Source: an uncultured Fibrobacteria bacterium (lineage in GTDB: Bacteria > Fibrobacterota > Fibrobacteria > UBA11236). Taken from it: a stretch of DNA of 64,000 bases. The stretch covers positions 1,876,402 to 1,940,401 of the forward strand of contig OY970309.1 of the NCBI GenBank assembly GCA_963716395.1, in the 5' to 3' direction. The position numbers and the translations under genes were made by a program. The notes under the pieces were generated by a model. That model ran no database searches. It was not told where the DNA came from and saw only the letters and a program-made list of their open reading frames with translations. This document shows positions 1 through 64,000 of the stretch, piece after piece. How positions within the stretch are numbered: the first letter of the stretch is position 1; each line of letters opens with the position of its first letter.

Positions 1-1640
1 GCGGAGGCGAACGCTTCGAGCGTTTCCGCAACCTGTACCGCGGCTTTTTGGAGCGCGTGGTCGACCGGCCCCTTCTCGTCGGGCTGTTCTGCTTTCTGTT
101 CGTGGCCCTGGGCATCATGGCCTATGGAAAATTCGGCACCGGCGTGACGTTCTTTCCCAATATCGAGCCCGACGTCGTGGCCGCCGAAATCACCGGGCCC
201 CTGGGCATCGACATCGCTTCGACCGATTCGGCGCTCAAAACCATCGAGGCCAAACTGTTCACCATGCCCAAGAGCGTGGCCGACGTCGACAACTATTCGG
301 CCGTGGTGGGTTTCAACAAAGTCGACGAGGGCGCGGGCGACCGCCGCCCGGCGTCGCATTACGGTTATGTCGACGTGAGTTTCGCCGATTACGATAAGCG
401 CAAGGTCAGTTCCTGGAAATCGATGCAATGGATGCAAGACAGCGTGCCCAAGGTGCTGCCCGGGTGGAAGGTGGCCATCAAGCAGCAGCAAAACGGTCCG
501 CCGCAGGGCTATCCGGTTTCTTTCGAGGTGTCGGGGAACGACTTCGACCAGTTGGCGCAAATCGCCGAGCAGGTGAAAGCGAAATTGGCCAAGGTGCCAG
601 GGCTCATCAATATCGACTGGGATTACGATCCCGTGCGGCCCGAACTTTCGGTGCAGGTCGATCGCGATCAGGCCGAACGCCTGGGCATCAGCACCAGTGA
701 AATCGCCCTGGCCGTGCGTGGCGCCATTTACGGGTATCAGGCCGCCAAATACAGGGTGGGCAAGGATGAAGACGACGTCATGGTGCGGCTCAATCCTGCC
801 ACCCGCGAAAACTTTTCTGGATTGGACCAGATCACCATTGCGCATGAGGGCGCCTTGATTCCGCTTACATCGGTGGCGCATATCACGCAGAAGGCCAGCC
901 TGGCCAGCATCCGCCACCTCGACAGCAAACGCACGATTCAAGTGTGGGCCGAACTCGCGGCCGGTGTGCGCGACGAATCCAAACCCAAGGCCGCGGCCCT
1001 GGCCGCGGTGAAAGACATTCCCGTGCCGCCGGGCTACACCTTGGAAACCGGCAGCAGCAACCGCGATCAGGACGAATCGCAGGCCTTTCTGGAAAAGGCC
1101 TTCTTGATCGCGGTGGCGCTGGTGGTGCTTACCATGGTGGCGCAGTTCAATTCCATCGCGCAGCCGTTCTTCGTCTTCATCAGCATTCTCCTTTCGTTGG
1201 GCGGCGTGTTTTGGGGATTGTTGTTCATGCACGTGACCTTTTCGATTCTCATGACCGGCATCGGCATCATCGCCTTGGCGGGCGTGGTGGCCAAGAACGG
1301 CATCGTGCTCATCGACTTCATCAATCGCTTGCGGCACAGCGGCGTGCCCTTGCGCCAGGCGGTGATCGAAGGCGGCGCCACGCGCTTGCGGCCGGTTCTG
1401 CTCACTGCGGTCACGGCCATGATCGGCCTGGTGCCCATGGCCACCGGCGTGGGTTTTGATTTCTTCCACCTGCGGCTCATTCTGCGCTCGCAGAGCTCGC
1501 TGTGGTGGACGCCGATGGCCTGGGCCATATTCTGGGGTCTGTTCTTCAACACCATTTTGACCTTGGTGGTGGTGCCCACCTTGTATCTGGGATGGGAGCG
1601 GCTCAAGGCCAAGATTCTGCGCAAACACATCGTGGTTTAA
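1..1640 (+). CDS. RND efflux transporter permease subunit, C-terminal half (5' end outside window)
   Basis: ORF 48..1640 stays open in frame back to base 3; translation shows AcrB/HAE-type transmembrane segments and tail; the listed start at 48 is only the first TTG. Confidence 0.85.
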   Translation, partial: GGERFERFRNLYRGFLERVVDRPLLVGLFCFLFVALGIMAYGKFGTGVTFFPNIEPDVVAAEITGPLGIDIASTDSALKTIEAKLFTMPKSVADVDNYSAVVGFNKVDEGAGDRRPASHYGYVDVSFADYDKRKVSSWKSMQWMQDSVPKVLPGWKVAIKQQQNGPPQGYPVSFEVSGNDFDQLAQIAEQVKAKLAKVPGLINIDWDYDPVRPELSVQVDRDQAERLGISTSEIALAVRGAIYGYQAAKYRVGKDEDDVMVRLNPATRENFSGLDQITIAHEGALIPLTSVAHITQKASLASIRHLDSKRTIQVWAELAAGVRDESKPKAAALAAVKDIPVPPGYTLETGSSNRDQDESQAFLEKAFLIAVALVVLTMVAQFNSIAQPFFVFISILLSLGGVFWGLLFMHVTFSILMTGIGIIALAGVVAKNGIVLIDFINRLRHSGVPLRQAVIEGGATRLRPVLLTAVTAMIGLVPMATGVGFDFFHLRLILRSQSSLWWTPMAWAIFWGLFFNTILTLVVVPTLYLGWERLKAKILRKHIVV

Positions 1641-1670
1641 AAAAACGGCGGAGCTTTCGCCCCGCCGTTG
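1641..1670 (-). terminator. Rho-independent terminator downstream of ahpC (minus strand)
   Basis: Inverted repeat ACGGCGG...CCGCCGT with a 6-nt loop; on the minus strand it is followed by a T-run (plus-strand A-run about 1636-1643); sits between convergent RND and ahpC stops. Confidence 0.5.
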
Positions 1671-1696
1671 CGACGTCCCAAAAAACGGGCCCGGAT

Positions 1697-2287
1697 TCAG
1701 GCCGCGTGGCGCGCGAGATAGGCTCCCACCGATTCGCGGTTTTCACGCAGGGCGTCTTCGCCCGGATGCCAGTTGGCCGGGCAGACTTCGCCGTTCTCTT
1801 CGTAGAATTGCAACGCGTCGAGAATGCGCAGGGCTTCGTCTACGCTGCGGCCCAGGGGCAAATCGTTGATCAGGGCATGCCGCACGATTCCGGCCTGGTC
1901 GATGAGAAACAAGCCGCGCAACGCCACTTCTTCGTTCAAGAGCACGCCGTATTGGCGCGCGATGGACTTGCTCAAGTCGGCCACCACGGGATGTCCGATG
2001 GCGCCGATGCCGCCTTGAACCACGGGTATATTCCGCCACGCTGCCAAGGTGTGCTGCGAATCCACCGACACGCCGATCACCTCGCAGCCGCGCGCCTGAA
2101 AATCCTTGAGCCGCTTGTCGAAGGCCAGGATTTCCGTGGGGCAGACGAAGGTGAACGCCAGCGGAAAGAAATACAGAATAACGTGCTTTCCCCGGTACGC
2201 GGCCAGATCGACTTCACCCAGCGATCCGTCGGGTAGGACCGCCTTGGCCTTAAAGGCCGGTGCGGGTTGGGTGACGAGGGTGTTCAT
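1697..2287 (-). CDS. ahpC: Peroxiredoxin (AhpC/2-Cys Prx family)
   Basis: 196 aa; FFPLAFTFVCPTEI peroxidatic-Cys motif and resolving Cys near C-terminus (EVCPANW). Confidence 0.9.
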   Translation of the reverse strand: MNTLVTQPAPAFKAKAVLPDGSLGEVDLAAYRGKHVILYFFPLAFTFVCPTEILAFDKRLKDFQARGCEVIGVSVDSQHTLAAWRNIPVVQGGIGAIGHPVVADLSKSIARQYGVLLNEEVALRGLFLIDQAGIVRHALINDLPLGRSVDEALRILDALQFYEENGEVCPANWHPGEDALRENRESVGAYLARHAA

Positions 2288-2313
2288 GGTGTTCTCCTTG
2301 GTTGATGTGATTC

Positions 2314-2802
2314 TTATTCCTCCAGCAGGCTGCGAAGCATCCAGGCGGTTTTTTCATGCACCTGTAACCGCTGGGTCAACAAATCCATGGTGGCCTGGTC
2401 GCCGGCTTTTTCCGCGGCGGGAAAAACCTCGCGCACGGTTTTGGCCACGGTTTCATGCCCTTTGACGAGCGAGCGGATCATGTCGACGGCCTTGGGCACG
2501 CCGTCTTCTTCGGCGATGGCGGTCAATTTTGCAAAGGCCGCATAGGTGGCCGGGGCCGGATGGCCCAGGGCGCGGATGCGCTCGGCTACGAGATCGACGG
2601 CCAGCGCCAATTCATTGTAATGCTGCTCGAACATGAGGTGCAGGGTTTGGAACATGGGACCGACGACGTTCCAGTGGAAGTTGTGCGTCTTCAAATACAG
2701 GGTATAAGTGTCGGCCAGCACGCGGGACAAACCTTGCGCCACCTGGCGGCGATCGGATTCGGTGATGCCGATTTCAATGGAAGCATGGGATGGGGAATTC
2801 AT
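2314..2802 (-). CDS. dps: Dps (DNA-binding ferritin-like protein)
   Basis: ORF 2314..2985; start placed at internal Met 62 ([12 protein letters not shown]...); ferritin-like Dps motifs ([16 protein letters not shown]); start overlaps the perR stop as ATGA. Confidence 0.9.
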
Positions 2803-3245
2803 GGGCGGATCTCCTTGTGTTGAGAGGTGAAGGTGCGTTGCTTTAAAGTACGTTCCCCCCGCCGGCATTCGGAACACAAACCGATGACGCGCACCGATAC
2901 CTCTTCGGCCTGGAAGTGGGCGAGTCGCGGCAGTTTGGCCGCAGCCAGGCGGCCGAGCACATCGGCGTCTTCGATGCGGCCGCATCGGCGGCAGATCAGG
3001 TGGTCGTGCCGCGCCAGCATGCCGTCGTAGCGTACGCCTTCTTCTTCCGAACCCACGCGCCGGATCGTGCCGGCCGCCAGCAGAAAATTCAACGAGTTGT
3101 ACACCGTGGCCACGCTCAGGCCCGGGTCTTTTTTCGCCACGCGGTCGAACACCTGCCGCGCCGTGGGGTGGTCATGGCTGGCGCGTACCACGTCGAGCAC
3201 GGTGCGCCGATGCGGGGTCAGGGTGTGCGAGGTCGGAGGGGTCAT
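2799..3245 (-). CDS. Fur-family transcriptional regulator, probably PerR-like peroxide sensor
   Basis: 148 aa with [10 protein letters not shown]...CSECRRG metal-binding motifs; operonic with dps and ahpC; palindromic operator immediately upstream. Confidence 0.85.
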
Positions 3246-3253
3246 GGGGAGAA

Positions 3254-3276
3254 TTTATAATTATTCTAATTATAAG
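3254..3276. promoter_or_regulatory. Fur/PerR-type operator overlapping the perR promoter
   Basis: Perfect AT-rich palindrome TATAATTA-TTC-TAATTATA about 10 bp upstream of the perR start codon; resembles PerR/Fur box half-sites TTATAAT/ATTATAA. Confidence 0.6.
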
Positions 3277-3296
3277 TCAAGCGCACTCCGGCGGCC

Positions 3297-4286
3297 TCAG
3301 GGTTTTCCGGGATGCCGTCCCTCCGGCAGATAGTGCGCCAACCAGTGCACCACGATTTTGGTGGCCAAAACGGCTCCGGCGGCATTGACATGCCCGGGGT
3401 CTTTGTAAAGACCCGCATCGTCGTCGTGCCATGCCGGCAGTCCGTAAAAGTCCAGGTAGGGAACGCCATACCGTTCCAGCACGCTATCCACGGATTGGGC
3501 CACGTATTCCAGGCTCCCGTCGTTCCGGAACTCGGGAGCGGTGAAGGCCGCCAGGAAGACGCCCTGACTTTTCAAACGTCCGGCCAAATCCGACAACATC
3601 TGCAAATGCGATCGGGAGACGGGAAAAGCGCTGCGGGGAAAATAGGGATGCCGTTTTTCGGACTTGCGTTCCAGCCGGATCACTCGCAGCGAATCTCCCG
3701 GTTCCGCCGCAAACGCGCTGAACCCGTGGGAGGTGTCCGGGAGCGGATGCAACCAATCCCGCAGCAGGTAAAAAAACTGGCCGTTGAACGGGTACAGGGC
3801 GGATAAGAATTTAAGCCGATCCAGCAGGGGCCATTCCCGCGCCTGGCGATCCACCCAGTTTCCCCGGCGCCACAGAGTGCGCAAAAAACGCCGGTCGTGC
3901 AGGGTATCGGCGTCGGCGTTCTTATCGGGGAGGAAGGCTTCCAGATCCAATTCCAACAGCACCGCGGGCGGTAACCGGCCCGCTTCCTCGATCAGCCCCA
4001 ACACGCCGTTGGCCCAATAAATTTCGTATCCGGCGTGCCCGAGATTATAGGTCGGGTAGGGAAAAAATTCGGGATCCACCGTATATTCCATGCGGCTGCT
4101 TCCCACCAGCAGCAGATACGGACGGACCCGACCCTGCAACACGTTTTGAATCCGGCCGCCATGGTCGCCGCTTCGGGTCAACCTTTGGATGCGGCGGAAG
4201 CCAAAGACGAGCAGACGATCGCATAGCAGGAGCGACCCGCCCAGCAGGGTCAGGAAAAAAAATACGCGCCGTTTTTCCCGGTTCAT
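3297..4286 (-). CDS. AlgJ/DltD/PatB-like periplasmic O-acetylation partner protein (putative)
   Basis: 329 aa with N-terminal signal anchor; directly downstream of and co-oriented with the MBOAT gene (10-bp gap); family assignment is by context. Confidence 0.5.
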   Translation of the reverse strand: MNREKRRVFFFLTLLGGSLLLCDRLLVFGFRRIQRLTRSGDHGGRIQNVLQGRVRPYLLLVGSSRMEYTVDPEFFPYPTYNLGHAGYEIYWANGVLGLIEEAGRLPPAVLLELDLEAFLPDKNADADTLHDRRFLRTLWRRGNWVDRQAREWPLLDRLKFLSALYPFNGQFFYLLRDWLHPLPDTSHGFSAFAAEPGDSLRVIRLERKSEKRHPYFPRSAFPVSRSHLQMLSDLAGRLKSQGVFLAAFTAPEFRNDGSLEYVAQSVDSVLERYGVPYLDFYGLPAWHDDDAGLYKDPGHVNAAGAVLATKIVVHWLAHYLPEGRHPGKP

Positions 4287-4296
4287 CGGCCGCGCC

Positions 4297-5778
4297 TTAG
4301 AATTTGAAATAAATGAAAGCGCCGCCGTGTTCGACGCCCAGAAGGAGTACGGCCAGCGCGAAAAACGCGTTTAAAGCCAGTGGAAATTTCCATTGAAAAC
4401 GGGATGATGGTGCGGCTTTTCCGGTCGGCACGAAGAGCGCGGCGAAGCCTTGGGAGGAGGAGGGGAAACGCCGCAGCCATACCGCTTCAAAGCCCAACAT
4501 CAAGAGCAACTGCGGCAAGGCGCTCACCAAAGAGGTTTTATGCAGGATGTGCAGGTGCAGTAAGGACGCGGGATGGGCGATGCGGGAGAAAATGAGCAGA
4601 GCTTCCCTCAATCCGCCGGCACGAAAAAGAATCCACCCCAGGCATACCACATGGAAGGTCAGAAAAATGCGCAGCGCCTGGAAGCAACGTCCCCGGAAAC
4701 CCGGGGTATGGCTCCCCTTCTCCAGAAATTTTAGGGGTAAAAATTTTTCCCGCGACAGCCAAAGGGCGTGCCAAGCGCCCCACAAAATGAAGGTCCAGGC
4801 CGCCCCGTGCCAAAGTCCCGCCAGCAACATCGTCACACACAAGTTACGTAAGGTGGCGATCTTTCCGGCCCGGTTGCCGCCCAGGGGGATGTATAAATAA
4901 TCGCGCATCAAGGTCGACAGCGAGATATGCCACCGCCGCCAGAAATCCGTCAGGGTTTCCGCGAAGTAGGGGAAGCGGAAATTTTCGCGTACTTCCACGC
5001 CCAGCATCCGCGCCGTTCCCAGCGCGATGTCCGAATATCCCGAGAAGTCGCAGTAGATCTGGAAGGCAAAGAGGTACACCGTCAGCAGCAAGGTTCCGCC
5101 TCCGAATTCCCCGGGCGAAGCAAAGGCCCAATTGACGTGCAAGGCCAGAGCGTCGGCGATGACGACCTTTTTCCACAGGCCGAACAGGGCCTGTGTCAAG
5201 CCGCCCAGAAACCGGGATGCGTTGAGTGGCGGCGCCGGGCGGTGAAATTGGGGCAGTAAGGTCGAAGCCCGCTCAATGGGCCCGGCCACGAGCAGCGGAA
5301 AGAAACAGACATACAACGCATAATGCGGAAAACTTTTTTCCACCGGCACGCGGCCGCGGTAGACATCGACGACATAGGCGATGGAATGAAAGGTGTAGAA
5401 GGAAATTCCCAAGGGCAGAATCCAATGCCAGATCGGGAACGCACGATGCAAATGCAGGGCCCGGAGGCCGACGTTGAGGCTCGCCGCCCCGAACGCCTCA
5501 TATTTGAAGAGGGCCAAGATGGAAAGATTTGCGGTGATGCCGGCCGTCAGCAAAAAACGGCGCGCCGCGGGATGCTTTTGTTGCGACAGCAGGCGCCCTA
5601 CGGTATAGTCGAACAGGGTATTGCCCAGCAGCAAAAACAGGAAAACCGGTTTCCACCAGGCGTAAAAGATCCAACTGGCGAGCAGCAAAATCGGAATGCG
5701 CCAACGATCTCCGCCCACCGAGCAGAGGATCAAAACGATTACAAAGAAAATCGGGAAGTCGAGGGACGCGAAGGTCAT
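4297..5778 (-). CDS. MBOAT family membrane-bound O-acyltransferase (AlgI/DltB/PatA-like)
   Basis: ORF 4297..5928; start placed at Met 51 (MTFASLDFPIFFVIV...); polytopic; conserved MBOAT His region (GLWHGAAWTFILWGAWH). Confidence 0.85.
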   Translation of the reverse strand: MTFASLDFPIFFVIVLILCSVGGDRWRIPILLLASWIFYAWWKPVFLFLLLGNTLFDYTVGRLLSQQKHPAARRFLLTAGITANLSILALFKYEAFGAASLNVGLRALHLHRAFPIWHWILPLGISFYTFHSIAYVVDVYRGRVPVEKSFPHYALYVCFFPLLVAGPIERASTLLPQFHRPAPPLNASRFLGGLTQALFGLWKKVVIADALALHVNWAFASPGEFGGGTLLLTVYLFAFQIYCDFSGYSDIALGTARMLGVEVRENFRFPYFAETLTDFWRRWHISLSTLMRDYLYIPLGGNRAGKIATLRNLCVTMLLAGLWHGAAWTFILWGAWHALWLSREKFLPLKFLEKGSHTPGFRGRCFQALRIFLTFHVVCLGWILFRAGGLREALLIFSRIAHPASLLHLHILHKTSLVSALPQLLLMLGFEAVWLRRFPSSSQGFAALFVPTGKAAPSSRFQWKFPLALNAFFALAVLLLGVEHGGAFIYFKF

Positions 5779-6108
5779 GGAATCCCGATCTAACGGATTT
5801 TGGCGAAACTTTCCATGCATACCGGAATTCGCTGTGCCTGCAATAATAAAACCGCGCGGAATCGAAGCCGATGTCGTGAGCTTCGCACCGGCGCCGAATC
5901 GGTGCGGGTTTTTCCGGGGGCTATCCACCCATCAGCCTTGGCTCTGGATTCACCACTGGAAAATTCTCCGTGCATGGCCCCGGAATCGGCGCTGCGCATT
6001 TTTACACTTTTCCAGGAAGAACGGCATGCCACAATTTTCGCTTTCCCATCCGGGTTCGCATCCGCCGGCTCCGGCGGTCCCGACGCGCAAGAAGACGCTC
6101 CCTTCGGC

Positions 6109-9100
6109 ATGAAACCGCGCGCCTTCAAACGCCAGCCGCGTTGGTATCTCGACGCCGTCATTTACCAGGTGCATGTCAAAAGCTTTTTCGACGGCAACGA
6201 AGACGGTTCGGGCGATCTGCCCGGTCTGATCCAAAAACTTGATTACATCCGCGAGCTGGGCGTGACGGCTTTGTGGTTGTTGCCGTTCTACCCGAGCCCG
6301 TTGCGCGACGACGGCTACGACATTTCCGACTACATGGGCGTACACCCGACCTACGGCACGCTCGACGACTTCCGCACTTTGCTGCAAGAGGCGCATGCCC
6401 GCGGCATCTACGTCATCACCGAACTGGTGATCAACCACACTTCGGATCAGCATCCCTGGTTCCAGCGCGCCCGAGTCGCGGCGCCGGGATCGACCGAGCG
6501 CGATTTCTACGTGTGGAGCGACGATCCCGAACGCTACCAGGACGCGCGCATCATCTTCAAGGATTTCGAACCGTCGAACTGGACCTGGGATTCCATCGGC
6601 AACGCCTATTACTGGCATCGCTTCTACAGCCACCAGCCCGATCTCAATTTCGACAGCCCGGCCGTGCACGAGGCCGTGCTGCAGGTGCTGGATTTCTGGC
6701 TGGGCATGGGCGTCGACGGCCTGCGGCTCGACGCCGTGCCTTACCTGTATGAACGCGAAGGCACCTCGTGCGAAAACCTGCCCGAGACGCACGCCTTTCT
6801 GCGCAAGCTCTCGGCCTATGTGCGCAAGCATTACGATGAGCGCATGCTCCTGGCCGAGGCCAACCAATGGCCCGAAGATGCGGCCGCGTATTTCGGCAAG
6901 GGCGACGAGTGCCAAATGGCCTTCCACTTTCCTCTCATGCCGCGGCTGTACATGGCCGTAGCCATGGAAGACCGCTTTCCCATCGTCGACATTCTCGAAC
7001 AGACGCCGCAGCTTCCCGAAGGCTGCCAATGGGCGATCTTTTTGCGCAACCACGACGAGCTGACGCTGGAAATGCTCACCGACGAAGAGCGCGACTACAT
7101 GGTGCGCGTGTATGCGCACGACCGCCGCGCGCGCATCAACCTCGGCATCCGCCGCCGGCTGGCGCCGCTCATGGCCAACAACCGCCGCAAGCTCGAACTG
7201 CTCAACAACCTGCTGCTCTCGCTGCCGGGCGCGCCGATTCTGTATTACGGCGACGAGATCGGCATGGGCGACAACTTCTACCTCGGCGACCGCAACGGCG
7301 TACGCACGCCCATGCAATGGAGTCCGGATCGCAATGCGGGGTTTTCCCGCGCCAATTCGCAGCGCCTGTTTCTGCCGGTTATCATCGATCCCGAATACCA
7401 TTACGAAACCGTCAACGTGGAAAACCAGGAGCACAACCCGAGTTCCCTGCTCTGGTGGCTGCGGCGGCGCATCGCCCTGCGCAACCGGCACGCCGTGTTC
7501 AGCCGCGGCGAAACGGTGTTCCTGGCTTCGGACAACGTGCGCGTGCTGGCCTTTTTGCGCCGCGCCCACGACGACGCGGTGCTCGTGGTCGCCAATCTTT
7601 CCGAGCACCCGCAGACCGCGGCGCTGGGTCTGGCCGAATGGGCCGGCAGCCGGCCCATCGAATTGACGGGGCAGACGCCGTTTCCGGCCGTCGAGGCCGA
7701 TCCGTATCGCGTCATGCTGGGATCTTACGACGTGATTTGGCTCAAGCTCTCGGCGCCGGGCGAAGCGGTCGAGCCCGATCGCTTCCAGATCCGTTCCCTG
7801 CCGCCGGCACGGAATTGGCGCGACCTGCTGCATCCTTCGCGCATCGATTTGTGGCAGTCGGCGCTGCCGTTGTGGCTTTCGAAATCCGGCCTGGCCGAAG
7901 CCAGCCTTGAACCTGTCTGCCATTTCGCCTTGCCCGGCCTGCCGCCCGAGTCGGCGGCTTTGGTGTTGGCGCGCAATACCTCGGCGCAGGGAAACGGAAG
8001 CTGGATGGCGTTGCCGCTCATGTTCGTCGAGGCCGCGGCGTCGCCGCCGCCTCCGGCGGCCGTGGTGGCGCGGGTACAGAACGGCAGCAAAAGCGGATGG
8101 CTTTGCGATGCGGCCTCGCATCCCGACGGCGCGGCCGCGTTGGCGCGCATGCTCATCACACCCTCCAGTTTGCAGGGGCCGCACGGTGTTTTAAAAGCCT
8201 GGTCGCCCCACCCGCTCGCCGACGTACCCGAGGATTTGAATCTGCGCACCGTGCCCTTGGCCGAAAATTCATCGCGCAGCGCCACGATTTCGTTTCAGGA
8301 TTTCGGCGTGCTCAAGTGGTTTCGCCAATTGCCCGAAGGCGTGCATCCCGATCCCGAAATCACCTTGTTTCTCGGCGAATGGGCGCATTTCGAAGGCGCG
8401 CCCCGCGTGCTGGGCATGCTCGAATGGCAGCCCGAAGGCGGCGAGACCTGTACCGTGGCCTATTTGCAGCAATGGGTGCGCGCGGATCGCAGCGCCTGGG
8501 ATTTGTTCTGCGACGTGCTGGCCAAAGCCATTGAGTCGGTCGAAGTCGACGGCCGCCTGTGGAGCCAGCCTCCGGCCCTGGGTAATTATGCGCGTCCATC
8601 CGATTTCGAAACCTGGGCCGAACCTTTGCAGGAGGCCCTGGGCGGACATGTGCGGGAATTTCTGATTCTCCTCGGCGAACGCGTGGCGGCCTTGCATCTG
8701 GCGTTGGCTTCGGATTCGGACGTGCCCGAATTCGAACCCGAACCGTTCACCTGGCATTACCAGCAGGCGGCGTTCCAGGCGATTCGCAGCCTGATGAACC
8801 GGCATTACTCGCGCTTGCAATACGCCGCGACCCATTGGGAGGCGCCACTGCGCGAGCTCGCGCAGGAAGTGCTGGAGGGCCGCGACGCCGTGCTGGCCCG
8901 CATCCGCCCGCTGCGCGAGCGGAAAATCGAAACCTCCAAGATCCGCATCCACGGCAACCTGACCTTGTCGCAAATCCTGTTCACCGGCAAAGACTTCGTT
9001 TTGCAGGCGTTCGAAGGCGACCCGCACTTCACGCCCGAAGAACGCCGGCACAAATACTCGGCGCTGCGCGATGTGGCCACCTTGATTCGGTCGTTTCAGG

Positions 9101-9393
9101 CCGCCGCCGAGGTCGCAGGACGGCGCCATACCGAGCAGCGCAGCGGCGACTTCGGAACCCACCATCATTGGGCGCGCGTGCTGGGCCAATTGGCGGCGGG
9201 CGTGTGTTATCGCGCCTATCTCGGGCGCGCCGCGCACGCTCCCTTTCTGCCGGCGACGGAAGAGGACCGGAACCTTTTGCTCGAAGCCTTTTTGCTCGAG
9301 AAGGCGTTGCATGAGTTGGGCCGCGCCCTGGACGCCAGCCCCGAAGCGCAGTCCTCGGCCTTGCGCGGGCTGATCGCGCTGCAATCGAGATAA
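6109..9393 (+). CDS. treS: Trehalose synthase (maltose alpha-D-glucosyltransferase) fused to a C-terminal maltokinase-like domain
   Basis: ORF 5800..9393; start placed at Met 104 (MKPRAFKRQPRWYLDAVIYQVHVKSFFD...), the conserved TreS N-terminus; GH13 motifs (LRLDAVPYLYEREGTSCENLPETH); C-terminal ~450 aa carry a kinase-like loop (RIHGNLTLSQILF...DFVLQAFEGDP). Confidence 0.85.
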   Translation: MKPRAFKRQPRWYLDAVIYQVHVKSFFDGNEDGSGDLPGLIQKLDYIRELGVTALWLLPFYPSPLRDDGYDISDYMGVHPTYGTLDDFRTLLQEAHARGIYVITELVINHTSDQHPWFQRARVAAPGSTERDFYVWSDDPERYQDARIIFKDFEPSNWTWDSIGNAYYWHRFYSHQPDLNFDSPAVHEAVLQVLDFWLGMGVDGLRLDAVPYLYEREGTSCENLPETHAFLRKLSAYVRKHYDERMLLAEANQWPEDAAAYFGKGDECQMAFHFPLMPRLYMAVAMEDRFPIVDILEQTPQLPEGCQWAIFLRNHDELTLEMLTDEERDYMVRVYAHDRRARINLGIRRRLAPLMANNRRKLELLNNLLLSLPGAPILYYGDEIGMGDNFYLGDRNGVRTPMQWSPDRNAGFSRANSQRLFLPVIIDPEYHYETVNVENQEHNPSSLLWWLRRRIALRNRHAVFSRGETVFLASDNVRVLAFLRRAHDDAVLVVANLSEHPQTAALGLAEWAGSRPIELTGQTPFPAVEADPYRVMLGSYDVIWLKLSAPGEAVEPDRFQIRSLPPARNWRDLLHPSRIDLWQSALPLWLSKSGLAEASLEPVCHFALPGLPPESAALVLARNTSAQGNGSWMALPLMFVEAAASPPPPAAVVARVQNGSKSGWLCDAASHPDGAAALARMLITPSSLQGPHGVLKAWSPHPLADVPEDLNLRTVPLAENSSRSATISFQDFGVLKWFRQLPEGVHPDPEITLFLGEWAHFEGAPRVLGMLEWQPEGGETCTVAYLQQWVRADRSAWDLFCDVLAKAIESVEVDGRLWSQPPALGNYARPSDFETWAEPLQEALGGHVREFLILLGERVAALHLALASDSDVPEFEPEPFTWHYQQAAFQAIRSLMNRHYSRLQYAATHWEAPLRELAQEVLEGRDAVLARIRPLRERKIETSKIRIHGNLTLSQILFTGKDFVLQAFEGDPHFTPEERRHKYSALRDVATLIRSFQAAAEVAGRRHTEQRSGDFGTHHHWARVLGQLAAGVCYRAYLGRAAHAPFLPATEEDRNLLLEAFLLEKALHELGRALDASPEAQSSALRGLIALQSR

Positions 9394-9966
9394 GACACTA
9401 AAGGTCTGTAAAAAAATAACCGCACCATTCGGCCTAAGGTCCATCTCACCCGCCTGTCCACCTCTGGCGGACTCGTCGCTTGCATACTCCCGGTATGCGG
9501 CGCTCCTTGCGCCTGGCCGGGTGGGCGGCTCTTCGTCCTCGGAGTGATGCGCTTATTTCTTTCCGGGCCCTCATCGTGATTTCGCCGTCGCCGCGGAGGC
9601 AGACTTTCACTGCGAAACGCCCTGGTAATTGTTCGTTACAACATCTTTTTGCGAATTTCTTTTTTATAGATTACCGCATTTCAGTATCTGCAAAGCCCCA
9701 TGCGCATTCATCGTTTCGTCTTCTGCCCGATAGCCGGTGTCGTGCGGAGTGTCTGTCATTCGTACGCAGACGCGCGGGCAGCCAAAACGTATGCCGGCAG
9801 AATGTCCGAAACACGGGCCGCCGTGGTGCTCAACCCCGCCAAGGTTTCTTCCGACGCGACCGCGACTGGCGCAGAGCTGACCTATCTGCAGGTCGATGCG
9901 CAAACTGAAATCGCGGGCAAAGTGGGGGAAATGGCTCGGATATTGGGGGGAAGGAACGGTTTTATT

Positions 9967-11460
9967 GTGTTGCCACCAATAAGAAAAATTACCGTCGCAC
10001 TTGGGATCGTTCTGCTGATGGTCGGCTGTGCCGTGGGGCCGGATTTCAAGCGTCCGGCAGCGCCGGCCGCCAAGGAATACACTTCCCATCCGCTACCGGC
10101 CGACGTTGAGCCGGGGGGCGGCGGCGGAGCGCCCCAGCATTTCGTGCAGAACATGGACATTCCCGCCCAATGGTGGACCTTGTTTCATTCCCCGTCTCTG
10201 AACCGGCTGGTGGAACAGGCCTTGAAGGCCAACCCCACCCTGAAGGCGGCGGAAGCCACCTTGCGCCAGGCGCAGGAAAACGTGTACGCTGCGGAAGGCG
10301 CCCTGTTTCCCTCCGTCAATGCCAACGGTGCGGTCTCCCGGCAAAAGACCAATGGTGCAACGGCCGGAAAGGCAGGCCCGGGCCCCTTGTTTACGCTGTA
10401 TAACGCTTCGGTCAGCGTCTCCTACGGCATCGACATTTTCGGCACGGCGCGCAGAACGCTGGAAGCGATCGGGGCGCAAGCCGATTTCGAGCGGTTCCAG
10501 ATGAAAGCCGCCACCCTGACGCTGACCTCGAATGTGGTCACCACCGCGGTGCAGGAAGCCTCGTTGCAGGCCCAGATCGCGGCCACTCGCGAAATCGTCG
10601 ACGTGCAAAGCCAGCAGCTCGACGTGCTGCAACATCAGTCCAACGTGGGCGCCGTTTCGCTGGCCAGCGTGCTGGCGCAAAAGACGACACTGGCACAAAC
10701 GCGCGCCAACCTGCCGGTGCTGGAAAAACAATTGGCGCTGATCCACAACCAGTTGGCGGCGCTGGCCGGCCATTTCCCGAGCCAGGACGGCGGGGTCACC
10801 TTCGATCTCGATTCGCTGCAACTTCCGCAGGAACTGCCGGTAAGCCTGCCTTCCATGCTGGTCAAGCAGCGCCCCGACATCCGCGCCTCGGAGTCCCAGT
10901 TGCATGCGGCCAGCGCCGAGATCGGTGTGGCCACGGCGAACATGTTCCCGCAATTCACCATCAGTGGCAGTGCGGGTTCCGTCGCCAACGCCGCTGGCAA
11001 CCTGTTCACGGCCGGATCGGGGATCTGGGACGCCGTTGCCGGCCTGACCCAGCCGATCTTCCACGGCGGCACGCTGTTGCACCAGCGTCGTGCCGCCGTC
11101 GCCGCTTACGCCGCGGCCGAAGCACAATATCGCAGCACCGTGTTGTCGGCTTTCCAGGATGTGGCCAATGTGCTGGACGCCCTGCAATTCGATGCGACCA
11201 TCCTGCAGGCGCAGCAGACCGCCGCGCAATCTGCGGCCGAGTACCTCGACATCGCGCGCCAACAATACCAATCCGGCGCCATCAGCTTCATAGCGCTGCT
11301 GAATGCCCAGCAGGCGTATCAGCAGACGCGCATCGCCCTGGTGCAGGCGCGCGCCAGCCGTTACACGGATACTGCCGCCCTGTTCGCTTCGCTAGGTGGC
11401 GGCTGGTGGAGCCGCAAAGACGCGGACATGGACAAGCAACCGGGAGCAGACAAACCATGA
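9967..11460 (+). CDS. Efflux transporter outer membrane factor lipoprotein (NodT/OprM family)
   Basis: ORF 9700..11460; lipoprotein signal peptide and lipobox (ITVALGIVLLMVGC); start placed at in-frame GTG behind an AGGA RBS (ATG at 9931 is the alternative); two TolC-like repeat halves. Confidence 0.8.
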   Translation: MLPPIRKITVALGIVLLMVGCAVGPDFKRPAAPAAKEYTSHPLPADVEPGGGGGAPQHFVQNMDIPAQWWTLFHSPSLNRLVEQALKANPTLKAAEATLRQAQENVYAAEGALFPSVNANGAVSRQKTNGATAGKAGPGPLFTLYNASVSVSYGIDIFGTARRTLEAIGAQADFERFQMKAATLTLTSNVVTTAVQEASLQAQIAATREIVDVQSQQLDVLQHQSNVGAVSLASVLAQKTTLAQTRANLPVLEKQLALIHNQLAALAGHFPSQDGGVTFDLDSLQLPQELPVSLPSMLVKQRPDIRASESQLHAASAEIGVATANMFPQFTISGSAGSVANAAGNLFTAGSGIWDAVAGLTQPIFHGGTLLHQRRAAVAAYAAAEAQYRSTVLSAFQDVANVLDALQFDATILQAQQTAAQSAAEYLDIARQQYQSGAISFIALLNAQQAYQQTRIALVQARASRYTDTAALFASLGGGWWSRKDADMDKQPGADKP

Positions 11461-11500
11461 GAACCATGATGATTCAGCAGCTGAATCGGAGGCAATGACA

Positions 11501-12631
11501 ATGAAAAAAAGAATGGGGATCATGCTCGTTTCGGCCCTGGTGGTGTTCGGCGGAATTTTCGGCTTTCAGGCCTTCAAGGGACACATGATAAAGAAGTACA
11601 TGGCCGCCGCCGGCAATGCCCCGCAGACGGTCTCGACCGTCCGCGCCGCTTACCAGGACTGGCAACCACAGCTGGAAGCGGTAGGCAGCCTGCGTGCGAT
11701 ACAGGGCGTCGAAGTCAGCCCGGAAGTATCCGGCATCGTTTCAGCCCTGAATTTCAAGCCGGGGCAGGTCGTCAAGAAAGGCGCGGTCCTGGTGGAACTG
11801 GTGGCCGAAGACGAGATCGCTAAGCTGCATTCGCTGCAGGCCGCCGCCGCTTTGTCCAAGACCACCTATGCGCGCGACCAGCAGCAATTCGAATTCAAGG
11901 CGATCAGCCAGCAGACCTTGGACGTGGACAAGGCGAATGCGATGCAGGCAGATGCCGACGTCGCGGCCCAGCAGGCGCTGGTCAACAAGAAGATCATCCA
12001 CGCACTGTTTTCGGGCCAGACCGGCATCCGCCTGGTCAGCGTGGGACAATACGTGAACGCCGGCACACCCTTGGTTTCGCTGCAGGAGTTGGATCCGATC
12101 TACCTGGATTTTTCCGTTCCGCAGCAAAACCTCAGCCTGATCCGCGTCGGCCAGAAAGTGTCGGCCGAGACCGACGCCTATCCAGGCGAGAAATTCAGCG
12201 GACAGATTTCGGGGATCAACCCGGAGGTGGACAGCGTCACTCTCAATGTGAAGGTGCGCGCCGAATTGCCCAATCCAAACCGTCGGCTGCTTCCCGGCAT
12301 GTACGCGACCGTCGACATCTTCGCCGGCGAACAGCAGCGCTACCTCACCTTGCCGCAGACCGCGGTCACCTATAACCCGTACGGAACCATCGCATACCTT
12401 GTCGAGCAACAGGGCGCCAACGCCCAAGGCAAGCCCAAGCTGATCGTCAAACAGGTGTTCGTCACCACGGGCGCGACGCGCGGCGACCAGGTCGCCGTGC
12501 TTAAGGGCATTCAGGAAGGCGACATGGTCGTGACCGCGGGGCAGGTCAAGCTGCACAATGGTTCTCCCGTCACCATCAACAACGACATCCAACCCAGCGA
12601 TGAGCCGCATCCGCAGCCCAAGGACGAATAA
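11501..12631 (+). CDS. Efflux RND periplasmic adaptor subunit (membrane fusion protein)
   Basis: ORF 11396..12631; start placed at Met 36 behind GGAGG (MKKRMGIMLVSALVVFGG...); HlyD/AcrA-like lipoyl and beta-barrel regions. Confidence 0.85.
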   Translation: MKKRMGIMLVSALVVFGGIFGFQAFKGHMIKKYMAAAGNAPQTVSTVRAAYQDWQPQLEAVGSLRAIQGVEVSPEVSGIVSALNFKPGQVVKKGAVLVELVAEDEIAKLHSLQAAAALSKTTYARDQQQFEFKAISQQTLDVDKANAMQADADVAAQQALVNKKIIHALFSGQTGIRLVSVGQYVNAGTPLVSLQELDPIYLDFSVPQQNLSLIRVGQKVSAETDAYPGEKFSGQISGINPEVDSVTLNVKVRAELPNPNRRLLPGMYATVDIFAGEQQRYLTLPQTAVTYNPYGTIAYLVEQQGANAQGKPKLIVKQVFVTTGATRGDQVAVLKGIQEGDMVVTAGQVKLHNGSPVTINNDIQPSDEPHPQPKDE

Positions 12632-12646
12632 CACGGGACTGTCAGC

Positions 12647-15600
12647 ATGAAATTTACCGATATCTTCATCCGCCGGCCGGTATTGGCCATGGTCGTCAGC
12701 CTGTTCCTGCTGGTGCTGGGCCTGCGCTCGTTCGGCACCCTGCCGATCTTGCAGTTTCCGCGCACGCAGAATGCGGTGATCACCGTGAGCACGACCTATT
12801 TCGGCGCCGACCCGGATCTGGTGGCCGGTTTCATCACCACGCCGCTGGAAAATGCCATCGCCCAGGTCAACGGCATCGATTACATGACCTCGAGCAGCAC
12901 CAACAGCCGCAGCGTGATCACGGTGAACCTGAAGCTGAATTACGACGCGGACAAGGCGCTGACCGAGATGAACGCGCAGATCAGTTCGGTGCTCAACCAG
13001 TTGCCGCCGCAGACGCAAAAGCCGGTGATGACCATCAGCATCGGCCAGACCCTCGATGCCATGTATATCGGCTTTTCCAGCAAGGAGCTGCCGTCCAACC
13101 GCATCACGGATTATTTGCAGCGCGTGGTGCAACCGAAACTGCAGGCGGTGGATGGCGTGCAGACCGCCGAACTGCTCGGCGCCAAGAACTTCGCCCTGCG
13201 CGCATGGCTCAACCCGAAGAAGCTGGCGGCCTACGGACTGACGGCGGCCGATGTCAGCGCGGCACTGGCGCAAAACGATTTCCTCTCCGGCGTGGGCAAC
13301 ACCAAGGGGCTGATGGTGCAGACCAACCTGAATGCCTCGACCAATCTGCATTCGCTGGACGAGTTCCGCAATCTGGTGATCCGGCAATCCGGCCATGCGA
13401 TGGTGCGGCTGAAGGATATCGCCAATGTCACGCTGGGAGCCGATGACTACGACAGCCAGGTGTCCTTCGACGGCCAAGACGCAACGTATATCGGTATCCA
13501 GGTGGCGCCCAGCGCCAACCTGCTCGACGTGATCAAGCGCGTGCGCGAGGTGATGCCGGAATTACAGGCCCAGTTGCCGGAGGGGATCGACGCCCGAATC
13601 GTTTACGACTCCACCCGCTTCGTCAACAGTTCGATCCAGGAAGTGATCAAGACCCTGATCGAAGCGATCCTCGTGATCATGCTGGTGATCTTCGCCTTCC
13701 TCGGTTCGCCGCGTTCGGTGCTGATCCCGGTGATCGCCATCCCGCTTTCGCTGATTGGAACATTCACGTTCATGCTCGCATTCGGTTTTTCCATCAACCT
13801 CCTGACCCTGCTGGCCTTCGTGCTCGCCATTGGGCTGGTGGTCGACGATGCCATCATCGTGGTGGAGAACGTCAGTCGCCACATCGAAGAAGGCGTGCCC
13901 CCGATGCAGTCCGCACTCCATGCCGCGCGCGAATTGGCCGGCCCCATCATCGCCATGACGGTCGTGCTGGTTTCGGTGTACGTGCCGATCGGATTCCAGG
14001 GCGGACTGACCGGCGCCCTGTTCACTGAATTTGCCTTCACGCTGGTCGGCACCGTCACGGTGTCTGCGATCATTGCGCTGACCCTATCGCCCATGATGTG
14101 CTCGCGGCTGCTCCGGCCGCACCGCCCGGAGGATACTGGCCTGGAATCGCGCGTCGTGCACTTCATCAATGCGACCTTTGAAAAGGTGCGGAAAGTTTAC
14201 GCGCGCACGCTGCACAACTCGCTCGACTACCTGCCGGTGACGGCGGTGTTCGCGCTGATCGTGCTGGGCAGCATTTACTTTTTGTATTCCGCCGCCAAAC
14301 ATGAGCTTGCGCCGCAGGAAGACCAGGGCGTCATTATCGCCTCGCTGACGCCGGCGCCCAATTCGACCCTGCAACAACAGGAGTTGTACTCGCAACAGAA
14401 CTACCGGATCTATGCCAAACATGCGGAGACCGACCATGTCTTCCAGTTCGATTTGCCGGGCAGGATGTTTGCCGGCATGGTGCTGAAACCGTGGGACGAG
14501 CGTGACAAGACGACGAACCAGTTGCAGCCGGTGGTCCAAAAAGAATTGGGCGACATTGCCGGTGTGCAAGCGGTGGCCTTCCAGCCGCCCTCGTTGCCGG
14601 GCAGCCGCGGTTTGCCCATCCAGTTCGTCATCGGCACCACCCAGCCCTTCGACCGCCTGAACGATGTCGTGCAGAATTTCCTGGAGCAGGCGCAGAAGAG
14701 CGGCATGTTCATGTTCATCAACTCCGACCTGCGCATTGACCTGCCGCAATCCACCGTGGAAATCGACCGCAACAAGGCCGCCTTGCTCGGCCTGTCCATG
14801 CAGGATATCGGCAACTCGCTGGCCGCCATGCTGGGAGGCGGCTACGTGAACTATTTCAGCCTGTCGGGGAGATCGTACAAGGTCATTCCCCAGGTGCAGC
14901 AGCGCTACCGCTTGAACACATCGCAGCTGCTCAACTATTACATCCGCACCGCCAGCGGCACCTCCGTGCCGCTGTCCAGCGTGGTGCACATCACGACCAA
15001 GACGGCGCCGGAATCGCTGAACCACTTCCAGCAGCTCAATGCGGCCACCGTGCAGGGCGTGGCTTCGCCCGGCATCACGACCGGCGAGGCGCTGAGCTAT
15101 CTCAAGCATCTGGCCGACCGGACTCTGCCGCAGGGCTATTCGATAGATTACGCCGGACAATCGCGCCAGTTCATGCAGGAATCCACCGGCTTCGTGACCC
15201 TGTTCGCCTTTGCGCTGATCATCATTTTCCTGGCACTGGCGGCGCAATTCGAAAGCTTCCGCGATCCGTTCATCATCCTGGTCTCGGTGCCGATGTCTGT
15301 CGCCGGCGCGCTGATCTTCGTCAGCCTGGGCATCGGCGGCGCCAGCCTGAACATCTACACGCAGGTCGGGCTGGTGACGCTGATGGGACTGATCAGCAAG
15401 CACGGCATTCTGATCGTGCAGTTTGCCAACAACCTGCGCCGGGAAGGCAAGACCAAGCGTGAGGCCATCGAGGAAGCCGCCACCATCCGGCTGCGCCCGA
15501 TTCTAATGACCACCGCCGCAATGGTGCTGGGCGTGATTCCGCTGATCGTCGCCAGCGGCGCCGGTGCGGCGGCGCGCTATAACTTAGGGCTGGTCATCGC

Positions 15601-15715
15601 CAGCGGACTCGCCATCGGCACTTTGTTCACACTGCTGGTGGTGCCGGCCGTATACATGCAGATCGCCAGCAATCACGTGAAACCACGCGCAACGGCCGAT
15701 AGCTCTACAGTCTGA
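12647..15715 (+). CDS. RND multidrug efflux permease (HAE1/AcrB family)
   Basis: 1022 aa; N-terminus MKFTDIFIRRPVLAMVVSLFLLVLG and 12-TM architecture typical of AcrB/MexB. Confidence 0.95.
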   Translation: MKFTDIFIRRPVLAMVVSLFLLVLGLRSFGTLPILQFPRTQNAVITVSTTYFGADPDLVAGFITTPLENAIAQVNGIDYMTSSSTNSRSVITVNLKLNYDADKALTEMNAQISSVLNQLPPQTQKPVMTISIGQTLDAMYIGFSSKELPSNRITDYLQRVVQPKLQAVDGVQTAELLGAKNFALRAWLNPKKLAAYGLTAADVSAALAQNDFLSGVGNTKGLMVQTNLNASTNLHSLDEFRNLVIRQSGHAMVRLKDIANVTLGADDYDSQVSFDGQDATYIGIQVAPSANLLDVIKRVREVMPELQAQLPEGIDARIVYDSTRFVNSSIQEVIKTLIEAILVIMLVIFAFLGSPRSVLIPVIAIPLSLIGTFTFMLAFGFSINLLTLLAFVLAIGLVVDDAIIVVENVSRHIEEGVPPMQSALHAARELAGPIIAMTVVLVSVYVPIGFQGGLTGALFTEFAFTLVGTVTVSAIIALTLSPMMCSRLLRPHRPEDTGLESRVVHFINATFEKVRKVYARTLHNSLDYLPVTAVFALIVLGSIYFLYSAAKHELAPQEDQGVIIASLTPAPNSTLQQQELYSQQNYRIYAKHAETDHVFQFDLPGRMFAGMVLKPWDERDKTTNQLQPVVQKELGDIAGVQAVAFQPPSLPGSRGLPIQFVIGTTQPFDRLNDVVQNFLEQAQKSGMFMFINSDLRIDLPQSTVEIDRNKAALLGLSMQDIGNSLAAMLGGGYVNYFSLSGRSYKVIPQVQQRYRLNTSQLLNYYIRTASGTSVPLSSVVHITTKTAPESLNHFQQLNAATVQGVASPGITTGEALSYLKHLADRTLPQGYSIDYAGQSRQFMQESTGFVTLFAFALIIIFLALAAQFESFRDPFIILVSVPMSVAGALIFVSLGIGGASLNIYTQVGLVTLMGLISKHGILIVQFANNLRREGKTKREAIEEAATIRLRPILMTTAAMVLGVIPLIVASGAGAAARYNLGLVIASGLAIGTLFTLLVVPAVYMQIASNHVKPRATADSSTV

Positions 15716-17954
15716 TGGTCAAACCGCCGCGGAACTGCCTGGGCTCGGCGGGATGAAAAACAAGGTCATCCACACCGTCCGCGGGTTCTCCCGGCAGGCG
15801 GGTCACATAATCGTAGGCCATGTCGTCGACCTGGGTGTCGAAAATATTGAAGACGTCTCCGTACACACTCACATGGCGGTTGAGGGCGCAGGTGATTTGA
15901 CCGTTGAACAGGGTCGAGGAAGAGGATCGTACGCTGTTGTCCTGGGTGAGCGCGCGGGGTCCGAAAAAGCGCATGAACAAACCCGCCGACCACGGTCCCA
16001 GGCGGTGGAGTGAAACGCCCGCTGAAACCGCGGACTCGATCGCCTCGGGCACGTACTGCCCCTCCGAATCGGGATCCACAAACCTGGCCCGCGAAAACGC
16101 AAGGTCGAGGTCGAAAAGCAGCCAGGGCACGGGTTGGTAATGCTCATTGATCTCGATCCCCATTCTGCGCGTAGGGCCTGCGGGTTCGGTGGTTCCCTCG
16201 TCGGCATCCCACACCAGCTCGGAATTGAAGTCCAACAGCCACAGCGCCAACGAGCTTTGCAATCCGGGTACCGCTTCGGAACGGCCGCCGATCTCGAAAC
16301 CGCGCGACCGGACGAGCAGTGAATCCTGGCTGATGGTCTCGCCGCTCTTGGCATCGATCGTGGCGGTGGCGCCGCGGGCGTCGTTGGAGTGATAGCCGTC
16401 CCCGAAGTTCAGGTAAAATTCCGTCTTCGCCCAAGGCCCCAGAATGAGAGAGGCCTTGGGCAGCAGGATGCCTTCGGAAACCCATCCCGAATTGGCGGGA
16501 TTGCTCGCCTGCACATTGGCGCCCAGAAACGCGTAACGAAGACCGAGGTAAAGGCGGCTCCAGGATGTGAAGTGGCTCTCCAGATCGGTCCAGTACCCGA
16601 CGGTCGGTTCCTGGACCGTGTCCACGGCCCAGGGATTCAGCCGCATCCGGTCCATGGTATGGTAGAGCGCGACGGGAGCGATGTCATCGTAGCGTGCGTC
16701 CAGGCCGAGCCGTAACTTTTCCCCCCATCCCAGCACGGAGCCATCCTTGGTCCACCGCTCCGAAGTCCCGAAAATCCAGCGATTGTCCAACTGCTCCATT
16801 TGATCGCCGTTCACGGTGTCGTCGAGGAAAAAGGTGAAGTTGGAATACAGATTCATGTCGTACTTGACGGCGTAGGCGTTCGCGCGCAAGGCGCCGCCCC
16901 CCAATTCCCCGTCCCAGGCCGTGGAAAAGCTGTAGCGATGCGAAGAGCCGCCGTCGCTGGAATCGAGCGTTCCGTAGTAGTCCACCGCCCCTTCCGTGAC
17001 CGCTCTTTCGGGGATCTGGTTCGTGGCGTTCCACGTGCCCGAGTAGGCCATGCCTTCGAGGCTGAACAGGCCGCTGCCGAGCGGGTGGCTCCAGCGCAGC
17101 AGTTCGTTGAATTTTCGGTAATCCTCCGGCACATCCCACGGGCCGTCCTCATGCAAGGCTTCGATCCCGAGCAAGAGTTTACCGCCGAAAAGATCCGCGG
17201 AGGCTCCGCCGATGGAACGGTTATACCCGAAGGCGCCGAGGGTCTGATCCAGGAAAGGATGGGCCACGCTGTTTTCGTAATAAATATCGGCCGCGCCGGC
17301 TGAGGCAAAATCACCCCTCGAAGCATCGTAGGGGCCTTTCGTATAGTCGACGTGATCGATGAACTCCGGCAGGAGGAAATTCAGGTCATCGTAGCCCTGG
17401 CCATGGGCATGGGTGGGAAGGTTGACCGGCACGCCGTCGACCGAGGTCGCGAAATCGGTACCGTGATCGAGATTGAACCCGCGCAGCAGGAATTGGTTCG
17501 CTTTGCCGGCACCGCTGTGCTGCGTTACGATCAGCCCGGGAACCAATTCCTCCACTTCGCCGGGCCTTAACAGCGGCCTGTCTTCCAGCAACTCCTTGGT
17601 GTAGGTTCCGCTGCTGGCGGCGTCTGCGGAGCCTAAAAGGCCTTGGTAATGCCCGACCACGATGATCGGCTTCATGGGTTTAACGACTGCCGTATCCTGC
17701 CGAACATTCGGTTTCGCAGACGAACCGCTTACGGTGGCGACGGTATCGTGCTTGACCGCGCTCGTCGAATCGGCCTCAACTTGCGCCGGCAGGGTCTGCG
17801 GTTCGGGCACCTGACCGAAGCCGGCTCGAGCCCACGGCAAGGCGGCCAAGAAAAAAAAGAGCCCGCCGCGAATGAGCTTAGGCGCTTTCGGGTTGACCTG
17901 CGAGTAGCCCCGGAAGCGCATCTGCGTCTGGGCGAGGAAAAATTTTGTTGGCAT
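15705..17954 (-). CDS. TonB-dependent outer membrane receptor
   Basis: ORF 15705..18407; start placed at Met 152 behind GGGAG; signal peptide; plug-domain motifs (FLLRGFNLDHGTDFATSVDGVPVN); long beta-barrel; 3' end overlaps the convergent RND gene by 11 bp. Confidence 0.8.
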   Translation of the reverse strand: MPTKFFLAQTQMRFRGYSQVNPKAPKLIRGGLFFFLAALPWARAGFGQVPEPQTLPAQVEADSTSAVKHDTVATVSGSSAKPNVRQDTAVVKPMKPIIVVGHYQGLLGSADAASSGTYTKELLEDRPLLRPGEVEELVPGLIVTQHSGAGKANQFLLRGFNLDHGTDFATSVDGVPVNLPTHAHGQGYDDLNFLLPEFIDHVDYTKGPYDASRGDFASAGAADIYYENSVAHPFLDQTLGAFGYNRSIGGASADLFGGKLLLGIEALHEDGPWDVPEDYRKFNELLRWSHPLGSGLFSLEGMAYSGTWNATNQIPERAVTEGAVDYYGTLDSSDGGSSHRYSFSTAWDGELGGGALRANAYAVKYDMNLYSNFTFFLDDTVNGDQMEQLDNRWIFGTSERWTKDGSVLGWGEKLRLGLDARYDDIAPVALYHTMDRMRLNPWAVDTVQEPTVGYWTDLESHFTSWSRLYLGLRYAFLGANVQASNPANSGWVSEGILLPKASLILGPWAKTEFYLNFGDGYHSNDARGATATIDAKSGETISQDSLLVRSRGFEIGGRSEAVPGLQSSLALWLLDFNSELVWDADEGTTEPAGPTRRMGIEINEHYQPVPWLLFDLDLAFSRARFVDPDSEGQYVPEAIESAVSAGVSLHRLGPWSAGLFMRFFGPRALTQDNSVRSSSSTLFNGQITCALNRHVSVYGDVFNIFDTQVDDMAYDYVTRLPGEPADGVDDLVFHPAEPRQFRGGLTIRL

Positions 17955-18162
17955 AAAAACTCCCGGTTTTTTTGAACGCAGCTCTGGTATTATTATTTTA
18001 ATAAACGTAATAAGTACACTCCGTTCCTCCCAAGCGCAAGGCGTTTCGCGGCGAATTGGTTCTTCCTGGGGATCGGTGATATTGGGTCGCAACCCGAAGC
18101 CGGCCGGCGCGGCACACAGGTCGCCGCTTCGGGGTCGGGCGCGAAATTGATACACTTTCGGC

Positions 18163-19608
18163 ATGGAAATGAGTGAAGCGTTAAGCCGATTCGACGCCCT
18201 GACGCCCCTCGTGCTGGGCGACAGTTTTATCGATGAATACGTAACCGGCGACTGCTCGCGGCTTTCGCCCGAGGCCCCGGTTCCGGTGCTGCATGTGGAT
18301 GCGGGACAGACCCGGCGCGTGTTGGGAGGCGCAGCCAATACCGCCGCCAATATCGCCGCCTTGGGCGGCAAGCCGGTGCTCTTCGCCCTGTACGCGCGCG
18401 ACGACATGGGCCAGGAATTTGAAGCGCAATGCGCGGCCGCGGCCGTAACCCTCGAACCTTTTCACGACGGCCGCCCCACGCCACGCAAGACCCGGCTTTT
18501 GGGCCAGCGCCAGCAATTGCTGCGGCTTGATTATGAGGAAACCCGCGACGTCGAGGCCGATGTCGAAGCGCACCTATTCGCCGTTTTTCAACGGCGCCTG
18601 CCGCACGCCGATTTCGTGGTCTTCTCCGATTATGCCAAAGGGTTGCTCACGGCCGAGCTTGCCCCGCGCCTGATTCGCGCTGCCCGCGCCGCCGGAAAAC
18701 CGGTGATCGTCGATCCGCGCCCGCAGCATGCGGACCGCTACCACGGCTGCGATTACCTTACGCCCAACTGGAAGGAATCTTTGGGCATGCTGGGCCGCGG
18801 AGAACTCGAACCCACCATGGCCAATGTGCGCGACGTCGGCGACACCTTGCGGCGGCGGCAGGAATCGCATGTGCTGCTCACCCTGGGCCCCAAGGGCATG
18901 GCGTTTTTCCATCGCGACTCCGGCGAATTCTTTCACCTTCCCACCGCCGCGCGCGAAGTGTATGACGTGTCCGGCGCTGGCGACACCGTGGTGGCGGCCT
19001 TCGCCCTGGCCCATGCGGCCGGAATGTCGCACCGCGCGGCCGTCGAATTGGCCAATCGCGCCGCGGGCGTGGTGGTGGGCAAATTGGGAACCGCCACGGT
19101 CACGCGCGAGGAGTTGTCGCAGCCGTCGTCCGGGGGCGGTTTGCTGGTCCGGAACCAACTGGCGCCTTTGGCCGCCTTGCTGCGCGCCCAGGGAAAATCC
19201 ATCGTGACCCTCAACGGCTCCTTCGACCTGTTGCATGCCGGCCACTTGCACATTCTCACAGAGGCCAAAAATCAAGGCGACATGCTGATCGTGGGCTTGA
19301 ACAGCGATGCTTCGGTGCGGCGCTATAAGGCGGCTGGGCGCCCTTTGATTCCCCAGACCGAACGCGCGCGCATGCTGCTGGCCCTGCGTTGTGTGGACTA
19401 CGTGCACATCTTCGACGAAGACGTGCCCATGCCCTTTCTCGCAGCCGTGCGACCCGACGTGCACGTGAACGGGTCGGAATACGGCCAAGACTGCATCGAA
19501 GCCCCGACGGTCCGGCGCTTCGGCGGCCGCATCCACATCGTGGAAAAAATCCCCGGTCTTTCCACCAGCGCGCTTCTCGACCGCATCCGTAACCTGCCGG
19601 TGTCGTAA
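18163..19608 (+). CDS. hldE: Bifunctional D-beta-D-heptose 7-phosphate kinase / heptose 1-phosphate adenylyltransferase
   Basis: 481 aa; N-terminal ribokinase-like sugar kinase domain and C-terminal cytidylyltransferase-like domain (SFDLLHAGHLHIL). Confidence 0.95.
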   Translation: MEMSEALSRFDALTPLVLGDSFIDEYVTGDCSRLSPEAPVPVLHVDAGQTRRVLGGAANTAANIAALGGKPVLFALYARDDMGQEFEAQCAAAAVTLEPFHDGRPTPRKTRLLGQRQQLLRLDYEETRDVEADVEAHLFAVFQRRLPHADFVVFSDYAKGLLTAELAPRLIRAARAAGKPVIVDPRPQHADRYHGCDYLTPNWKESLGMLGRGELEPTMANVRDVGDTLRRRQESHVLLTLGPKGMAFFHRDSGEFFHLPTAAREVYDVSGAGDTVVAAFALAHAAGMSHRAAVELANRAAGVVVGKLGTATVTREELSQPSSGGGLLVRNQLAPLAALLRAQGKSIVTLNGSFDLLHAGHLHILTEAKNQGDMLIVGLNSDASVRRYKAAGRPLIPQTERARMLLALRCVDYVHIFDEDVPMPFLAAVRPDVHVNGSEYGQDCIEAPTVRRFGGRIHIVEKIPGLSTSALLDRIRNLPVS

Positions 19609-19612
19609 GCCC

Positions 19613-19990
19613 ATGCGCATCCACGCGCTGGATTCTTTTTCCGAGGCCCCGCGCGGAAAATTCGTGCTGCTGCGCTTTCGGGGAACGGTGCATTTCGTTT
19701 CGGGATCGGTGGAGCAGCGGCCCTATCACGCGAATCTCATCTTCGACTTCTTCGCGCAAACGGAATGGGGCCGCGCCGAATGGGAGGGGGAGACCCGGTG
19801 CGCAATCCGCACCCCGGGTTGGGAGATTCTCGGCGGCGGCCGCTATGAAATCGACGAGGCCGAGGGCGTGTTGATTTTATCCGAGAAGTCCACTGCCTAT
19901 GGAAAGTTCTCCGCGGAAGAAATCGCTGCGCAGGCGGCCGATTTGCTTGCGGCCATGCCGTCTCCGGGTTTTCGTCTGCGCCTCGATTGA
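19613..19990 (+). CDS. Hypothetical protein co-transcribed with hldE
   Basis: 125-aa ORF starting 4 nt after the hldE stop; no recognisable family. Confidence 0.45.
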   Translation: MRIHALDSFSEAPRGKFVLLRFRGTVHFVSGSVEQRPYHANLIFDFFAQTEWGRAEWEGETRCAIRTPGWEILGGGRYEIDEAEGVLILSEKSTAYGKFSAEEIAAQAADLLAAMPSPGFRLRLD

Positions 19991-20039
19991 GAGGTCGCAT
20001 GCACCTTCGGCGCGAGGAGATGAATTTTCTCGGTTCTCG

Positions 20040-20300
20040 CACATTGTTATCCAAATTTTGGTATGTGGTTACCTTAATCAAGGAGTTTTTACCCGTATTT
20101 CGTTATCCGAAAAACGAAATTTCTGAATGCAATTTATAGGATAATTTCTAATTTAAGCGGAAATAAGCCGGATTATGGCTGTATACCGTTATCCCTCTAT
20201 AAAGAATTGATTGTTTTCCGGTCCCGTTATCGAATATATTGACCTTAACTTCTTCGGAAGTCGGAGACTGCGAAACACATCACTACCACGGAGAGAGGAT
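20040..20300. promoter_or_regulatory. AT-rich regulatory region with repeated GTTATC(C) motifs and an 8-bp inverted repeat
   Basis: Markedly AT-rich compared with the flanks; GTTATCC/GTTATCG four times; ATTTCGTT-N8-AACGAAAT inverted repeat; lies upstream of the lipoprotein / TIGR02147-like locus. Confidence 0.4.
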
Positions 20301-20301
20301 C

Positions 20302-21117
20302 ATGAAACTTACCAACGCCATTTCACCCGTTCTGAAATACAGCGCTGCGGCCGCGCTGTTGACCTTGGGATTCACCGGCTGCATGACTTCGCCGAGTAGT
20401 AGCAGCAATACGGCCGGCTACACCAGCAGCGGTGAAAGCGCCTTTATCAAACAAGAATCCGAAAACATGGGCCAGGTGTGGAACAGCGGCGCATCGGCCT
20501 CGACTTCGACCGGCTTGGCCAAAGAGGCTTCCGACACCGTCATGGACACCATCACCGGCGACCTGGTGATCACACCGCTGCACTATGACTCCGCCTGCCA
20601 ATGCTTTGTGCGCGTGGCGAATTACACCAGCTCGGTGGGCTTCGAACGCCAGCGCCTCGACAGCATCACCTTGGTTGACTCGAACGGCAATCCCATGAGC
20701 CGGTTTCGGCCGTTGCTGGCGAAGACCATCATCCATAACCGGCACGTGACCCGAATCCGTAGCAATCTGGGTACTGAGGTCGACGTCAATTTCAATACCA
20801 CTTTGACCTGGGCCGACAGCGGCAGCAAGCGCGTCGGCGTCTGGAACGGTACCATCACCGGAACCTTCAACGGCGTGACGTTCAAGACGGGCAGCATCGA
20901 CAACGTCGTGCGCACCTGGTACCCCCTGTTGCTGCGCTTCGGATTTCCGTCATCCGGTTCCATCGATATCGATCGCATCTCGGGCAAAGGGGCCGAATTC
21001 ACGCTCGACATCGTCTTCACCGGCGAAGGCTCGGCCGATGTGTCCGTGACCAATAAAGCGACGGACAAAACGCTCACGATTCATATCGGATTGAACAACG
21101 TGGAAACTTCAGGATAG
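20302..21117 (+). CDS. Lipoprotein, function unknown
   Basis: ORF 20239..21117; start placed at Met 22 behind GGAGAGAGG; lipoprotein signal peptide with lipobox (LTLGFTGC). Confidence 0.7.
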   Translation: MKLTNAISPVLKYSAAAALLTLGFTGCMTSPSSSSNTAGYTSSGESAFIKQESENMGQVWNSGASASTSTGLAKEASDTVMDTITGDLVITPLHYDSACQCFVRVANYTSSVGFERQRLDSITLVDSNGNPMSRFRPLLAKTIIHNRHVTRIRSNLGTEVDVNFNTTLTWADSGSKRVGVWNGTITGTFNGVTFKTGSIDNVVRTWYPLLLRFGFPSSGSIDIDRISGKGAEFTLDIVFTGEGSADVSVTNKATDKTLTIHIGLNNVETSG

Positions 21118-21246
21118 GTCGAGGGACGCGGCCTTGGGGCTACGGCCCTGGGGCCGCGGGGCCGCCATGAACGTGTTCGTTCCCCATACCATTTCCCGAC
21201 CCGCTTTTCCGAGAGGCGGGTCTTGTTATTCTGAAATGTAAAGATC

Positions 21247-22146
21247 ATGGAACCACAGCCCCTCCCCGCCGCGCGACCGAACGTCTACCAATACGACGAT
21301 TTCCGGGCCTTTTTGCGCGACGCCTTCGCGTTCAAAAAAGGCGAAGACCCGGAGTATTCCCACCGCAAGTTCGCCCGGGCCGCAGGCATCGCCAATCCCG
21401 GCTATCTGCTCGACGTCATTCTGGGCAAGCGACCCTTGAGCCGCAATCAGGCTGCGAAAATGGCGCCGGTGTTCGGATTAAACGAGGCCGAAGCCGAATT
21501 TTTTTTCCGCTTGGCCGAGTTCGGCCAAAGCAAAAAAGACGCGGAGCGGCAGGAGTTGTACCACGATTTGCTGTTGCGCCGCAACCGCAGCCGCTTTGCG
21601 CGCCTCAGCCCTTCGCTGGTCAAGTATTATCAGGATTACCGCTACGCGCTGGTGCGCTGTGCGGTCGAAGCCCTGGATTTCCGCGGCGATTACGAGGCCC
21701 TGGGAAAATTCCTCGATCCGCAGGTGGCGCCGGCCGTGGCGCGCAAATGCGTGCAAGAACTGGAAGCATGGGGACTGATCGTGAAGGACGAAAGCGGCCG
21801 CTACCGCGTCACGCAGAAATTCGTGGAGCCGCCGCCCACCCTGTCGGCCATGGTGCGCCGCCTGAACCGGGAATGGATTCTGCAGGCGGCCGAAGTGCCG
21901 TTTAAATTTGGTCCGGAGGATCGGCATGTCTCCGCCCTTTTGCTGATGGTGAGTGAAACCACGCGCCGGCAGTTGATGGCTAAGGTCGAGCAGTTCCGCA
22001 AGGAAGTGCTGGACTTGGTGGAAAAGGACGAGCATCCCGAAACCATCTTGCAACTATCGGTGCAACTGTTTCCCAAGTCACGCCGTCCAGCGCGTCCGGG
22101 TCGCGAAAAGAATCGCGAAAAGAATCACGAAGAGGAGAAGCCATGA
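21247..22146 (+). CDS. TIGR02147-like protein (putative HTH regulator, DUF4423-like)
   Basis: 299 aa; N-terminal pattern YQYDDFRAFLRDAF...YSHRKFARAAGIANPGYLLDVILGKRPLS...FGLNEAEAEFFFRLAEFGQSKK matches, from recall, the TIGR02147 family that is expanded in Fibrobacter and Bdellovibrio. Confidence 0.7.
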   Translation: MEPQPLPAARPNVYQYDDFRAFLRDAFAFKKGEDPEYSHRKFARAAGIANPGYLLDVILGKRPLSRNQAAKMAPVFGLNEAEAEFFFRLAEFGQSKKDAERQELYHDLLLRRNRSRFARLSPSLVKYYQDYRYALVRCAVEALDFRGDYEALGKFLDPQVAPAVARKCVQELEAWGLIVKDESGRYRVTQKFVEPPPTLSAMVRRLNREWILQAAEVPFKFGPEDRHVSALLLMVSETTRRQLMAKVEQFRKEVLDLVEKDEHPETILQLSVQLFPKSRRPARPGREKNREKNHEEEKP

Positions 22147-23483
22147 GATTTGCGACCGGGATCGCCATCCTGGCGGCCACTCTGCTCGGGGCCTGCGTCT
22201 TCGAGCAGCAAACGGCGGGCGGCGAAGATTTTCCCAATACGCTGGAACCCCTGGGCAAGGCGGCCGCCGAACCCATCGCCAACCACACCCAATGGGATCA
22301 ATTCCAGAACATTCCGGCCGTGCCGAACGTTCAGTCCAGCGACACCCTGGCTCAGCCCGCGCCCACGGCCAAACCCGCTTTGGCCAAGATCGCGGCGTCA
22401 GACAGCGCCACCTGGGATTTGCGCGACACGGCCTTGGCGCAGGGCGGCGTGGCGCGGGAATACGTGGTGAAATCCGGCCTGTTGAAAATCGAACGCGATA
22501 CCTTGGTCTATCGATGGAACGCGGCCTTCGGGGATTCGGTTCCCGGCAGCGCCGTATTGCTCGAAGTGCGCGGCCGAACCCTGACCTATCTCACTTTGCG
22601 CCTGTTGGTTTACCGCTATTTGAATCTGGATTCGAGCGGCGCCTTGGATCAGGCGGATTTCACGGAATACACCGTGGGTTTCGCCGACAGCGCGGTGCAT
22701 ATTCTGCACATCAAGATGCTGGCCGGTCCCGACGGCGATTTGGCGACCTTGGGCGACAATTTGTGGAAGCAGTACGAGTTTCTGCGGGTGCGCGGCGGAA
22801 CCGACACGTTGGAATGGACGCGGGTGGTCGACGCCGACGGCGACGGCCTGTTGTGGTCCGGCGGTGATTCGGGGATGGTGGACTTGCGGCAAGACGTGGA
22901 GTCGCCCGCGTTACGGCCGCAAGACCTGCATCTGTCGCTCAACTTGCGCGCCAAGGTGTACCACAAAGGCGACAGCGCGATCCCGCTGGCGTATACCGAG
23001 ACCAACGCGTTGCGCAACGGGGTGACGACGGTTTTTACGGCCAAGGGCGTGCATGTCGACTCGCTGCTCATTCCCGGCGACACGGCCGTGGTCACCTTCG
23101 ACCAGATTTATCCTCCAGATGCGGACCGGGTAGAGTCCTATGCGCGTTACCGCATTCTGCTGGCGTCCCAGCCGTGGCATTTCGCCGACAACGCCCTCAT
23201 CCGCTTCCACGCCGAAAATACCTGGCGCGCGGGCGTCATCCGCAGTGCGATCATGGATTTTACGCCTGACAGCATGGTGGTTTCGGGCCAGCTGCAGATC
23301 GCGGGCAGCTTCACTTTGAGCGTGGTGTACGATGACGGCGGCACGGGTGCGGTGACCGGAACCTACCGCAATCACATCATCGCGGCCACCTTGCACCAGA
23401 ATAAAGCGGGTCTGCTGCAAACTTTTTCGCTGAGCTTCGACGCCAACGGCAAATTGCTGACCCAATCCTTGCTGCCGCCATGA
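22143..23483 (+). CDS. Lipoprotein, function unknown
   Basis: 446 aa; signal peptide with lipobox (LLGAC); start overlaps the upstream stop as ATGA. Confidence 0.7.
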   Translation: MRFATGIAILAATLLGACVFEQQTAGGEDFPNTLEPLGKAAAEPIANHTQWDQFQNIPAVPNVQSSDTLAQPAPTAKPALAKIAASDSATWDLRDTALAQGGVAREYVVKSGLLKIERDTLVYRWNAAFGDSVPGSAVLLEVRGRTLTYLTLRLLVYRYLNLDSSGALDQADFTEYTVGFADSAVHILHIKMLAGPDGDLATLGDNLWKQYEFLRVRGGTDTLEWTRVVDADGDGLLWSGGDSGMVDLRQDVESPALRPQDLHLSLNLRAKVYHKGDSAIPLAYTETNALRNGVTTVFTAKGVHVDSLLIPGDTAVVTFDQIYPPDADRVESYARYRILLASQPWHFADNALIRFHAENTWRAGVIRSAIMDFTPDSMVVSGQLQIAGSFTLSVVYDDGGTGAVTGTYRNHIIAATLHQNKAGLLQTFSLSFDANGKLLTQSLLPP

Positions 23484-23703
23484 TCCAAATCCCGCTCCCT
23501 CCGCAGACGGTCTGAGTACCGCCTCGGCCTTCGGCCGGTTCGACATCCCTCGACGGGCTCGGGAACCAAGCTCACCGACCGAAAAGGGTTCGGCAGGCTT
23601 TGGAAACCGGCTCAGGGCGCGGCGAATGAGCCTGCCGTGTGGCCGACTCCGCGGCGGGTGAGCCTGTCGAACCCGCCGGGATCGGTGCGTGATCTTTTTT
23701 TAT

Positions 23704-24795
23704 TTAACCGGGTTGGTTCCGCGGTTGAATTTCGGCGCGCAGGGCCGCGAAGGCTTTCCACACCGTCTCCGCCCGCAAGGTTTTGAGGCATTCCTTGTAA
23801 TTCGGATTGACGCAGCGGTGACCGCAGGGCCGGCAGGGCATGGGTTCAACCTGCACGCACCGCGTCAGCGGCCCGCGCGGTTCCACGTGCCGGGCGTCGG
23901 ACGAGCCGTTGATCCAGAGCACGGGTTTGCCGTAATACCCGGCCATGTGGCCCAAAAAATTGTCGGTGGCCACCACGCCGGCCGCGTTCTGCACCTGGCC
24001 CGCCAGCCGCAACAGCGGTCCGCGCCAAAAACCCACGCGCTGCGCCCAGCGGCTGCGGAAGCGCGCAAACCCGGCGCCGGCGTCAGGGGGATCGAGAATC
24101 AGCAAGGGCAAGCGCGACTCCGTCATTTTTTCCAGCAAGTCGTCCCAATGCTCGAAGGGCCAGTTCTTGGAGTCTTTGCGCGTCCAGCAGGAAAGAATCC
24201 ACGGCGCGGTGACGGTGTCGAGGAGGGGAAAGGAACGGGTCTCGCGGCGCAAACCGGCCGATGACGTCAGCGCGCATTTCTTTTCCCAATTGCGGCGATG
24301 CTCCCAAAACGCCGCGGCCACGGCGGCGTTCTTGTCGGCTTGATGCACGGCCTCGGCCGGCAGGGGAAAGCGATACTGGAAAAACCAGGCGTGCGGCCGT
24401 GCATAGGAGGTCACGCGGCAGGCGCCGGCCACGCGCAGCCAAAAGGCGCTGCGCGGATCGGCATCGAAGTCGAGCGCCCAATATCCCAACGCGCCCCGCA
24501 GCTTGCAGGCCGCCGCCCCGGTGCGCAGAAAAGAGCGCAGTCCCGGCCGCCGGAAAAAGGCGTTGTCGAAGGCCAAGCCCTCCAGCCCCTCGGCCTGGAG
24601 CAGTTCGAGGCAATCGGGACGGCAAACGATTTGCACGCGCACGTGGCTGGCCAAGGTTTTGATCGCCGGCAGCGCCAGATATAAATCGCCGATCATATAA
24701 CTCTGGAAAATCGTGAGCGGCGCAGCGTTGTCGCGCGGTTTTTTCCGTAGCAGCCACAGCCAGGGCGTCAGGGCCACGGCTCCCGCCGCCGCCAT
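23704..24795 (-). CDS. Glycosyltransferase family 9 (LPS heptosyltransferase-like)
   Basis: ORF 23704..24885 begins at TTG; start placed at Met 31; GT9 C-terminal motif (VVATDNFLGHMAGYYGKPVLWINGSSD). Confidence 0.8.
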   Translation of the reverse strand: MAAAGAVALTPWLWLLRKKPRDNAAPLTIFQSYMIGDLYLALPAIKTLASHVRVQIVCRPDCLELLQAEGLEGLAFDNAFFRRPGLRSFLRTGAAACKLRGALGYWALDFDADPRSAFWLRVAGACRVTSYARPHAWFFQYRFPLPAEAVHQADKNAAVAAAFWEHRRNWEKKCALTSSAGLRRETRSFPLLDTVTAPWILSCWTRKDSKNWPFEHWDDLLEKMTESRLPLLILDPPDAGAGFARFRSRWAQRVGFWRGPLLRLAGQVQNAAGVVATDNFLGHMAGYYGKPVLWINGSSDARHVEPRGPLTRCVQVEPMPCRPCGHRCVNPNYKECLKTLRAETVWKAFAALRAEIQPRNQPG

Positions 24796-24993
24796 CCACC
24801 CTGGCCCGCGGCGGCGGGGGAGGTTCGGGTTGTCGGAGGACCAGGGCATCGGCGTAACTTGGATGTTTCGGGTAAAAATAGCCAATCGACCGGGGTCCGA
24901 CGCGGCTTTTACCGGTCCCGCGCGGTTTTTTGCGGGGGGCTGCGTTTTGGCGAACCGGTCTGTCTATTTTGCTGGCCGCAAACCCCGGTCCGC

Positions 24994-26139
24994 ATGCCAG
25001 CCCCAACTTCTTCTGCCCCGCCTTGCGCGCCGCCGCCGGTTGCCCCGACGGTGTTGCTCGTCATTCTCACCGATCTTTCCACGGACCACCGCTGCTTCAA
25101 GTGGGCCAAGAGCCTGCGGCAATGGGGGGAACATCCCGTGATTTATTGCGATCAACCGCGGCATGCGTTGGGCGAAGCCTGGAGCGGCTTCGACGTGCGC
25201 ATTCTGACGCGCCGTTCGCATTTGCAGGAATTCCTTCCGGTATTTGCGGCTTTTTGGCGGCGCCTCGCGCCCGCGCTCTGGCGCACACCGGCCCGGATTT
25301 GGATTGCCCTGGACGCGCCGCCGCTGCTGGGGCTGGCCTTTATCGGCAAGCTGCGGCGGCGCACCGTGATCTACGATGCGCACGAACTGTTCCTGGAAAC
25401 TCCGATGGTCTTGTCACGGCCGGGCCGCCGGATTTTCTGGTGGCTGTGGGAGCAGGGCGGTTTTGCGCTCATTGCCCGCGCCGTCACGGTCAGCCCCCCG
25501 ATTTTGGCGCGCCTGCAGCAACACCATCGGGCGGTGGGGTTTTACCTCTTGCCCAATATGCCCTTTCGCGTTTCCCGACCATCCGAGCCGAATCGCGATG
25601 TACCTCACGGTGAAATACGCTTGATCTTTCAGGGCGGATTGCGCACGGCTTCGGGGTTGCCCGAACTGTTCGCCGCGCTGGCGGAACGACCCGCCTGCCG
25701 CCTGGATATTTACGGCGACGGAGTCGAAGGCGATAACGTGCGCGCCGCCGCCCGGCACGAGCACCTCGGAGAGCGCGTGGCTTTTCACGGAGCCGTTCCC
25801 TTTGAGAGCCTGCCCGCAACTTTGGAGCGGGCCCATCTCGGCGTGCACCTCATGCAACCGGTATGCGGTAGCTTCGCCCTGACCTGGGCCAACAAAATTT
25901 TCGATTACGTGCATGGGCTTTGTCCGGTGCTACTCAGCGACAATCCTGCGCATCAGTCTCTGTTGCATGAGTTCCGCGTCGGCGTCACGGTCGACGCCTT
26001 TTCCACCTCGGCCATCGGTGGCGGGATCGACGCCTTGCTGGCCGGCTACCCCGCTTTTGTCGCGGCTTGCCGCCGGGCCCGCGAGCAATGGCATTGGGAA
26101 GCCTTCGCGGCCAACCTGGGCCCCTTTCTGGGACTATGA
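24994..26139 (+). CDS. Glycosyltransferase (GT-B fold, GT4-like)
   Basis: ORF 24859..26139; start placed at Met 46; C-terminal GT1/GT4-type motifs (FDYVHGLCPVLLSD). Confidence 0.8.
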   Translation: MPAPTSSAPPCAPPPVAPTVLLVILTDLSTDHRCFKWAKSLRQWGEHPVIYCDQPRHALGEAWSGFDVRILTRRSHLQEFLPVFAAFWRRLAPALWRTPARIWIALDAPPLLGLAFIGKLRRRTVIYDAHELFLETPMVLSRPGRRIFWWLWEQGGFALIARAVTVSPPILARLQQHHRAVGFYLLPNMPFRVSRPSEPNRDVPHGEIRLIFQGGLRTASGLPELFAALAERPACRLDIYGDGVEGDNVRAAARHEHLGERVAFHGAVPFESLPATLERAHLGVHLMQPVCGSFALTWANKIFDYVHGLCPVLLSDNPAHQSLLHEFRVGVTVDAFSTSAIGGGIDALLAGYPAFVAACRRAREQWHWEAFAANLGPFLGL

Positions 26140-27605
26140 GCGAAACTCCGGGGTCGTTGGGACGCGCCGCCGGATCGGCCTTGCGCTGGAACTCCGTCGG
26201 CGTCGGGGTATCCATGGTGTCGCAATTCGTGCAGTTGCTGGTGCTGGCGCGCCTTCTGGCTCCGCGTGAATTCGGATTGGCGGCATCGGCTCTGGCCGTT
26301 GCCGGGTTTGCGCAGGGCTTCACCGATTTGGGGCTTGGCAATGCCCTGGTCCAGCACGGCGAAGTCGACAACCCGCTTTGGTCCAACGCGTGGCGCGCTT
26401 GCGCCGGCACCGGATTGATTCTGGCTGCGGCGCTTTTCGCCTCGGCACCGGCCTGGGCCGCGCTGCTGCGCTTACCGGGACTGGCCCCGGTATTGGGCCT
26501 GGCAGCGCTGGCTTTGCCCTTCGCCGGGCCGGCCAGCGTGTACCAGGCCAAAGCGCAACGGGAGCTTCGCTTCGCGCGCTTGGCGACCGCCGAAATCGTC
26601 GCCGCCCTCTTCTCCCTGGCGGCGGCTCTGGCCTGGGTGGCCTGGCGCCGCGATGCCCTGGCCGTGGTGGCGGGGCAAATCACTTTGACCTCCGTGCGCT
26701 GCCTGGCCTTGGCGCCGGCCTCGCGCATCGCGCCCCTGCGCGGACCCTGGCGTTGGTCCGATCTGCGCCCCGTCGCCCGTTTCGGCGGCTTTCAATTGGG
26801 CGAACGCGCACTGAACGCCGCGGCCGGCAATCTCGATCGCCTACTGGTGGCCCGCTGGCTTGGCGCCGCGGCCGCGGGTTATTACACCTTGGGATCGCAA
26901 ATCGCCTTGCGGCCCATGGTGCTGTTGGCACCGTTCGCCTTCCGCACCTTGTTCCCGCTGTGGTCGCGGTTGCAGGACGACCGCCGCCGCATCGCGGTTT
27001 CTTTCATCCACTCCGTATCCCTTCTGTGCCTGTTGGCCGCGGGGGTATACGCCCTGCTCGGCGGTCTGGCCCCCGCGTTGGTGCGGGTTGTGCTTGGTCC
27101 GGGATGGGAACCCGTATCACCCGTGTTACGCATTCTGGCGGGCCTCGGCTGGATTTGGACCGCCTCGCAACCCTTGGCCAGCGCCACCCTGGCCCTTGGC
27201 CGCGCGCGCGCCAGCTTTTGGCTCAACGTGCTGGTGCTGGCCACCAATGCCGCCGGGGTGCTGGTGGGGTTGCATTTCGGCCTCACGGGTGCGGCCTGGG
27301 GCATTTTGGCCGCGGCCGCGGCACTGCTCCCGCTCGACGTGATGCTTGTCCGCCGCTGGTTGCAGATTCCGGCGCGGCAATTTTTGGCGGCCGCCGCCCG
27401 GCCCTTGCCCGCGGCCCTGGCGGCGGGGATTGCCATCGCCAACCTGATCGCGTTGCCGTGGTGGTCAGCCTGGCCGAGATTCGCGGCGCTGGCGGTGCAG
27501 GGGATTTTAGCCGTCGCTGTCTATGCGGCGGCGTCCCGGGTATTTCATCGCCGCGGCTGGCCTGAGGCTTGGGTTGAAATGAAGACAAAAATTTTTCGTG
27601 TTTAA
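26136..27605 (+). CDS. Polysaccharide/oligosaccharide flippase (Wzx, MOP superfamily)
   Basis: ORF 26067..27605; start placed at Met 24, overlapping the GT stop as ATGA; polytopic membrane protein with Wzx-like topology. Confidence 0.8.
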   Translation: MSETPGSLGRAAGSALRWNSVGVGVSMVSQFVQLLVLARLLAPREFGLAASALAVAGFAQGFTDLGLGNALVQHGEVDNPLWSNAWRACAGTGLILAAALFASAPAWAALLRLPGLAPVLGLAALALPFAGPASVYQAKAQRELRFARLATAEIVAALFSLAAALAWVAWRRDALAVVAGQITLTSVRCLALAPASRIAPLRGPWRWSDLRPVARFGGFQLGERALNAAAGNLDRLLVARWLGAAAAGYYTLGSQIALRPMVLLAPFAFRTLFPLWSRLQDDRRRIAVSFIHSVSLLCLLAAGVYALLGGLAPALVRVVLGPGWEPVSPVLRILAGLGWIWTASQPLASATLALGRARASFWLNVLVLATNAAGVLVGLHFGLTGAAWGILAAAAALLPLDVMLVRRWLQIPARQFLAAAARPLPAALAAGIAIANLIALPWWSAWPRFAALAVQGILAVAVYAAASRVFHRRGWPEAWVEMKTKIFRV

Positions 27606-27651
27606 AATCACATCGGCACCGCCGCACCGGCCGCCGGAGAGTTCCTGCGAA

Positions 27652-30351
27652 TTAATGCGCGTTCAACACCAAGCGGCGCCATACATGGCCGTCTGGTTGG
27701 CGTAATTGCAAGACCACCAAACCCTCGGACAGGCCGTGTAGGTCCACCGAGCTGCCGTCGGAGGCAGGCTGCAAGATCAAGCTGCTAACGCCGTGGCCGT
27801 TGATGGGGGTGACCGTCAATTGCGCCGCTTGCGACAGTCCAAAAAGACGGAAACGGCCGTTGCCCAGGTTTTGCAGGACAAGGTCCTTCGCCGCAGACGA
27901 CGGCCGGACGCCCGCATTCCCCGGTAAAATTTGAAAGACGTGATCGCTGAGGTCACGGGTACGCCCGAAATACTCATACACGGTGACCAGGCAGCGGTTT
28001 GAAACCAAGGATTTTCCATCCAAAGAATCGGGCAACTGGAAGGCGAAGCGGCCCCAATCGGCATCGCCGACGCGCACCGAACTGGTGCGGGTGAGGGGAA
28101 TCCAACTCGCGCCGCTATCCACGGAAAGCTCGATGCCAACCGAAAGCACCCACGACGTGTCGGCGGTCCAACGCACAATCAGGGAATCGCCGACTCGATA
28201 TTGCTCGCCCCCGTTGGGCGCATTCACCTGCACGGGTGTGGGCGCATCGCTGTAGGCTTCGATCGCGGCCAAGCCATAACCGCCGCCGTCGGCCGCGCTG
28301 AGCGAGATGCCGAGTCCGTTGCTGTCGGATACCGTGACATCCGTCTCAAAAATCATTGCCCCGATGGCACCCGCGGGCTTGGCCGGCGCCGCGAAGGGCG
28401 CTCCGATGGTTTGACCTTCGAGTCCCACGCTCAAACTTGAGGTTGCCTTCGCCGACGCATCGTTCAAGCTGGTGAAATGCAGACGCACGTGATAGCGGTT
28501 GTTGGGTACCGGCAGGGTCAAACCGGAAGGGCTGTTGCGATAGAGGCGGTAGGCGACCGCGGGAGCCGGGTCGATGACCGAATCCAGTTGCACGATGGTG
28601 TCGCTTTGCCGCACCAGCGGCATCGTACCCAGGAGGGAGGTATCCGGCAGCCAGCCCGCACCCAGGGCGGGTTCAGCGGCATAGCGCCATACGCCTTTGG
28701 CCACCACCACCGAAGTGGTGCACACCACGGCCCCTTCAGACCCGTAAGCGGAAAAGGTGTGGAAGACCTGGCTCGAATCCGCGGTGGCTTGTCCGCCGGA
28801 GGTGAGATGCAAACCGGAAGAACCGGTCCAGGTCAAGGGCGATGCCAAAGTCCAGGGCCGTCCGATTTGATCCTTTCCATCCGCCGCGAGCTGCACCGTG
28901 TCGCCCGGCCGGAGCACGGCCGTATGCGGACGCGGCACCAGGGTGGTGAGCGCCGGATTGGCATACAGGAAGGTTACGGTGTAAGCCGCTGAATCGACGC
29001 CCTGGCCATAGCTCAAAACCACACGGGCCCTATAACTTCCCAGGGGCAGATTTTTGCGGGTCACGGTGTTGACCACCTGCGGGGCATTGGTGCCATTGGC
29101 GAGAATCGTGACCCGCAGCCAGGTGGTGTCGGAATCGGGATAGGCGGCCGTCAACGGCGGCAAAACGCCATCGCCGGCGTTGGATACATGCGTCGTGTCG
29201 GGTCCAGGGTCGGCGCTGTCTTGCGGCAGCGCGGTGAACAGGAAGGCATCGCGATCCAGGCGAAGAGTGGCCGGGGTTACGCCGTTTTTGACCCACAGAT
29301 GCGGGGTCAGATTCACCCCGTCGCCTTCCAACACCCGCAGCAGGCGGCTGGGACCGGAGGTATCGATGCGCACGATGTAGAGATCGCCCGAATCGGCGAT
29401 ATCGACGTCTTTGGATCCGGTGGCCGTGAAATAGTCTTCGTCGGTGGACCATTCGGGGTTACCCCAGAATAGATTGCCGCTGCTGTCGTTGTTGCAGTTG
29501 TCACCGGGAATGCCCATGTACCAGAAGGGATGATCGATGTCGGGATCATTCCAACCCCGGATGAAAATAGCCTTGTGGTTGTCGTAAACCTTGCCCTCCA
29601 CCGTGCCTTGCCCCGAGGTCAAATACATCATGCGGTCCTGGCGCGTGGGATCGGTCGACATGCTGATCGAGGCGTTGCAACCCGACAGCCATCCCGAGGT
29701 CAGCCAGTTTTTCGAGGCCAGGTAGGCCGTATCGATTCGGGTGGAATCGAGTTCGTACATGCCGGTGCTGTGGTGTGACGAAGCGCCCCACCGCCCGTCG
29801 CGCGAGCGACCCGTCGACATCAGATAGGGCACCAGCATCGTGGCCGGCCCCAATGTGTCATGGCCGTTGACGATGCGCCGGATATAGGTGCCCCCGCTGG
29901 CGGGCGGCCAGGTGGGGTCATTGATGTCGCCCAAGGTGTAGGTCACGTATTCGTTCCCAGTGCCGGGTTGCACCCACCAATGGGGCTCCAACGATTCGCC
30001 GCTGGGACGATCCACGCTGCCGCAGTAAACCGCGTATTCGGTTTGCGAGTTCTCGACCAGGTCGCGCACGAACACGCTATCGAAGCGTTCGTAGAGCACG
30101 CGCGTTCCGTCCCAACTGATCATGGGGTTGGCGGCCTCGGTCGTGGCCACCCGGTGTTCCACCAGTACGCTGTCGTCAAAGTCGAGGTAATAAATCTGGT
30201 AGGTGTAGTCCCGGATGAACGCGACTTTGCCGGTGCGGCCGCCCAAAAAGGCGCGCACCTCCGGGCCGGTGACCAGGGCCTTGGCCTCCGCGGGCCGCCA
30301 GACCGACAGCATCGCCGCACCCACGGCGGCGGCCCACCCGAAAAATTTCAC
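27652..30351 (-). CDS. Large secreted multidomain protein (beta-propeller-like N-region, Ig-like repeats, possible C-terminal sorting domain)
   Basis: ORF 27652..30423; start placed at GTG (MKFFGWAAAVGAAMLSVWRPAEA signal peptide) overlapping the SGNH stop as GTGA; beta-rich repeats; C-terminal ~80 aa resemble a Por/T9SS-type sorting domain. Confidence 0.6.
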   Translation of the reverse strand: MKFFGWAAAVGAAMLSVWRPAEAKALVTGPEVRAFLGGRTGKVAFIRDYTYQIYYLDFDDSVLVEHRVATTEAANPMISWDGTRVLYERFDSVFVRDLVENSQTEYAVYCGSVDRPSGESLEPHWWVQPGTGNEYVTYTLGDINDPTWPPASGGTYIRRIVNGHDTLGPATMLVPYLMSTGRSRDGRWGASSHHSTGMYELDSTRIDTAYLASKNWLTSGWLSGCNASISMSTDPTRQDRMMYLTSGQGTVEGKVYDNHKAIFIRGWNDPDIDHPFWYMGIPGDNCNNDSSGNLFWGNPEWSTDEDYFTATGSKDVDIADSGDLYIVRIDTSGPSRLLRVLEGDGVNLTPHLWVKNGVTPATLRLDRDAFLFTALPQDSADPGPDTTHVSNAGDGVLPPLTAAYPDSDTTWLRVTILANGTNAPQVVNTVTRKNLPLGSYRARVVLSYGQGVDSAAYTVTFLYANPALTTLVPRPHTAVLRPGDTVQLAADGKDQIGRPWTLASPLTWTGSSGLHLTSGGQATADSSQVFHTFSAYGSEGAVVCTTSVVVAKGVWRYAAEPALGAGWLPDTSLLGTMPLVRQSDTIVQLDSVIDPAPAVAYRLYRNSPSGLTLPVPNNRYHVRLHFTSLNDASAKATSSLSVGLEGQTIGAPFAAPAKPAGAIGAMIFETDVTVSDSNGLGISLSAADGGGYGLAAIEAYSDAPTPVQVNAPNGGEQYRVGDSLIVRWTADTSWVLSVGIELSVDSGASWIPLTRTSSVRVGDADWGRFAFQLPDSLDGKSLVSNRCLVTVYEYFGRTRDLSDHVFQILPGNAGVRPSSAAKDLVLQNLGNGRFRLFGLSQAAQLTVTPINGHGVSSLILQPASDGSSVDLHGLSEGLVVLQLRQPDGHVWRRLVLNAH

Positions 30352-31055
30352 CGGAGCACCGCTGCGATGGAATCGGCCAGAATCGAGGCGATGGCTGCAT
30401 GGCCGTGATTGCCGGGATGCCATTGGATGGCAGGATCGGCATAGCCCGAGTTATAAGCGTAGTTGGCGGAGTCTTTGGCGAGGGCCGTGATATCGACGAG
30501 ATGGACATCGTCAATTCCCTGCATGGCCTGGAGAACCGCGGCCGTGCGGAGGGCTGTCAGGGTCGTGTCGTTCCATACCGACAGGCAGAAAATGGGGAAG
30601 TCGCCGCCTTGCCGCAGGGCCCACAAAAGTTCGCGATATTGAAAGAGAAGTTGGCCGGTTTCCACTTCGAGGTCATTCGAATTCTCGCCCAATTGCACCA
30701 CCACCCAGCGCGGATGGGCTTGGGTCAGGTCCCAAGTCACATTGTGAAAATGTTCGTCGATGGGGCCGTCGCAAACCTCGCAGTCGCGGCGGCCATAGAA
30801 GATGCCCGCGGCGACGCCGAGTGGCTGCAAATCGCGGATGGTGGAATGGACGTAATCGCTGTCCGGAACCGTGGCTGCCATGCCGTTCTCTTGGCTCCAA
30901 CCGATGGACGGCAGCGAATCGTGCAAGGTGATGCTATTACCCAAAAACAGCACATTCGGCGGTTGTGTTTGCGTGTTGAACATGCAGGCCTGCAGGATCG
31001 AAATCCCGATCCAGGCAACCCCCCCACAACTTAAGATACGCAAGGGCCACCTCAT
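30348..31055 (-). CDS. SGNH/GDSL-family hydrolase
   Basis: ORF 30348..31217; start placed at Met 55 (signal peptide MRWPLRILSCGGVAWIGISILQAC); GDS(L)-like block LFLGNSIT and C-terminal HPGNHGH. Confidence 0.75.
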   Translation of the reverse strand: MRWPLRILSCGGVAWIGISILQACMFNTQTQPPNVLFLGNSITLHDSLPSIGWSQENGMAATVPDSDYVHSTIRDLQPLGVAAGIFYGRRDCEVCDGPIDEHFHNVTWDLTQAHPRWVVVQLGENSNDLEVETGQLLFQYRELLWALRQGGDFPIFCLSVWNDTTLTALRTAAVLQAMQGIDDVHLVDITALAKDSANYAYNSGYADPAIQWHPGNHGHAAIASILADSIAAVLR

Positions 31056-31130
31056 CCGGGTGAATAATTTACTTGATTGCTTTTCTCCGCCATGTGCACC
31101 GGTAGAGGACCTGGACCTTTTTGATCGGCC

Positions 31131-33083
31131 ATGTGCGGCATCTCCGGCTATTTCGCCTTTGCCGGTCCGGTGGAAGATCCATCGGCCTTGCAACGCATGA
31201 ACCGGGCCGTGGCCCATCGCGGGCCCGACGGCGAAGGTTTGTTTCTGTTACAACGCGCCACGGGCCAGGCGCGCGCGTTTTGCGGAACGCGCACGCCCAT
31301 GACACCGCCCGAACTCGGCCCCTGCGCATCGGATTTTCGCTTCGCACATGATGTGGCCCTGGGCCATCGCCGCTTCGCCATCCTGGATTTGAGTCCGGGC
31401 GGGCATCAACCGCTGGTCGGCGACGGCGGCGCGATGGCGCTGTGCTTCAATGGGGAGATTTACAACTATGTGGAACTACGCGCCGAATTGGAAAAGTCGG
31501 GCGCGATCTTCCGCACGCGCGGCGACGCTGAAGTGCTGCTGCAAGCCTACCGCCATTGGGGCGAAGCGTGCTTCGAGCGCCTTGCCGGTTTTTGGGCCCT
31601 GGCTTTGTGGGACCAAAAACACGGTCTTTTGCTGGCGCGCGACCGGCTGGGCAAGGCGCCGCTGTATCATACATGTTACGGGGGGCGCCGGTGGTGGAGT
31701 TCGGAAATCAAGGGGCTGTTGGCCGCCGCGGGCCGCCGCGCCTTCGCGGTCCGGCCGCAGGCCGCGGCGTGGTTCGCGCGCGCGGGGTTGCGCGACTTCG
31801 GGGGCGAAACTTTTTTCCAGGGCATCCGCACCTTTCCCGCGGCCAGCTTTGCCTGGGTGCGTGAAGACGGCGACTTCGCGCTGCGGCGCTTTTGGCGGCC
31901 GCCCGCCGCGCGGCTGCGCCCTTCCGAAATCTCGGCAGCCGAGGCGGCGGTTGAATTGCGCCAGCGCCTCTTCGCGGCCGTGTCGCTGCGGCTGCGCGCC
32001 GATGCGCCCGTGGGGTTGGAATTAAGCGGCGGTCTCGACAGCTCGACCCTGGCGGCTTTCGCGGCCCGCGCCGCCGAACCGTCGGCGCCGCCTTTTGCGG
32101 CCTTCACCGTCGGCTTTCCCGACACAGCCTGGAATGAAGCGCCCTTTGCCCGGCAAGTTCTCGCGTGTTGGCCTGGGCGTTTCACCCCGCGCGAACTTGT
32201 GCCCGACGCGCACGCCGTGCTGCGAGGCCTGGCCGCCTTTCACACGCACATGGATGAACCCATCCATTCCCCCAACATGGTGATCAACCAGGAAATTTGG
32301 CGGCGCATGGCCGCCGAGGGTATCCGCGTGAGTTTGAACGGAGCGGGCGGCGACGAAGTGTTCGCCGGCTACGGCAGCGAATATTTCGGGCCCTTTGTGC
32401 GCGGATTGATCGAACGGGGCCGCTTCGCCACCGCGGCGCGCGAGTTCGTCCGCTGCAGCGAACGCCCGCCGCATTCGGCGGCGGCGTGGCTGCGACTGGC
32501 CTGGATGTTGCTGCCAGAAGGTTTCCGCCGCGGCGTGCGTCCGCCTTTTCCCGCCCAAGAGATCGACCCCCTGCGGTGGCCGCGCGGCGCCTGGCCCGAA
32601 GCTTCTCCCGAGTTCGCGCAGCGGCTGCTGGATCATCTCGGCGATTACAAAATGAATTACTGGCTACGATCGGGAAACACTTCGTGCATGGGCGTGCCGC
32701 TCGAAGTGCGGCTGCCCCTGCTCGATCACCGCGTGGTGGAATGGGCCTGCCGGTTGCCGCCGGAATATTTAATCCGCGACGGCTGGCTCAAATGGATTTT
32801 GCGCCGGGCCGTCGAACCCTGGCTGCCGCCCGAGGTCACTTGGCGGCGGGTCAAAATGGGATTTCCCTTTCCTTTGGCCGCATGGCTGCGAACGGTCAAG
32901 CCGGCTTTGATGGCCTTGGGCCGGGGCGACGCGCCCGACTTTCTGGATCGCGGACGATTGTTCCGCCATTATGATTTCCTGGCCCATCGGTATCCGGCGT
33001 ATTTGTGGCGCTGCGTGTCGGTGCTGTTGTGGTGGAAGGTCGCGGTGAACGGCGAAACGCCGGTTCTCGACGCCGCGACGTGA
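31131..33083 (+). CDS. asnB: Asparagine synthase (glutamine-hydrolysing), AsnB family
   Basis: 650 aa; N-terminal MCGI glutaminase nucleophile; synthetase PP-loop region (LSGGLDSS). Confidence 0.9.
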   Translation: MCGISGYFAFAGPVEDPSALQRMNRAVAHRGPDGEGLFLLQRATGQARAFCGTRTPMTPPELGPCASDFRFAHDVALGHRRFAILDLSPGGHQPLVGDGGAMALCFNGEIYNYVELRAELEKSGAIFRTRGDAEVLLQAYRHWGEACFERLAGFWALALWDQKHGLLLARDRLGKAPLYHTCYGGRRWWSSEIKGLLAAAGRRAFAVRPQAAAWFARAGLRDFGGETFFQGIRTFPAASFAWVREDGDFALRRFWRPPAARLRPSEISAAEAAVELRQRLFAAVSLRLRADAPVGLELSGGLDSSTLAAFAARAAEPSAPPFAAFTVGFPDTAWNEAPFARQVLACWPGRFTPRELVPDAHAVLRGLAAFHTHMDEPIHSPNMVINQEIWRRMAAEGIRVSLNGAGGDEVFAGYGSEYFGPFVRGLIERGRFATAAREFVRCSERPPHSAAAWLRLAWMLLPEGFRRGVRPPFPAQEIDPLRWPRGAWPEASPEFAQRLLDHLGDYKMNYWLRSGNTSCMGVPLEVRLPLLDHRVVEWACRLPPEYLIRDGWLKWILRRAVEPWLPPEVTWRRVKMGFPFPLAAWLRTVKPALMALGRGDAPDFLDRGRLFRHYDFLAHRYPAYLWRCVSVLLWWKVAVNGETPVLDAAT

Positions 33084-33097
33084 TGAGGAGTTTCCGA

Positions 33098-34651
33098 TTA
33101 TTCCACCGCAAAAATCCGGTAATCAAAAACATTTTGTTGCCAGGGTAATGCGGAAGGTTTGTCCTTCCCCGTGTAAATCGCTTCAAAGAGGGGGGAAAGT
33201 TTTTGGGCGTCTGGATTTAATACCACAAAACGAACTCCACGACGCTTACAGGCGGAAATGAAATCCGCCATCGAATCCACGGGAAACTCCGGAAACTCCC
33301 GATTGTACAAATACGTTCCCCAACGCGGCGCGCCCCCATTGAAATACGGTATTTGATCGGGTAAAGTGCGGAAATACAAATCGAAGTCGCTGGTAAAAAC
33401 CTGAGTCGCTTTCCGCACTCCTAGGTCGCGCAGGTCGGCCTCAATGGCATGAAAGTCCCGTTGCAGGGTAGAGCGCTTCTCAAGCAAACGAAAATCCCGC
33501 AGGAGATTCACCCCAAGCATCAAGGCCACCAGAGTCCAGGCGCCCCAGGTCACCCACGCCGTCCTCCGATGGGAGAGAACATTCCCGTCGAATCGGTATT
33601 CCCATGCCGTCAGCATCACCATTCCCAAGGCCAGCATGGATAGTGGCAACGCCAGTAAAATTTGCCTTCCACTCGTGGTCGCGGAAAACATCAGAAAATA
33701 AATTGCCTCCCATGCCGCCACGATCCGCATCATCCATTTCCGCTGCGGGTGACGAACCCACAGAGCGGCGATGAGGGGCGGCCCATAGGCCTGTTTAAAA
33801 GACCATAGGGCCGTCAGATATTTTTTTAGGAATAACGCCGGATCCCCGGCGATGATGGCTCCAACCGAACCGGGCAATTTCAAATCCAAGGTGCGATGCC
33901 AGTTGATTCCATACATCAAGTCGTACACATTCATGGGACCGAATTGGGTTTCCAACAGGCCATGACCGCTGGCGAGGTTCACGGCCCATTGCAGGCTATA
34001 GACCGTGAACACACCCGCCGAAACCGTGGCCATCGTTTTCCAAAGTTGGGGACGTATCACCACAATCGCCAGCACCAACATGCCATCGGCCACCAAAACA
34101 TGGTAACGGAACAACGCCCCCAAACCCAGCAGGAATCCCGCCGCCAGGAAACCCCGGCTGGGTGCGGCCTGGGGCGAATCGAAGAGCCGAGAGAAAATCA
34201 GCGCGATCCCGGCGGTGAAAAAAAACAAGGCCGCCGGATCGCCGCCCCCCGCGTTCATGTAATGGAAGAACTGCACGAACAGCGAAAGTGACACCAAGGA
34301 CAGCAAGGCGAATCCCGGCGGCAGGATTTTACGGAACAGCCAACCCGAAACCGCGAGGGTCAGGGTTCCGAAGGCGACATTGACCAGAATGGCGGGACCC
34401 GCGGGATTTCCATCGCCCAGGATGAGTTTGAGCAGCAAGCCGCATCCCACCGGGTATTGCGGGTTAAACCACGATTGCCGATCCGCCCAATGCAAATGCC
34501 GGGCGTAAAACACCGTGTCCCAAAAATCATTGTGGTATTGCTGGAAATCCAAACCCCAATTCAATGCCAACGACCCAAGCGCGAAACACAGGGGAACGAT
34601 TAACCAGCCATAGCACAAAATGCCACGAGGTCTGCTGGCAGGACTATGCAA
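33098..34651 (-). CDS. Polytopic membrane glycosyltransferase (ArnT/PMT-like, GT39/GT83-type), putative
   Basis: ORF 33098..34846; about 10 TM segments followed by a soluble C-terminal domain; start tentatively placed at in-frame TTG overlapping the GT2 stop. Confidence 0.55.
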   Translation of the reverse strand: MHSPASRPRGILCYGWLIVPLCFALGSLALNWGLDFQQYHNDFWDTVFYARHLHWADRQSWFNPQYPVGCGLLLKLILGDGNPAGPAILVNVAFGTLTLAVSGWLFRKILPPGFALLSLVSLSLFVQFFHYMNAGGGDPAALFFFTAGIALIFSRLFDSPQAAPSRGFLAAGFLLGLGALFRYHVLVADGMLVLAIVVIRPQLWKTMATVSAGVFTVYSLQWAVNLASGHGLLETQFGPMNVYDLMYGINWHRTLDLKLPGSVGAIIAGDPALFLKKYLTALWSFKQAYGPPLIAALWVRHPQRKWMMRIVAAWEAIYFLMFSATTSGRQILLALPLSMLALGMVMLTAWEYRFDGNVLSHRRTAWVTWGAWTLVALMLGVNLLRDFRLLEKRSTLQRDFHAIEADLRDLGVRKATQVFTSDFDLYFRTLPDQIPYFNGGAPRWGTYLYNREFPEFPVDSMADFISACKRRGVRFVVLNPDAQKLSPLFEAIYTGKDKPSALPWQQNVFDYRIFAVE

Positions 34652-35405
34652 GGCGCGGGGGCCTTTCCCGGAATAAACGGGATCGCCGCCAACCCCGCCG
34701 GTGCAACAGGTAAACGATTGAGGTCGCCACCACGCCCAATCCGTAGTAAACGCTGGCGCCGAATTTAATGGTAGACGCTTCCGGAAAATACTTGGTGGGG
34801 CAGGTGATTTCGGCGATGGAAAAACCGCGCTGGAAAATCTGGACAATCATCTGGTTGTCGAACAGAAACCCATTGGAATTGGCATGGTAATTCACGGAGG
34901 CCAGTACTTCCTTGGAATAAGCCCGGTACCCGGTGTGGTACTCCGATAGTTTTTGCCCTAAGCAAAGGTTTTGCAGCAAAGTGAGGAACCGATTGGCCGC
35001 ATACTTGTAGCGCGGCATTCCGCCCCGCAAGGCCTGGCCGCCGAGAATACGCGAACCAAAGACCACGGGGTACACGCCGTTTGCAATTACGCTGGCCATG
35101 GCCGACACCAGTTTCGGGGTGTATTGGTAATCGGGGTGGATCATGATGACCATATCCGCGCCCAGTTCCAACGCCTTGTCATAGCACGTTTTTTGGTTGC
35201 CACCGTATCCGCGTCGATGATCATGCACGACGACATGTCGGATCCCCAACGTCACCGCAAGCGCGGAGGTTTCATCCACGCTCGCGTCGTCCACCAAGAC
35301 CACGTCGTCGACGATATCGAAGGGCAATTCTCGGTAAGTTTTTTCCAGGGTGGCCGCCGCGTTCAGCGCGGGCAAAACCACTACCAATTTTTTACCGAGG
35401 AGCAT
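34644..35405 (-). CDS. GT2 polyprenol-phosphate glycosyltransferase (ArnC/DPM1/GtrB-like)
   Basis: 253 aa; GT-A signature (VVLVDDASVDET...DADMVIMIHPDYQYTP). Confidence 0.9.
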   Translation of the reverse strand: MLLGKKLVVVLPALNAAATLEKTYRELPFDIVDDVVLVDDASVDETSALAVTLGIRHVVVHDHRRGYGGNQKTCYDKALELGADMVIMIHPDYQYTPKLVSAMASVIANGVYPVVFGSRILGGQALRGGMPRYKYAANRFLTLLQNLCLGQKLSEYHTGYRAYSKEVLASVNYHANSNGFLFDNQMIVQIFQRGFSIAEITCPTKYFPEASTIKFGASVYYGLGVVATSIVYLLHRRGWRRSRLFRERPPRLA

Positions 35406-35590
35406 GATGCGTTAATGTACCCAACTCGAACGGGTCCACAGCAGCTCGTCTTCGCAGGTGTTGCGCCGGTCCTGCCGGGAGGACTTGCGCAAGGTCTTCC
35501 CCCATCGCGGCGTGGCCCGGCCATGCTGCATGCGATCTACTCCCGATTTTGCGAACACTCCTACCTGGGTGTAGGCAAAATCGGGGAAGA

Positions 35591-36359
35591 TCATGGCTTG
35601 CGCGCCACGAAAATCCAGGCCTCGCCGTCGTCTTCATCCCCAGCGTCGAGGCGGCAGCGTTCGATCTCTTCGCGGCCCAGTTGCTCTGCATAGCGCACGG
35701 CTTCGACCCCGAAGCCCGCGGCACGCACCCGATCCGTGAAATCACTTCCGTAAAAACGCACGTGATCGAATTGTCCGAAACGCCGATGCCGCGCGGCGGG
35801 ATCGACGACAGAGGCGTCTTCGTCGGTGGGGCCTGTGCGCAGCGGCACCTGTATGACTGCCGCGCCGCCCGGACGCAAGACGCGCCGCAGCTGGCGCAGC
35901 GCCCCGCGGTCATCGGGTATGTGTTCCAGCACGTGGCTGCACAAAATCAGATCGAAGCGTTCCGATTGCATGCCCAGGTGCGCAATGTCGACGGCAACGC
36001 TCCCGCGACCGGGTTCGCGATCCGCGGCGACATAGCGCAGTGCTCGGCAAAGATTCCAACCGGTGCCGCAGGCCGGGTTCCGGGGCGAAGTGCAGAACCG
36101 ACACGGGCTTGGATCCCAACGCCATTTCGCGATCCAGGAACAACCACAAAAGACGGTGCCGTTCCAAAGACAGGCAACCCGGACACATGGCTTCGTCGCG
36201 GGGCGGATCGCCTTTGGGCAGAAAGCGGCGAAAGCGACCGCCGCAAACCGGGCAATGGCGATGATGCCCCCGCAGCCAAAGACCGCGCAAACGGTAATAG
36301 GCGGGTCGCAGACAGGCTTTCCAGGGGCGCACTTGGGGCGATGGGGCCGGGTTGAACAA
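35591..36359 (-). pseudogene. Class I SAM-dependent methyltransferase with N-terminal zinc ribbon; apparent frameshift
   Basis: N-terminal part (Cys pairs, VLHFAPEPGLRHRL) reads in ORF 35910..36359; C-terminal part (RYVAADRE...FDLILCSHVLEHIPDD...RVLRPGG) reads in the frame of ORF 35591..35971; span is 769 nt (3n+1); frames switch near 36030-36050. Confidence 0.6.
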
Positions 36360-36425
36360 GTCTGGGAAAGTTACAATCAGGGTGTTTGCGCGGGCGGGGA
36401 ACGGCCATGCGCGCGAGGTAGGGTT

Positions 36426-37562
36426 TTAACCCGCCCCGGTAAATTGTTCCAGGGGAACCGCCTCTACGCGGTTCGAAATCGCGTAACGCTTTTCACCCGG
36501 ATAAACGACCCATAATTCATCGAGCTTTAAATCGTGCCGCGCAATGCGCAGGGAGGGCGTCAAGGTCGGCGCATCCGCGCGTTTGCATTCCACGCCGATG
36601 CGTTTGCCCCGCCGGAACAAAAGCAAATCCAATTTCGCGCCGTTATGGGTGGCCCAAAAATAGGTCTCGTCCGGCGCGCGGGCCTTGAGGATTTCCTCAA
36701 CCGCGTATCCTTCCCAGGAGGCGCCCACCTTGGGGTGCATTTCCAAATCCCGCCGCGTGCCGATGCCGAGCAGCGCGTGCAGCAGCCCGCTGTCGCGGAC
36801 GTAAATTTTCGGCGCCTTGACCTGCCGCTTTCCGAGGTTTTCGAACCAAGGCGGAAGCTGGCGCACCATGAACACGTCGGTCAGGAGATCCAGATAGCGC
36901 CGGATGGTCGTTTCGCCCAACCCCATGGCGCGCGCCAATTCGGCGCCGTTCCAGATCCGGCCGTGGTAATGCGCCAACATGTTCCAGAAACGCCGCAACG
37001 TGGCGGCGGGAATGGTGACGCCGAGCTGGGGCATGTCCCGCTCCAGGAAGGTCTGGATGAATTGGTTTCTCCATGCCAACGAATCGGCCTCCGAACGCGC
37101 CGTATACGCCAGGGGGTAACCTCCCCGTAGCCAATGCCGGGGCTGGGCCTTGGCCCCCAAATCGCCCAGTCGAAAGCCCTCCAAGGTCAGGGTTTCCATA
37201 CGCCCGGCCAGGGATTCGGAGCTTTGTTTCAGCAATGCAGGCGTGGCGCTGCCGAGGATGAGAAAACGCGCGGGCAGGGGCCGGCGATCCGCCAGTACGC
37301 GCAGAAGGGGAAACAACTCGGGGCGGCGCTGGATTTCATCCAGCACCACGAGACCCTTGAGGGGGCGCAACGCGGTGTCGGGCTCCTGCAGGCGGGCGAG
37401 GCTGCGCGGATCTTCCAGGTCGAAGTAATTCAGCGATGTCGGCGGAACCAGGGAGCGGACCAAGGTGGTTTTACCGCTTTGCCGGGGGCCCAGCAAGGCC
37501 ACCACGCGGGCGCGTTTCAGGGCGGAGCGAAGGCGCGCCAGATCGGCGGGACGGGTGAGCAT
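36426..37562 (-). CDS. AAA+ ATPase (DUF4143/COG1373-type)
   Basis: ORF 36426..37937; start placed at Met 126 (MLTRPADLARLRSALKRARVVALLGPRQSGKTTL, Walker A); Walker B-like VVLDEIQ. Confidence 0.8.
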   Translation of the reverse strand: MLTRPADLARLRSALKRARVVALLGPRQSGKTTLVRSLVPPTSLNYFDLEDPRSLARLQEPDTALRPLKGLVVLDEIQRRPELFPLLRVLADRRPLPARFLILGSATPALLKQSSESLAGRMETLTLEGFRLGDLGAKAQPRHWLRGGYPLAYTARSEADSLAWRNQFIQTFLERDMPQLGVTIPAATLRRFWNMLAHYHGRIWNGAELARAMGLGETTIRRYLDLLTDVFMVRQLPPWFENLGKRQVKAPKIYVRDSGLLHALLGIGTRRDLEMHPKVGASWEGYAVEEILKARAPDETYFWATHNGAKLDLLLFRRGKRIGVECKRADAPTLTPSLRIARHDLKLDELWVVYPGEKRYAISNRVEAVPLEQFTGAG

Positions 37563-37569
37563 GATGACA

Positions 37570-37618
37570 AGATACCATATACCATGAAATTCCACCACTT
37601 GTAGGATGAATTTCATGG
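37570..37618. promoter_or_regulatory. Tandem ATACCAT repeat plus 11-bp perfect inverted repeat upstream of the AAA+ ATPase gene
   Basis: ATACCAT-ATACCAT followed by CCATGAAATTC-N15-GAATTTCATGG, 20-56 bp upstream of the ATPase start codon. Confidence 0.4.
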
Positions 37619-37712
37619 TGTCAAAAATACCCTTCCCGATCCCGAAGCGCTTTTCCCCCAAGGCGTAAATCCATCGCCTGCGGTGGGGGGAACTCCCCGG
37701 ATCGGGGCGGGG

Positions 37713-37766
37713 CCTTTTCCAAAAAGGATCGAGACCCTTTTTGCGGTGCCGGCGTTGCAAAAAGGG
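37713..37766. promoter_or_regulatory. Paired palindromes (CCTTTTCC-AAAAAGG and CCCTTTTTGC-N12-GCAAAAAGGG) upstream of the aminotransferase gene
   Basis: 10-bp perfect inverted repeat ending about 28 bp before the GTG start, preceded by a smaller palindrome with the same core; a similar CTTTTTCC-N11-GGAAAAA site lies at about 59241-59267. Confidence 0.4.
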
Positions 37767-37794
37767 TATTTTACGCCTTCGCAAAGGAAGCACC

Positions 37795-38985
37795 GTGAGC
37801 AAACCGGCCCTGGACGGCGGCAAACCCGTGCGGTCCCGCAAAAATTTTCTGGTGTTCGGCGCGCCGCAAATCGGGCCCGAAGAGATCGCGGGCGTGGTCG
37901 ATTCGCTGCGCCGCCGGTGGATCGGCACCGGCCCCAAGGTCGCCGCCTTCGAGCAGGCCTTCGCGGCCTACAAAGGCGCGATTGCCGTGGCCGTCAACTC
38001 TGGCACCGCGGCCCTGCATTTGTCGATTCTGTCTCTGGGCATCGGCCCCGGCGACGAAGTCATCACCACGCCCATGACTTTTTGCGCCACGGTCAACGCC
38101 ATTCTGCACGCCGGCGCACAACCGGTACTGGCCGACTGCGATCCGGTTTCGCTCAATCTCGATCCCGCGCACGTCGAGCGCAAAATCACCCGGCGCACCA
38201 AGGCCGTTTTGCCCGTGCATTTCGCCGGCCGCGCCTGCGACATGCGCGCCCTGATGCGCCTGGCCAAGGCGCATCGACTGCGCGTGGTCGAAGATTGCGC
38301 CCATGCCCTTGAAACCGAAACCATGGGCCGCAAGGCCGGCACCTTCGGCGATCTGGGCTGCTTCAGTTTCTACGTCACGAAAAACCTGACCACGGCCGAA
38401 GGCGGCATGGTGATCACCGCGCGGCAAAACCTGGCCGATCGCATCAAGCGCCTGGCCTTGCACGGCCTGTCTCAGGACGCCTGGAAGCGGTTCTCCGATG
38501 CGGGCTATGTGCATTACGACGTGGTCGAACCCGGATACAAATACAACATGACCGACTTGCAGGCCGCCATCGGCCTGCCGCAATTGCGTCGCCTCGAGTC
38601 GAATTGGAAGCGCCGCCGCGCGGTCTGGAACCGGTATCAGGAGGCTTTCGCCGATTTGCCGGTGGAGCTTCCGGCCGAAGCGCCGTCCGACGAACGGCAT
38701 GCCTACCATCTGTACACGCCCCGGGTAACGCGCGGGTTTCGCCGGAGCCGCGACTGGGTGTTGGCCGCCCTGACGGCCGAAGGTATCGGCGTGGGCGTAC
38801 ATTACCGCGCTTTATGCGACCACCCGTATTATCGGCGCGTCTTGGGCTGGAAGCGCCGCGACTTTCCGGTGGCGGCCGATATCGGGGAACGCACCGTGTC
38901 GCTGCCGCTGTCGGCGGCACTCACCGCACGCGACGTAGACGACGTCATCGCGGCTTTCCGCAAAGTGATGCGGGCCGGAGCCTGA
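37795..38985 (+). CDS. DegT/DnrJ/EryC1/StrS-family PLP-dependent sugar aminotransferase (ArnB/WecE-like)
   Basis: ORF 37741..38985; start placed at GTG behind AAGGAAG; conserved aminotransferase blocks incl. FSFYVTKNLTTAEGG (PLP-Lys region). Confidence 0.9.
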   Translation: MSKPALDGGKPVRSRKNFLVFGAPQIGPEEIAGVVDSLRRRWIGTGPKVAAFEQAFAAYKGAIAVAVNSGTAALHLSILSLGIGPGDEVITTPMTFCATVNAILHAGAQPVLADCDPVSLNLDPAHVERKITRRTKAVLPVHFAGRACDMRALMRLAKAHRLRVVEDCAHALETETMGRKAGTFGDLGCFSFYVTKNLTTAEGGMVITARQNLADRIKRLALHGLSQDAWKRFSDAGYVHYDVVEPGYKYNMTDLQAAIGLPQLRRLESNWKRRRAVWNRYQEAFADLPVELPAEAPSDERHAYHLYTPRVTRGFRRSRDWVLAALTAEGIGVGVHYRALCDHPYYRRVLGWKRRDFPVAADIGERTVSLPLSAALTARDVDDVIAAFRKVMRAGA

Positions 38986-38995
38986 GAGAAATCCC

Positions 38996-40183
38996 ATGGC
39001 TTTCTCTCTGCGCGCACGCGCCTGGCGCTTCATTCTTCTCATGGGCTTCGTCAGCCTGTTCGCCGACATGGCCTACGAGGGCGCACGCGGCCTGGCCGGT
39101 CCCTTTCTGTATTCACTCGGAGCTTCGGCCGCGGTGGTGGGCATGGTCTCGGGCCTGGGGGAATTGGTCGGCTACGCCTTGCGCGTGGTGTTCGGCGCCT
39201 GGAGCCAGCGCACGGGGCGGCATTGGTTCTTCGCCTTGGTGGGCTATGCCGTCAACCTCTGCGCCGTGCCGCTGTTGGCCCTGGCCACCACCTGGCCCGT
39301 AGCCGCGGCGTTACTGGTCTGCGAACGGCTGGGCAAGGCCGTGCGCAGCCCTTCCAAAGACAAGCTCTTGTCGCACGCAGCCGCGGCCGTGGGGCACGGC
39401 AAGGGATTCGGCTTTCATGAAGCCATGGACCAAACCGGCGCCGTGGCCGGGCCCCTGCTCGGTGCCTTGGGGCTGGCGTGGTGGGGCTACCGCGGCGCCT
39501 TCGGCGTGCTGGTTTTTCCGGTGCTGGCGGCCCTTTCCGTCCTGGCGGTGGGGCGTTTCGTGTTTCCCAAGCCGGAACAATTGGAAATCGCGGCGACGGA
39601 TAAAAACGCACCGGACGGGAAACTTCCCCGCGTCTTCTGGATTTACCTCGCAGCCGCGGCCTTGCTGGCCTTCGGGTACGCCGACTTTCCCCTCATCGCC
39701 TATCACTGGCGCAAGGCTTCGCTGCTCGGGGCGGCGCAGGTACCGCTGGCCTATGCCGCGGCCATGGGCGTCGATGCCGTGGCCGCCTTGCTGTTCGGCA
39801 TCTGGTTCGACCGCGTCGGGCTCAAGCTGCTGCCGCTGTCGGCCCTCCTGGCCGGCGCGGCCGTGCCCTTGGTTTTTTCCACCCGCCTGCTTTTCTGCGG
39901 TATCGGTATTGTGCTGTGGGGCCTGGCCCTGGGAGCGCAGGAAAGCACGCTCAAAGCCGGCATCGCCAAACAAATTCCGGCCGGCCAAAGGGCCGGAGCC
40001 TACGGGATTTTCCATGCGGCCTTCGGCGTCGCCTGGTTTTTGGGCAGCGCGGCCATGGGCTGGCTTTACGATTGGAAGCGCGGCGCGGTGGTGGCGTTGG
40101 CCGTGACGGCGCAAGCCGCGGCGGCTTTGGTTTTTTTCTGGGCCGGAAAAGCCGCAGCAACGCGTTTTCCGGCTCCTGCTTGA
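38996..40183 (+). CDS. MFS transporter
   Basis: 395 aa; 12 predicted TM segments in two 6-helix halves; central loop GKAVRSPSKDKLLSH. Confidence 0.8.
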   Translation: MAFSLRARAWRFILLMGFVSLFADMAYEGARGLAGPFLYSLGASAAVVGMVSGLGELVGYALRVVFGAWSQRTGRHWFFALVGYAVNLCAVPLLALATTWPVAAALLVCERLGKAVRSPSKDKLLSHAAAAVGHGKGFGFHEAMDQTGAVAGPLLGALGLAWWGYRGAFGVLVFPVLAALSVLAVGRFVFPKPEQLEIAATDKNAPDGKLPRVFWIYLAAAALLAFGYADFPLIAYHWRKASLLGAAQVPLAYAAAMGVDAVAALLFGIWFDRVGLKLLPLSALLAGAAVPLVFSTRLLFCGIGIVLWGLALGAQESTLKAGIAKQIPAGQRAGAYGIFHAAFGVAWFLGSAAMGWLYDWKRGAVVALAVTAQAAAALVFFWAGKAAATRFPAPA

Positions 40184-40208
40184 CTCAAGTAGCTACCGTA
40201 GCTACTAT
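40180..40208 (+). promoter_or_regulatory. vapBC promoter with tandem palindromic operator
   Basis: TTGACT, a 17-bp spacer containing GTAGCTAC-C-GTAGCTAC, then TACTAT; the ATG follows about 6 nt later, so the transcript is probably leaderless. Confidence 0.5.
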
Positions 40209-40214
40209 ACGGGT

Positions 40215-40526
40215 ATGAAGTCGGTCGGCATCAAAAACCTGAAGAACGGCCTGAGCCGGTATATCGATATGGTGCGCGCAGGCGAAGTGGTGTATGTGAC
40301 CGATCGCGACGAAATCGTGGCCGAAATCCACAAGCCCGTGAGCGCGCCCACGCGCATGCTTTCGCGCTGGGAGGCGTTTCTGAACGAGGAAGAACGCAAG
40401 GGGTCGATCCGGCGGGCACAACCCGTCAACCCGTTGTTCTTCGAGAATTTGAAGAAATTGAAACCGCTACCCGGAACTCCGCATCTGCAGAAGCTCTTGG
40501 ACGAAACGCGCGCCGAGCGATTTTAA
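40215..40526 (+). CDS. Type II antitoxin (Phd/YefM- or VapB-like)
   Basis: 103 aa; N-terminus IKNLKNGLSRYIDMVRAGEVVYVTDRDEIVAEI typical of Phd/YefM-type antitoxins; immediately upstream of a PIN-domain gene. Confidence 0.7.
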   Translation: MKSVGIKNLKNGLSRYIDMVRAGEVVYVTDRDEIVAEIHKPVSAPTRMLSRWEAFLNEEERKGSIRRAQPVNPLFFENLKKLKPLPGTPHLQKLLDETRAERF

Positions 40527-40527
40527 C

Positions 40528-40974
40528 GTGAGCAAGGCCTATTTCGATTCCAGCGTGGTGCTGGCCATGCTCCTGGCCGAACCCAATGGATCGGAAGCGG
40601 CCGAAATCTGGAATTCGCACGCGGTAAAACTTGCCTCGGTGCTTTTGTCCGCCGAATGCACGATCAACCTGCGCCGCTACCACGCGCAGGCGACGCGTAG
40701 TCCGGCGGGATGGTTGCAGCGCATCGAATCCTATTTCGATGAAATCTATGGCGGCCTTGTGACCAAGGAAGTGGATGGGGAAATATTGGCCATCATCCGG
40801 CGCGAAAAAATCCTCGCGGAGTGCCGTACGCTCGACGCCATTCATCTGGCCACGGCCCTTTACTTTCGGGAAAAAGCCGAAGAAGACATCCGCATGGTTT
40901 CCTTTGACCGTCGATTCTCTGAAACCGCGCGCCGGCTCAAGTTCAAGGTGGTTTCCAGCGCTGCGGCCCGATGA
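40528..40974 (+). CDS. vapC: PIN-domain toxin (VapC-like ribonuclease)
   Basis: 148 aa; GTG start 1 nt after the antitoxin stop; PIN acidic residues (YFDSS..., LDAIHLATAL). Confidence 0.8.
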   Translation: MSKAYFDSSVVLAMLLAEPNGSEAAEIWNSHAVKLASVLLSAECTINLRRYHAQATRSPAGWLQRIESYFDEIYGGLVTKEVDGEILAIIRREKILAECRTLDAIHLATALYFREKAEEDIRMVSFDRRFSETARRLKFKVVSSAAAR

Positions 40975-41074
40975 ACCTAAAACCGCCGCCACGACACTCA
41001 ACGAAGCTGCGCTCGATAGTAACCGCTGGCCGCAAACGGCTTCCCTTTCCGAACTACTTTTGCCCTTGAGCCCC

Positions 41075-42517
41075 ATGCAGCAGCCCACCGATCAATACGA
41101 CAACCCCTTGATTCGCCGTTACGCTTCGGCGCCCATGAGCTTTCTCTTCTCGCCGCAGTTCAAACATTCCACCTGGCGCAAATTGTGGGTCCACCTGGCC
41201 GAGGCCGAGCAGGCGCTGGGGCTGCCCATCACCGACGCGCAAATCGCCGAACTCAAGGCGCATGTCGACGACATCGATTTCGCCGAGGCCGAACGCCAGG
41301 AACGCAAGGTGCGCCACGACGTGATGGCGCATGTGCATGCCTATGCCCAGCAATGTCCCCAGGCGGCGGGCATCATCCATCTCGGAGCCACGTCGGCCTA
41401 TGTCACCGACAACACCGATTTGATCCAGATGCAAGACGGCTTGAATCTCTTGCGTCGGCGCACCTTGCGCGTGATCGCGGCCCTGGCCGAATTCGCGCGC
41501 CGTTGGAAAGATCAACCCGCGCTCGGGTTCACGCATTTTCAACCCGCGCAACCGGTCACGGTGGGCAAGCGCGCCTGTTTGTGGATGCAGGATTTTCTCT
41601 TCGACGCCGAAGACCTCGACCGCCTGGCGCAAGGCCTGCCCTTTCTCGGGGTCAAGGGCACCACGGGCACGCAGGCCAGTTTCCTGGAATTGTTCGCCGG
41701 CGATCACGACAAGGTGAAAAAGCTCGACGCCGAGGTCACGCGCCGCGCCGGGTTCGTGCGTAACCTGCCGGTTTCGGGTCAGACCTACACCCGCAAACTC
41801 GACGCCCAGGTTTTGGCCGCGCTGTCGGGGCTGGCGCAAACGCTGGCGAAGTTTTCCACCGACCTGCGCCTTTTGCAGCATCTCAAGGAAATCGAAGAAC
41901 CCTTTGAAAGCGGGCAAATCGGATCGTCGGCCATGGCCTATAAGCGCAATCCCATGCGCTGCGAACGCATCGGATCGCTGGCCCGCTTCGTGGAATCGCT
42001 GTCGGCGTCGACCGCCTTCACCGCGTCGACCCAATGGTTCGAGCGCACGCTCGACGATTCGGCCAACAAGCGGCTGGCCGTGGCCCAGGCCTTTCTCGCC
42101 GCCGACGCCATGCTGCTGTTGGCCGAAAACGTGGCCTCGGGGCTGGTGGTGCATCCGCGGGTCATCGAACGCCGGCTGGCCGAAGAGCTTCCCTTTCTCG
42201 CCACCGAAAATATTCTCATGGATGCGGTGAAGCGCGGCGGCCACCGCCAGGAATTGCACGAACGCATTCGCGTACATGCGCAAGAGGCCGCGCGCCGCGT
42301 CAAGGACGACGGCTTGGAAAACGATTTGCTCGACCGCATCGCCGCCGATCCCGCTTTCGCCATCGACGCCGCGGCCCTGCGGCGCGAACTGGATCCGCGC
42401 CGCTATACGGGCCGCGCGGCGGCGCAGACCGAGGAATTTTTGCGCGATCACGTGGATCCGTTGTTGGCCCGCGATGCTTCCTGGAAAGACCTGGAATCGC
42501 CGGCGCTGCGGGTGTAA
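41075..42517 (+). CDS. purB: Adenylosuccinate lyase
   Basis: ORF 40775..42517; start placed at Met 101 (MQQPTDQYDNPLIRRYAS...); fumarate-lyase signature region (GSSAMAYKRNPMRCERI). Confidence 0.95.
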   Translation: MQQPTDQYDNPLIRRYASAPMSFLFSPQFKHSTWRKLWVHLAEAEQALGLPITDAQIAELKAHVDDIDFAEAERQERKVRHDVMAHVHAYAQQCPQAAGIIHLGATSAYVTDNTDLIQMQDGLNLLRRRTLRVIAALAEFARRWKDQPALGFTHFQPAQPVTVGKRACLWMQDFLFDAEDLDRLAQGLPFLGVKGTTGTQASFLELFAGDHDKVKKLDAEVTRRAGFVRNLPVSGQTYTRKLDAQVLAALSGLAQTLAKFSTDLRLLQHLKEIEEPFESGQIGSSAMAYKRNPMRCERIGSLARFVESLSASTAFTASTQWFERTLDDSANKRLAVAQAFLAADAMLLLAENVASGLVVHPRVIERRLAEELPFLATENILMDAVKRGGHRQELHERIRVHAQEAARRVKDDGLENDLLDRIAADPAFAIDAAALRRELDPRRYTGRAAAQTEEFLRDHVDPLLARDASWKDLESPALRV

Positions 42518-42536
42518 CGATTTCGTTACCTGGGCA

Positions 42537-43316
42537 TTAAACCGCCGTAATCACCGTGCCCGCGGCCGGTCTGCCTTCCAGGCGCGCGCGCAGCGCGGCT
42601 TCGCCGGCAAAACCGCAGATATGCACTTCACCCACGCCGGTTTCCGCGGCCTGCAGGCACGAACGCAGTTTCGGGAGGATGCCGCCCGTGGCCGCTCCCG
42701 CCGCGATCAGGGTTTCGATGCCGGCGCGGTTCAAGCGCGCCAGGGTTTGTCCGGCGGCGTCGAGCACGCCCGGCACGTCGGAAATGAAAATCAGTTTTTC
42801 CGCCCCCAGGGCCACGGCTACGGCCGAAGCCGCGTCGTCGGCGTTCACGTTGTAAGACTCTTGCGCCGCATCCACCGAAACCGGCGAGAGCACGGGCAAA
42901 AATCCCGACCGTAACAAGACGGTTACGAGCCCGGGGCGGACTTCGGACACGGCGCCCACCCGGCCCAGTTCGGCGGAAATCGGCCGGCAGATCAAAATGG
43001 GGCCGTCGACGCCACTGAGGCCGCAGGCCGCCACGCCCCGCCGTTGCAGGCGGCGGACCAAATCTTTGTTCACGTGGCCCGACAAAGTCATTTCCACCAC
43101 TTCCATGGCCGCGGGACTCGTGACCCGCAACCCGTCGCGAAAGCGGGGCTCTTCACCCAGCCATTGCAGGTTCCGGTTGATGTCTTTGCCGCCGCCATGG
43201 CACAGCAACAGGTTCCCGCGTTCCCGGTGATGGGCCGCCAAGACGCCGCATAACGCGTCGAGCCGGCCGCGGTCCTCCATCAGGGAACCGCCGATTTTCA
43301 CCACCGTGGGATTCAC
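42537..43316 (-). CDS. argB: Acetylglutamate kinase
   Basis: ORF 42537..43544; start placed at GTG (VNPTVVKIGGS...) overlapping the argC stop as GTGA; amino-acid kinase motifs (CHGGG, NVNAD). Confidence 0.9.
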   Translation of the reverse strand: MNPTVVKIGGSLMEDRGRLDALCGVLAAHHRERGNLLLCHGGGKDINRNLQWLGEEPRFRDGLRVTSPAAMEVVEMTLSGHVNKDLVRRLQRRGVAACGLSGVDGPILICRPISAELGRVGAVSEVRPGLVTVLLRSGFLPVLSPVSVDAAQESYNVNADDAASAVAVALGAEKLIFISDVPGVLDAAGQTLARLNRAGIETLIAAGAATGGILPKLRSCLQAAETGVGEVHICGFAGEAALRARLEGRPAAGTVITAV

Positions 43317-44338
43317 AGAAGGCCCAGGGTTTCTTCCAGGCCGAAGGCGATGTTCAGGTTTTGCAGCGCCTGGCCCGAAGCGCCTTTCACCATGTTGTCG
43401 AGCACCGACACGATGATAAGATGCGTCGTGCCGGCGGGCTGATAGGCCTTGAAGCGGCACTCGTTGCTGCGCGCCACGTCGGCCGTGGCGGGAAAATCCG
43501 GCATGACCTTGACGAAGGGAGAACCGGCGTAGGCCTGGCGCCAAACGGCTTCGGCGTCGTCCGCGCTGCGGCCCGGTTTCAGTTCGGCGTAAATCGTCGA
43601 GAGAATGCCGCGCTCCATGGGAACGAGATGGGGAGTAAACAAAGGCGTTACCCCGGTGCCGGCCGCGGCGGAAAGTTGGGCCGAGATTTCGGGCAAATGC
43701 CGGTGGCGATCCCCGACCTGATAGGCGGAAAAATTTTCATGGCAGAACACGAAGTGGGTGCCTTCGGTGGCTTTGCGTCCCGCGCCCGACACGCCCGATT
43801 TGGAATCGGCGATGAGGCCGCGGCTTGCGACGACCCCCTCGCGCAAGAGCGGAATCAGGGGCAACAGAATCGACGTGGGGTAGCAGCCGGGATTGGCCAC
43901 GAGCCTGGCCTGGGCGATGCGGCGGCGGTGAATTTCGCTGAGGCCATATACGGACGCATGTGCGGGGTTGGGCATGGTTGCGGCATGCGTGGGAATCGCG
44001 GCCGGGTCGGCCAGGCGGAAATCGGCCGAAAGATCGATGATGCGCGTCCCCGCTTGCGCCAAAAACGGTTCCAGGGCGGCGGCCGAAGCGCCATGCGGCA
44101 AGCAGGAAAACACCGCGTCCGGAGGCGTGCGTTTTTGGGCCTCGACTGTCGGGATAAGACGCGAAACCGCGGCGGAAAGGTGGCCGGCGAAAGCGCGGTA
44201 AACCTGGGCATAATCGGTTCCGGCCTGGGATTCAGAGCCGAGCCAGGCCAATTCCACCTGCGGATGCCGCAGCAGCAGCCGCACCAATTCGGCGCCGGCC
44301 AGCCCCGTGGCGCCCAGAATTCCCACCGTAATTTTCAT
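43313..44338 (-). CDS. argC: N-acetyl-gamma-glutamyl-phosphate reductase
   Basis: ORF 43313..44359; start placed at Met 8 (MKITVGILGATGLAG, NAD-binding fold); catalytic Cys region (LVANPGCYPTS). Confidence 0.95.
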   Translation of the reverse strand: MKITVGILGATGLAGAELVRLLLRHPQVELAWLGSESQAGTDYAQVYRAFAGHLSAAVSRLIPTVEAQKRTPPDAVFSCLPHGASAAALEPFLAQAGTRIIDLSADFRLADPAAIPTHAATMPNPAHASVYGLSEIHRRRIAQARLVANPGCYPTSILLPLIPLLREGVVASRGLIADSKSGVSGAGRKATEGTHFVFCHENFSAYQVGDRHRHLPEISAQLSAAAGTGVTPLFTPHLVPMERGILSTIYAELKPGRSADDAEAVWRQAYAGSPFVKVMPDFPATADVARSNECRFKAYQPAGTTHLIIVSVLDNMVKGASGQALQNLNIAFGLEETLGLL

Positions 44339-44576
44339 CGCGGAAAAAGTAGCAAGCACCCCTGGGACGCCACGAAATCAGCTTATTCCCAGGGTTGGCC
44401 ATGCTTGCATGGCTTGGCGGTTTCGAGTACCTTTATCGGTATATAACTGCGCGATGTCTTGGCATATCCGGCCGATCCTCTTGCCGAAATGAAAAATTCA
44501 CCGGACAATGAACCAGAGTTCAGGCGGCAACGGAGCGCGAAGACTGATGATGCGGTAAAGTGAATAGGAGTAGGAA

Positions 44577-44807
44577 ATGGCGGCCGTCACCAAGGTTTGG
44601 TTGGATGAAAGCGAAAACGAATGCACCATGTGCGGCGCATGTGAAGCCACGTGCCCCGAGGTATTCGAAGTTCCCGAAAAAATGGTAGTGAAAGACGGGG
44701 CGGATTTGACCTTGACCCAGCAAATCGTGGAAGCCGCCGAGGGCTGTCCCGTGGGTACCATCGCCATCGAATACGACGCCAGCGGCAAGCGCGACAATCC
44801 AGCCTAA
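44577..44807 (+). CDS. Small ferredoxin (single Fe-S cluster type)
   Basis: 76 aa; CTMCGACEATCP (CxxCxxCxxxCP) plus a distal Cys; GGAGTAGGA RBS. Confidence 0.8.
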   Translation: MAAVTKVWLDESENECTMCGACEATCPEVFEVPEKMVVKDGADLTLTQQIVEAAEGCPVGTIAIEYDASGKRDNPA

Positions 44808-44973
44808 AATTCCGCTGCGTCGAGTTGCAATCGACTCGGACCTTTTTCCCATCTCCAATCCGATCCGAAATCTCATCTGCGCAGGCGGATGGGGTTGTTC
44901 CCCGCATCTTTCGCACCGCACGGGATCGGGGTGGCTATATTTACTTCCCCGTTTTTTCCGGGGCAGGTTCGTT

Positions 44974-46857
44974 TTGCAATCCCTGTATGAATATCTCGCG
45001 TCGGCTCCCAAAAGCCATTTGGCCAAATTACACCGGCGCGATCACCCCACGGCCGGTCTGCAACAATCGGCACGGGTCATCGAAGGCGTGCAGGCGCGCG
45101 CGCTGGACCCGGACCGCTTGCAAGAGGTGCTGGCCAATTCCGATCGCGAGGCGCGGCGGCTGCTTTTGGCCGTGTACGCCGCGGAAGAGCGCGGTCTCTT
45201 TGAGACCGAGCTGCAACGGGGATGCCCCACCGGACCGTCGCAGGCAAGTTACTTCTTGGCCGGGCTCGAATACGAATTGCTGGTGTTCAGCCGCGAAAGC
45301 GAATCGCGCAGCTACCATGGGTTTCGCGAATTGGCACCCATGCTCCTGCCCGCTTTGCTGGCCGAATTCGCCCCGGTCGAGGCCGGCCCGCCTTCGGGAG
45401 CGTGGGTTTCGAATGCGGCGCATGGTCTTTCGCACTTCTGCCATTTTCTGGCCAAGGCCGCGCGTGGTGAATTGCGCCTGACCCAGGCCAAAGAACTGCA
45501 TCGCAAAAGCTTGCAGGATTTGGCCCAGGGTTTTTCCTCGGGGCATTCCCTCTCGGATGCGGCGGCGGAGGAAGAAACGGTATTTCTGTTCCGCTTCGGC
45601 GCCGAAGCGGAATTGTGGCGCGAAGACGACGGAATCCTGCGTTTGTCGGAGGCGGCCGAGGCCTGGCTCGAAGAAGGTCGCGCCGAATGGCGGCGGCGGT
45701 TGTGGGAATGGTGGTTGCGCCGCCGCGTGCGCGGCCTGTCGCGCACATTAGCCGCGCTGGCGCAGATGGAGAACGCCCCGGCGCCGGCGCATGCCGTGGG
45801 TGCGCTGGCCCCGATCTTTTCCGTCTACGAGGGCTGGGAATCTACCCGCGGCAAATCGGTTTCCGAGCTTTCCACGTGGGAAAATCTGCCGCGGACCCTG
45901 CGCGAGTTATGGATGATCGGCGGCGTGGATTTCGCCATGCACAAGGGACGGATCCGCTGGGTCCGTCTGCGCAACCCCGAGGAAGGCGTCGCGGGCGCGC
46001 CCGATCCGACCGAAGCCCCGCGCGGTCTGCCCAATCTCGAAGCTCTGGTTCCCGTGTCGGTACCGCTGCGCCGCCAATTCCAGGTCGAGTTGGTGGCCGG
46101 CCGCGCCAACGACGAGGTGCTGACGCGCTACCGCTTTACCAAGGATTCGGTGGTGCAGGGGTTGCAGGCCGGCATGACGGCCGAGGCGCTGCAGGAACTG
46201 GCCGCTTGGCTGGGATTCGAGGCTCCGGCACGGCGCACCTTATCCGACTGGGCGGCCGCCTACGTGACCGCCGTGTTTCGGGAAATTTTTGTGTTACGGG
46301 TGCGCGACCCCGAGCGCTTCCGCGAATTGCAGGAGTTTCCGCATTTCATGGAACTTGTGACCGAAACCATTCCAGACTACGGCTTCGTGCTGGCCCGGGC
46401 CGACAAAGCGCGTGCGCGCGAATTGCTGCGCGTGTTCGACCTTTTGCCCGGCGAAGAAGCCTCGCCCGAGGCGGACCGCGGCCAGACCCTGGCTTTGGAG
46501 GCGGCTGATCCGCAATGGGCGCTGCCGGCCTTCCCGCACGGCGAAATCGCCTACCGACACGCGCTTCCCTTGCGACGCGAGTTGCCTTCGTTGGGCGAAC
46601 GCGAGCGCGGCGCGCGCGCCCGGGCCGAAGCCACCGTGGCCGACCGCATGCAGGTGCTCGAAGGCGCCATCCGCCTGCAAAAGACCGTCGAGTTCACCTA
46701 TAACGGCGCCGTCGGCAAACGCATCCAGGTGCAGCCCCTGCACGTGCTGCGCAACCGCGACCCCATCAAGCTCATCGCCGTGGAGCTGGGCAGCGGCCAT
46801 CGCAACGAGTATTTGCTCGACCAGGTGCAGGGTCTGCATCTGGTCGAGGCCGGCTGA
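44974..46857 (+). CDS. Hypothetical 627-aa protein with possible C-terminal WYL-like domain, translationally coupled to dnaE
   Basis: Long ORF beginning at TTG (true start uncertain); stop lies 1 nt before the dnaE ATG; C-terminal ~70 aa loosely resemble a WYL ligand-binding domain. Confidence 0.5.
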   Translation: MQSLYEYLASAPKSHLAKLHRRDHPTAGLQQSARVIEGVQARALDPDRLQEVLANSDREARRLLLAVYAAEERGLFETELQRGCPTGPSQASYFLAGLEYELLVFSRESESRSYHGFRELAPMLLPALLAEFAPVEAGPPSGAWVSNAAHGLSHFCHFLAKAARGELRLTQAKELHRKSLQDLAQGFSSGHSLSDAAAEEETVFLFRFGAEAELWREDDGILRLSEAAEAWLEEGRAEWRRRLWEWWLRRRVRGLSRTLAALAQMENAPAPAHAVGALAPIFSVYEGWESTRGKSVSELSTWENLPRTLRELWMIGGVDFAMHKGRIRWVRLRNPEEGVAGAPDPTEAPRGLPNLEALVPVSVPLRRQFQVELVAGRANDEVLTRYRFTKDSVVQGLQAGMTAEALQELAAWLGFEAPARRTLSDWAAAYVTAVFREIFVLRVRDPERFRELQEFPHFMELVTETIPDYGFVLARADKARARELLRVFDLLPGEEASPEADRGQTLALEAADPQWALPAFPHGEIAYRHALPLRRELPSLGERERGARARAEATVADRMQVLEGAIRLQKTVEFTYNGAVGKRIQVQPLHVLRNRDPIKLIAVELGSGHRNEYLLDQVQGLHLVEAG

Positions 46858-46858
46858 C

Positions 46859-49800
46859 ATGGCGACTCCCTTCGCGCATCTGCACGTGCATTCGGAGTAT
46901 TCGCTGCTCCGCTCCACCGCGCGCCTCCCCGGACTCATCGCCCAGGCCAAAGCCGCGGGACAAACCGCCTTGGCCCTCACCGATCACGGCAACATGTTCG
47001 GCATGCTCGAGTTCTACACGGCCGCGCACAAAGCCGGCCTCAAGCCCATCCTCGGATGCGATTTGTACATGGCGCCCGACCACCGCCGCAACCAGGTGTA
47101 CGCGCCCGGCCAGCCGGCCTGGCACCAGGTGGTGGCGCTGGCCGAGAACGAAACCGGGTACCGGAATCTCCTGGCCCTGTGTTCGGCGGGGCATCTCGAC
47201 GGCTTCTACCAGAAGCCGCGTATCGATCGCGCGGCCGTCGAGCAATGGCGTGAAGGGCTGTTTTTCCTCCTGCCCAACGTCGACAGCGAAGCCGGCTACC
47301 ACATCGTGCACGGGCAGGAGAAGAAGGCCCGCGAGATTTTGGATTTCTTCGCCGCCGCCTGCGGCCGCGACCGGGTCTTTCTCGGGGTGGAGGATCACGG
47401 CCGTCCCGAAGAGCGGGAGGTGAACCGGTTCTTCCTGAATCTCCACCACGAAGGTTGGTCTCTGGTCGCGGGCAACGACGTGCATTACGTGGCGCGCGCC
47501 GACGCCGAGGCCCACGACGTGCTACTGTGCATCGACGGCGGTTGGAAGTTGAACGACGCCCAACGGCCCCGGTTCGCCTCCGACCAGTACTATCTGCGAT
47601 CGGGCGCGGAGATGGCCGCCCTGCTCGCCGCCTATCCGGGCGCCCTGGAAAACACCGCCGCCTTGGCCGACGCCTGTTCGGTGACCATCGGATTCGGAAC
47701 CCTGTCGCACCCGAGTTTTCCCGTACCGGCCGGCTTCGCCGACGCCGACGCCTACCTGGCCCGTTTGGCCGAAGAGGGGTTGCCCCGGCGTTACGGGGAG
47801 CCGACGCCGGAGATGCGCGCGCGCCTGCGTTTCGAACTCGAAACCATGCGCCACATGCAAGTGGCGGGGTACATGCTGATCGTGCAGGATTTCATCAACG
47901 CCGCCAAGGCACGCGGCATACCGGTCGGCCCGGGCCGTGGCTCGGCGGTGGGGTCGCTGGTGTGTTACGCCGTGGGCATCACCGACGTCGATCCCCTGCG
48001 CTACCACTTGCTGTTCGAACGTTTTTTGAACCCCGAACGCGTGACCATGCCCGATATCGACACCGATTTTTCCGACAGCGGCCGCCAGGCCGTCATCGAA
48101 TACGTGGTGGAAAAATACGGCAAGGAATCGGTTGCGCAAATCGTGACCTACGGCCGGCTCAAAGCCAAGGCCGTGCTCAAAGACGTGGCGCGCGTGCTCG
48201 GCATCGATCACAAAGAGGTCGAGCGCCTCAACAAGTTCATTCCGCCGCTGGCCAAGGGGTTGCGCCGTCCCGCGGGCGATCCGACGCATGACGGCGTGTA
48301 CGCGTCGGATATCTCCGAGGTGAACCAGGCCATTGCCGCCGGGGGCGAACCCTACCGTCGCCTGTGGGAGCATGCGCAAAACCTCGAAGGCCTGGTGCGC
48401 CAGGCCGGCATGCACGCCGCGGCCGTGATCATCGCGCCGCGCGCCGTGGTGCACTTCGCGCCGCTGTTTCAGCAGCCCGGATCGAACCAAGTCATGATCC
48501 AGTACGACATGCGTTTTTCCGAGAGCATCGGGCTTTTGAAAATGGATTTTCTCGGACTGCGCAACCTGTCGGTGATCCAGGACGCCCTCCAGCAGATCGA
48601 AGAGAACCACGGCGTCGCGCTCGACCCGCTGCGGCTGCCCGAGGCCGATGCCAAAACCTTCGCCCTGTTGGGCCAGGGCCAGACGGTGGGCATCTTCCAG
48701 TTCGAATCGGCGGGCATGCAGGATTATTTGCGCAAGCTCAAGCCGTCGAGCCTCGAGGATCTCATCGCCATGAACGCGTTGTACCGCCCCGGCCCCATGG
48801 AGTTCATTCCGCAGTATATCGCCCGCAAAAACGGCCAGGAAGCGGTCGATATGTACCACGCCGATCTCGAACCGATTCTGCGCGAGACATACGGGGTCAT
48901 CGTCTACCAGGAACAGGTCATGCAGATCGCGCAGGTGCTGGCCGGCTTCACCTTGGGCGGCGCCGATTTGCTGCGCCGCGCCATGGGGAAAAAGGACGAG
49001 AAGAAGATGAAGGATCTCAAGCCCAAATTCATCGGCGGCGCCAAAGAGCGCGGCTATGATCCGGCGCTGGCGGAACGGCTGTGGGAAGTGCTGATTCCTT
49101 TTTCCAGCTACGCCTTCAACAAATCGCATTCCGCGGCCTACGCCTTCATCGCCTACCAGACCGCGTTTCTCAAGGCCAATTATCCGGCCGAGTTCATGGC
49201 CGCCAACATGAATTCCGAAATGCACGATACCACGCGCCTGGTGGTGCTGCTCAACGATTGCCGGCAATTGCATATTCCCGTGCGCTTTCCCGACGTGAAC
49301 CGCAGCGACGCGGTGTTCAAGGCCCGCGAGGGCGCCATCGTGTATGGTCTGGGCGGCATCAAGAACGTGGGCGTGGGCGCGGTGGAACGCATCGTGGCCG
49401 AGCGGCGCGCGCGCGGACCGTTCACCTCGCTGTTCGATCTCTGCAAGCGCGTCGACGCGCATGTGCTGAACCGCCGCGCGCTGGAGTCGCTCATCTTCGC
49501 GGGCGCGCTGCCCGACGAGATTCCCGGCAACCGCGCGCAGCAATTCGCCGCTGTGGAAACCGCGCTGGCCTGGGCCGCCGGACGGCAGGCCGATCGCGAG
49601 CGGGGCCAGGTCAGCCTGTTCGAAGCGGGCGGCGGCGCGGCGCTGGAGACGGGGGAGCCCGTGCTGCCCGACGTCGACGCCTGGCCGTACCCGGAAATGC
49701 TGGAAAAAGAAAAAGAGGTGCTCGGCCTTTACCTCTCCGGCCATCCGCTGGAACCGTATCGCGCCGAACTCGAAGCCTTCGCCACCGCGCCGCTGGATCC

Positions 49801-50401
49801 GGAGCGGCTCAAAGCTCTGGCGCCTCCGACGGCGGCTGACGCCGAATCCGCCCCCCGCCGGTTCGACAAATCGGGCGGCCCCAAAACCGAAGTGGTGCTG
49901 GGCGGGTTGATCGCGCGCCTCAAGACGCGCATCAGCCCCAAGGACAATCGTACCTTCGCGTTCGCCGATCTCGAGGACTTCACCGGCAAAATCGACGTGA
50001 CCTTCTGGTCCGAAGTGTTCGAAAGCGTGCGCGCGCAGGTCGACGTCGACGCCATGGTGCTGATCCGCGGCGAGCTCAAATGGGACGCAGATCGCGGCCA
50101 GCACAAACTCATCGCTTCCAAGGTGCTGCCGCTTGCCGAGGCGCGCGCGCGGCTCGCCAAGAGCGTACATGTGCGCTTGCGCGCCGACGGCCTGGGCCGC
50201 GACCGGCTGGAGCAATTGCAAACGCTATGCGCCGGGCTCGCCGGCGCGTGCCAATTAGTATTCCATGTCGACACGCGCCGCACCCCCGTCGAGGTTTTGA
50301 GCGACCGCTATCGCGTGAGCCCCGATGCCGGCTGTCTGGACCGCTTGTCGGAATGGGCCGGGACGGGCAACGTGTGGTTGAGCGCCAGAGCTTACGCTTA
50401 A
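46859..50401 (+). CDS. dnaE: DNA polymerase III alpha subunit
   Basis: ORF 46412..50401; start placed at Met 150 (MATPFAHLHVHSEYSLL, PHP domain); polymerase core and OB-fold regions follow. Confidence 0.95.
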   Translation: MATPFAHLHVHSEYSLLRSTARLPGLIAQAKAAGQTALALTDHGNMFGMLEFYTAAHKAGLKPILGCDLYMAPDHRRNQVYAPGQPAWHQVVALAENETGYRNLLALCSAGHLDGFYQKPRIDRAAVEQWREGLFFLLPNVDSEAGYHIVHGQEKKAREILDFFAAACGRDRVFLGVEDHGRPEEREVNRFFLNLHHEGWSLVAGNDVHYVARADAEAHDVLLCIDGGWKLNDAQRPRFASDQYYLRSGAEMAALLAAYPGALENTAALADACSVTIGFGTLSHPSFPVPAGFADADAYLARLAEEGLPRRYGEPTPEMRARLRFELETMRHMQVAGYMLIVQDFINAAKARGIPVGPGRGSAVGSLVCYAVGITDVDPLRYHLLFERFLNPERVTMPDIDTDFSDSGRQAVIEYVVEKYGKESVAQIVTYGRLKAKAVLKDVARVLGIDHKEVERLNKFIPPLAKGLRRPAGDPTHDGVYASDISEVNQAIAAGGEPYRRLWEHAQNLEGLVRQAGMHAAAVIIAPRAVVHFAPLFQQPGSNQVMIQYDMRFSESIGLLKMDFLGLRNLSVIQDALQQIEENHGVALDPLRLPEADAKTFALLGQGQTVGIFQFESAGMQDYLRKLKPSSLEDLIAMNALYRPGPMEFIPQYIARKNGQEAVDMYHADLEPILRETYGVIVYQEQVMQIAQVLAGFTLGGADLLRRAMGKKDEKKMKDLKPKFIGGAKERGYDPALAERLWEVLIPFSSYAFNKSHSAAYAFIAYQTAFLKANYPAEFMAANMNSEMHDTTRLVVLLNDCRQLHIPVRFPDVNRSDAVFKAREGAIVYGLGGIKNVGVGAVERIVAERRARGPFTSLFDLCKRVDAHVLNRRALESLIFAGALPDEIPGNRAQQFAAVETALAWAAGRQADRERGQVSLFEAGGGAALETGEPVLPDVDAWPYPEMLEKEKEVLGLYLSGHPLEPYRAELEAFATAPLDPERLKALAPPTAADAESAPRRFDKSGGPKTEVVLGGLIARLKTRISPKDNRTFAFADLEDFTGKIDVTFWSEVFESVRAQVDVDAMVLIRGELKWDADRGQHKLIASKVLPLAEARARLAKSVHVRLRADGLGRDRLEQLQTLCAGLAGACQLVFHVDTRRTPVEVLSDRYRVSPDAGCLDRLSEWAGTGNVWLSARAYA

Positions 50402-51378
50402 TCCGTCGGGCGCGGCCTCGTACGTTTCCATCGCCGCCGGAGCGCGCGCAGCCCGTCGCCCAGGGCCCCGAGAAAACGGGCCGAGCCCACGCGTTGCAGC
50501 GAAGAGGGAAACTCCACGGGGTGCGTTCCGAAGCGGCGCTTGAACTCCTGCACGCCTTCGAGGCCGCTGCTGCCGGTGAGATCGAAGACCGCGAAGCCGC
50601 GGCGCCGCGCGTCGAGGATCATGTCGTGCAACAGGATTTGCGAAACCCCGAAAGAGAAATAATGTTCGTCGGCCGCGCCGTGCCACAAGACCACGTGCCG
50701 GTTGTGGTAAAAGGTGAGATAACCCGAGCCGATGACGCCTTGGTGTTCGGCCACCCATAGCCGCAGCGCCGGCGAGTTCCCCAACTTGCGGCGGATATCG
50801 TCGAACAGTGCCCGGGGATAAGCGGCGGTGGTGCGCGCCCCCCAGCGTTGCAGCGAAAGTTCGTAGAGAGCGTAATAGCGATCCCAATCGGCCGGAGCTT
50901 CCGCCGCGCGTGTGCGCACCTGGTTGCGCAGCGCCACCCGCACCCGGCGGCGCTGGCCCTGATCCCAGTCGCGCATGGGATTTTCGGGATCCAGCGCGTC
51001 CAAATCGATGGTCTGGATGCGCGAGGTAAAAGTGCGGCCCACGGTGATGGCATTGGGGGTGAAGGGCGAGGAAATAAGCAGCACGTTCAACCCCCGTAAC
51101 GCTTGTGCGACTGCGCGCAATTCGTCGCGTGCGAGGAGTCGGGCGCAAATGGGCGCGGCATAGGTGCCGAAGGGGCTGAAATAGCGATCGCTGCCCCAGC
51201 GCCGGGTCTTGAGCAGCGGCAGGCAAATCGGCGTCTCACCTGCCTGCAGCAGCAGGGGCGCGACTTCGGCCCGATAATGGCGGGCGCCGATGCCCAGCCA
51301 TTCAGGTGTTTGGTAAAAAGTGCAGCCGGGGTCCGCGCGGCACAGCTCGCTCCACAACGGCTCGGGGCAAAGTTCCAT
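50398..51378 (-). CDS. FemAB/BioF2-like GNAT-fold acyltransferase
   Basis: 326 aa; reads as a FemAB-type (Acetyltransf_6-like) domain; convergent with dnaE, ends overlapping by 4 bp. Confidence 0.65.
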   Translation of the reverse strand: MELCPEPLWSELCRADPGCTFYQTPEWLGIGARHYRAEVAPLLLQAGETPICLPLLKTRRWGSDRYFSPFGTYAAPICARLLARDELRAVAQALRGLNVLLISSPFTPNAITVGRTFTSRIQTIDLDALDPENPMRDWDQGQRRRVRVALRNQVRTRAAEAPADWDRYYALYELSLQRWGARTTAAYPRALFDDIRRKLGNSPALRLWVAEHQGVIGSGYLTFYHNRHVVLWHGAADEHYFSFGVSQILLHDMILDARRRGFAVFDLTGSSGLEGVQEFKRRFGTHPVEFPSSLQRVGSARFLGALGDGLRALRRRWKRTRPRPTD

Positions 51379-51482
51379 CGGCGCTTAGGCGAATATCGCT
51401 GCCGAGTCTCGGCCACACGGGCGGACGCCTGTGTTGGTCCGGCGCTGCGGCAAAGTTCGGTGGGGAGAGGGAATGGAAATAG

Positions 51483-51505
51483 GAAAAAGTCCGGCCTTAA
51501 GCCGG
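51483..51505 (-). terminator. Possible intrinsic terminator (minus strand)
   Basis: CCGGC-CTTAA-GCCGG hairpin followed on the minus strand by ACTTTTTCC; downstream of DivIVA and a small ORF. Confidence 0.35.
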
Positions 51506-51533
51506 CTGTGCGGAAAGCCGCAAACGGTGCGCG

Positions 51534-51695
51534 TCAAACGCCGTCGGTCGGTTCGCCTGCGTCGGGTTTTTCCCGGAAGACGCGGAGCACGATGCGGCCC
51601 ACGGCCAGAGCGATGCCCACAAAGGCCGCGAACCCCAGCGCCTTCAACAACTTCGAACCGGATTTTCCTTCGGATGCCATATCTTCGGTCTGCAT
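51534..51695 (-). CDS. Possible small membrane protein (53 aa)
   Basis: Not in the ORF track (under 60 aa); MQTEDMASEGKSGSKLLKALGFAAFVGIALAVGRIVLRVFREKPDAGEPTDGV has one hydrophobic helix with charged flanks; sits between DivIVA and the hairpin. Confidence 0.3.
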   Translation of the reverse strand: MQTEDMASEGKSGSKLLKALGFAAFVGIALAVGRIVLRVFREKPDAGEPTDGV

Positions 51696-51823
51696 GATGC
51701 GGTACGTTCCCCAACTGCGTCTGACGCCATTCTACCACGTGCCGCGATTCCTATCCAATCAAATCGGGTTCGCGTGGCCGGCACCAACACCTTGCAATAT
51801 ACAATCCAGGGGCAGCGTTCGGG

Positions 51824-52303
51824 TTACCCTTCGCGGGCCGAGGCGATTTCGCGTTCTTCGGCTTCCATCATGGCTTCGAGGATTTGGGCTTGACTGCGCA
51901 GGAGATTTCGGAAGCGGACGAAAAACTGCTGCTTTTGGTTTTCCAGGCTGAAAATTTCGGCGCGTAAATTCGCGATATGCTCGCGCGACCCGCGCAGTTC
52001 TTCGTCGGCGCGCAATTGCGCCTGCTGCACGATGAGGTCGGCCTCCTGCTCCGCCGACCGGCGCTTCTCTTCCAGCGTCTGCTGCATGGTGATCACGGCG
52101 TCTTGCAGGGTTTTTTCGATGAGCCGGTAATGGTTCACCCGCTCTTCGGAAATTTTGAGCCGCTCCGAAAGCTGGGCGTTCTGGCGGTTCAACTCCTCGA
52201 ATTCCTTGGCGATGGAATCGAGCAGCGCCCGCACTTCGTCCGGATCATAGCCGCGAAACTTCGCAGAGAACTCGTGCTTCTTGATGTCGAGGGGTGTGAT
52301 CAT
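51824..52303 (-). CDS. DivIVA-domain cell division protein
   Basis: 159 aa; N-terminus MITPLDIKKHEFSAKFRGYDPDEVRALLD typical of DivIVA; coiled-coil remainder; GGAGG RBS. Confidence 0.85.
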   Translation of the reverse strand: MITPLDIKKHEFSAKFRGYDPDEVRALLDSIAKEFEELNRQNAQLSERLKISEERVNHYRLIEKTLQDAVITMQQTLEEKRRSAEQEADLIVQQAQLRADEELRGSREHIANLRAEIFSLENQKQQFFVRFRNLLRSQAQILEAMMEAEEREIASAREG

Positions 52304-52394
52304 GCATCCTCCGGCGGTCGCAAATTTGAAAAGTGCAAAAATGGGGAGGGGCGCGGTGGGAAATGCGTTTCAATTTACCTATGCTCAGAATTTT

Positions 52395-53843
52395 ATGCAC
52401 GCAACCATGACCGGAAAAGATTATCTGGACCCGATCTTCGCCGCCCTGACGACGCTGACTTCACACGGGCTGGAAAGCGTGTTCGGCACCGGCATGCACA
52501 CTTGCGTTGTCGGCAGCGTTACCTGGGCGGATTTGGGAACGGTGCTTTGCCTGCTGCTTTTCGTTCTGCTCGTCCATGCTCTGGCCGCCACCTTTCTGCG
52601 GCACAAAACCCGGCAGGCCGCGGCGACCCCAGGCGGGGAATTGCACCATCATGTCTTTGGCGCGTTGGGCAAGCCTTTTTATGCGCTGATCTGGATTTAC
52701 GGCGTCTATCTGGCCGCGATGCCGCTGCTGCTGAAACTGCCGGCGGATCCAGAATTGCACGTTGTCCGGACGGGTTTTAACAAGGTGTTCGATCTGGGCG
52801 TTTTTGCGGTCGTGTTTTGGCTGTTCTTCCGCTTCACGCGGGTTTTGGAAGCGTGGCTGGCGGTTTGGGCCTCCAAAACGAACAGCAAGCTCGACGATTT
52901 GTTCGTGCCGCTGGTGGGCCGGAGTCTGCGCGTGATCGTGCCGGTGGTGGGAATCATCTTTGCCCTGCCCATCCTCGGGTTGCCGCCCGAATACGCGGGT
53001 GTTTTTGCCAAGGGCAGCAGCATTCTGCTGATCATCGCAGTGTCGGTCATCCTCTTTCAGACCGTGAGCCTGGGCGAAAAAGCCGTCCTGGCGGAATATG
53101 ACATCAAGGCGTCAGACAATCTTCAGGCCCGCAAGATTTACACCCAGGCCCACGTCATCAGCAAGGTGCTCTACGCCGTCATCTCCCTGTTCACCGTGGC
53201 CTCGGTCTTGATGCTGTTCCAAGAGGTGCGGCAATTCGGCACCAGCATTCTGGCCTCGGCGGGCATCGTCGGGATCATACTTGGTTTCGCCGCGCAAAAG
53301 ACCATTTCCAACCTGTTCGCCGGTTTTCAACTCGCTCTGACCGAGCCCATCCGCCTGGATGATGTCGTGATCGTCGAAGGCGAATGGGGCCGCATCGAGG
53401 AAATCACCCTCACCTACGTGGTCGTGCATATTTGGGATGACCGCCGGCTGGTGGTACCGTTGAGTAATTTCATTGAAAAACCGTTTCAGAACTGGACCCG
53501 CGTCTCGGCGGAATTGCTCGGTTCGGTTTTCGTATGGACGGATTACACGCTGCCGTTGGACGAAGCGCGCCGGGCGTTGCAGGACATCATCGAAAACCAT
53601 CCGCTCTGGGACAAACGCTTTTGGAACCTGCAGGTGACCGACACAAGCGAAAAAACCATGCAGTTGCGCGTGTTGGCCACGTCCGCGGATTCGTCCAAAT
53701 CCTGGGATTTGCGCTGCGCCATCCGCGAGCAATTTATCGCCTATCTGCAAAAAAGCCATCCGGAATGCCTGCCGCGCGTGCGCGCCGAAATGTGCCCGCC
53801 GTTTCCCGCCGGCGATCCAATCCCTAAATCCATCGGGCCCTGA
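52395..53843 (+). CDS. Mechanosensitive ion channel, MscS family
   Basis: ORF 52281..53843; start placed at first ATG clear of the divIVA promoter; MscS signature (GIILGFAAQKTISNLFAGFQLALTEPIRLDDVV). Confidence 0.85.
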   Translation: MHATMTGKDYLDPIFAALTTLTSHGLESVFGTGMHTCVVGSVTWADLGTVLCLLLFVLLVHALAATFLRHKTRQAAATPGGELHHHVFGALGKPFYALIWIYGVYLAAMPLLLKLPADPELHVVRTGFNKVFDLGVFAVVFWLFFRFTRVLEAWLAVWASKTNSKLDDLFVPLVGRSLRVIVPVVGIIFALPILGLPPEYAGVFAKGSSILLIIAVSVILFQTVSLGEKAVLAEYDIKASDNLQARKIYTQAHVISKVLYAVISLFTVASVLMLFQEVRQFGTSILASAGIVGIILGFAAQKTISNLFAGFQLALTEPIRLDDVVIVEGEWGRIEEITLTYVVVHIWDDRRLVVPLSNFIEKPFQNWTRVSAELLGSVFVWTDYTLPLDEARRALQDIIENHPLWDKRFWNLQVTDTSEKTMQLRVLATSADSSKSWDLRCAIREQFIAYLQKSHPECLPRVRAEMCPPFPAGDPIPKSIGP

Positions 53844-53990
53844 ACGAAACGCCTGCGGAAAACGGCCGGGTCCGCGCCGTCCTCGAAACCATCGCGCTGG
53901 AAATCGACGGCGGCCGCAGTTCCGATCCACGCACCGCCCGCCGGGAATTCCAGGTGATCGCATCCCCGGACTTTGTTCTATTTCCCCAGC

Positions 53991-55301
53991 ATGCGGTTTG
54001 ACATGCTTTCTCGAAGCCGGATTTGGCTGGCCGCCGCCGCCGTGAGCGTCTTGCTGGGCTGCCGCGGCGCCCAAAACGAGCCCTTGGAATTCGCCGTGGG
54101 CGGCGTTCCCGCCGAAATGCAGGTGTGGCAGCAGGTCATCGCCGCGTTTACCGCCGCCACCGGGCAGAAGGTGGATTTGCTGCGCCAGCCGGCGGATTCG
54201 GATCAGCGCCGCCAGGGATTGGCCGTGGCTTTGCAAGCCGGACAAAGCCGCCCCGACGTCTTCCTCATGGACGTGGCCTGGATTCCGCAGTTCGCGGCTT
54301 CGCATTGGCTCAGTCCCCTGTCGGTTACGGGTGACACGGACTTGCCCGGCCCCCAATCCTTTCCCGCCGGCGCCTTGGCGGTCGACAGCGCGCAGGGCCG
54401 GCTCGTGGCCCTGCCGGTATACATCGACGGCGGCCTCTTGTATTACCGCCAAGACCTGCTGACGAAATACGGGTTCACGCATCCGCCGGAGACTTGGGAC
54501 AGCCTGGTGGCCATGGCGCGCAAGGTCCAGGCCGGGGAACGCCGGCACCATCCCGACTTTTACGGCTATGTGTGGCAGGGCGCGCAGTATGAGGGGTTGG
54601 TCTGCGATTATCTCGAAGTGGCCGCTTCGGCGGGCGGCGGCCTCAACGCCGCGGCTCCGGATTTGGATGCGGCGCAGCCGGCGAATGTGCGGGCCCTGCG
54701 CTTTTTAACCAGCCTGGTGGGGCCCGGAGGCATTTCACCGCCCGAGACCTATACCGAGATGAAAGAAGAAGAGGTGCGCCGCTATTTCCAGCGCGGCGCG
54801 GCCCTGTTCGAACGCAACTGGCCGTACGCCTGGGCGCTACATCAGGCCGCGGATTCGCCGGTGCGCGGCTTGGTGGGCATGGCGCCGCTGCCGCATTTTC
54901 CCGGACACGTTTCGGCCGCGACCTTGGGAGGCTGGCATGTGGGCATCTCGCGCTTCACCCGCCATTCCGCTGCCGCCCGGAAACTGGTCGGTTACCTGGT
55001 CTCGTTGCCGGTGCAGCGGCGCTTGGCTTTGCAACTGGGTTGGAATCCGGGACGCATGGAGATTTACCGCGACACGGCGGTTCTGGCCCGGCGGCCCGAT
55101 TTCAAAGAACTGCGGACGGTGTTCGCGCATGCCGTGGCGCGGCCCAATGTGCCTTATTGGTCGCCGCTCTCCGAAGTTCTGCAACGCCATCTAAACGCCG
55201 CCTTGGCCGGCAAAGCCACGCCGGAGGCCGCGTTGCAGGCGGCGCAACGCGAACTCGCCGCGGTCACGGCGCGGTATCGCGACGTGGGAAGCCATGACTG
55301 A
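53991..55301 (+). CDS. ABC transporter substrate-binding lipoprotein (carbohydrate type)
   Basis: ORF 53973..55301; start placed at Met 7; lipoprotein signal peptide (LLGC); family-1 SBP pattern. Confidence 0.85.
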   Translation: MRFDMLSRSRIWLAAAAVSVLLGCRGAQNEPLEFAVGGVPAEMQVWQQVIAAFTAATGQKVDLLRQPADSDQRRQGLAVALQAGQSRPDVFLMDVAWIPQFAASHWLSPLSVTGDTDLPGPQSFPAGALAVDSAQGRLVALPVYIDGGLLYYRQDLLTKYGFTHPPETWDSLVAMARKVQAGERRHHPDFYGYVWQGAQYEGLVCDYLEVAASAGGGLNAAAPDLDAAQPANVRALRFLTSLVGPGGISPPETYTEMKEEEVRRYFQRGAALFERNWPYAWALHQAADSPVRGLVGMAPLPHFPGHVSAATLGGWHVGISRFTRHSAAARKLVGYLVSLPVQRRLALQLGWNPGRMEIYRDTAVLARRPDFKELRTVFAHAVARPNVPYWSPLSEVLQRHLNAALAGKATPEAALQAAQRELAAVTARYRDVGSHD

Positions 55302-56184
55302 ATCCGGCGGCTGGCGCACGGCCTGGCCGTATCTGTTGCCGGCCCTGCTGGCCGCCGCCGTCTTTTTGCTCTTTCCCCTGGGCGGCACCTTGGTGACGAG
55401 TTTTTTCCGTGACGTGTCGTTTTTGCCGACTCGCTTCATCGGCGGCGGAAATTACCGGGCCCTGCTGCGCGACCCGGCCTTTTGGCAGGCGTTCCGGTTC
55501 ACCGTGTTTTTCGTGGCCGCGTCGGTGCCCTTGGAAACCGCGCTGGGCCTGGTTTTCGCCCTGCTGCTGAACCAGGTGTCGGGAGCGGGCCGGAGCGGAC
55601 GGCTGCGCGCCGGGTTTTTGCGTGCGGCCGTGCTGATTCCCTGGGCGGTGCCGGCCGCCGTGTCGGCGCGCACCTTCGAATTGATTTATCAATACCATGC
55701 GGGTCTGGTGAACGCGTTGCTCTCGCGGTGGGGAGGGATGGCGCCGGTGAATTGGCTCGGCTCAGCGCCCGGCGCCTTTTTCGCGTTGGTGCTGGCCGAC
55801 GCCTGGAAGACCACGCCGTTTGCGGCCATCCTCTTTTTGGCCGGCCTGGCCGCCATTCCCGAAGATGTGCAGCGCCAGGCGCGCGTGGACGGGGCGCATT
55901 TCACGCAGCGTTTTTTCCGCGTCACCTTGCCGTTACTGCGGCCGATTTTCCTGGTGGTGGTGCTGTTTCGCGGCATCGATGCGCTGCGCGTCTTCGATCT
56001 CAATTACGTGCTGACCGGCGGCGGCCCCGGCGGCGCCACCACGTCGCTATCGCTGTTCGGTTACCGCCTCTATCTCGCGGGGGATTACGGCCTGGGAGCG
56101 GCGGCGTCCATGGTGCTGTTCGCCCTGTCTTTCGCCCTGGCCTGGGTCTATGCCCGCCGCGGTTGGGCGCAAGGGGCGGTATGA
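55294..56184 (+). CDS. Sugar ABC transporter permease (MalF/UgpA-like)
   Basis: 296 aa; 6 TM segments; EAA-type permease loop; start overlaps the SBP stop. Confidence 0.9.
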   Translation: MTESGGWRTAWPYLLPALLAAAVFLLFPLGGTLVTSFFRDVSFLPTRFIGGGNYRALLRDPAFWQAFRFTVFFVAASVPLETALGLVFALLLNQVSGAGRSGRLRAGFLRAAVLIPWAVPAAVSARTFELIYQYHAGLVNALLSRWGGMAPVNWLGSAPGAFFALVLADAWKTTPFAAILFLAGLAAIPEDVQRQARVDGAHFTQRFFRVTLPLLRPIFLVVVLFRGIDALRVFDLNYVLTGGGPGGATTSLSLFGYRLYLAGDYGLGAAASMVLFALSFALAWVYARRGWAQGAV

Positions 56185-57009
56185 GCGAAGCCGCCCAGCA
56201 GCGCCTGTGCGTCGCGGCCGGAACGCTGCTGCTGACCGTATTCTGTCTGTTACCCTTCGTCTACATGGTGCTGGTGGCCTTCGCCGGGCGTCCCGATTTT
56301 CTGGCGCCGGGAGCGTCGTTTCACTTCACGTTGGCTCATTTCCGCAGCGTGGCCGATCCGGTGCTGCACGTCTTTGATCTGCATGCGCAACAGCCTGGTC
56401 GTGGCCGGGGTCACGGCCCTGCTGGCGCCGTTGCTGGCGGGCCTGGCGGCGTACCCTCTCGCGCGCCTGCGGGTGCGCGGCAAAAAGGCGCTGCTCTTCG
56501 GCGCCCTGGGGCTTTCCATGGTGCCGCCCATCTGCATCGCCGGCTATCTGTTTCGCATGGCGGCCAGTGTCGGCCTCACCAATACCTATCCGGCTTTGAT
56601 TCTTCCTTATGTCGCCTGGCTGCTGCCGCTTTGCCTGTGGTTTCTGGCCGGTTATTTCGGCGGCTTGCCGCGCGAATTGGATCGCGCCGCCAGCATCGAC
56701 GGGTGCACAACCTGGCAAATCCTGACCCGGGTGTTGTTGCCGCTGGCCCGTCCGGGGCTGATCTCGGCAGGATTGCTGGCCTTCGTATTCGCCTTCAACG
56801 AATTCCTCTTTGCGCTGCTCTTGACCGTCGATTGGCATGCCCGCACCTTGCCCGTGGGCATCGCCCTGTTTCAGGGTTTGCACGGCGAGGTGCCCTGGTG
56901 CCTGCTCATGGCGGTTTCCACCGTGGCGGCTTTGCCGGTGGTGGTGGTGGCGGTGCTGTTCCAGGGCCATGTGGTGCAGGGCCTCACGCGCGGGGCGGTG
57001 AAGGGATGA
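56181..57009 (+). pseudogene. Sugar ABC transporter permease (MalG/UgpE-like) with apparent frameshift
   Basis: N-terminal part (MSEAAQQRL...FTLAHFRSVADPVL) reads in the long 55482..58103 frame; remainder (RNSLVVAGVTALL... to stop at 57009) reads in ORF 56374..57009; span is 829 nt (3n+1); switch near 56375-56390; ATGA overlap with neighbours at both ends. Confidence 0.6.
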
Positions 57010-58103
57010 CGCCCGGGAAAAACCCGCCCGGGCTGCCGGTGCGCCTCGAACAGGTGCGCAAGGTTTATGCGGGCCGCGGCGCCACGGTGACGGCCATCGG
57101 CGGAATCGATTTGGCCGTGGAGCCGGGGGAGTTCTTCATTCTGCTCGGGCCCAGCGGCTGCGGTAAAAGCACCCTGTTGGACCTGCTGGCGGGATTGGCG
57201 GCGCCCGATGCCGGCACCATCTGCTTCGGCGCCGAGGTGGTGGCCGATCCGGGCCGCGGAATTTGGCGCACGCCCAAGGAGCGCAACGTGGCCATGGTAT
57301 TCCAAAGCTATGCGCTGTATCCGCATCTCAGCGTGGCCGAAAATATCGCCTTTCCGCTGCGCGTCGGCGGCGCCCGGAAGGAAACCGTCACCCCCGCGGT
57401 GCGCGCCGCGGCCGCGTCGGTGCAAATCCTCGATCTGCTGGAGCGCAAGCCCGCCGAACTGAGCGGCGGCCAGAGGCAACGCGTGGCCATCGCCCGCGCT
57501 TTGGTGCGGCATCCCGCGCTGTTTCTGCTCGATGAGCCGCTTTCCAATCTCGACGCCCGGCTGCGGACCGCGACCCGCGCCCGGCTCAAATCCCTGCAAC
57601 GTAACCTGGGTGTTACGACGGTGTACGTCACCCACGATCAGCAGGAGGCGTTGGCCCTGGGCGATCGCGTGGCGGTTTTAAAGCGCGGGCACATCGAGCA
57701 AATCGGACCGCCCGGCGAACTGATCGCCCGTCCGGCCACGGCCTTCGTGGCCCGCTTCGCGGGCAATCCGCCCATGAACATGCTGCGCCTGCGCACCGGC
57801 GAAACCCATCCGGGTCTGTCGCGCGAACGCCTGGCCGCGGCGGGGCTTACGCACGCGGCCACCTTCTTGCTGGGCGTGCGTCCCGAACGCATCGCCTTAT
57901 CATCGCCTGAATCCGAACGCGGCTGGCCGGCCGAGGTGGAATCCGTCGAACCTCTGGGCCGCGATCATCTGGTGCATCTTTCGGCCGGCGAGCGGAGATT
58001 TTCGGTTTTGACCGCCGGCGCCGCGCCGTGTGCGGGCGAACGCGTGCGGGCCGAGATCGACTTCGATTCCGCCCAACTGTTTCCGGATGACGGCGAAGAG
58101 TGA
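57006..58103 (+). CDS. ABC transporter ATP-binding protein (MalK/UgpC-like)
   Basis: Walker A GPSGCGKST, ABC signature LSGGQRQR, Walker B LFLLDEPLSNLD, C-terminal regulatory domain. Confidence 0.9.
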   Translation: MTPGKNPPGLPVRLEQVRKVYAGRGATVTAIGGIDLAVEPGEFFILLGPSGCGKSTLLDLLAGLAAPDAGTICFGAEVVADPGRGIWRTPKERNVAMVFQSYALYPHLSVAENIAFPLRVGGARKETVTPAVRAAAASVQILDLLERKPAELSGGQRQRVAIARALVRHPALFLLDEPLSNLDARLRTATRARLKSLQRNLGVTTVYVTHDQQEALALGDRVAVLKRGHIEQIGPPGELIARPATAFVARFAGNPPMNMLRLRTGETHPGLSRERLAAAGLTHAATFLLGVRPERIALSSPESERGWPAEVESVEPLGRDHLVHLSAGERRFSVLTAGAAPCAGERVRAEIDFDSAQLFPDDGEE

Positions 58104-58226
58104 GGCGAAGAGTGAGGGGAAGAGGCGCGGCGTCCGCCGGAGGGGTAGGTGTGCGATCCGTGCGCCGATCAACGGCGGAAGATCCCCACTGGGTAACACA
58201 AACGTAACGTTACACCCGTAACGGGT

Positions 58227-59165
58227 CTAATGCCCGTTGCCGCAGTCGCCGGCTTCGCATTGACCGGCCTGCAAGGTGATGTGGCCGATGCCGAATTCGC
58301 GCTGCAGGTTTTGGCGCAAGGCCGACACCACCTGGGGCTCGCTTTGCTCGCCTTCGCCGGTGGCCACATGCGCGCTGAGGTAAAGGTCGCGGCCGTTCAA
58401 CGTCCACACATGCATGTCATGCACGTCGCGCACCTGCGGGGTGGCGAGCATGGCGCGGCGCACGCTTTCGAGATCCACCTCTTCGGGTGTGCCTTCGACG
58501 AGAATATGGGCGCTGCGGCCCAGCACGCGCACCGCACCCGCGCTCAGAATGGCGGCGATGAACAAGGTGGCCGCGGGGTCGACCCAAAGCCAGCCCTTGG
58601 CGTACAGCAACGCCCCGGCCAAAAGGGCGGCGGCCGAGCCCAGGGCGTCGCCGGCAATATGCAGCAGCACACTGTCTTCGTTCAGGTTTTTTTCTTCGCC
58701 GCCGCGGTGCAGCCAAGTCGCCATGCCCAGATTGAGCAGCAGACCCAGACCCGCCACCACCATCATGGGTTTCGCGGCCGGGGTTTCGGGGCGCCAGAAG
58801 CCCACCGCGGCCTTGACGGCCAACACCGTGGTGAGCACCAGCAACACCACGGTGTTGGCAAAAGCCGCCAGCACTTCGAAACGTTTGTAGCCAAAGGTCT
58901 TTTCGGCGGTGGGCCGCCGCAAGCTGAGACGCGCCGCACCCGCGGCCAAAGCGAAGGCGACGGTGTCGGAAAGCATGTGCAGGGCGTCGGAAAGCAGGGC
59001 CAGCGAATGGGCCCAGAACCCGGTCGCAGCTTCCACCGCCATGAAGACCGCTGCCAGGCCGAAACAAACCAGCAGGCGGGCTTGGGACGAAACCGGGGAA
59101 CGCGCCGGGTACTCCACCGAAGAAGGTTCCCCGCGGGCTCGGGTCGCAGTGTGAGGGAATGCCAT
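58227..59165 (-). CDS. Cation diffusion facilitator (CDF) family metal efflux transporter
   Basis: ORF 58227..59210; start placed at Met 16; CDF motifs (SLALLSDALHMLSD), His-rich regions, C-terminal cytoplasmic domain. Confidence 0.85.
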   Translation of the reverse strand: MAFPHTATRARGEPSSVEYPARSPVSSQARLLVCFGLAAVFMAVEAATGFWAHSLALLSDALHMLSDTVAFALAAGAARLSLRRPTAEKTFGYKRFEVLAAFANTVVLLVLTTVLAVKAAVGFWRPETPAAKPMMVVAGLGLLLNLGMATWLHRGGEEKNLNEDSVLLHIAGDALGSAAALLAGALLYAKGWLWVDPAATLFIAAILSAGAVRVLGRSAHILVEGTPEEVDLESVRRAMLATPQVRDVHDMHVWTLNGRDLYLSAHVATGEGEQSEPQVVSALRQNLQREFGIGHITLQAGQCEAGDCGNGH

Positions 59166-59358
59166 GCGGTGCTCCGCGCTCAGAATAACCCGAGAAAGAG
59201 ACGGCGGCAAGGCGGATGCGGGGCCGTGGCCGGCTGCCCCGCTTTTTCCCTGTCGGCGAGGAAAAATTTTCAGGCCAGAGAAACGTTGACGGGTTTAAGA
59301 TTGAGATTTAGTCTTAATCATGAGGTCCGGTTTCCCTTCCAAATTGCAAGGAGTCTGT

Positions 59359-60561
59359 ATGTCCCATCCCGTTCCCATCCTGAAGCCCGAGCCCGCCGCC
59401 CGGGCGCCTTTCCCTCGCCGGTTTACTCTCGGCCTCGCCTGCGCCGTGGGCGTCGCCTTGTCGGCCACTCCCGCCTCGGCCGATTCGGCCCCTTCCCTCG
59501 GCGGCTATGGCGAAATCGCCTACAATCATTATCCGCGGGGCGCCGACCGGGACCAGGCCGATCTCAAACGCTTCGTGATTTTCCTCGGCTACGGCTTCAA
59601 CGATCAATGGAGCTTTAACAGCGAGGTGGAATGGGAGCACGCGGTGGCCAGCGCCGACGACTTGGGCGAAAGCGAGATTGAACAGGCCTATTTGAATTAT
59701 CAATTTGCGCCGTCGCTGAACCTCAAGACCGGACTTTTCTTGATGCCGTTCGGGCTTCTCAACCAGGCGCATGAACCGCCGGTTTTCTACGGTGTCGAGC
59801 GCAACGAGGTGGAAACCCGCATCATTCCCAGCACTTGGCGCGAAGGCGGCATCGGCCTTTCCGGCAACACCGCCCTCGGCCTCGACTTCGACGCCGGCGT
59901 CACCACCGGTTTCGACGTCGCCAAATTCGACGATCCCGGGTCGCCCCTGAGCTCGATGCATCAGGAATTGCAACTTGCCAAGGCCAATGATCTGGCGGCG
60001 TACGGGGCCCTAAACTACCGCGGCCTTCCGGGGTTCACCCTCGGAGGCGCGTTGTTTACCGGTAATTCGGGGCAAAGCAATGCCGATTTCGAATCCGATC
60101 AATCCGGGCCCGATTTCTCCGGCATCAACGGCCGCATCTTTTTATGGGACGGCCATACCCGCTGGCAAAAAAAAGGCTGGGATCTGGAAGCCGTCTATGC
60201 CCAAGGTGTGATCGGCGAGGCGGATCGCATCGACGCGCAATTGCAGGCCTTTAACGCTGCGAACAACGATGATCGCCCCTATGTGCCGGATCAATTCTAT
60301 GGTTGGTTGGTGCAAGGCGCGTACACGGTTTTCCGGCATGGGGATCTTTCTTTGGCCCCTTTTCTGCGCTACGAACAGTATGACACGCAACTGAAAATGC
60401 CGGCGGGATTCACGTACGATCCTACGAATGCCGACCGCGTGACCACGGCGGGTTTTTCCTTTAAACCTCTGTCGCAGGTGGTGTTCAAAGCCGATTATCA
60501 GTATTACAAGGATCATACCGACAATAGCCGCTTCAACCTCGGCCTCGGGTACATGTTTTAA
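59359..60561 (+). CDS. Outer membrane beta-barrel protein (porin-like)
   Basis: ORF 59320..60561; start placed at Met 14 behind AAGGAG; signal peptide; alternating beta-strand pattern; C-terminal ...GLGYMF. Confidence 0.65.
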   Translation: MSHPVPILKPEPAARAPFPRRFTLGLACAVGVALSATPASADSAPSLGGYGEIAYNHYPRGADRDQADLKRFVIFLGYGFNDQWSFNSEVEWEHAVASADDLGESEIEQAYLNYQFAPSLNLKTGLFLMPFGLLNQAHEPPVFYGVERNEVETRIIPSTWREGGIGLSGNTALGLDFDAGVTTGFDVAKFDDPGSPLSSMHQELQLAKANDLAAYGALNYRGLPGFTLGGALFTGNSGQSNADFESDQSGPDFSGINGRIFLWDGHTRWQKKGWDLEAVYAQGVIGEADRIDAQLQAFNAANNDDRPYVPDQFYGWLVQGAYTVFRHGDLSLAPFLRYEQYDTQLKMPAGFTYDPTNADRVTTAGFSFKPLSQVVFKADYQYYKDHTDNSRFNLGLGYMF

Positions 60562-60577
60562 GATTCGGGAGGATGTT

Positions 60578-61093
60578 GTGAGACACAGCGCGTGGGTCTG
60601 GCTTCCCGTGGCCGCCATTTCCACCTCGGTTTACGCCAAAACCTATTTCACCGTGGCCGAGGCCCAGCAAGCGATCTTTCCCGGGGAAAAACTCACCCCC
60701 GACTTCCTCACTTTGAGCGACTCGCAGGCGGCGCTCATCGCCAAACGAACCGGACAGGACGTGATCCACCGGCAGATCAAGGCGTGGAAAGTCGCCGGGG
60801 GCGGGTGGTTCATCGTCGACGAAGTGGTGGGCAAGCACGAGCTCATCACCTATGCCGTCGGCCTGAACCCGGACGGCAGCGTCAAGCAAATCGAAATCAT
60901 GGATTACCGCGAATCCTACGGCTATGAGATTCGCAACGCCAGATGGCTGCGGCAATTCGCGGGCAAGACGGCGGCCGATCCGGTTATGCTGAACCAGGAT
61001 ATCGGCAATATCAGCGGCGCCACCCTTTCTTCGCGGCACGTGACCGAAGGCGTCCGGCGCGTGCTGGCAACCTATGCCGTCGCGCTCAAATAG
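60578..61093 (+). CDS. Secreted FMN-binding domain protein (flavinylation substrate)
   Basis: 171 aa; signal peptide; FMN_bind-like fold with NISGATLSSR, the S/T-G-A-T motif flavinylated by ApbE-type transferases. Confidence 0.75.
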   Translation: MRHSAWVWLPVAAISTSVYAKTYFTVAEAQQAIFPGEKLTPDFLTLSDSQAALIAKRTGQDVIHRQIKAWKVAGGGWFIVDEVVGKHELITYAVGLNPDGSVKQIEIMDYRESYGYEIRNARWLRQFAGKTAADPVMLNQDIGNISGATLSSRHVTEGVRRVLATYAVALK

Positions 61094-61976
61094 CCTGGAG
61101 CGCGCCCGTCCCCTGCTGGGGACTTTGGTCATGATTCGCGTCGAAGCGGCCGCGGATCGCCCGGCCTTGGCGGCGGCGGTGGATCAGGCTTTTGCCGCGG
61201 TCGAACGCGTGGAGCGTCGCATGAGTTTCCACGACAGTAACAGCGATGTTTCCCATATCAACGCCGCCGCGGCCGGAGGCGAAATTTCCGTCGACCCGGA
61301 AACGATGCGGGTCCTGTCGTTCGCCTTCGTTCTGGGCGAGCTTTCCCGCGGAGCGTTCGATATCGCGGCGGCCCCGGCGCTGGTGCGGGCGGGATTTCTG
61401 CCGGCGCGACCGCCCCGCGCAAGGCCCGGTGCAGATGCCACCTTCCGCGACTTGGAATTGCTCGACGACCGCCGCGTCCGGTGGAAGCGCAAGGGATGGA
61501 TCGATTTGGGGGGCATTGCCAAAGGGTATGCCGTCGATCGCGCCGTCGCAGTGCTGCAAGCGCAGGGCGTGGCGCATGGCGTGGTCAATGCCGGCGGAGA
61601 TTTGCGCTGCTTCGGCCGGCCGCAACCCGTCGCCGTCCGCCATCCCGAGGCGCTGGCCGCCCGCATCCCGTTGGGAAAGCTGTCCAACCGCGCCTTGGCG
61701 ACTTCCGGCGGATATTATTCCAGCGGCGCAGACGGCGGACGTCGGGTGGAGCCCCTGGTCGATCCCAAGCGGCAGGCCTGCACGACCTGGGGCGCCAGCG
61801 TGAGCGTCGCGGCCTCCGATTGCATGACCGCCGACGCGCTGACCAAGGTCGTGCGCCTGGCTCCGCGGCGTACTCCGGAAATCCTGGCGCGCTTTCACGC
61901 CCAGGCTTTCGTGTTGCGCCGCAACCGCCTGCGTTGTTGCGGCGAGATGATTCTGCAACCGGAAACCGCAAAGTGA
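61074..61976 (+). CDS. apbE: FAD:protein FMN transferase (ApbE family)
   Basis: 300 aa; ApbE motifs (LLGTLVMIRV, DLGGIAKGYAVD); overlaps the FMN-binding gene by 20 nt; no obvious signal peptide from this start. Confidence 0.85.
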   Translation: MPSRSNSLERARPLLGTLVMIRVEAAADRPALAAAVDQAFAAVERVERRMSFHDSNSDVSHINAAAAGGEISVDPETMRVLSFAFVLGELSRGAFDIAAAPALVRAGFLPARPPRARPGADATFRDLELLDDRRVRWKRKGWIDLGGIAKGYAVDRAVAVLQAQGVAHGVVNAGGDLRCFGRPQPVAVRHPEALAARIPLGKLSNRALATSGGYYSSGADGGRRVEPLVDPKRQACTTWGASVSVAASDCMTADALTKVVRLAPRRTPEILARFHAQAFVLRRNRLRCCGEMILQPETAK

Positions 61977-61999
61977 CGTCCCCGCGTTCCTCCTCGCCC

Positions 62000-62467
62000 A
62001 TGCGCCTGAGCCGCCGGCATGAACGCTGGGTCTACGGCATAGGCGGCCTCCTGTTTCTTTCCGGCGTGGGCTGGCTGATCGCCCATTATTTCCTGGCCAA
62101 GCCCGACGCCTTCGGAAATTCCTTTCATCCCTCCGAACCCTGGTGGCTGCGCCTGCACGGCGCGGCGGCCATGGGATTTCTGCTGGTGCTCGGTTCCCTG
62201 TTCCCTCGGCATCTCGTTCCTGCCTGGAGGGTGCGCAGGAATTTCCGCAGCGGTCTCGGCGTGATTGGGGTGATGGCCTTGCTGATCGCCACCGGATACG
62301 GGTTGTACTACGCCGCCGGCGAACAATCCCGGCCCTGGATCAGCGCCATCCACTGGATAATTGGCTTGCTGGCCGCGCTGATCGTGCCGTGGCATGCCTG
62401 GAGGGGAAAGCGGACCCGAGGCGTGCGCCCCGCCGCCTCCGCGCCCCGCGGTCCCCGGTCCCGGTGA
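62000..62467 (+). CDS. Small polytopic membrane protein (DUF4405-like, possible heme-binding), putative
   Basis: 155 aa from the ATG (in-frame GTG at 61973 would give GTGA coupling to apbE); 3-4 TM helices with conserved-looking His/Trp (HYF, WW, HWIIG). Confidence 0.5.
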   Translation: MRLSRRHERWVYGIGGLLFLSGVGWLIAHYFLAKPDAFGNSFHPSEPWWLRLHGAAAMGFLLVLGSLFPRHLVPAWRVRRNFRSGLGVIGVMALLIATGYGLYYAAGEQSRPWISAIHWIIGLLAALIVPWHAWRGKRTRGVRPAASAPRGPRSR

Positions 62468-62643
62468 AGAATCGGATCGGCGGCATGGCCTTTGCCTCAG
62501 GGGGCGCCGGGATTGAACGAGGCTTCGATTTACCGATACCCCCTGGGAACAACTTCTACGGCCCCTTCGTCGAAGGGCCTGAAGCCCATGACTCTTACTT
62601 CTTATAAGTGGCATGATTGGGGTTTAGAGCAAATTTTGGATAG

Positions 62644-63357
62644 GTGCCGGCATGCGCGGCATTCTGGAGGGCACGATTGACGGCTGGGAAAAATGTCCCA
62701 AAACCCAACGCCGGGCGGAGGTTTTATCCCCGACGGCGTCCTCAAGGCGGGCCGGTAGAGAGCGGGCGACATTTTTCCGGCCGGTTGGGGTTGGGGTTGG
62801 GATTTTGCCTGTTTGCGGCCGGGGCTTCGTTCGCCGGTCCGGAAGGCACCAATCGTTTTGGTGTCAATCTGGAATTCGTGGGCTTGACCTATCACCCGGG
62901 CGGGGGGGAAAACGAAGGTTATCCGCGGCAGCTTGATGACGGGGCCTATTGGGTGTTGCTGTTGGGGGCGCAGGTCGACGCGGACTGGTATTTCCACAAG
63001 TATGGATTGCTCCGGGCCTCCGTGGCCTTGAACAAGGATTGCGCCGATGTGTGGTCGGGCTTCTTCCATCTGGGTCCCCGCCTCAATCTTCCCTGGGGTC
63101 CGCACTTCGTTTTCCGCATCGGCATCGGCCCCACCTTGGTGTGGCGGCAGAATTGGTACGGAGTGGTGGCGGGCTATACGCATGACAGTTTTTACGGCCA
63201 AGGGACAAGCGGCGCCTTCCAGTCGCGGTTTATATGGTATGGCGGGAACATCGATCTGGAATGGAAGGTGAAACGCAATATCAGTCTGGTCTACGGCAAT
63301 ATCCCGGGTTACCCCCACGTCATCACCAGCAGTTTCGGCGCCCGATACAGTTTTTAA
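62644..63357 (+). CDS. Small outer-membrane beta-barrel protein (PagL/OmpW-like?)
   Basis: Signal peptide GRLGLGLGFCLFAAGASFA; amphipathic beta strands; C-terminal aromatic ...RYSF; start codon uncertain (no in-frame ATG near the signal peptide). Confidence 0.45.
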   Translation: MPACAAFWRARLTAGKNVPKPNAGRRFYPRRRPQGGPVESGRHFSGRLGLGLGFCLFAAGASFAGPEGTNRFGVNLEFVGLTYHPGGGENEGYPRQLDDGAYWVLLLGAQVDADWYFHKYGLLRASVALNKDCADVWSGFFHLGPRLNLPWGPHFVFRIGIGPTLVWRQNWYGVVAGYTHDSFYGQGTSGAFQSRFIWYGGNIDLEWKVKRNISLVYGNIPGYPHVITSSFGARYSF

Positions 63358-63431
63358 TTCTCGGGCAGCCGGTGCGCGCCCTGCAATCCCCGGCCCTTGA
63401 CCCGCCGGGCGCCGATTGCTCCCTTGCCGCT

Positions 63432-64000
63432 ATGATCGCCTTCGGTATCGAGACCTCGTGCGACGAAACCGGGTGCGGGCTGGTCGATGCCGACTACCGC
63501 ATCCTGGGGCAAAGCCTGTATAGCCAGGCGGCGCAACATGCGCGCTACGGAGGCGTGGTGCCCGAAGTGGCGGCCCGATCGCATTTGGAAAAGCTGGGGT
63601 TGGTGGCGGCCGCGGCTTTGGAGGCTTCGGGACGCACCGTGCACGAGATTGATCTCATCGCCTACACGCGCGGCCCGGGTTTGCTCGGGCCCTTGCTGGT
63701 GGGGGCTTCCTTTGCGCAGGGGTTGGGCCGCGCCCTGGGCAAGCCCGCGCACGGGCTCAACCATCTCGAAGGCCATGTGGCGGCCGCGTATTTTACCGAC
63801 CCCGATTTGCGTCCGCCCTTCTTGACCTTGCTGGTTTCCGGCGGTCACACCGAATTGGTGCTGGCGCAGCCGGGTTTCCGCTTTCAGGTGCTGGGCCGCA
63901 CGCGCGATGACGCCGCGGGCGAAGCCTTCGACAAATGCGGCAAACTGCTGGGTCTGGGATATCCGGCCGGCCCCGAGGTGGCGGCTTTGGCCGCCCAGGG
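63432..64000 (+). CDS. tsaD: tRNA N6-adenosine threonylcarbamoyltransferase TsaD (3' end outside window)
   Basis: Absent from the ORF track because it has no stop in the window; translation MIAFGIETSCDETGCGLVD...VPEVAARSH...NHLEGH...LLVSGGHTEL...DDAAGEAFDKCGKLLGLGYPAGP is canonical Kae1/TsaD. Confidence 0.9.
   Translation, partial: MIAFGIETSCDETGCGLVDADYRILGQSLYSQAAQHARYGGVVPEVAARSHLEKLGLVAAAALEASGRTVHEIDLIAYTRGPGLLGPLLVGASFAQGLGRALGKPAHGLNHLEGHVAAAYFTDPDLRPPFLTLLVSGGHTELVLAQPGFRFQVLGRTRDDAAGEAFDKCGKLLGLGYPAGPEVAALAAQ

What the first reader, a model, noticed from the sequence alone, without database searches (positions are those of the whole stretch)
36426..37794. AAA+ ATPase (DUF4143-type) inside the glycan locus, with unusual repeats in its 5' region
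A COG1373-type ATPase interrupts an otherwise biosynthetic locus. Its upstream region carries a tandem ATACCAT-ATACCAT and an 11-bp perfect inverted repeat (CCATGAAATTC-N15-GAATTTCATGG), and further upstream two AAAAAGG/CCTTTTT palindromes. The family is widespread but functionally undefined; the context and repeats suggest a regulated, possibly acquired, element.
Basis: partly seen in the sequence, partly recalled or inferred. Interest (0 to 1): 0.45.

Follow-up and report, generated by a model that had tools for sequence, protein, structure and literature searches.

The report
Palindrome-controlled ATPase–nuclease gene cassette
The gene belongs to a very common but untested candidate anti-virus family (an ATPase fused to a DNA-cutting domain). 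The inverted repeat in front of it is a palindrome kept in front of relatives from about a dozen phyla; it carries the gene's own promoter and is probably its control site.

Summary

- **Gene.** The minus-strand gene (36426-37562, 378 aa) has AAA_14 + DUF4143 domains and matches PADLOC's untested defence candidate PDC-S01.
- **Start codon.** The true start is the downstream Met. The public 396-aa annotation wrongly starts at the ATG inside the repeat.
- **Palindrome.** The perfect 12-bp repeat (37581-37592 / 37608-37619) is the outer part of a ~37-41 bp palindrome. It is recognisable in nearly all of 77 close relatives (66-85% amino-acid identity) from about a dozen phyla, although synonymous sites are saturated.
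- **Promoter.** In relatives the palindrome often holds a TTGAC -35 in its loop. A TAnnnT -10 follows it, and the start codon lies 6-7 nt later, implying a leaderless mRNA.
- **Symmetry.** It is kept by compensatory changes.
- **Wider association.** The same palindrome precedes homologues of only 31-37% identity, and it also occurs alone.
- **Context.** Neighbours are heterogeneous and mostly housekeeping. In the nearest relatives of this genome asnB abuts degT, so the window carries an inserted block with the ATPase at its head.
- **Other repeats.** The 7-bp tandem repeat is peculiar to this copy. The AAAAAGG palindromes belong to the degT leader.

Best reading: a self-contained, horizontally spread single-gene cassette whose palindrome is its promoter and probably its operator. 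Binding, regulation and defence activity are inferred, not shown.

The parts
36426..37562 (-). Coding sequence of the ATPase-nuclease (378 aa plus stop). Walker A is GPRQSGKTT (res 25-33) and Walker B is VVLDE (res 72-76). A winged helix spans about res 186-255. The C-terminal PD-(D/E)xK motif is E284...D312...E325-x-K327.
   Evidence: Pfam AAA_14 + DUF4143. PADLOC PDC-S01 HMMs at E 1.7e-88 and 3.8e-43. Motif residues are invariant or nearly invariant in alignments at 36-84% identity. AF2 model pLDDT 95.6. dN/dS 0.08 against the nearest relative.
37560..37562 (-). True start codon (ATG; Met19 of the 396-aa public annotation).
   Evidence: Homologue lengths and N-terminal alignment. All homologous loci start ATG/GTG-ATT at this position. 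The upstream ATG is out of frame or followed by a stop in 63 of 68 loci.
37569..37577 (-). Candidate extended -10 element TGG-TATCTT, with 6 nt to the ATG. This predicts a leaderless or nearly leaderless mRNA.
   Evidence: Geometry identical to the family pattern. A [T/C]AnnnT hexamer lies 5-8 nt before the start in 67 of 73 loci (6 nt in 37, 7 nt in 22), and TG sits at -15/-14 in 21. Not detected by the strict two-hexamer scan, because the -35 is missing here.
37572..37585 (-). 7-bp tandem duplication (ATGGTAT x2 on the coding strand). It is specific to this copy and pushes the palindrome 7 bp away from the proximal -10.
   Evidence: Read. Absent from all 76 other aligned loci and from the nearest relatives L091 and L093.
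37581..37619 (.). Family palindrome. The outer arms 37581-37592 and 37608-37619 are perfect. The inner 15 nt (37593-37607) are degenerate here: in relatives they form a 6-bp stem with a 5-nt loop that often reads TTGAC (-35).
   Evidence: Pair counts: 85% paired against 36-44% in slid controls, and 103 double-change cells against 38 in shuffles. The window's -35 matches 1 of 6 positions.
33084..37720 (-). Context: a block of four co-directional minus-strand genes. In order they are the ATPase, a frameshifted SAM-methyltransferase, a GT2 glycosyltransferase and a 582-aa ORF with no Pfam match. The block lies between asnB and the degT leader. The right-hand edge is approximate.
   Evidence: asnB and degT are adjacent in L097 and L101. 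Robust homology of the degT leader resumes near 37723; a weaker gapped alignment starts at 37678. Gene content. GC is 0.55 for 33098-35400 against 0.62 for the window.

Best explanation
The locus is one copy of a compact, self-contained single-gene cassette of the AAA_14/DUF4143 family (PADLOC candidate PDC-S01).

The protein. It is a STAND/Orc-like NTPase (nucleotide-binding domain, helical lid, winged helix) fused to a C-terminal PD-(D/E)xK nuclease.

The DNA element. The cassette begins exactly at a ~37-41 bp palindrome that carries the gene's own sigma-70-type promoter. In many relatives a TTGAC -35 sits in the loop and the right arm fills the spacer. A TAnnnT -10 follows, often with the arm's TG as an extended -10. 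The start codon comes 6-7 nt later, so the mRNA is leaderless and needs no host-specific ribosome-binding site.

Proposed mechanism. The sequence-conserved outer arms (CCATGAAAWT / AWTTTCATGG) are most likely the site where the cassette's own product binds and represses its promoter, holding a potentially toxic ATP-dependent nuclease at a low level. The hairpin-forming inner stem may add insulation or structure-specific recognition.

The window copy. The ORF is intact and under purifying selection. The outer arms are perfect, but the inner stem and -35 have decayed. A 7-bp duplication re-creates TGG-TAT so that TGn-TATCTT sits 6 nt before the ATG. This may loosen control and also drive the three downstream glycan genes.

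Shown: family membership, the start codon, conservation and symmetry of the palindrome, promoter geometry, heterogeneous contexts, and insertion relative to close genomes.

Inferred: transcription start, binding by the product, autorepression, nuclease activity, and any defence role.
For: Family and fold
- Pfam and PADLOC hits.
- AF2 model with pLDDT 95.6.
- Foldseek also finds the Can2/Card1 nucleases.
- E284, D312, E325 and K327 are nearly invariant at 36-84% identity.

Palindrome
- Recognisable in nearly all of 77 loci from Verrucomicrobiota, Acidobacteriota, Planctomycetota, Nitrospira, Chloroflexi, Proteobacteria and others.
- No conservation upstream of the left arm or downstream of the stop codon.
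- Synonymous sites between the genes are saturated (dS 1.25-1.87, dN/dS 0.08), so the non-coding conservation implies selection.
- Symmetry is kept by compensatory changes.

Promoter geometry
- The -35 matches at least 4 of 6 positions in 49 of 77 loci, and the spacer is 17 nt in 53 of 77.
- A -10 with A2 and T6 lies 5-8 nt before the start codon in 67 of 73 loci.

Association with the family
- In the metagenome sample of 122 exact palindromes, 64 lie within 45 nt upstream of a close homologue. 14 more lie near distant or partial homologues.
- Homologues of 31-37% identity carry the same outer arms 60-75 nt upstream.
- 46%-identical plasmid homologues carry a related palindrome, CCTTGCAAWT...AWTTGCAAGG, abutting the ATG.
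- The window copy keeps 12 of 12 bases in both outer arms although its inner part has decayed.

Context
- No conserved partner gene.
- asnB and degT are adjacent in relatives.

Literature
- A Thermus DUF4143 gene rose 6.6-fold when plasmid DNA was present (PMC4406477).
Against: - No experiment shows binding, a transcription start or repression.
- The arm centres lie 27 bp apart (about 2.6 helical turns). This is awkward for a simple dimeric winged helix on B-form DNA.
- In STAND proteins the winged helix is a conformational switch rather than a DNA reader. Recognition-helix residues do not track half-site variants cleanly.
- Covariation of the inner stem points to base pairing, not base-specific protein contact.
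- 22-35% of exact palindromes in the sample have no family gene on the contig. An operator model does not predict this.
- Many metagenomic copies lack a recognisable -35.
- In this window the strict promoter scan finds nothing.
- The defence role rests only on guilt-by-embedding (bioRxiv 10.1101/2024.01.29.577857). Most neighbours here are housekeeping genes.
Confidence: 0.55

Rival explanations
1. The palindrome is mainly a recombination or mobility site that marks the cassette's end. The ATPase-nuclease cuts the extruded hairpin or cruciform to insert or excise the cassette. Solo palindromes are scars or landing pads. The promoter is a passenger in the site.
For: - Sequence similarity between loci starts exactly at the left arm and ends at the stop codon.
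- Extra palindromes lacking a -35, but sharing the locus-specific inner stem, flank the gene in L024, L028 and L036 (upstream) and in L046, L050, L053, L054 and L166 (just after the stop).
- 27-43 of 122 palindromes are solo.
- In the Acidobacteriaceae hotspot between threonyl-tRNA synthetase and EF-G, the cassette alternates with Fic, ankyrin or phosphoesterase genes beside solo palindromes. In L177 two sit in tandem.
- The gene is spread across phyla with unrelated neighbours.
- Covariation favours a hairpin.
- The nearest AAA+ fold relatives include the transposition regulators MuB and TnsC, at lower scores.
Against: - No target-site duplications and no exact empty/occupied site pair were found.
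- Most loci have a single palindrome.
- Only one copy lies in this 64-kb window, and only eight extra copies lie in about 1 Mb of flanks. All eight are within about 200 nt of the gene.
- dS is saturated and gene GC tracks host GC (r 0.64), so copies are old residents rather than recent jumpers.
- Synteny is stable within Acidobacteriaceae.
- No known transposase chemistry has this architecture.
Confidence: 0.17
2. The palindrome is a bidirectional intrinsic terminator or insulator hairpin: a GC-rich inner stem flanked by an A-tract and a T-tract. It shields the cassette from read-through, and no dedicated protein binds it.
For: - Consensus GAAAAT-CCCGCA-loop-TGCGGG-ATTTTC resembles a bidirectional terminator.
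- The inner stem covaries.
- G-T mismatches outnumber A-C mismatches 48 to 25 on the sense strand, as expected for an RNA hairpin.
- In Acidobacteriaceae it lies 15-60 nt after the upstream gene's stop.
- Copies just after the cassette's own stop lack promoter motifs.
Against: - The outermost bases (ACCATG / CATGGT) are about 90% conserved across phyla, far more than pairing requires.
- The window copy keeps the outer arms perfectly while losing the GC stem. No terminator-like site is scored there.
- The window's upstream neighbour is divergent, so there is nothing to terminate.
- Solo copies lie between divergent genes in 6 of 21 classifiable cases, as chance predicts.
- The T-run is only four bases.
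Confidence: 0.12
3. The repeat is meaningless. It lies inside the coding sequence of a housekeeping ATPase whose true start is the upstream Met (MKFILQ...), as in the public 396-aa annotation.
For: - The ORF is open back to 37616. The public record P0001 aa.
- A few homologues have similar open extensions, for example P0040, P0072 and P0093.
Against: - Most homologues are 378 or 384 aa.
- The left-arm ATG is out of frame in 55 loci and followed by a stop in 8, out of 68.
- The similarity of the extensions ('FHG', 'MVY') is a DNA-level palindrome read in different frames.
- The same palindrome occurs without any gene.
Confidence: 0.02

Closest known systems
PADLOC phage defence candidate PDC-S01 (AAA_14 + DUF4143, COG1373)
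   Same: Direct HMM matches, the same two Pfam domains, and ATPase plus PD-(D/E)xK architecture as described in PMC12988326 and PMC3424549. Single-gene, very abundant, and moved between domains of life.
   Different: PDC-S01 is defined by sequence and by embedding in BREX, DISARM or type I R-M loci, and is untested. Nothing found in the searchable literature (three papers hold 'DUF4143', seven 'PDC-S01') describes a conserved upstream palindrome, a leaderless arrangement or solo palindromes. The window copy is not embedded in a defence system.
Archaeal Walker-type ATPases PABY2304 (PDB 2qen) and SSO1545 (2fna); STAND NTPases (NB-ARC/CED-4/Avs)
   Different: Sequence identity is only 10-21%. 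This protein has a C-terminal PD-(D/E)xK domain and no sensor repeats. No function is known for 2qen or 2fna.
Controller (C) proteins of restriction-modification systems and their C-box operators
   Same: Works alike on paper: a mobile nuclease-encoding module whose small palindromic operator overlaps its own promoter and whose transcript is leaderless. This gives host-independent, self-limiting expression. The comparison rests on my own knowledge of C.PvuII and C.AhdI and was not checked here.
   Different: There the regulator is a separate small HTH protein. The operator has two adjacent palindromes, not one hairpin-capable 37-bp palindrome. There is no sequence or fold relationship.
Archaeal Orc1/Cdc6 and origin recognition boxes
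   Same: An AAA+ plus winged-helix protein whose gene lies next to the inverted repeats it binds. Cdc6/Orc1 bound to origin DNA is among the fold matches (2qby).
   Different: Lower structural score. There is no AT-rich unwinding element between the arms, the element is 37 bp, and the protein carries a nuclease.
REP elements and their RAYT transposases
   Same: A gene flanked by hairpin-forming palindromes with conserved bases and free stems, plus solo copies elsewhere.
   Different: There is no HUH/Y1 transposase. The copy number per genome appears low: one in this 64-kb window, and none more than 200 nt from the gene in about 1 Mb of flanks.

Membership tests
AAA_14/DUF4143 (COG1373) = PADLOC PDC-S01 | AAA_14 P-loop domain followed by DUF4143, each above Pfam's gathering score | tested here: met
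   AAA_14 scores 79.2 bits (cut-off 27) and DUF4143 scores 151.5 bits (cut-off 28.1).
AAA_14/DUF4143 (COG1373) = PADLOC PDC-S01 | Match to PADLOC PDC-S01 profile HMMs | tested here: met
   PDLC04790 at E 1.7e-88 and PDLC04789 at E 3.8e-43, plus five weaker PDC-S01 models.
AAA_14/DUF4143 (COG1373) = PADLOC PDC-S01 | Intact Walker A and B motifs and the PD-(D/E)xK catalytic residues | tested here: met
   GPRQSGKTT, VVLDE, and E284/D312/E325-x-K327 on an alpha-beta-beta-beta core.
AAA_14/DUF4143 (COG1373) = PADLOC PDC-S01 | Embedded in or next to known defence systems (the basis of the PDC call) | tested here: not met
   Window neighbours are a methyltransferase, a glycosyltransferase and degT. 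Most of 139 neighbours of relatives are housekeeping genes. One relative lies beside an Eco57I-type methylase, a PLD/SNF2 helicase and an integrase.
AAA_14/DUF4143 (COG1373) = PADLOC PDC-S01 | Protection against phage | not testable with these tools
   Reported as untested in the source papers.
STAND NTPases | NBD, helical domain and winged-helix module | tested here: met
STAND NTPases | C-terminal sensor repeat domain (TPR, LRR or WD40) | tested here: not met
   The protein ends at residue 378 with the nuclease domain. No repeat families are found by Pfam.
Autoregulated promoter-operator (C-protein-like logic) | Palindrome overlapping the -35, spacer and -10 of the gene's own promoter, conserved with the gene | tested here: met
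   In the window copy the -35 is lost and the -10 is displaced by 7 bp.
Autoregulated promoter-operator (C-protein-like logic) | Binding of the gene product to the palindrome, and repression | not testable with these tools
   Comparison of half-site variants with recognition-helix residues was inconclusive.
Leaderless mRNA | Transcription start at or within about 2 nt of the start codon | tested here: inconclusive
   The -10 hexamer ends 6 nt (37 loci) or 7 nt (22 loci) before ATG/GTG, out of 73. No transcript data are available.
Intrinsic terminator | GC-rich stem followed by a T-run | tested here: not met
   No terminator-like site in window 37300-38000. The window copy lacks the GC stem. 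The family consensus has a 6-bp GC stem plus ATTTTC, which is borderline.
REP/RAYT-type dispersed palindromes | Many dispersed copies per genome and an HUH transposase | tested here: not met
   One copy in the 64-kb window. Extra copies occur only within about 200 nt of the gene in about 1 Mb of flanks. The protein is an AAA+/nuclease.
Rfam RNA families | Covariance-model match in the intergenic region | tested here: not met
   Only one chance-level CRISPR-DR hit, inside degT (E 2.3).

The most novel reading that the evidence does not exclude
The palindrome is the cognate DNA ligand of the whole DUF4143/PDC-S01 family. These STAND/Orc-like ATPase-nucleases would recognise a hairpin or cruciform with fixed outer bases (CCATGAAAWT) and a free inner stem. 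The gene plus palindrome would then form a new kind of palindrome-bounded mobile cassette. Solo copies would be its landing pads or scars, and the same structure-specific recognition would be used against invading DNA.
Probability: 0.15. Interest if true: 0.8.

Novelty: new variant of a known kind. Interest (0 to 1): 0.55.

Why it matters
PDC-S01/DUF4143 proteins are reported as the fourth most common 'defence' item in prokaryotic genomes (PMC12988326). Yet nothing is known about what they bind or how they are controlled.

A short DNA element accompanies close homologues in about a dozen phyla and also precedes some homologues of only 31-37% identity. It gives the family its first concrete, testable handle:
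- a candidate ligand for binding and cleavage assays;
- a predicted promoter and leaderless start for expression studies;
- a marker for finding cassettes and their remnants.

It also corrects a recurrent annotation error: start codons called inside the palindrome. For this window, it shows that the glycan locus carries an inserted block headed by such a cassette.

Tried and rejected
- **Rfam** scan of 36000-38500 found nothing relevant.
- **Strict sigma-70 and terminator scan** of the window intergenic region found no sites. The promoter case rests on comparative data instead.
- **Exact-protein look-ups** of the window's own product (P0001). The look-up of encoding contigs had no gene with exactly this product on record. 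The listing of cluster members found it, but as an unnamed single-member cluster with no accession. The source organism therefore stays unknown.
- **First AlphaFold run**, on a shallow alignment (74-85% identity), gave pLDDT 50 and was discarded. A third protein search with a diverse profile returned the same subfamily again. An 81-sequence alignment using 50%-cluster representatives then gave pLDDT 95.6.
- **PDB sequence searches** found only P-loop matches.
- **Palindrome as a phage sequence or target:** one chance hit in 2.9 million viral contigs, inside an AT-rich ORF with no inner stem. tblastn found only five weak phage-record hits.
- **Conserved partner gene or operon:** rejected. 87 and 83 different Pfam families occur among 69 and 70 immediate neighbours.
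- **Solo palindromes as promoters of another recurrent gene family:** rejected. 40 unrelated families occur among 56 flanking ORFs.
- **Solo palindromes as plain terminators:** not supported by gene orientation.
- **Half-site versus recognition-helix covariation:** inconclusive.
- **Recent horizontal transfer as the reason for 75-80% identity across phyla:** not supported. dS is saturated and gene GC tracks host GC. Strong purifying selection with old transfers fits better.
- **A MITE bounded by the 11-bp repeats at 37624-37634 and 37762-37772:** no other copies exist in the window. One arm belongs to the conserved degT leader.
Full report
**1. What is in the sequence**

The finding covers a minus-strand ORF (36426-37616) and the 230-bp region between it and the divergent degT aminotransferase gene, which starts at GTG 37795.
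- The ORF has Pfam AAA_14 (E 3.6e-22) and DUF4143 (E 2.2e-44) domains.
- The inverted repeat is 12 bp and perfect: ACCATGAAATTC-N15-GAATTTCATGGT at 37581-37592 / 37608-37619. The exact 11-mer occurs nowhere else in the window.
- The tandem ATACCAT-ATACCAT lies at 37572-37585.
- The AAAAAGG/CCTTTTT palindromes lie at 37720-37767.
- The intergenic region folds much better than shuffles on both strands (z about -4.3).
- No Rfam family matches it.

**2. The start codon**

The public annotation (P0001, 396 aa) starts at the ATG inside the repeat's left arm.
- Homologues are mostly 378 or 384 aa and cover 95-96% of that ORF.
- Their N-termini align from MLTRPADL onward. The occasional longer N-termini ('MKI..FHG', 'MVY') are the same DNA palindrome read in different frames.
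- Among 68 homologous loci with a recognisable left arm, its ATG is out of frame in 55, followed by a stop in 8, not a start codon in 2, and open in only 3.
- The true start is therefore ATG 37562-37560 (378 aa), and the repeat is non-coding.

**3. The repeat is a conserved family element**

More than 563 close relatives (66-79% identity) were found in species-representative genomes. They come from Verrucomicrobiota, Acidobacteriota, Planctomycetota, Nitrospira, Chloroflexi, Gamma- and Deltaproteobacteria, Bacteroidales, WOR-3, Armatimonadota and Binatia, and one Bathyarchaeia bin.

The sequence just upstream of the start is conserved in nearly all 77 aligned loci. The consensus is tACCATGAAAaTCCCGCA-TTGAC-TGCGGGAtTTTCATGGTaTAnAAT-N6-7-ATG/GTG-ATT.
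- 65 loci keep both 8-nt arm cores with at most one mismatch each. L006 has no palindrome at all.
- There is no similarity upstream of the left arm. Downstream of the stop there is generally none either.
- Synonymous sites between the genes are saturated: dS is 1.25 even against the 85%-identical nearest relative, and dN/dS is 0.08. Non-coding identity of about 90% in the outer arms therefore implies selection.

For an 18-pair hairpin written on the alignment:
- 85.2% of cells pair, against 36-44% when the partners are slid by 1-3 columns.
- 103 cells carry changes on both sides, against 38 ± 5 in shuffles.
- The double changes are concentrated in the inner stem (CG, AU, GC and UA all occur). 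They also occur in the outer arms, for example CCATG/CATGG changing to CCTTG/CAAGG.

**4. Promoter anatomy**

- In the GTDB set the loop reads TTGACn with at least 4 of 6 matches in 49 of 77 loci. The spacer to the best -10 is 17 nt in 53 of 77.
- A [T/C]AnnnT hexamer lies 5-8 nt before the start codon in 67 of 73 loci: 6 nt in 37 and 7 nt in 22.
- In 21 loci the hexamer begins at the T of CATGGT. The arm's TG then sits at -15/-14, as in extended -10 promoters.
- Start codons are ATG in 53 loci and GTG in 22.
- This geometry leaves no room for a leader or a Shine-Dalgarno sequence, so I infer a leaderless mRNA. No transcript data were available.
- Many metagenomic copies lack a recognisable -35 but keep the -10 and the spacing to the start.

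**5. The window copy is atypical**

- Both outer arms are perfect.
- The inner 15 nt (ATCCTACAAGTGGTG on the coding strand) have lost the stem and the -35, which matches 1 of 6 positions.
- The 7-bp duplication is absent from all other loci, including the nearest relatives. Those have a canonical TTGACA loop.
- The duplicated unit contains TGGTAT. The promoter-proximal copy gives TGG-TATCTT-GTCATC-ATG, the family's extended -10 and leaderless geometry. The palindrome is now 7 bp further away.
- The ORF is intact with all motif residues.
- A frameshifted methyltransferase, a GT2 and a 582-aa ORF follow on the same strand, the first only 17 nt after the ATPase stop. The cassette's promoter may therefore also drive them. 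This last point is inference.

**6. Context: an insertion**

- In the closest genomes found through degT (79-83% identity), asnB is directly followed by degT. The gaps are 87 nt in L097 and 12 nt in L101. The same downstream adenylosuccinate-lyase gene follows.
- In the window, asnB ends at 33083. A block of minus-strand genes of about 4.6 kb, headed by the ATPase, then precedes degT.
- The 37734-37767 palindrome with its TATTTTA tail is present in L097 just after the asnB stop. It is a native terminator- or leader-like hairpin, not part of the cassette.
- GC content is 0.55 for 33098-35400, 0.63 for the ATPase and 0.62 for the window.

**7. Neighbourhoods of relatives**

- Immediate neighbours in 70 species are heterogeneous: 87 and 83 Pfam families among 69 and 70 ORFs.
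- They are mostly housekeeping genes. Threonyl-tRNA synthetase, NAD-dependent ligase and EF-G recur in Acidobacteriaceae, where synteny is stable.
- A few are TIR, DarT, ResIII or integrase genes.
- One abundant relative lies beside an Eco57I-type methylase, a PLD/SNF2 helicase and an integrase.
- Gene GC tracks host GC (r 0.64).
- The picture is an old, strongly constrained, horizontally spread single gene with no partner.

**8. The palindrome beyond this subfamily, and alone**

- Plasmid homologues of 46% identity (Octadecabacter, Thermus, Rhizobium) have a related palindrome, CCTTGCAAWT...AWTTGCAAGG, abutting their ATG.
  - 64 lie within 45 nt upstream of a close homologue.
  - 14 lie near distant or partial homologues. 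Four full-length ones of 31-37% identity have the palindrome 60-75 nt upstream.
  - 43 have no family ORF on the contig by profile search, and 27 of these have more than 400 nt on both sides.
- Solo copies keep the 17-nt inner length, and about half keep an inner stem of at least 4 bp.
- Their neighbours are unrelated.
- They lie between divergent genes as often as chance predicts, in 6 of 21 classifiable cases.
- In the Acidobacteriaceae hotspot between threonyl-tRNA synthetase and EF-G, the cassette alternates with Fic, ankyrin or phosphoesterase genes next to solo palindromes. In L177 two sit in tandem.
- Some cassettes have a second palindrome, without a -35 but with the same inner stem, just upstream or just after the stop.
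- Viral contigs lack the element, apart from one chance hit.

**9. The protein**

- PADLOC assigns it to PDC-S01. This is one of 145 untested candidates derived from genes embedded in BREX, DISARM or type I R-M loci (bioRxiv 10.1101/2024.01.29.577857).
- PDC-S01 is described as an ATPase fused to a PD-(D/E)xK domain and as the fourth most common 'defence' in prokaryotes (PMC12988326). DUF4143 is listed among PD-(D/E)xK families in PMC3424549.
- The family has 18,723 clusters at 50% identity with E ≤ 1e-3.
- With a diverse alignment AlphaFold gives pLDDT 95.6.
- Foldseek also finds the Can2/Card1 nucleases.
- The C-terminal domain has an alpha-beta-beta-beta core carrying nearly invariant E284, D312 and E325-x-K327.
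- No solved structure is related by sequence beyond the P-loop.
- A Thermus DUF4143 gene rose 6.6-fold when plasmid DNA was present (PMC4406477).

**10. Interpretation**

Best supported (0.55): a self-contained cassette whose palindrome carries its promoter and, most likely, its operator. The leaderless start makes expression independent of host ribosome-binding signals.
- For protein recognition of the outer arms: they are conserved in sequence across phyla, across distant homologues and in the decayed window copy. The only protein that always travels with them is the cassette's own.
- Against a simple operator:
  - the inner-stem covariation;
  - the 27-bp arm spacing;
  - the STAND-like character of the winged helix;
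  - the solo copies.

Rivals:
- A recombination or mobility site, with solo copies as scars or landing pads (0.17).
- A bidirectional terminator or insulator (0.12).
- A meaningless in-frame repeat (0.02).

The functions are not mutually exclusive.

**11. Novelty**

The gene is a new member of a known, uncharacterised family. The conserved palindromic promoter, the inferred leaderless arrangement and the solo palindromes were not found described in the searchable literature. I therefore rate it a new variant of a known kind, of moderate interest. It turns an abundant orphan family into something directly testable.

Noticed in passing
window 35392-36408 (-): A SAM-dependent methyltransferase is split over two frames. 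The N-terminal part (35947-36408) has CxxC...CxxC motifs and no Pfam hit. The C-terminal part (35591-35971) hits Methyltransf_23/11. This indicates a frameshift around 35950-36090, so either a pseudogene or a sequencing error.
   Followed up: partly
window 37734-37767 (+): The palindrome ACCCTTTTTGC-N12-GCAAAAAGGGT followed by TATTTTA is conserved just after the asnB stop and upstream of degT in L097 (7944-7980). It is a native terminator- or leader-like hairpin that the insertion has orphaned from asnB. A third AAAAAGG segment (37720-37727) could pair alternatively with the middle arm.
   Followed up: partly
window 37624-37634 and 37660-37669 versus 37762-37779: Two short pieces of the degT leader (AAGGGTATTTT and TTTACGCCTT) recur as perfect inverted copies next to the ATPase palindrome, in rearranged order. 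This may be a junction rearrangement from the insertion. No other copies exist in the window.
   Followed up: partly
window 33098-35405: A low-GC stretch (0.55 against 0.62 for the window) holds a 582-aa ORF with no Pfam match and a GT2 glycosyltransferase, convergent with asnB. It is probably of foreign origin, separate from the ATPase and methyltransferase (GC 0.63).
   Followed up: no
window 37563-37616 (public protein P0001): The public annotation extends the protein by 18 codons into the palindrome. Several database homologues (P0040, P0072, P0093, P0061) show the same over-extension.
   Followed up: yes
L177 1659-1761; L144 1653-1689; L109 1045-1081: In uncultured Acidobacteriaceae the interval between threonyl-tRNA synthetase and EF-G is a variable hotspot. 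It holds either the ATPase cassette or a Fic, DUF6438-ankyrin or metallophosphoesterase gene. Solo palindromes sit about 160 nt upstream of EF-G. In L177 two sit in tandem with different inner stems.
   Followed up: partly
L081-L090 1-8895: One abundant relative (P0054, seen on 75 contigs) lies between an Eco57I-type N6-methylase with a PLD/SNF2 helicase (DISARM- or BREX-like) and a tyrosine integrase. This is a defence-island or mobile-element setting.
   Followed up: no
L064 6629-6700; L036 658-694: L064 has a tandem second palindrome with a promoter and the start of a second, apparently disrupted, gene copy. L036 has an extra palindrome 83 nt upstream of the gene.
   Followed up: no
L212 663-699: An exact palindrome lies inside the coding region of a 62%-identical homologue, around residue 110. 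This suggests a rearranged or recombinant copy.
   Followed up: no
L094 1931-2812; L096 1733-2884: In two plasmid homologues of 46% identity, a recombinase or site-specific integrase gene ends 50-120 nt upstream of the ATPase on the same strand.
   Followed up: no

Follow-up and report, generated by a model that had tools for sequence, protein, structure and literature searches.

A four-gene operon encoding a candidate self-contained flavin and cytochrome module for extracytoplasmic electron transfer

Within the 64,000-nucleotide stretch of DNA that we analysed (the window), positions 59359-62467 of the forward strand hold a four-gene operon encoding a porin, an FMN_bind protein, an ApbE and a 155-aa four-helix protein. 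All four genes lie where the initial annotation had placed them, and they form a real operon that recurs in several bacterial phyla. The features of the locus are the following:

59166..59358, no strand: intergenic region between a divergent CDF gene and the porin gene, with two short inverted repeats and the porin RBS
59243-59266: inverted repeat TTTTTCC-N10-GGAAAAA in the intergenic region
59295-59317: inverted repeat TTAAGA-N11-TCTTAA in the intergenic region
59348-59353: porin RBS AAGGAG, 5 nt ahead of the porin ATG
59359..60561, +: porin-like outer-membrane beta-barrel, 400 aa (Pfam, AF2, Foldseek)
60578..61093, +: FMN_bind protein, predicted to be exported, 171 aa, GTG start (Pfam FMN_bind, motif)
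61074..61976, +: ApbE-family flavin transferase, 300 aa, without signal peptide (Pfam ApbE, 6nxi/1vrm alignment)
62000..62467, +: small four-helix inner-membrane protein, 155 aa, predicted di-haem cytochrome b (conserved His, fold)

Upstream of the porin gene, both inverted repeats that had been noted are present, but their arms measure only 6-7 nt, and we estimate that chance alone would give about 2 and 0.5 such pairs in a stretch of this length. Hence, both are at chance level and carry no statistical weight, and, not being conserved in the closest orthologous promoters either, they were dropped as a candidate operator. Since the repeats are chance-level and unconserved, and since the divergent CDF gene (of a ZitB-like efflux type) is not a conserved neighbour in related loci, the metal- or redox-responsive control suggested earlier is unproven for this locus. 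A sigma-70 consensus promoter was not found in the intergenic region 59166..59358. The CDF gene and a downstream 226-aa barrel-like ORF occur in no related locus, and both were dropped as parts of the module.

The first gene encodes a porin-like barrel behind a strong RBS, as had been proposed. Its signal peptide ends at about aa 41 (...PASA/DS), and its C-terminal sequence is GLGYMF. The protein matched the Pfam family OMP_b-brl above the cut-off (E 3.3e-10, 40.8 bits against 28.7) and came out slightly below it for Porin_O_P (19.4 against 20.9 bits), the family under which most of its homologues are annotated; no sequence relatives of the porin profile were found in the PDB. The AF2 model (mean pLDDT 82) has about 16 strands and matched OmpC, OprP and OprO in Foldseek with E values of 1e-12 to 1e-11. 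Judged by profile and model, the barrel is a predicted 16-stranded porin of the general/phosphate-type trimeric porin group (OMP_b-brl, Porin_O_P), a family that is also found far from any such module.

The FMN_bind family and the SGAT motif initially given for the second product were borne out, and its secretion is predicted. The protein matched FMN_bind (PF04205) with an E value of 6.1e-11 and 43.3 bits (cut-off 22), and it carries the flavinylation motif DIGNISGAT at aa 141-149 (nt 60998-61024), which has the D-x-x-S-G-A-T form with Thr149 as the acceptor and aligns with the flavinylation site of RnfG. None of the 69 intact orthologues lacks the acceptor Thr, and S-to-G or A-to-T changes occur rarely elsewhere in the motif. 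A Sec-type leader with cleavage after VYA (aa 20) is predicted; a simple hydropathy score was non-discriminating for this leader, and orthologues of every lineage show a variable hydrophobic N-terminus of ~20 aa that ends in AxA and precedes a conserved mature start; in one orthologue (L072) this N-terminus takes the Tat-like form RRRFLGG.

The ApbE covers positions 1-256 of the 266 of PF02424 with 169 bits (cut-off 25.6; E 1.9e-49). Its start lies inside the stop region of the FMN_bind gene, giving a 20-nt overlap, and the translational coupling of the two genes is kept across orthologues in three different geometries, namely a 20-23-nt overlap in frame +1, a 4-nt ATGA overlap in frame +2, or a short gap. 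The missing signal peptide pointed out in the initial annotation was borne out: an in-frame stop lies ~10 codons upstream of the ATG, its residue 12 and that of the signal-less Vibrio cholerae ApbE crystal construct align, and the protein is leaderless in all clades, with a stop codon closing the frame just upstream. Because this stop closes the ApbE frame and the junction geometry and frame vary by clade, we dropped a programmed frameshift that would fuse FMN_bind to ApbE and put the latter on its leader. Unexpectedly, the sequence predicts a cytoplasmic ApbE although its linked substrate bears a predicted Sec-type leader, and flavinylation of that substrate is putative. Within the active site, Pro227 (nt 61752-61754) aligns with the catalytic His257 of V. 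cholerae ApbE (6nxi) and with the His-His of 1vrm, a position that is Pro in 40/62 orthologues and His in only 5/62. The window ApbE retains the FAD/Mg-binding motifs and both other members of the proposed Asp-Ser-His triad, as do nearly all orthologues (Ser241 equivalent, the ATSG Ser, in 60/62; Asp285 equivalent, the ADAL Asp, in 62/62); it also has the DLGGIAKG motif, whose K is present in 62/62, and a clade-specific His (His53, MSFH motif) occurs in 59/62.

The 155-aa protein, initially described as a small His-rich membrane protein, has four predicted helices (5-32, 46-77, 82-105 and 111-140; model pLDDT 88.7) and a positive-inside charge distribution, as read off the sequence. His29, His53, His71, His118 and His132 are invariant and His7 nearly so. 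The family comprises ~1,200 clusters at 50% identity (E<=1e-10). The window protein scored 18.7 bits against DUF4405 (PF14358), under the cut-off of 26.7, and did not match Ni_hydr_CYTB (PF01292); among 52 homologues, 23 matched Ni_hydr_CYTB (best 2e-8) and 15 DUF4405. The nearest natural folds were HyaC, CybB and FdnI, with the caveat that four-helix bundles are structurally generic. Family matches and fold thus extend the earlier description to a predicted member of the di-haem cytochrome b clan (Ni_hydr_CYTB/DUF4405) that would bind haem.

Counted over 59 complete loci with room on both sides, the FMN_bind-ApbE-cytochrome trio was syntenic in 51, in Burkholderiales, Bradyrhizobium, Verrucomicrobia, Binatia and others, and ApbE was linked to an FMN_bind substrate with a near-invariant recognition motif in 53/59. 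An outer-membrane barrel adjoined in 47 loci (DUF6662 in 43, the porin family in 6, both in 2); no barrel adjoins the trio in its second clade, and four loci (L009, L056, L059, L064) keep the FMN_bind protein and its motif with no adjacent ApbE. Both barrel families are highly conserved (mean column identity 54-55%), and flavinylation motifs of the kind seen in DUF3570 were looked for in both and found in neither. A distant homology between the porin and DUF6662 was dropped at an hhalign probability of 3%. In Udaeobacter, the neighbours of the module are rpoC, rpsB and tsf, indicating that it is complete in itself. A Pfam scan of ~37 window ORFs gave no Nqr, Rnf, NosR or reductase, and a neighbour enrichment over 150 flanking genes gave no recurring reductase or Nqr/Rnf/NosR/PepSY/MsrQ component, so that the usual flavinylation partners are absent here, as had been stated, and do not recur beside related loci. 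With HMM support, an invariant acceptor Thr, synteny across phyla and no Nqr/Rnf/NosR context, the candidate extracytoplasmic flavinylation module of the initial annotation stands.

The analysis establishes which domains are present, that the flavinylation site is conserved, that the small protein has a four-helix topology and conserved His, that the gene linkage is conserved and that other partners are lacking; beyond this we infer haem binding, the direction of electron flow, the contact between cytochrome and flavoprotein, and the acceptor. In the model that we propose, the 155-aa protein would be an N-in/C-in four-helix cytochrome b, with one haem near the cytoplasmic face held by His7, His71 and His132 and another near the periplasmic face held by His29, His53 and His118, and it would connect the quinone pool, or a cytoplasmic donor, to the periplasm by electron transfer, most likely outward from the inner membrane. 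On the periplasmic side its partner would be the small Sec-exported FMN_bind protein, with FMN phosphoester-linked to Thr149 by the co-translated ApbE, while the outer-membrane barrel, a 16-stranded porin here and DUF6662 in most relatives, would let the substrate in. Most likely, ferric iron, free or chelated, would enter, be reduced to Fe(II) and then be taken up, so that the module would serve reductive iron assimilation; the substrate may also be a different metal or oxidant of the periplasm. The predicted cytochrome would provide the membrane electron conduit that had been lacking, so that the electron path is no longer entirely obscure at its membrane end. We consider this architecture as a whole, apart from the iron role, probable, and lean slightly towards a self-contained four-gene electron-transfer module with iron reduction included; the iron-reduction role taken alone is a tentative assignment. 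The window cytochrome below its cut-off, the generic four-helix fold and the occurrence of the porin family away from the module count against our best reading, as do the predicted cytoplasmic location of an ApbE without the His257 equivalent and the predicted export of its substrate.

The module resembles the DUF4405-type flavinylation-associated cytochromes, haem-b membrane proteins with conserved central His residues that are encoded beside apbE and a substrate, in clusters without Nqr, Rnf, NapH, PepSY, MsrQ or DsbD, and that were proposed as transmembrane electron conduits (Huang et al. 2024, mSystems; PMC11334425). Both place a His-conserved membrane protein beside apbE and a flavinylation substrate without the usual partners. 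The DUF4405 protein described there, however, spans the membrane with six helices and has four His; it was tested in a Firmicute, and its partners are Flavodoxin_4 and a flavin transporter (PMC11334425). The present one has four helices, belongs to a family that matches Ni_hydr_CYTB more than DUF4405 (with the window protein under both cut-offs), and comes with an FMN_bind substrate, an outer-membrane barrel in the unit and a leaderless ApbE. RnfG and NqrC resemble the FMN_bind protein of the module in fold and in having this flavinylation motif, with a C-terminal Thr as acceptor, but NCBIfam scores reached 17-22 bits against cut-offs of 102-230, the other Rnf/Nqr subunits are absent from the window and related loci, and the N-terminus resembles a cleavable leader, not an anchor. 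HyaC, FdnI and CybB are four-helix bundles of similar size with His near both membrane faces; they show marginal sequence similarity to the present protein, whose six conserved His form a different pattern and whose partner is a flavoprotein instead of hydrogenase, formate dehydrogenase or superoxide. In the literature searched, we found no description of the module, no mention of DUF6662 or of ApbE, cytochrome b561 and FMN-binding together, and nothing relevant on iron regulation of such a cluster. We rate the module as a variant, previously undescribed in that literature, of known flavinylation-associated cytochrome systems.

Ferric iron leads among the candidate acceptors because Fur-box-like sequences precede the operon in five orthologues from Betaproteobacteria and FTR1 is a neighbour at a few loci. 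Matches of 14-15/19, reached by 0/300 shuffles, were found upstream of the operon in L007, L008, L010, L074 (Ralstonia) and L076, with borderline matches in L002 and L005, and FTR1 adjoins the module in L076 and two further loci. At the window locus these putative sites are not convincingly present: the best match was 11/19 to GATAATGATAATCATTATC (p=0.28 against shuffles), a non-significant value at which we dropped a Fur box in this promoter, and the sequence aligned to the Fur-like sites of L008 and L010 has lost the right half, leaving a degenerate site. An Irr ICE motif was looked for in Bradyrhizobium orthologues and is absent, and Udaeobacter orthologues have a sigma-54-like promoter instead, indicating that iron control is not universal. 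A precedent is given by flavinylated iron-assimilation clusters, PepSY-like and P19/FTR1-associated, for which a periplasmic ferric reductase role was proposed (Meheust et al. 2021, eLife; PMC8238504). They likewise tie an extracytoplasmic FMN_bind protein and ApbE to iron uptake genes and Fur control, but no PepSY, P19 or TonB receptor occurs here, the membrane protein is a cytochrome b561-type bundle, and FTR1 adjoins the module in few loci. If the module is a ferric reductase, it would give dominant soil lineages a further way of acquiring iron without siderophores.

The same architecture might serve metal or oxidant stress instead, by reducing or detoxifying Cu(II), chromate, quinones or reactive oxygen species or by repairing oxidised periplasmic components. 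The Burkholderia diffusa module lies between a bufferin (copper RiPP) operon with its ECF sigma/NrsF pair and chromate ChrBA plus CsoR-CzcD genes; together with the CDF gene divergent from the window module, this context hints at metals other than iron, and the superoxide oxidase CybB is among the structural relatives of the cytochrome. We nevertheless find a stress role rather unlikely, with no metal-resistance gene conserved beside the module and with the five orthologues with Fur-like boxes favouring iron starvation over metal excess. Electrons could also run the other way, from a periplasmic reductant through the flavoprotein and cytochrome b to quinone, as the closest folds and Pfam family (HyaC, FdnI, CybB; Ni_hydr_CYTB) all pass periplasmic-side electrons to quinone; yet characterised and proposed flavinylated FMN_bind systems mostly send electrons outward (PMC8238504) and no dehydrogenase partner is encoded nearby, which makes reversed flow improbable. 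More remote still is a trans-outer-membrane conduit to extracellular acceptors, a flavin analogue of the MtrAB porin-cytochrome complex, in which barrel and flavoprotein would join. The recurrence of a barrel from either of two unrelated families beside the trio, the unusual conservation of both families and the known flavinylated outer-membrane-type protein DUF3570 (PMC8238504) speak for such a conduit, but neither barrel has a flavinylation motif, an OmpC/OprP-like pore of 16 strands is narrow for a ~150-aa domain, the second trio clade does without an adjacent barrel, and the hosts are aerobic soil heterotrophs.

A different question concerns the co-encoded ApbE, which might be a cytoplasmic FAD-binding partner, a pseudoenzyme or an FAD hydrolase at the cytoplasmic face of the cytochrome, with a second, secreted ApbE, encoded at another site, modifying FMN_bind. 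It is leaderless throughout, Pro predominates at the His257 general-base position, the tight translational coupling suggests stoichiometric instead of catalytic amounts, and in the four loci that keep the FMN_bind motif with no adjacent ApbE, flavinylation must therefore occur in trans. Against this stand the conserved FAD/Mg-binding motifs and Ser241 and Asp285 equivalents and the linkage to a substrate with a near-invariant recognition motif; furthermore, we know of no redox role for the ApbE fold. On balance, a non-flavinylating ApbE seems doubtful. A cytoplasmic ApbE without signal peptide does flavinylate a soluble fumarate reductase in Klebsiella pneumoniae (PMC12052999), but there the substrate is cytoplasmic, whereas here a Sec-type leader is predicted for it and the ApbE has Pro in place of the general-base His. 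As ApbE is translationally coupled to its substrate, FMN might be attached to the C-terminal D-x-x-S-G-A-T of the cytoplasmic precursor before or during Sec targeting, with the flavinylated chain then translocated, a scheme that we regard as unlikely. If true, it would sidestep the unsolved delivery of FAD to a periplasmic ApbE and would involve an altered catalytic centre, with His257 replaced by Pro and a new His in the MSFH motif. A leaderless, His-less ApbE with a substrate predicted to be exported bears on where flavinylation occurs and how FAD reaches the enzyme, both of which a 2025 review of ApbE lists as open questions (PMC12052999).

Flavinylated periplasmic proteins are an emerging counterpart of cytochromes c in bacterial extracytoplasmic redox chemistry, and thousands of genomes hold flavinylation components without an assigned system (PMC8238504). 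The present module is compact and phylogenetically broad, occurring in Burkholderia, Ralstonia, Variovorax, Bradyrhizobium, Ca. Udaeobacter and Binatia; all four of its parts are identifiable, and model bacteria from soil and plants make it accessible to experiments. Among named organisms, Burkholderiales hold the best relatives of the module proteins, and the source record has a GC content of ~62%.

The window carries a four-gene module on the forward strand, encoding a porin, an FMN_bind protein, an ApbE flavin transferase and a small predicted di-haem cytochrome b. The initial annotation had described these four genes from sequence alone, and the ORF table and the sequence confirmed five elements between 59166 and 62467, given here with the Pfam result for each gene:

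From 59166: intergenic region of 193 nt, upstream of the 400-aa gene (ORF table and sequence)
59359-60561 (+): 400-aa porin gene; AAGGAG 5 nt before the ATG; Pfam OMP_b-brl at 3.3e-10, Porin_O_P slightly below cut-off
60578-61093 (+): 171-aa FMN_bind gene; GTG start, 16-nt gap after the porin gene; Pfam FMN_bind at 6.1e-11
61074-61976 (+): 300-aa ApbE gene; ATG 20 nt inside the FMN_bind gene; Pfam ApbE at 1.9e-49
62000-62467 (+): 155-aa gene, 23 nt after the ApbE gene; weak Pfam DUF4405 match (18.7 bits versus a 26.7-bit cut-off)

As initially noted, the usual Nqr, Rnf and Nos partners are missing: upon scanning the ~37 further ORFs of the window with Pfam, we found none of these families and no periplasmic reductase family, the matches being to RND efflux components, an amylase, a TonB receptor, polysaccharide genes, dnaE, a sugar ABC transporter and tsaD. 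Two long ORFs match no Pfam family at E<=1e-4, one of 923 aa with high GC3 and a coding look (27652-30423, -) and one of 582 aa in a lower-GC stretch (33098-34846, -).

The module recurs across distant lineages. A scan covering each GTDB species by a single genome yielded 69 loci, which belong to Burkholderiales, Bradyrhizobium, Verrucomicrobia (chiefly Ca. Udaeobacter), Binatia and a handful of further groups. In the 59 loci with enough sequence on either side, the FMN_bind gene had ApbE beside it in 53, the cytochrome in 55 and both in 51, while an outer-membrane barrel was adjacent in 47 (DUF6662 in 43, the window porin family in 6, both in 2). In Udaeobacter, the four genes are bordered at one end by rpoC or a cobalamin adenosyltransferase gene and at the other by rpsB-tsf. 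Among 150 flanking genes of 27 loci outside Verrucomicrobia, a Pfam census yielded no recurrent neighbours except DUF6662, the DUF1353 and ABC-transporter genes of a second clade, and sporadic FTR1 and ExbB, indicating that the module is self-contained. Neither the divergent upstream gene of the window, a CDF/ZitB-like transporter by Pfam and NCBIfam, nor the downstream 226-aa ORF is a conserved neighbour in related loci. The latter (62677-63357, +) has a C-terminus, ...GARYSF, resembling that of an outer-membrane barrel, matches no Pfam or NCBIfam family and lies beside the module in no related locus. The second, more distant trio clade (L056-L067, Burkholderiales MAGs; 40-45% identity) has the order cytochrome-FMN_bind-ApbE without an adjacent barrel, lacks ApbE at three loci, and is embedded among DUF1353 proteins and branched-chain-type ABC transporter genes. 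Two Bradyrhizobium loci (L053, L054) each hold two FMN_bind paralogues, one beside DUF6662 only and the other on the opposite strand with porin, ApbE and cytochrome. In Burkholderia diffusa (L002-L004), the module sits directly 3' of a bufferin operon (BufA1, MbnB, HvfC, DoxX) with its ECF sigma/NrsF pair, near chromate ChrBA and CsoR-CzcD genes, the whole forming a metal-homeostasis neighbourhood.

The 171-aa protein has the features of a flavinylation substrate that is probably exported. Its DIGNISGAT (residues 141-149) matches the flavinylation motif D-x-x-[S/T]-G-A-[S/T] (PMC12052999), and ISGAT aligns onto the flavinylated ITGAT of RnfG; the acceptor Thr is kept in all intact orthologues among 70 loci, with rare variation at the other motif positions. 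NCBIfam rejected the protein as an RnfG/NqrC equivalog (17-22 bits versus cut-offs of 102-230). At the N-terminus, all orthologues have a hydrophobic stretch of ~20 residues that varies in sequence and closes with AxA, and the mature start behind it, (T/V/K)Y(F/L/M)T-x-EQAQ, is conserved, a pattern that we take as a putative Sec-type leader; in L072 the N-terminus has a Tat-like RRRFLGG form. A simple hydropathy score did not distinguish the FMN_bind N-terminus from that of ApbE.

The ApbE itself lacks a signal peptide, as initially noted. In all lineages, a stop a few codons upstream of its start closes the frame, and the protein begins ~10 residues ahead of the conserved RRARPLLGT strand, which aligns at residue 12 of the V. 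cholerae ApbE crystal construct, itself without a signal; judged by sequence, space for a leader is absent throughout the clade. A leader could in principle be supplied by frameshift fusion of FMN_bind to ApbE. The ApbE start is indeed coupled throughout to the stop codon of FMN_bind, but the geometry varies (20-23-nt overlap, ATGA overlap or short gap), as does the relative reading frame between lineages, which opposes fusion and favours translational coupling. The FAD/Mg motif DLGGIAKG is conserved, as are the equivalents of Ser241 (ATSG; 60/62) and Asp285 (ADAL; 62/62) in V. cholerae numbering. The equivalent of His257, the proposed general base (PMC12052999), is Pro in the window ApbE and in 40/62, and His in only 5/62; the position matching the Tyr of MSTY is His in 59/62. 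Cytosolic ApbEs are known that serve cytoplasmic substrates, Salmonella ApbE expressed in the cytosol failed to complement, and the route of FAD to periplasmic ApbE is still obscure (PMC12052999). Hence, it is a real puzzle that in several phyla an ApbE without a leader is tightly coupled to a substrate with a putative one. Some loci (L009, L056, L059, L064) keep the FMN_bind substrate but have no ApbE beside it, so the flavin may be attached in trans.

The 155-aa protein resembles a small membrane cytochrome b. Single-sequence Pfam scans of 52 homologues matched Ni_hydr_CYTB, the prokaryotic cytochrome b561 family, in 23 (best 2e-8) and DUF4405 in 15. AlphaFold confidently predicts a bundle of four helices (residues 5-32, 46-77, 82-105 and 111-140; pLDDT 88.7), whose best Foldseek match is E. 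coli hydrogenase-1 cytochrome b (4gd3_A, probability 0.93). Across the 52 homologues, His29, His53, His71, His118 and His132 are invariant and His7 nearly so. As the N-terminus, second loop and tail all read as basic, the positive-inside rule would put both ends in the cytoplasm. In that topology His29, His53 and His118 would lie close to the periplasmic face, with His7, His71 and His132 close to the cytoplasmic one, as expected for two stacked b haems. The conserved loop HPSEPWWLRLHG is predicted to be periplasmic. Against 1.84 billion representatives, the family profile found 1,220 relatives (E<=1e-10), almost all 140-200 aa long.

The two barrel families showed no detectable relationship to each other (hhalign probability 3%), and neither contains a flavinylation motif. 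The porin model, a barrel of roughly 16 strands, matched OmpC, OprP, OprO and other trimeric porins at E ~1e-12. This large family is unusually conserved for porins (mean column identity 54%, many invariant acidic and His positions), with the motifs SEVEWEH, HEPPVFYGVERNEVETRIIPSTWREGG and HQELQLAKA invariant in the alignment of the 59359-60561 product and its homologues. The window porin lacks the N-terminal coiled coil of most homologues and has a long N-region with PRRFTLGL instead. Close homologues in Dyella and one metagenome occur in contexts unrelated to the module, indicating that the family is not dedicated to it. In L076, a locus with FTR1 just upstream and a porin downstream, the DUF6662 gene lies in two pieces of 111 aa and 198 aa (6083-6989; frameshift or assembly error).

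In the best-supported scheme, the di-haem cytochrome b would move electrons across the inner membrane to a periplasmic carrier with covalent flavin, while the outer-membrane channel would bring in the substrate, for which ferric iron is the leading candidate; we infer which acceptor takes the electrons, which way they flow and where flavinylation happens. The Light laboratory has described flavinylation-associated cytochromes (PepSY, MsrQ, DUF4405) and clusters for iron assimilation that follow the same logic (PMC8238504, PMC11334425); the module differs from them in its cytochrome type, its obligatory barrel and its leaderless, His-less ApbE. The 2021 survey dropped proteins without a predicted signal peptide (PMC8238504) and the 2024 survey required Pfam DUF4405 at E<=0.001 (PMC11334425); as most members of the cytochrome family lack a precomputed Pfam match, the module probably escaped both. 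In our literature search, DUF6662 was unmentioned and the combination of ApbE, cytochrome b561 and FMN-binding protein was not found in searchable papers.

While the module proved real, the accompanying proposal of metal- or redox-responsive control, drawn from two inverted repeats shared with the CDF gene, was not supported: both repeats are present, with arms of just 6-7 nt, and by our own estimate chance alone would give about as many in a stretch of this length. The intergenic region showed no sigma-70 consensus promoter. We scored promoters against a 19-nt Fur consensus and compared them with 300 shuffles. Matches of 14-15/19, reached by 0/300 shuffles, were found at L007, L008, L010, L074 (Ralstonia) and L076, where a near-perfect box, ATTAATGATTATCATTAAG, precedes the split DUF6662 gene; L002 (Burkholderia) and L005 (Variovorax) were borderline (p ~0.05), and the window promoter reached 11/19 (p=0.28). 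Aligned to L008 and L010, the window promoter retains the left half of their Fur site and has lost the right. Iron control thus appears plausible in several Betaproteobacteria, being neither universal nor established for the window locus. The Irr ICE motif is absent from the Bradyrhizobium loci. Udaeobacter loci (L015, L017, L019, L024, L028 and others) share a conserved element ~40-110 nt ahead of the DUF6662 gene, in which a palindrome, GGATTGCGCTGCAATCC, is joined by a sigma-54-like -24/-12 sequence, TTGGCAACCGTCCGGCAGC (GG-N10-GC), which suggests that the module is under enhancer-dependent control in Verrucomicrobia.
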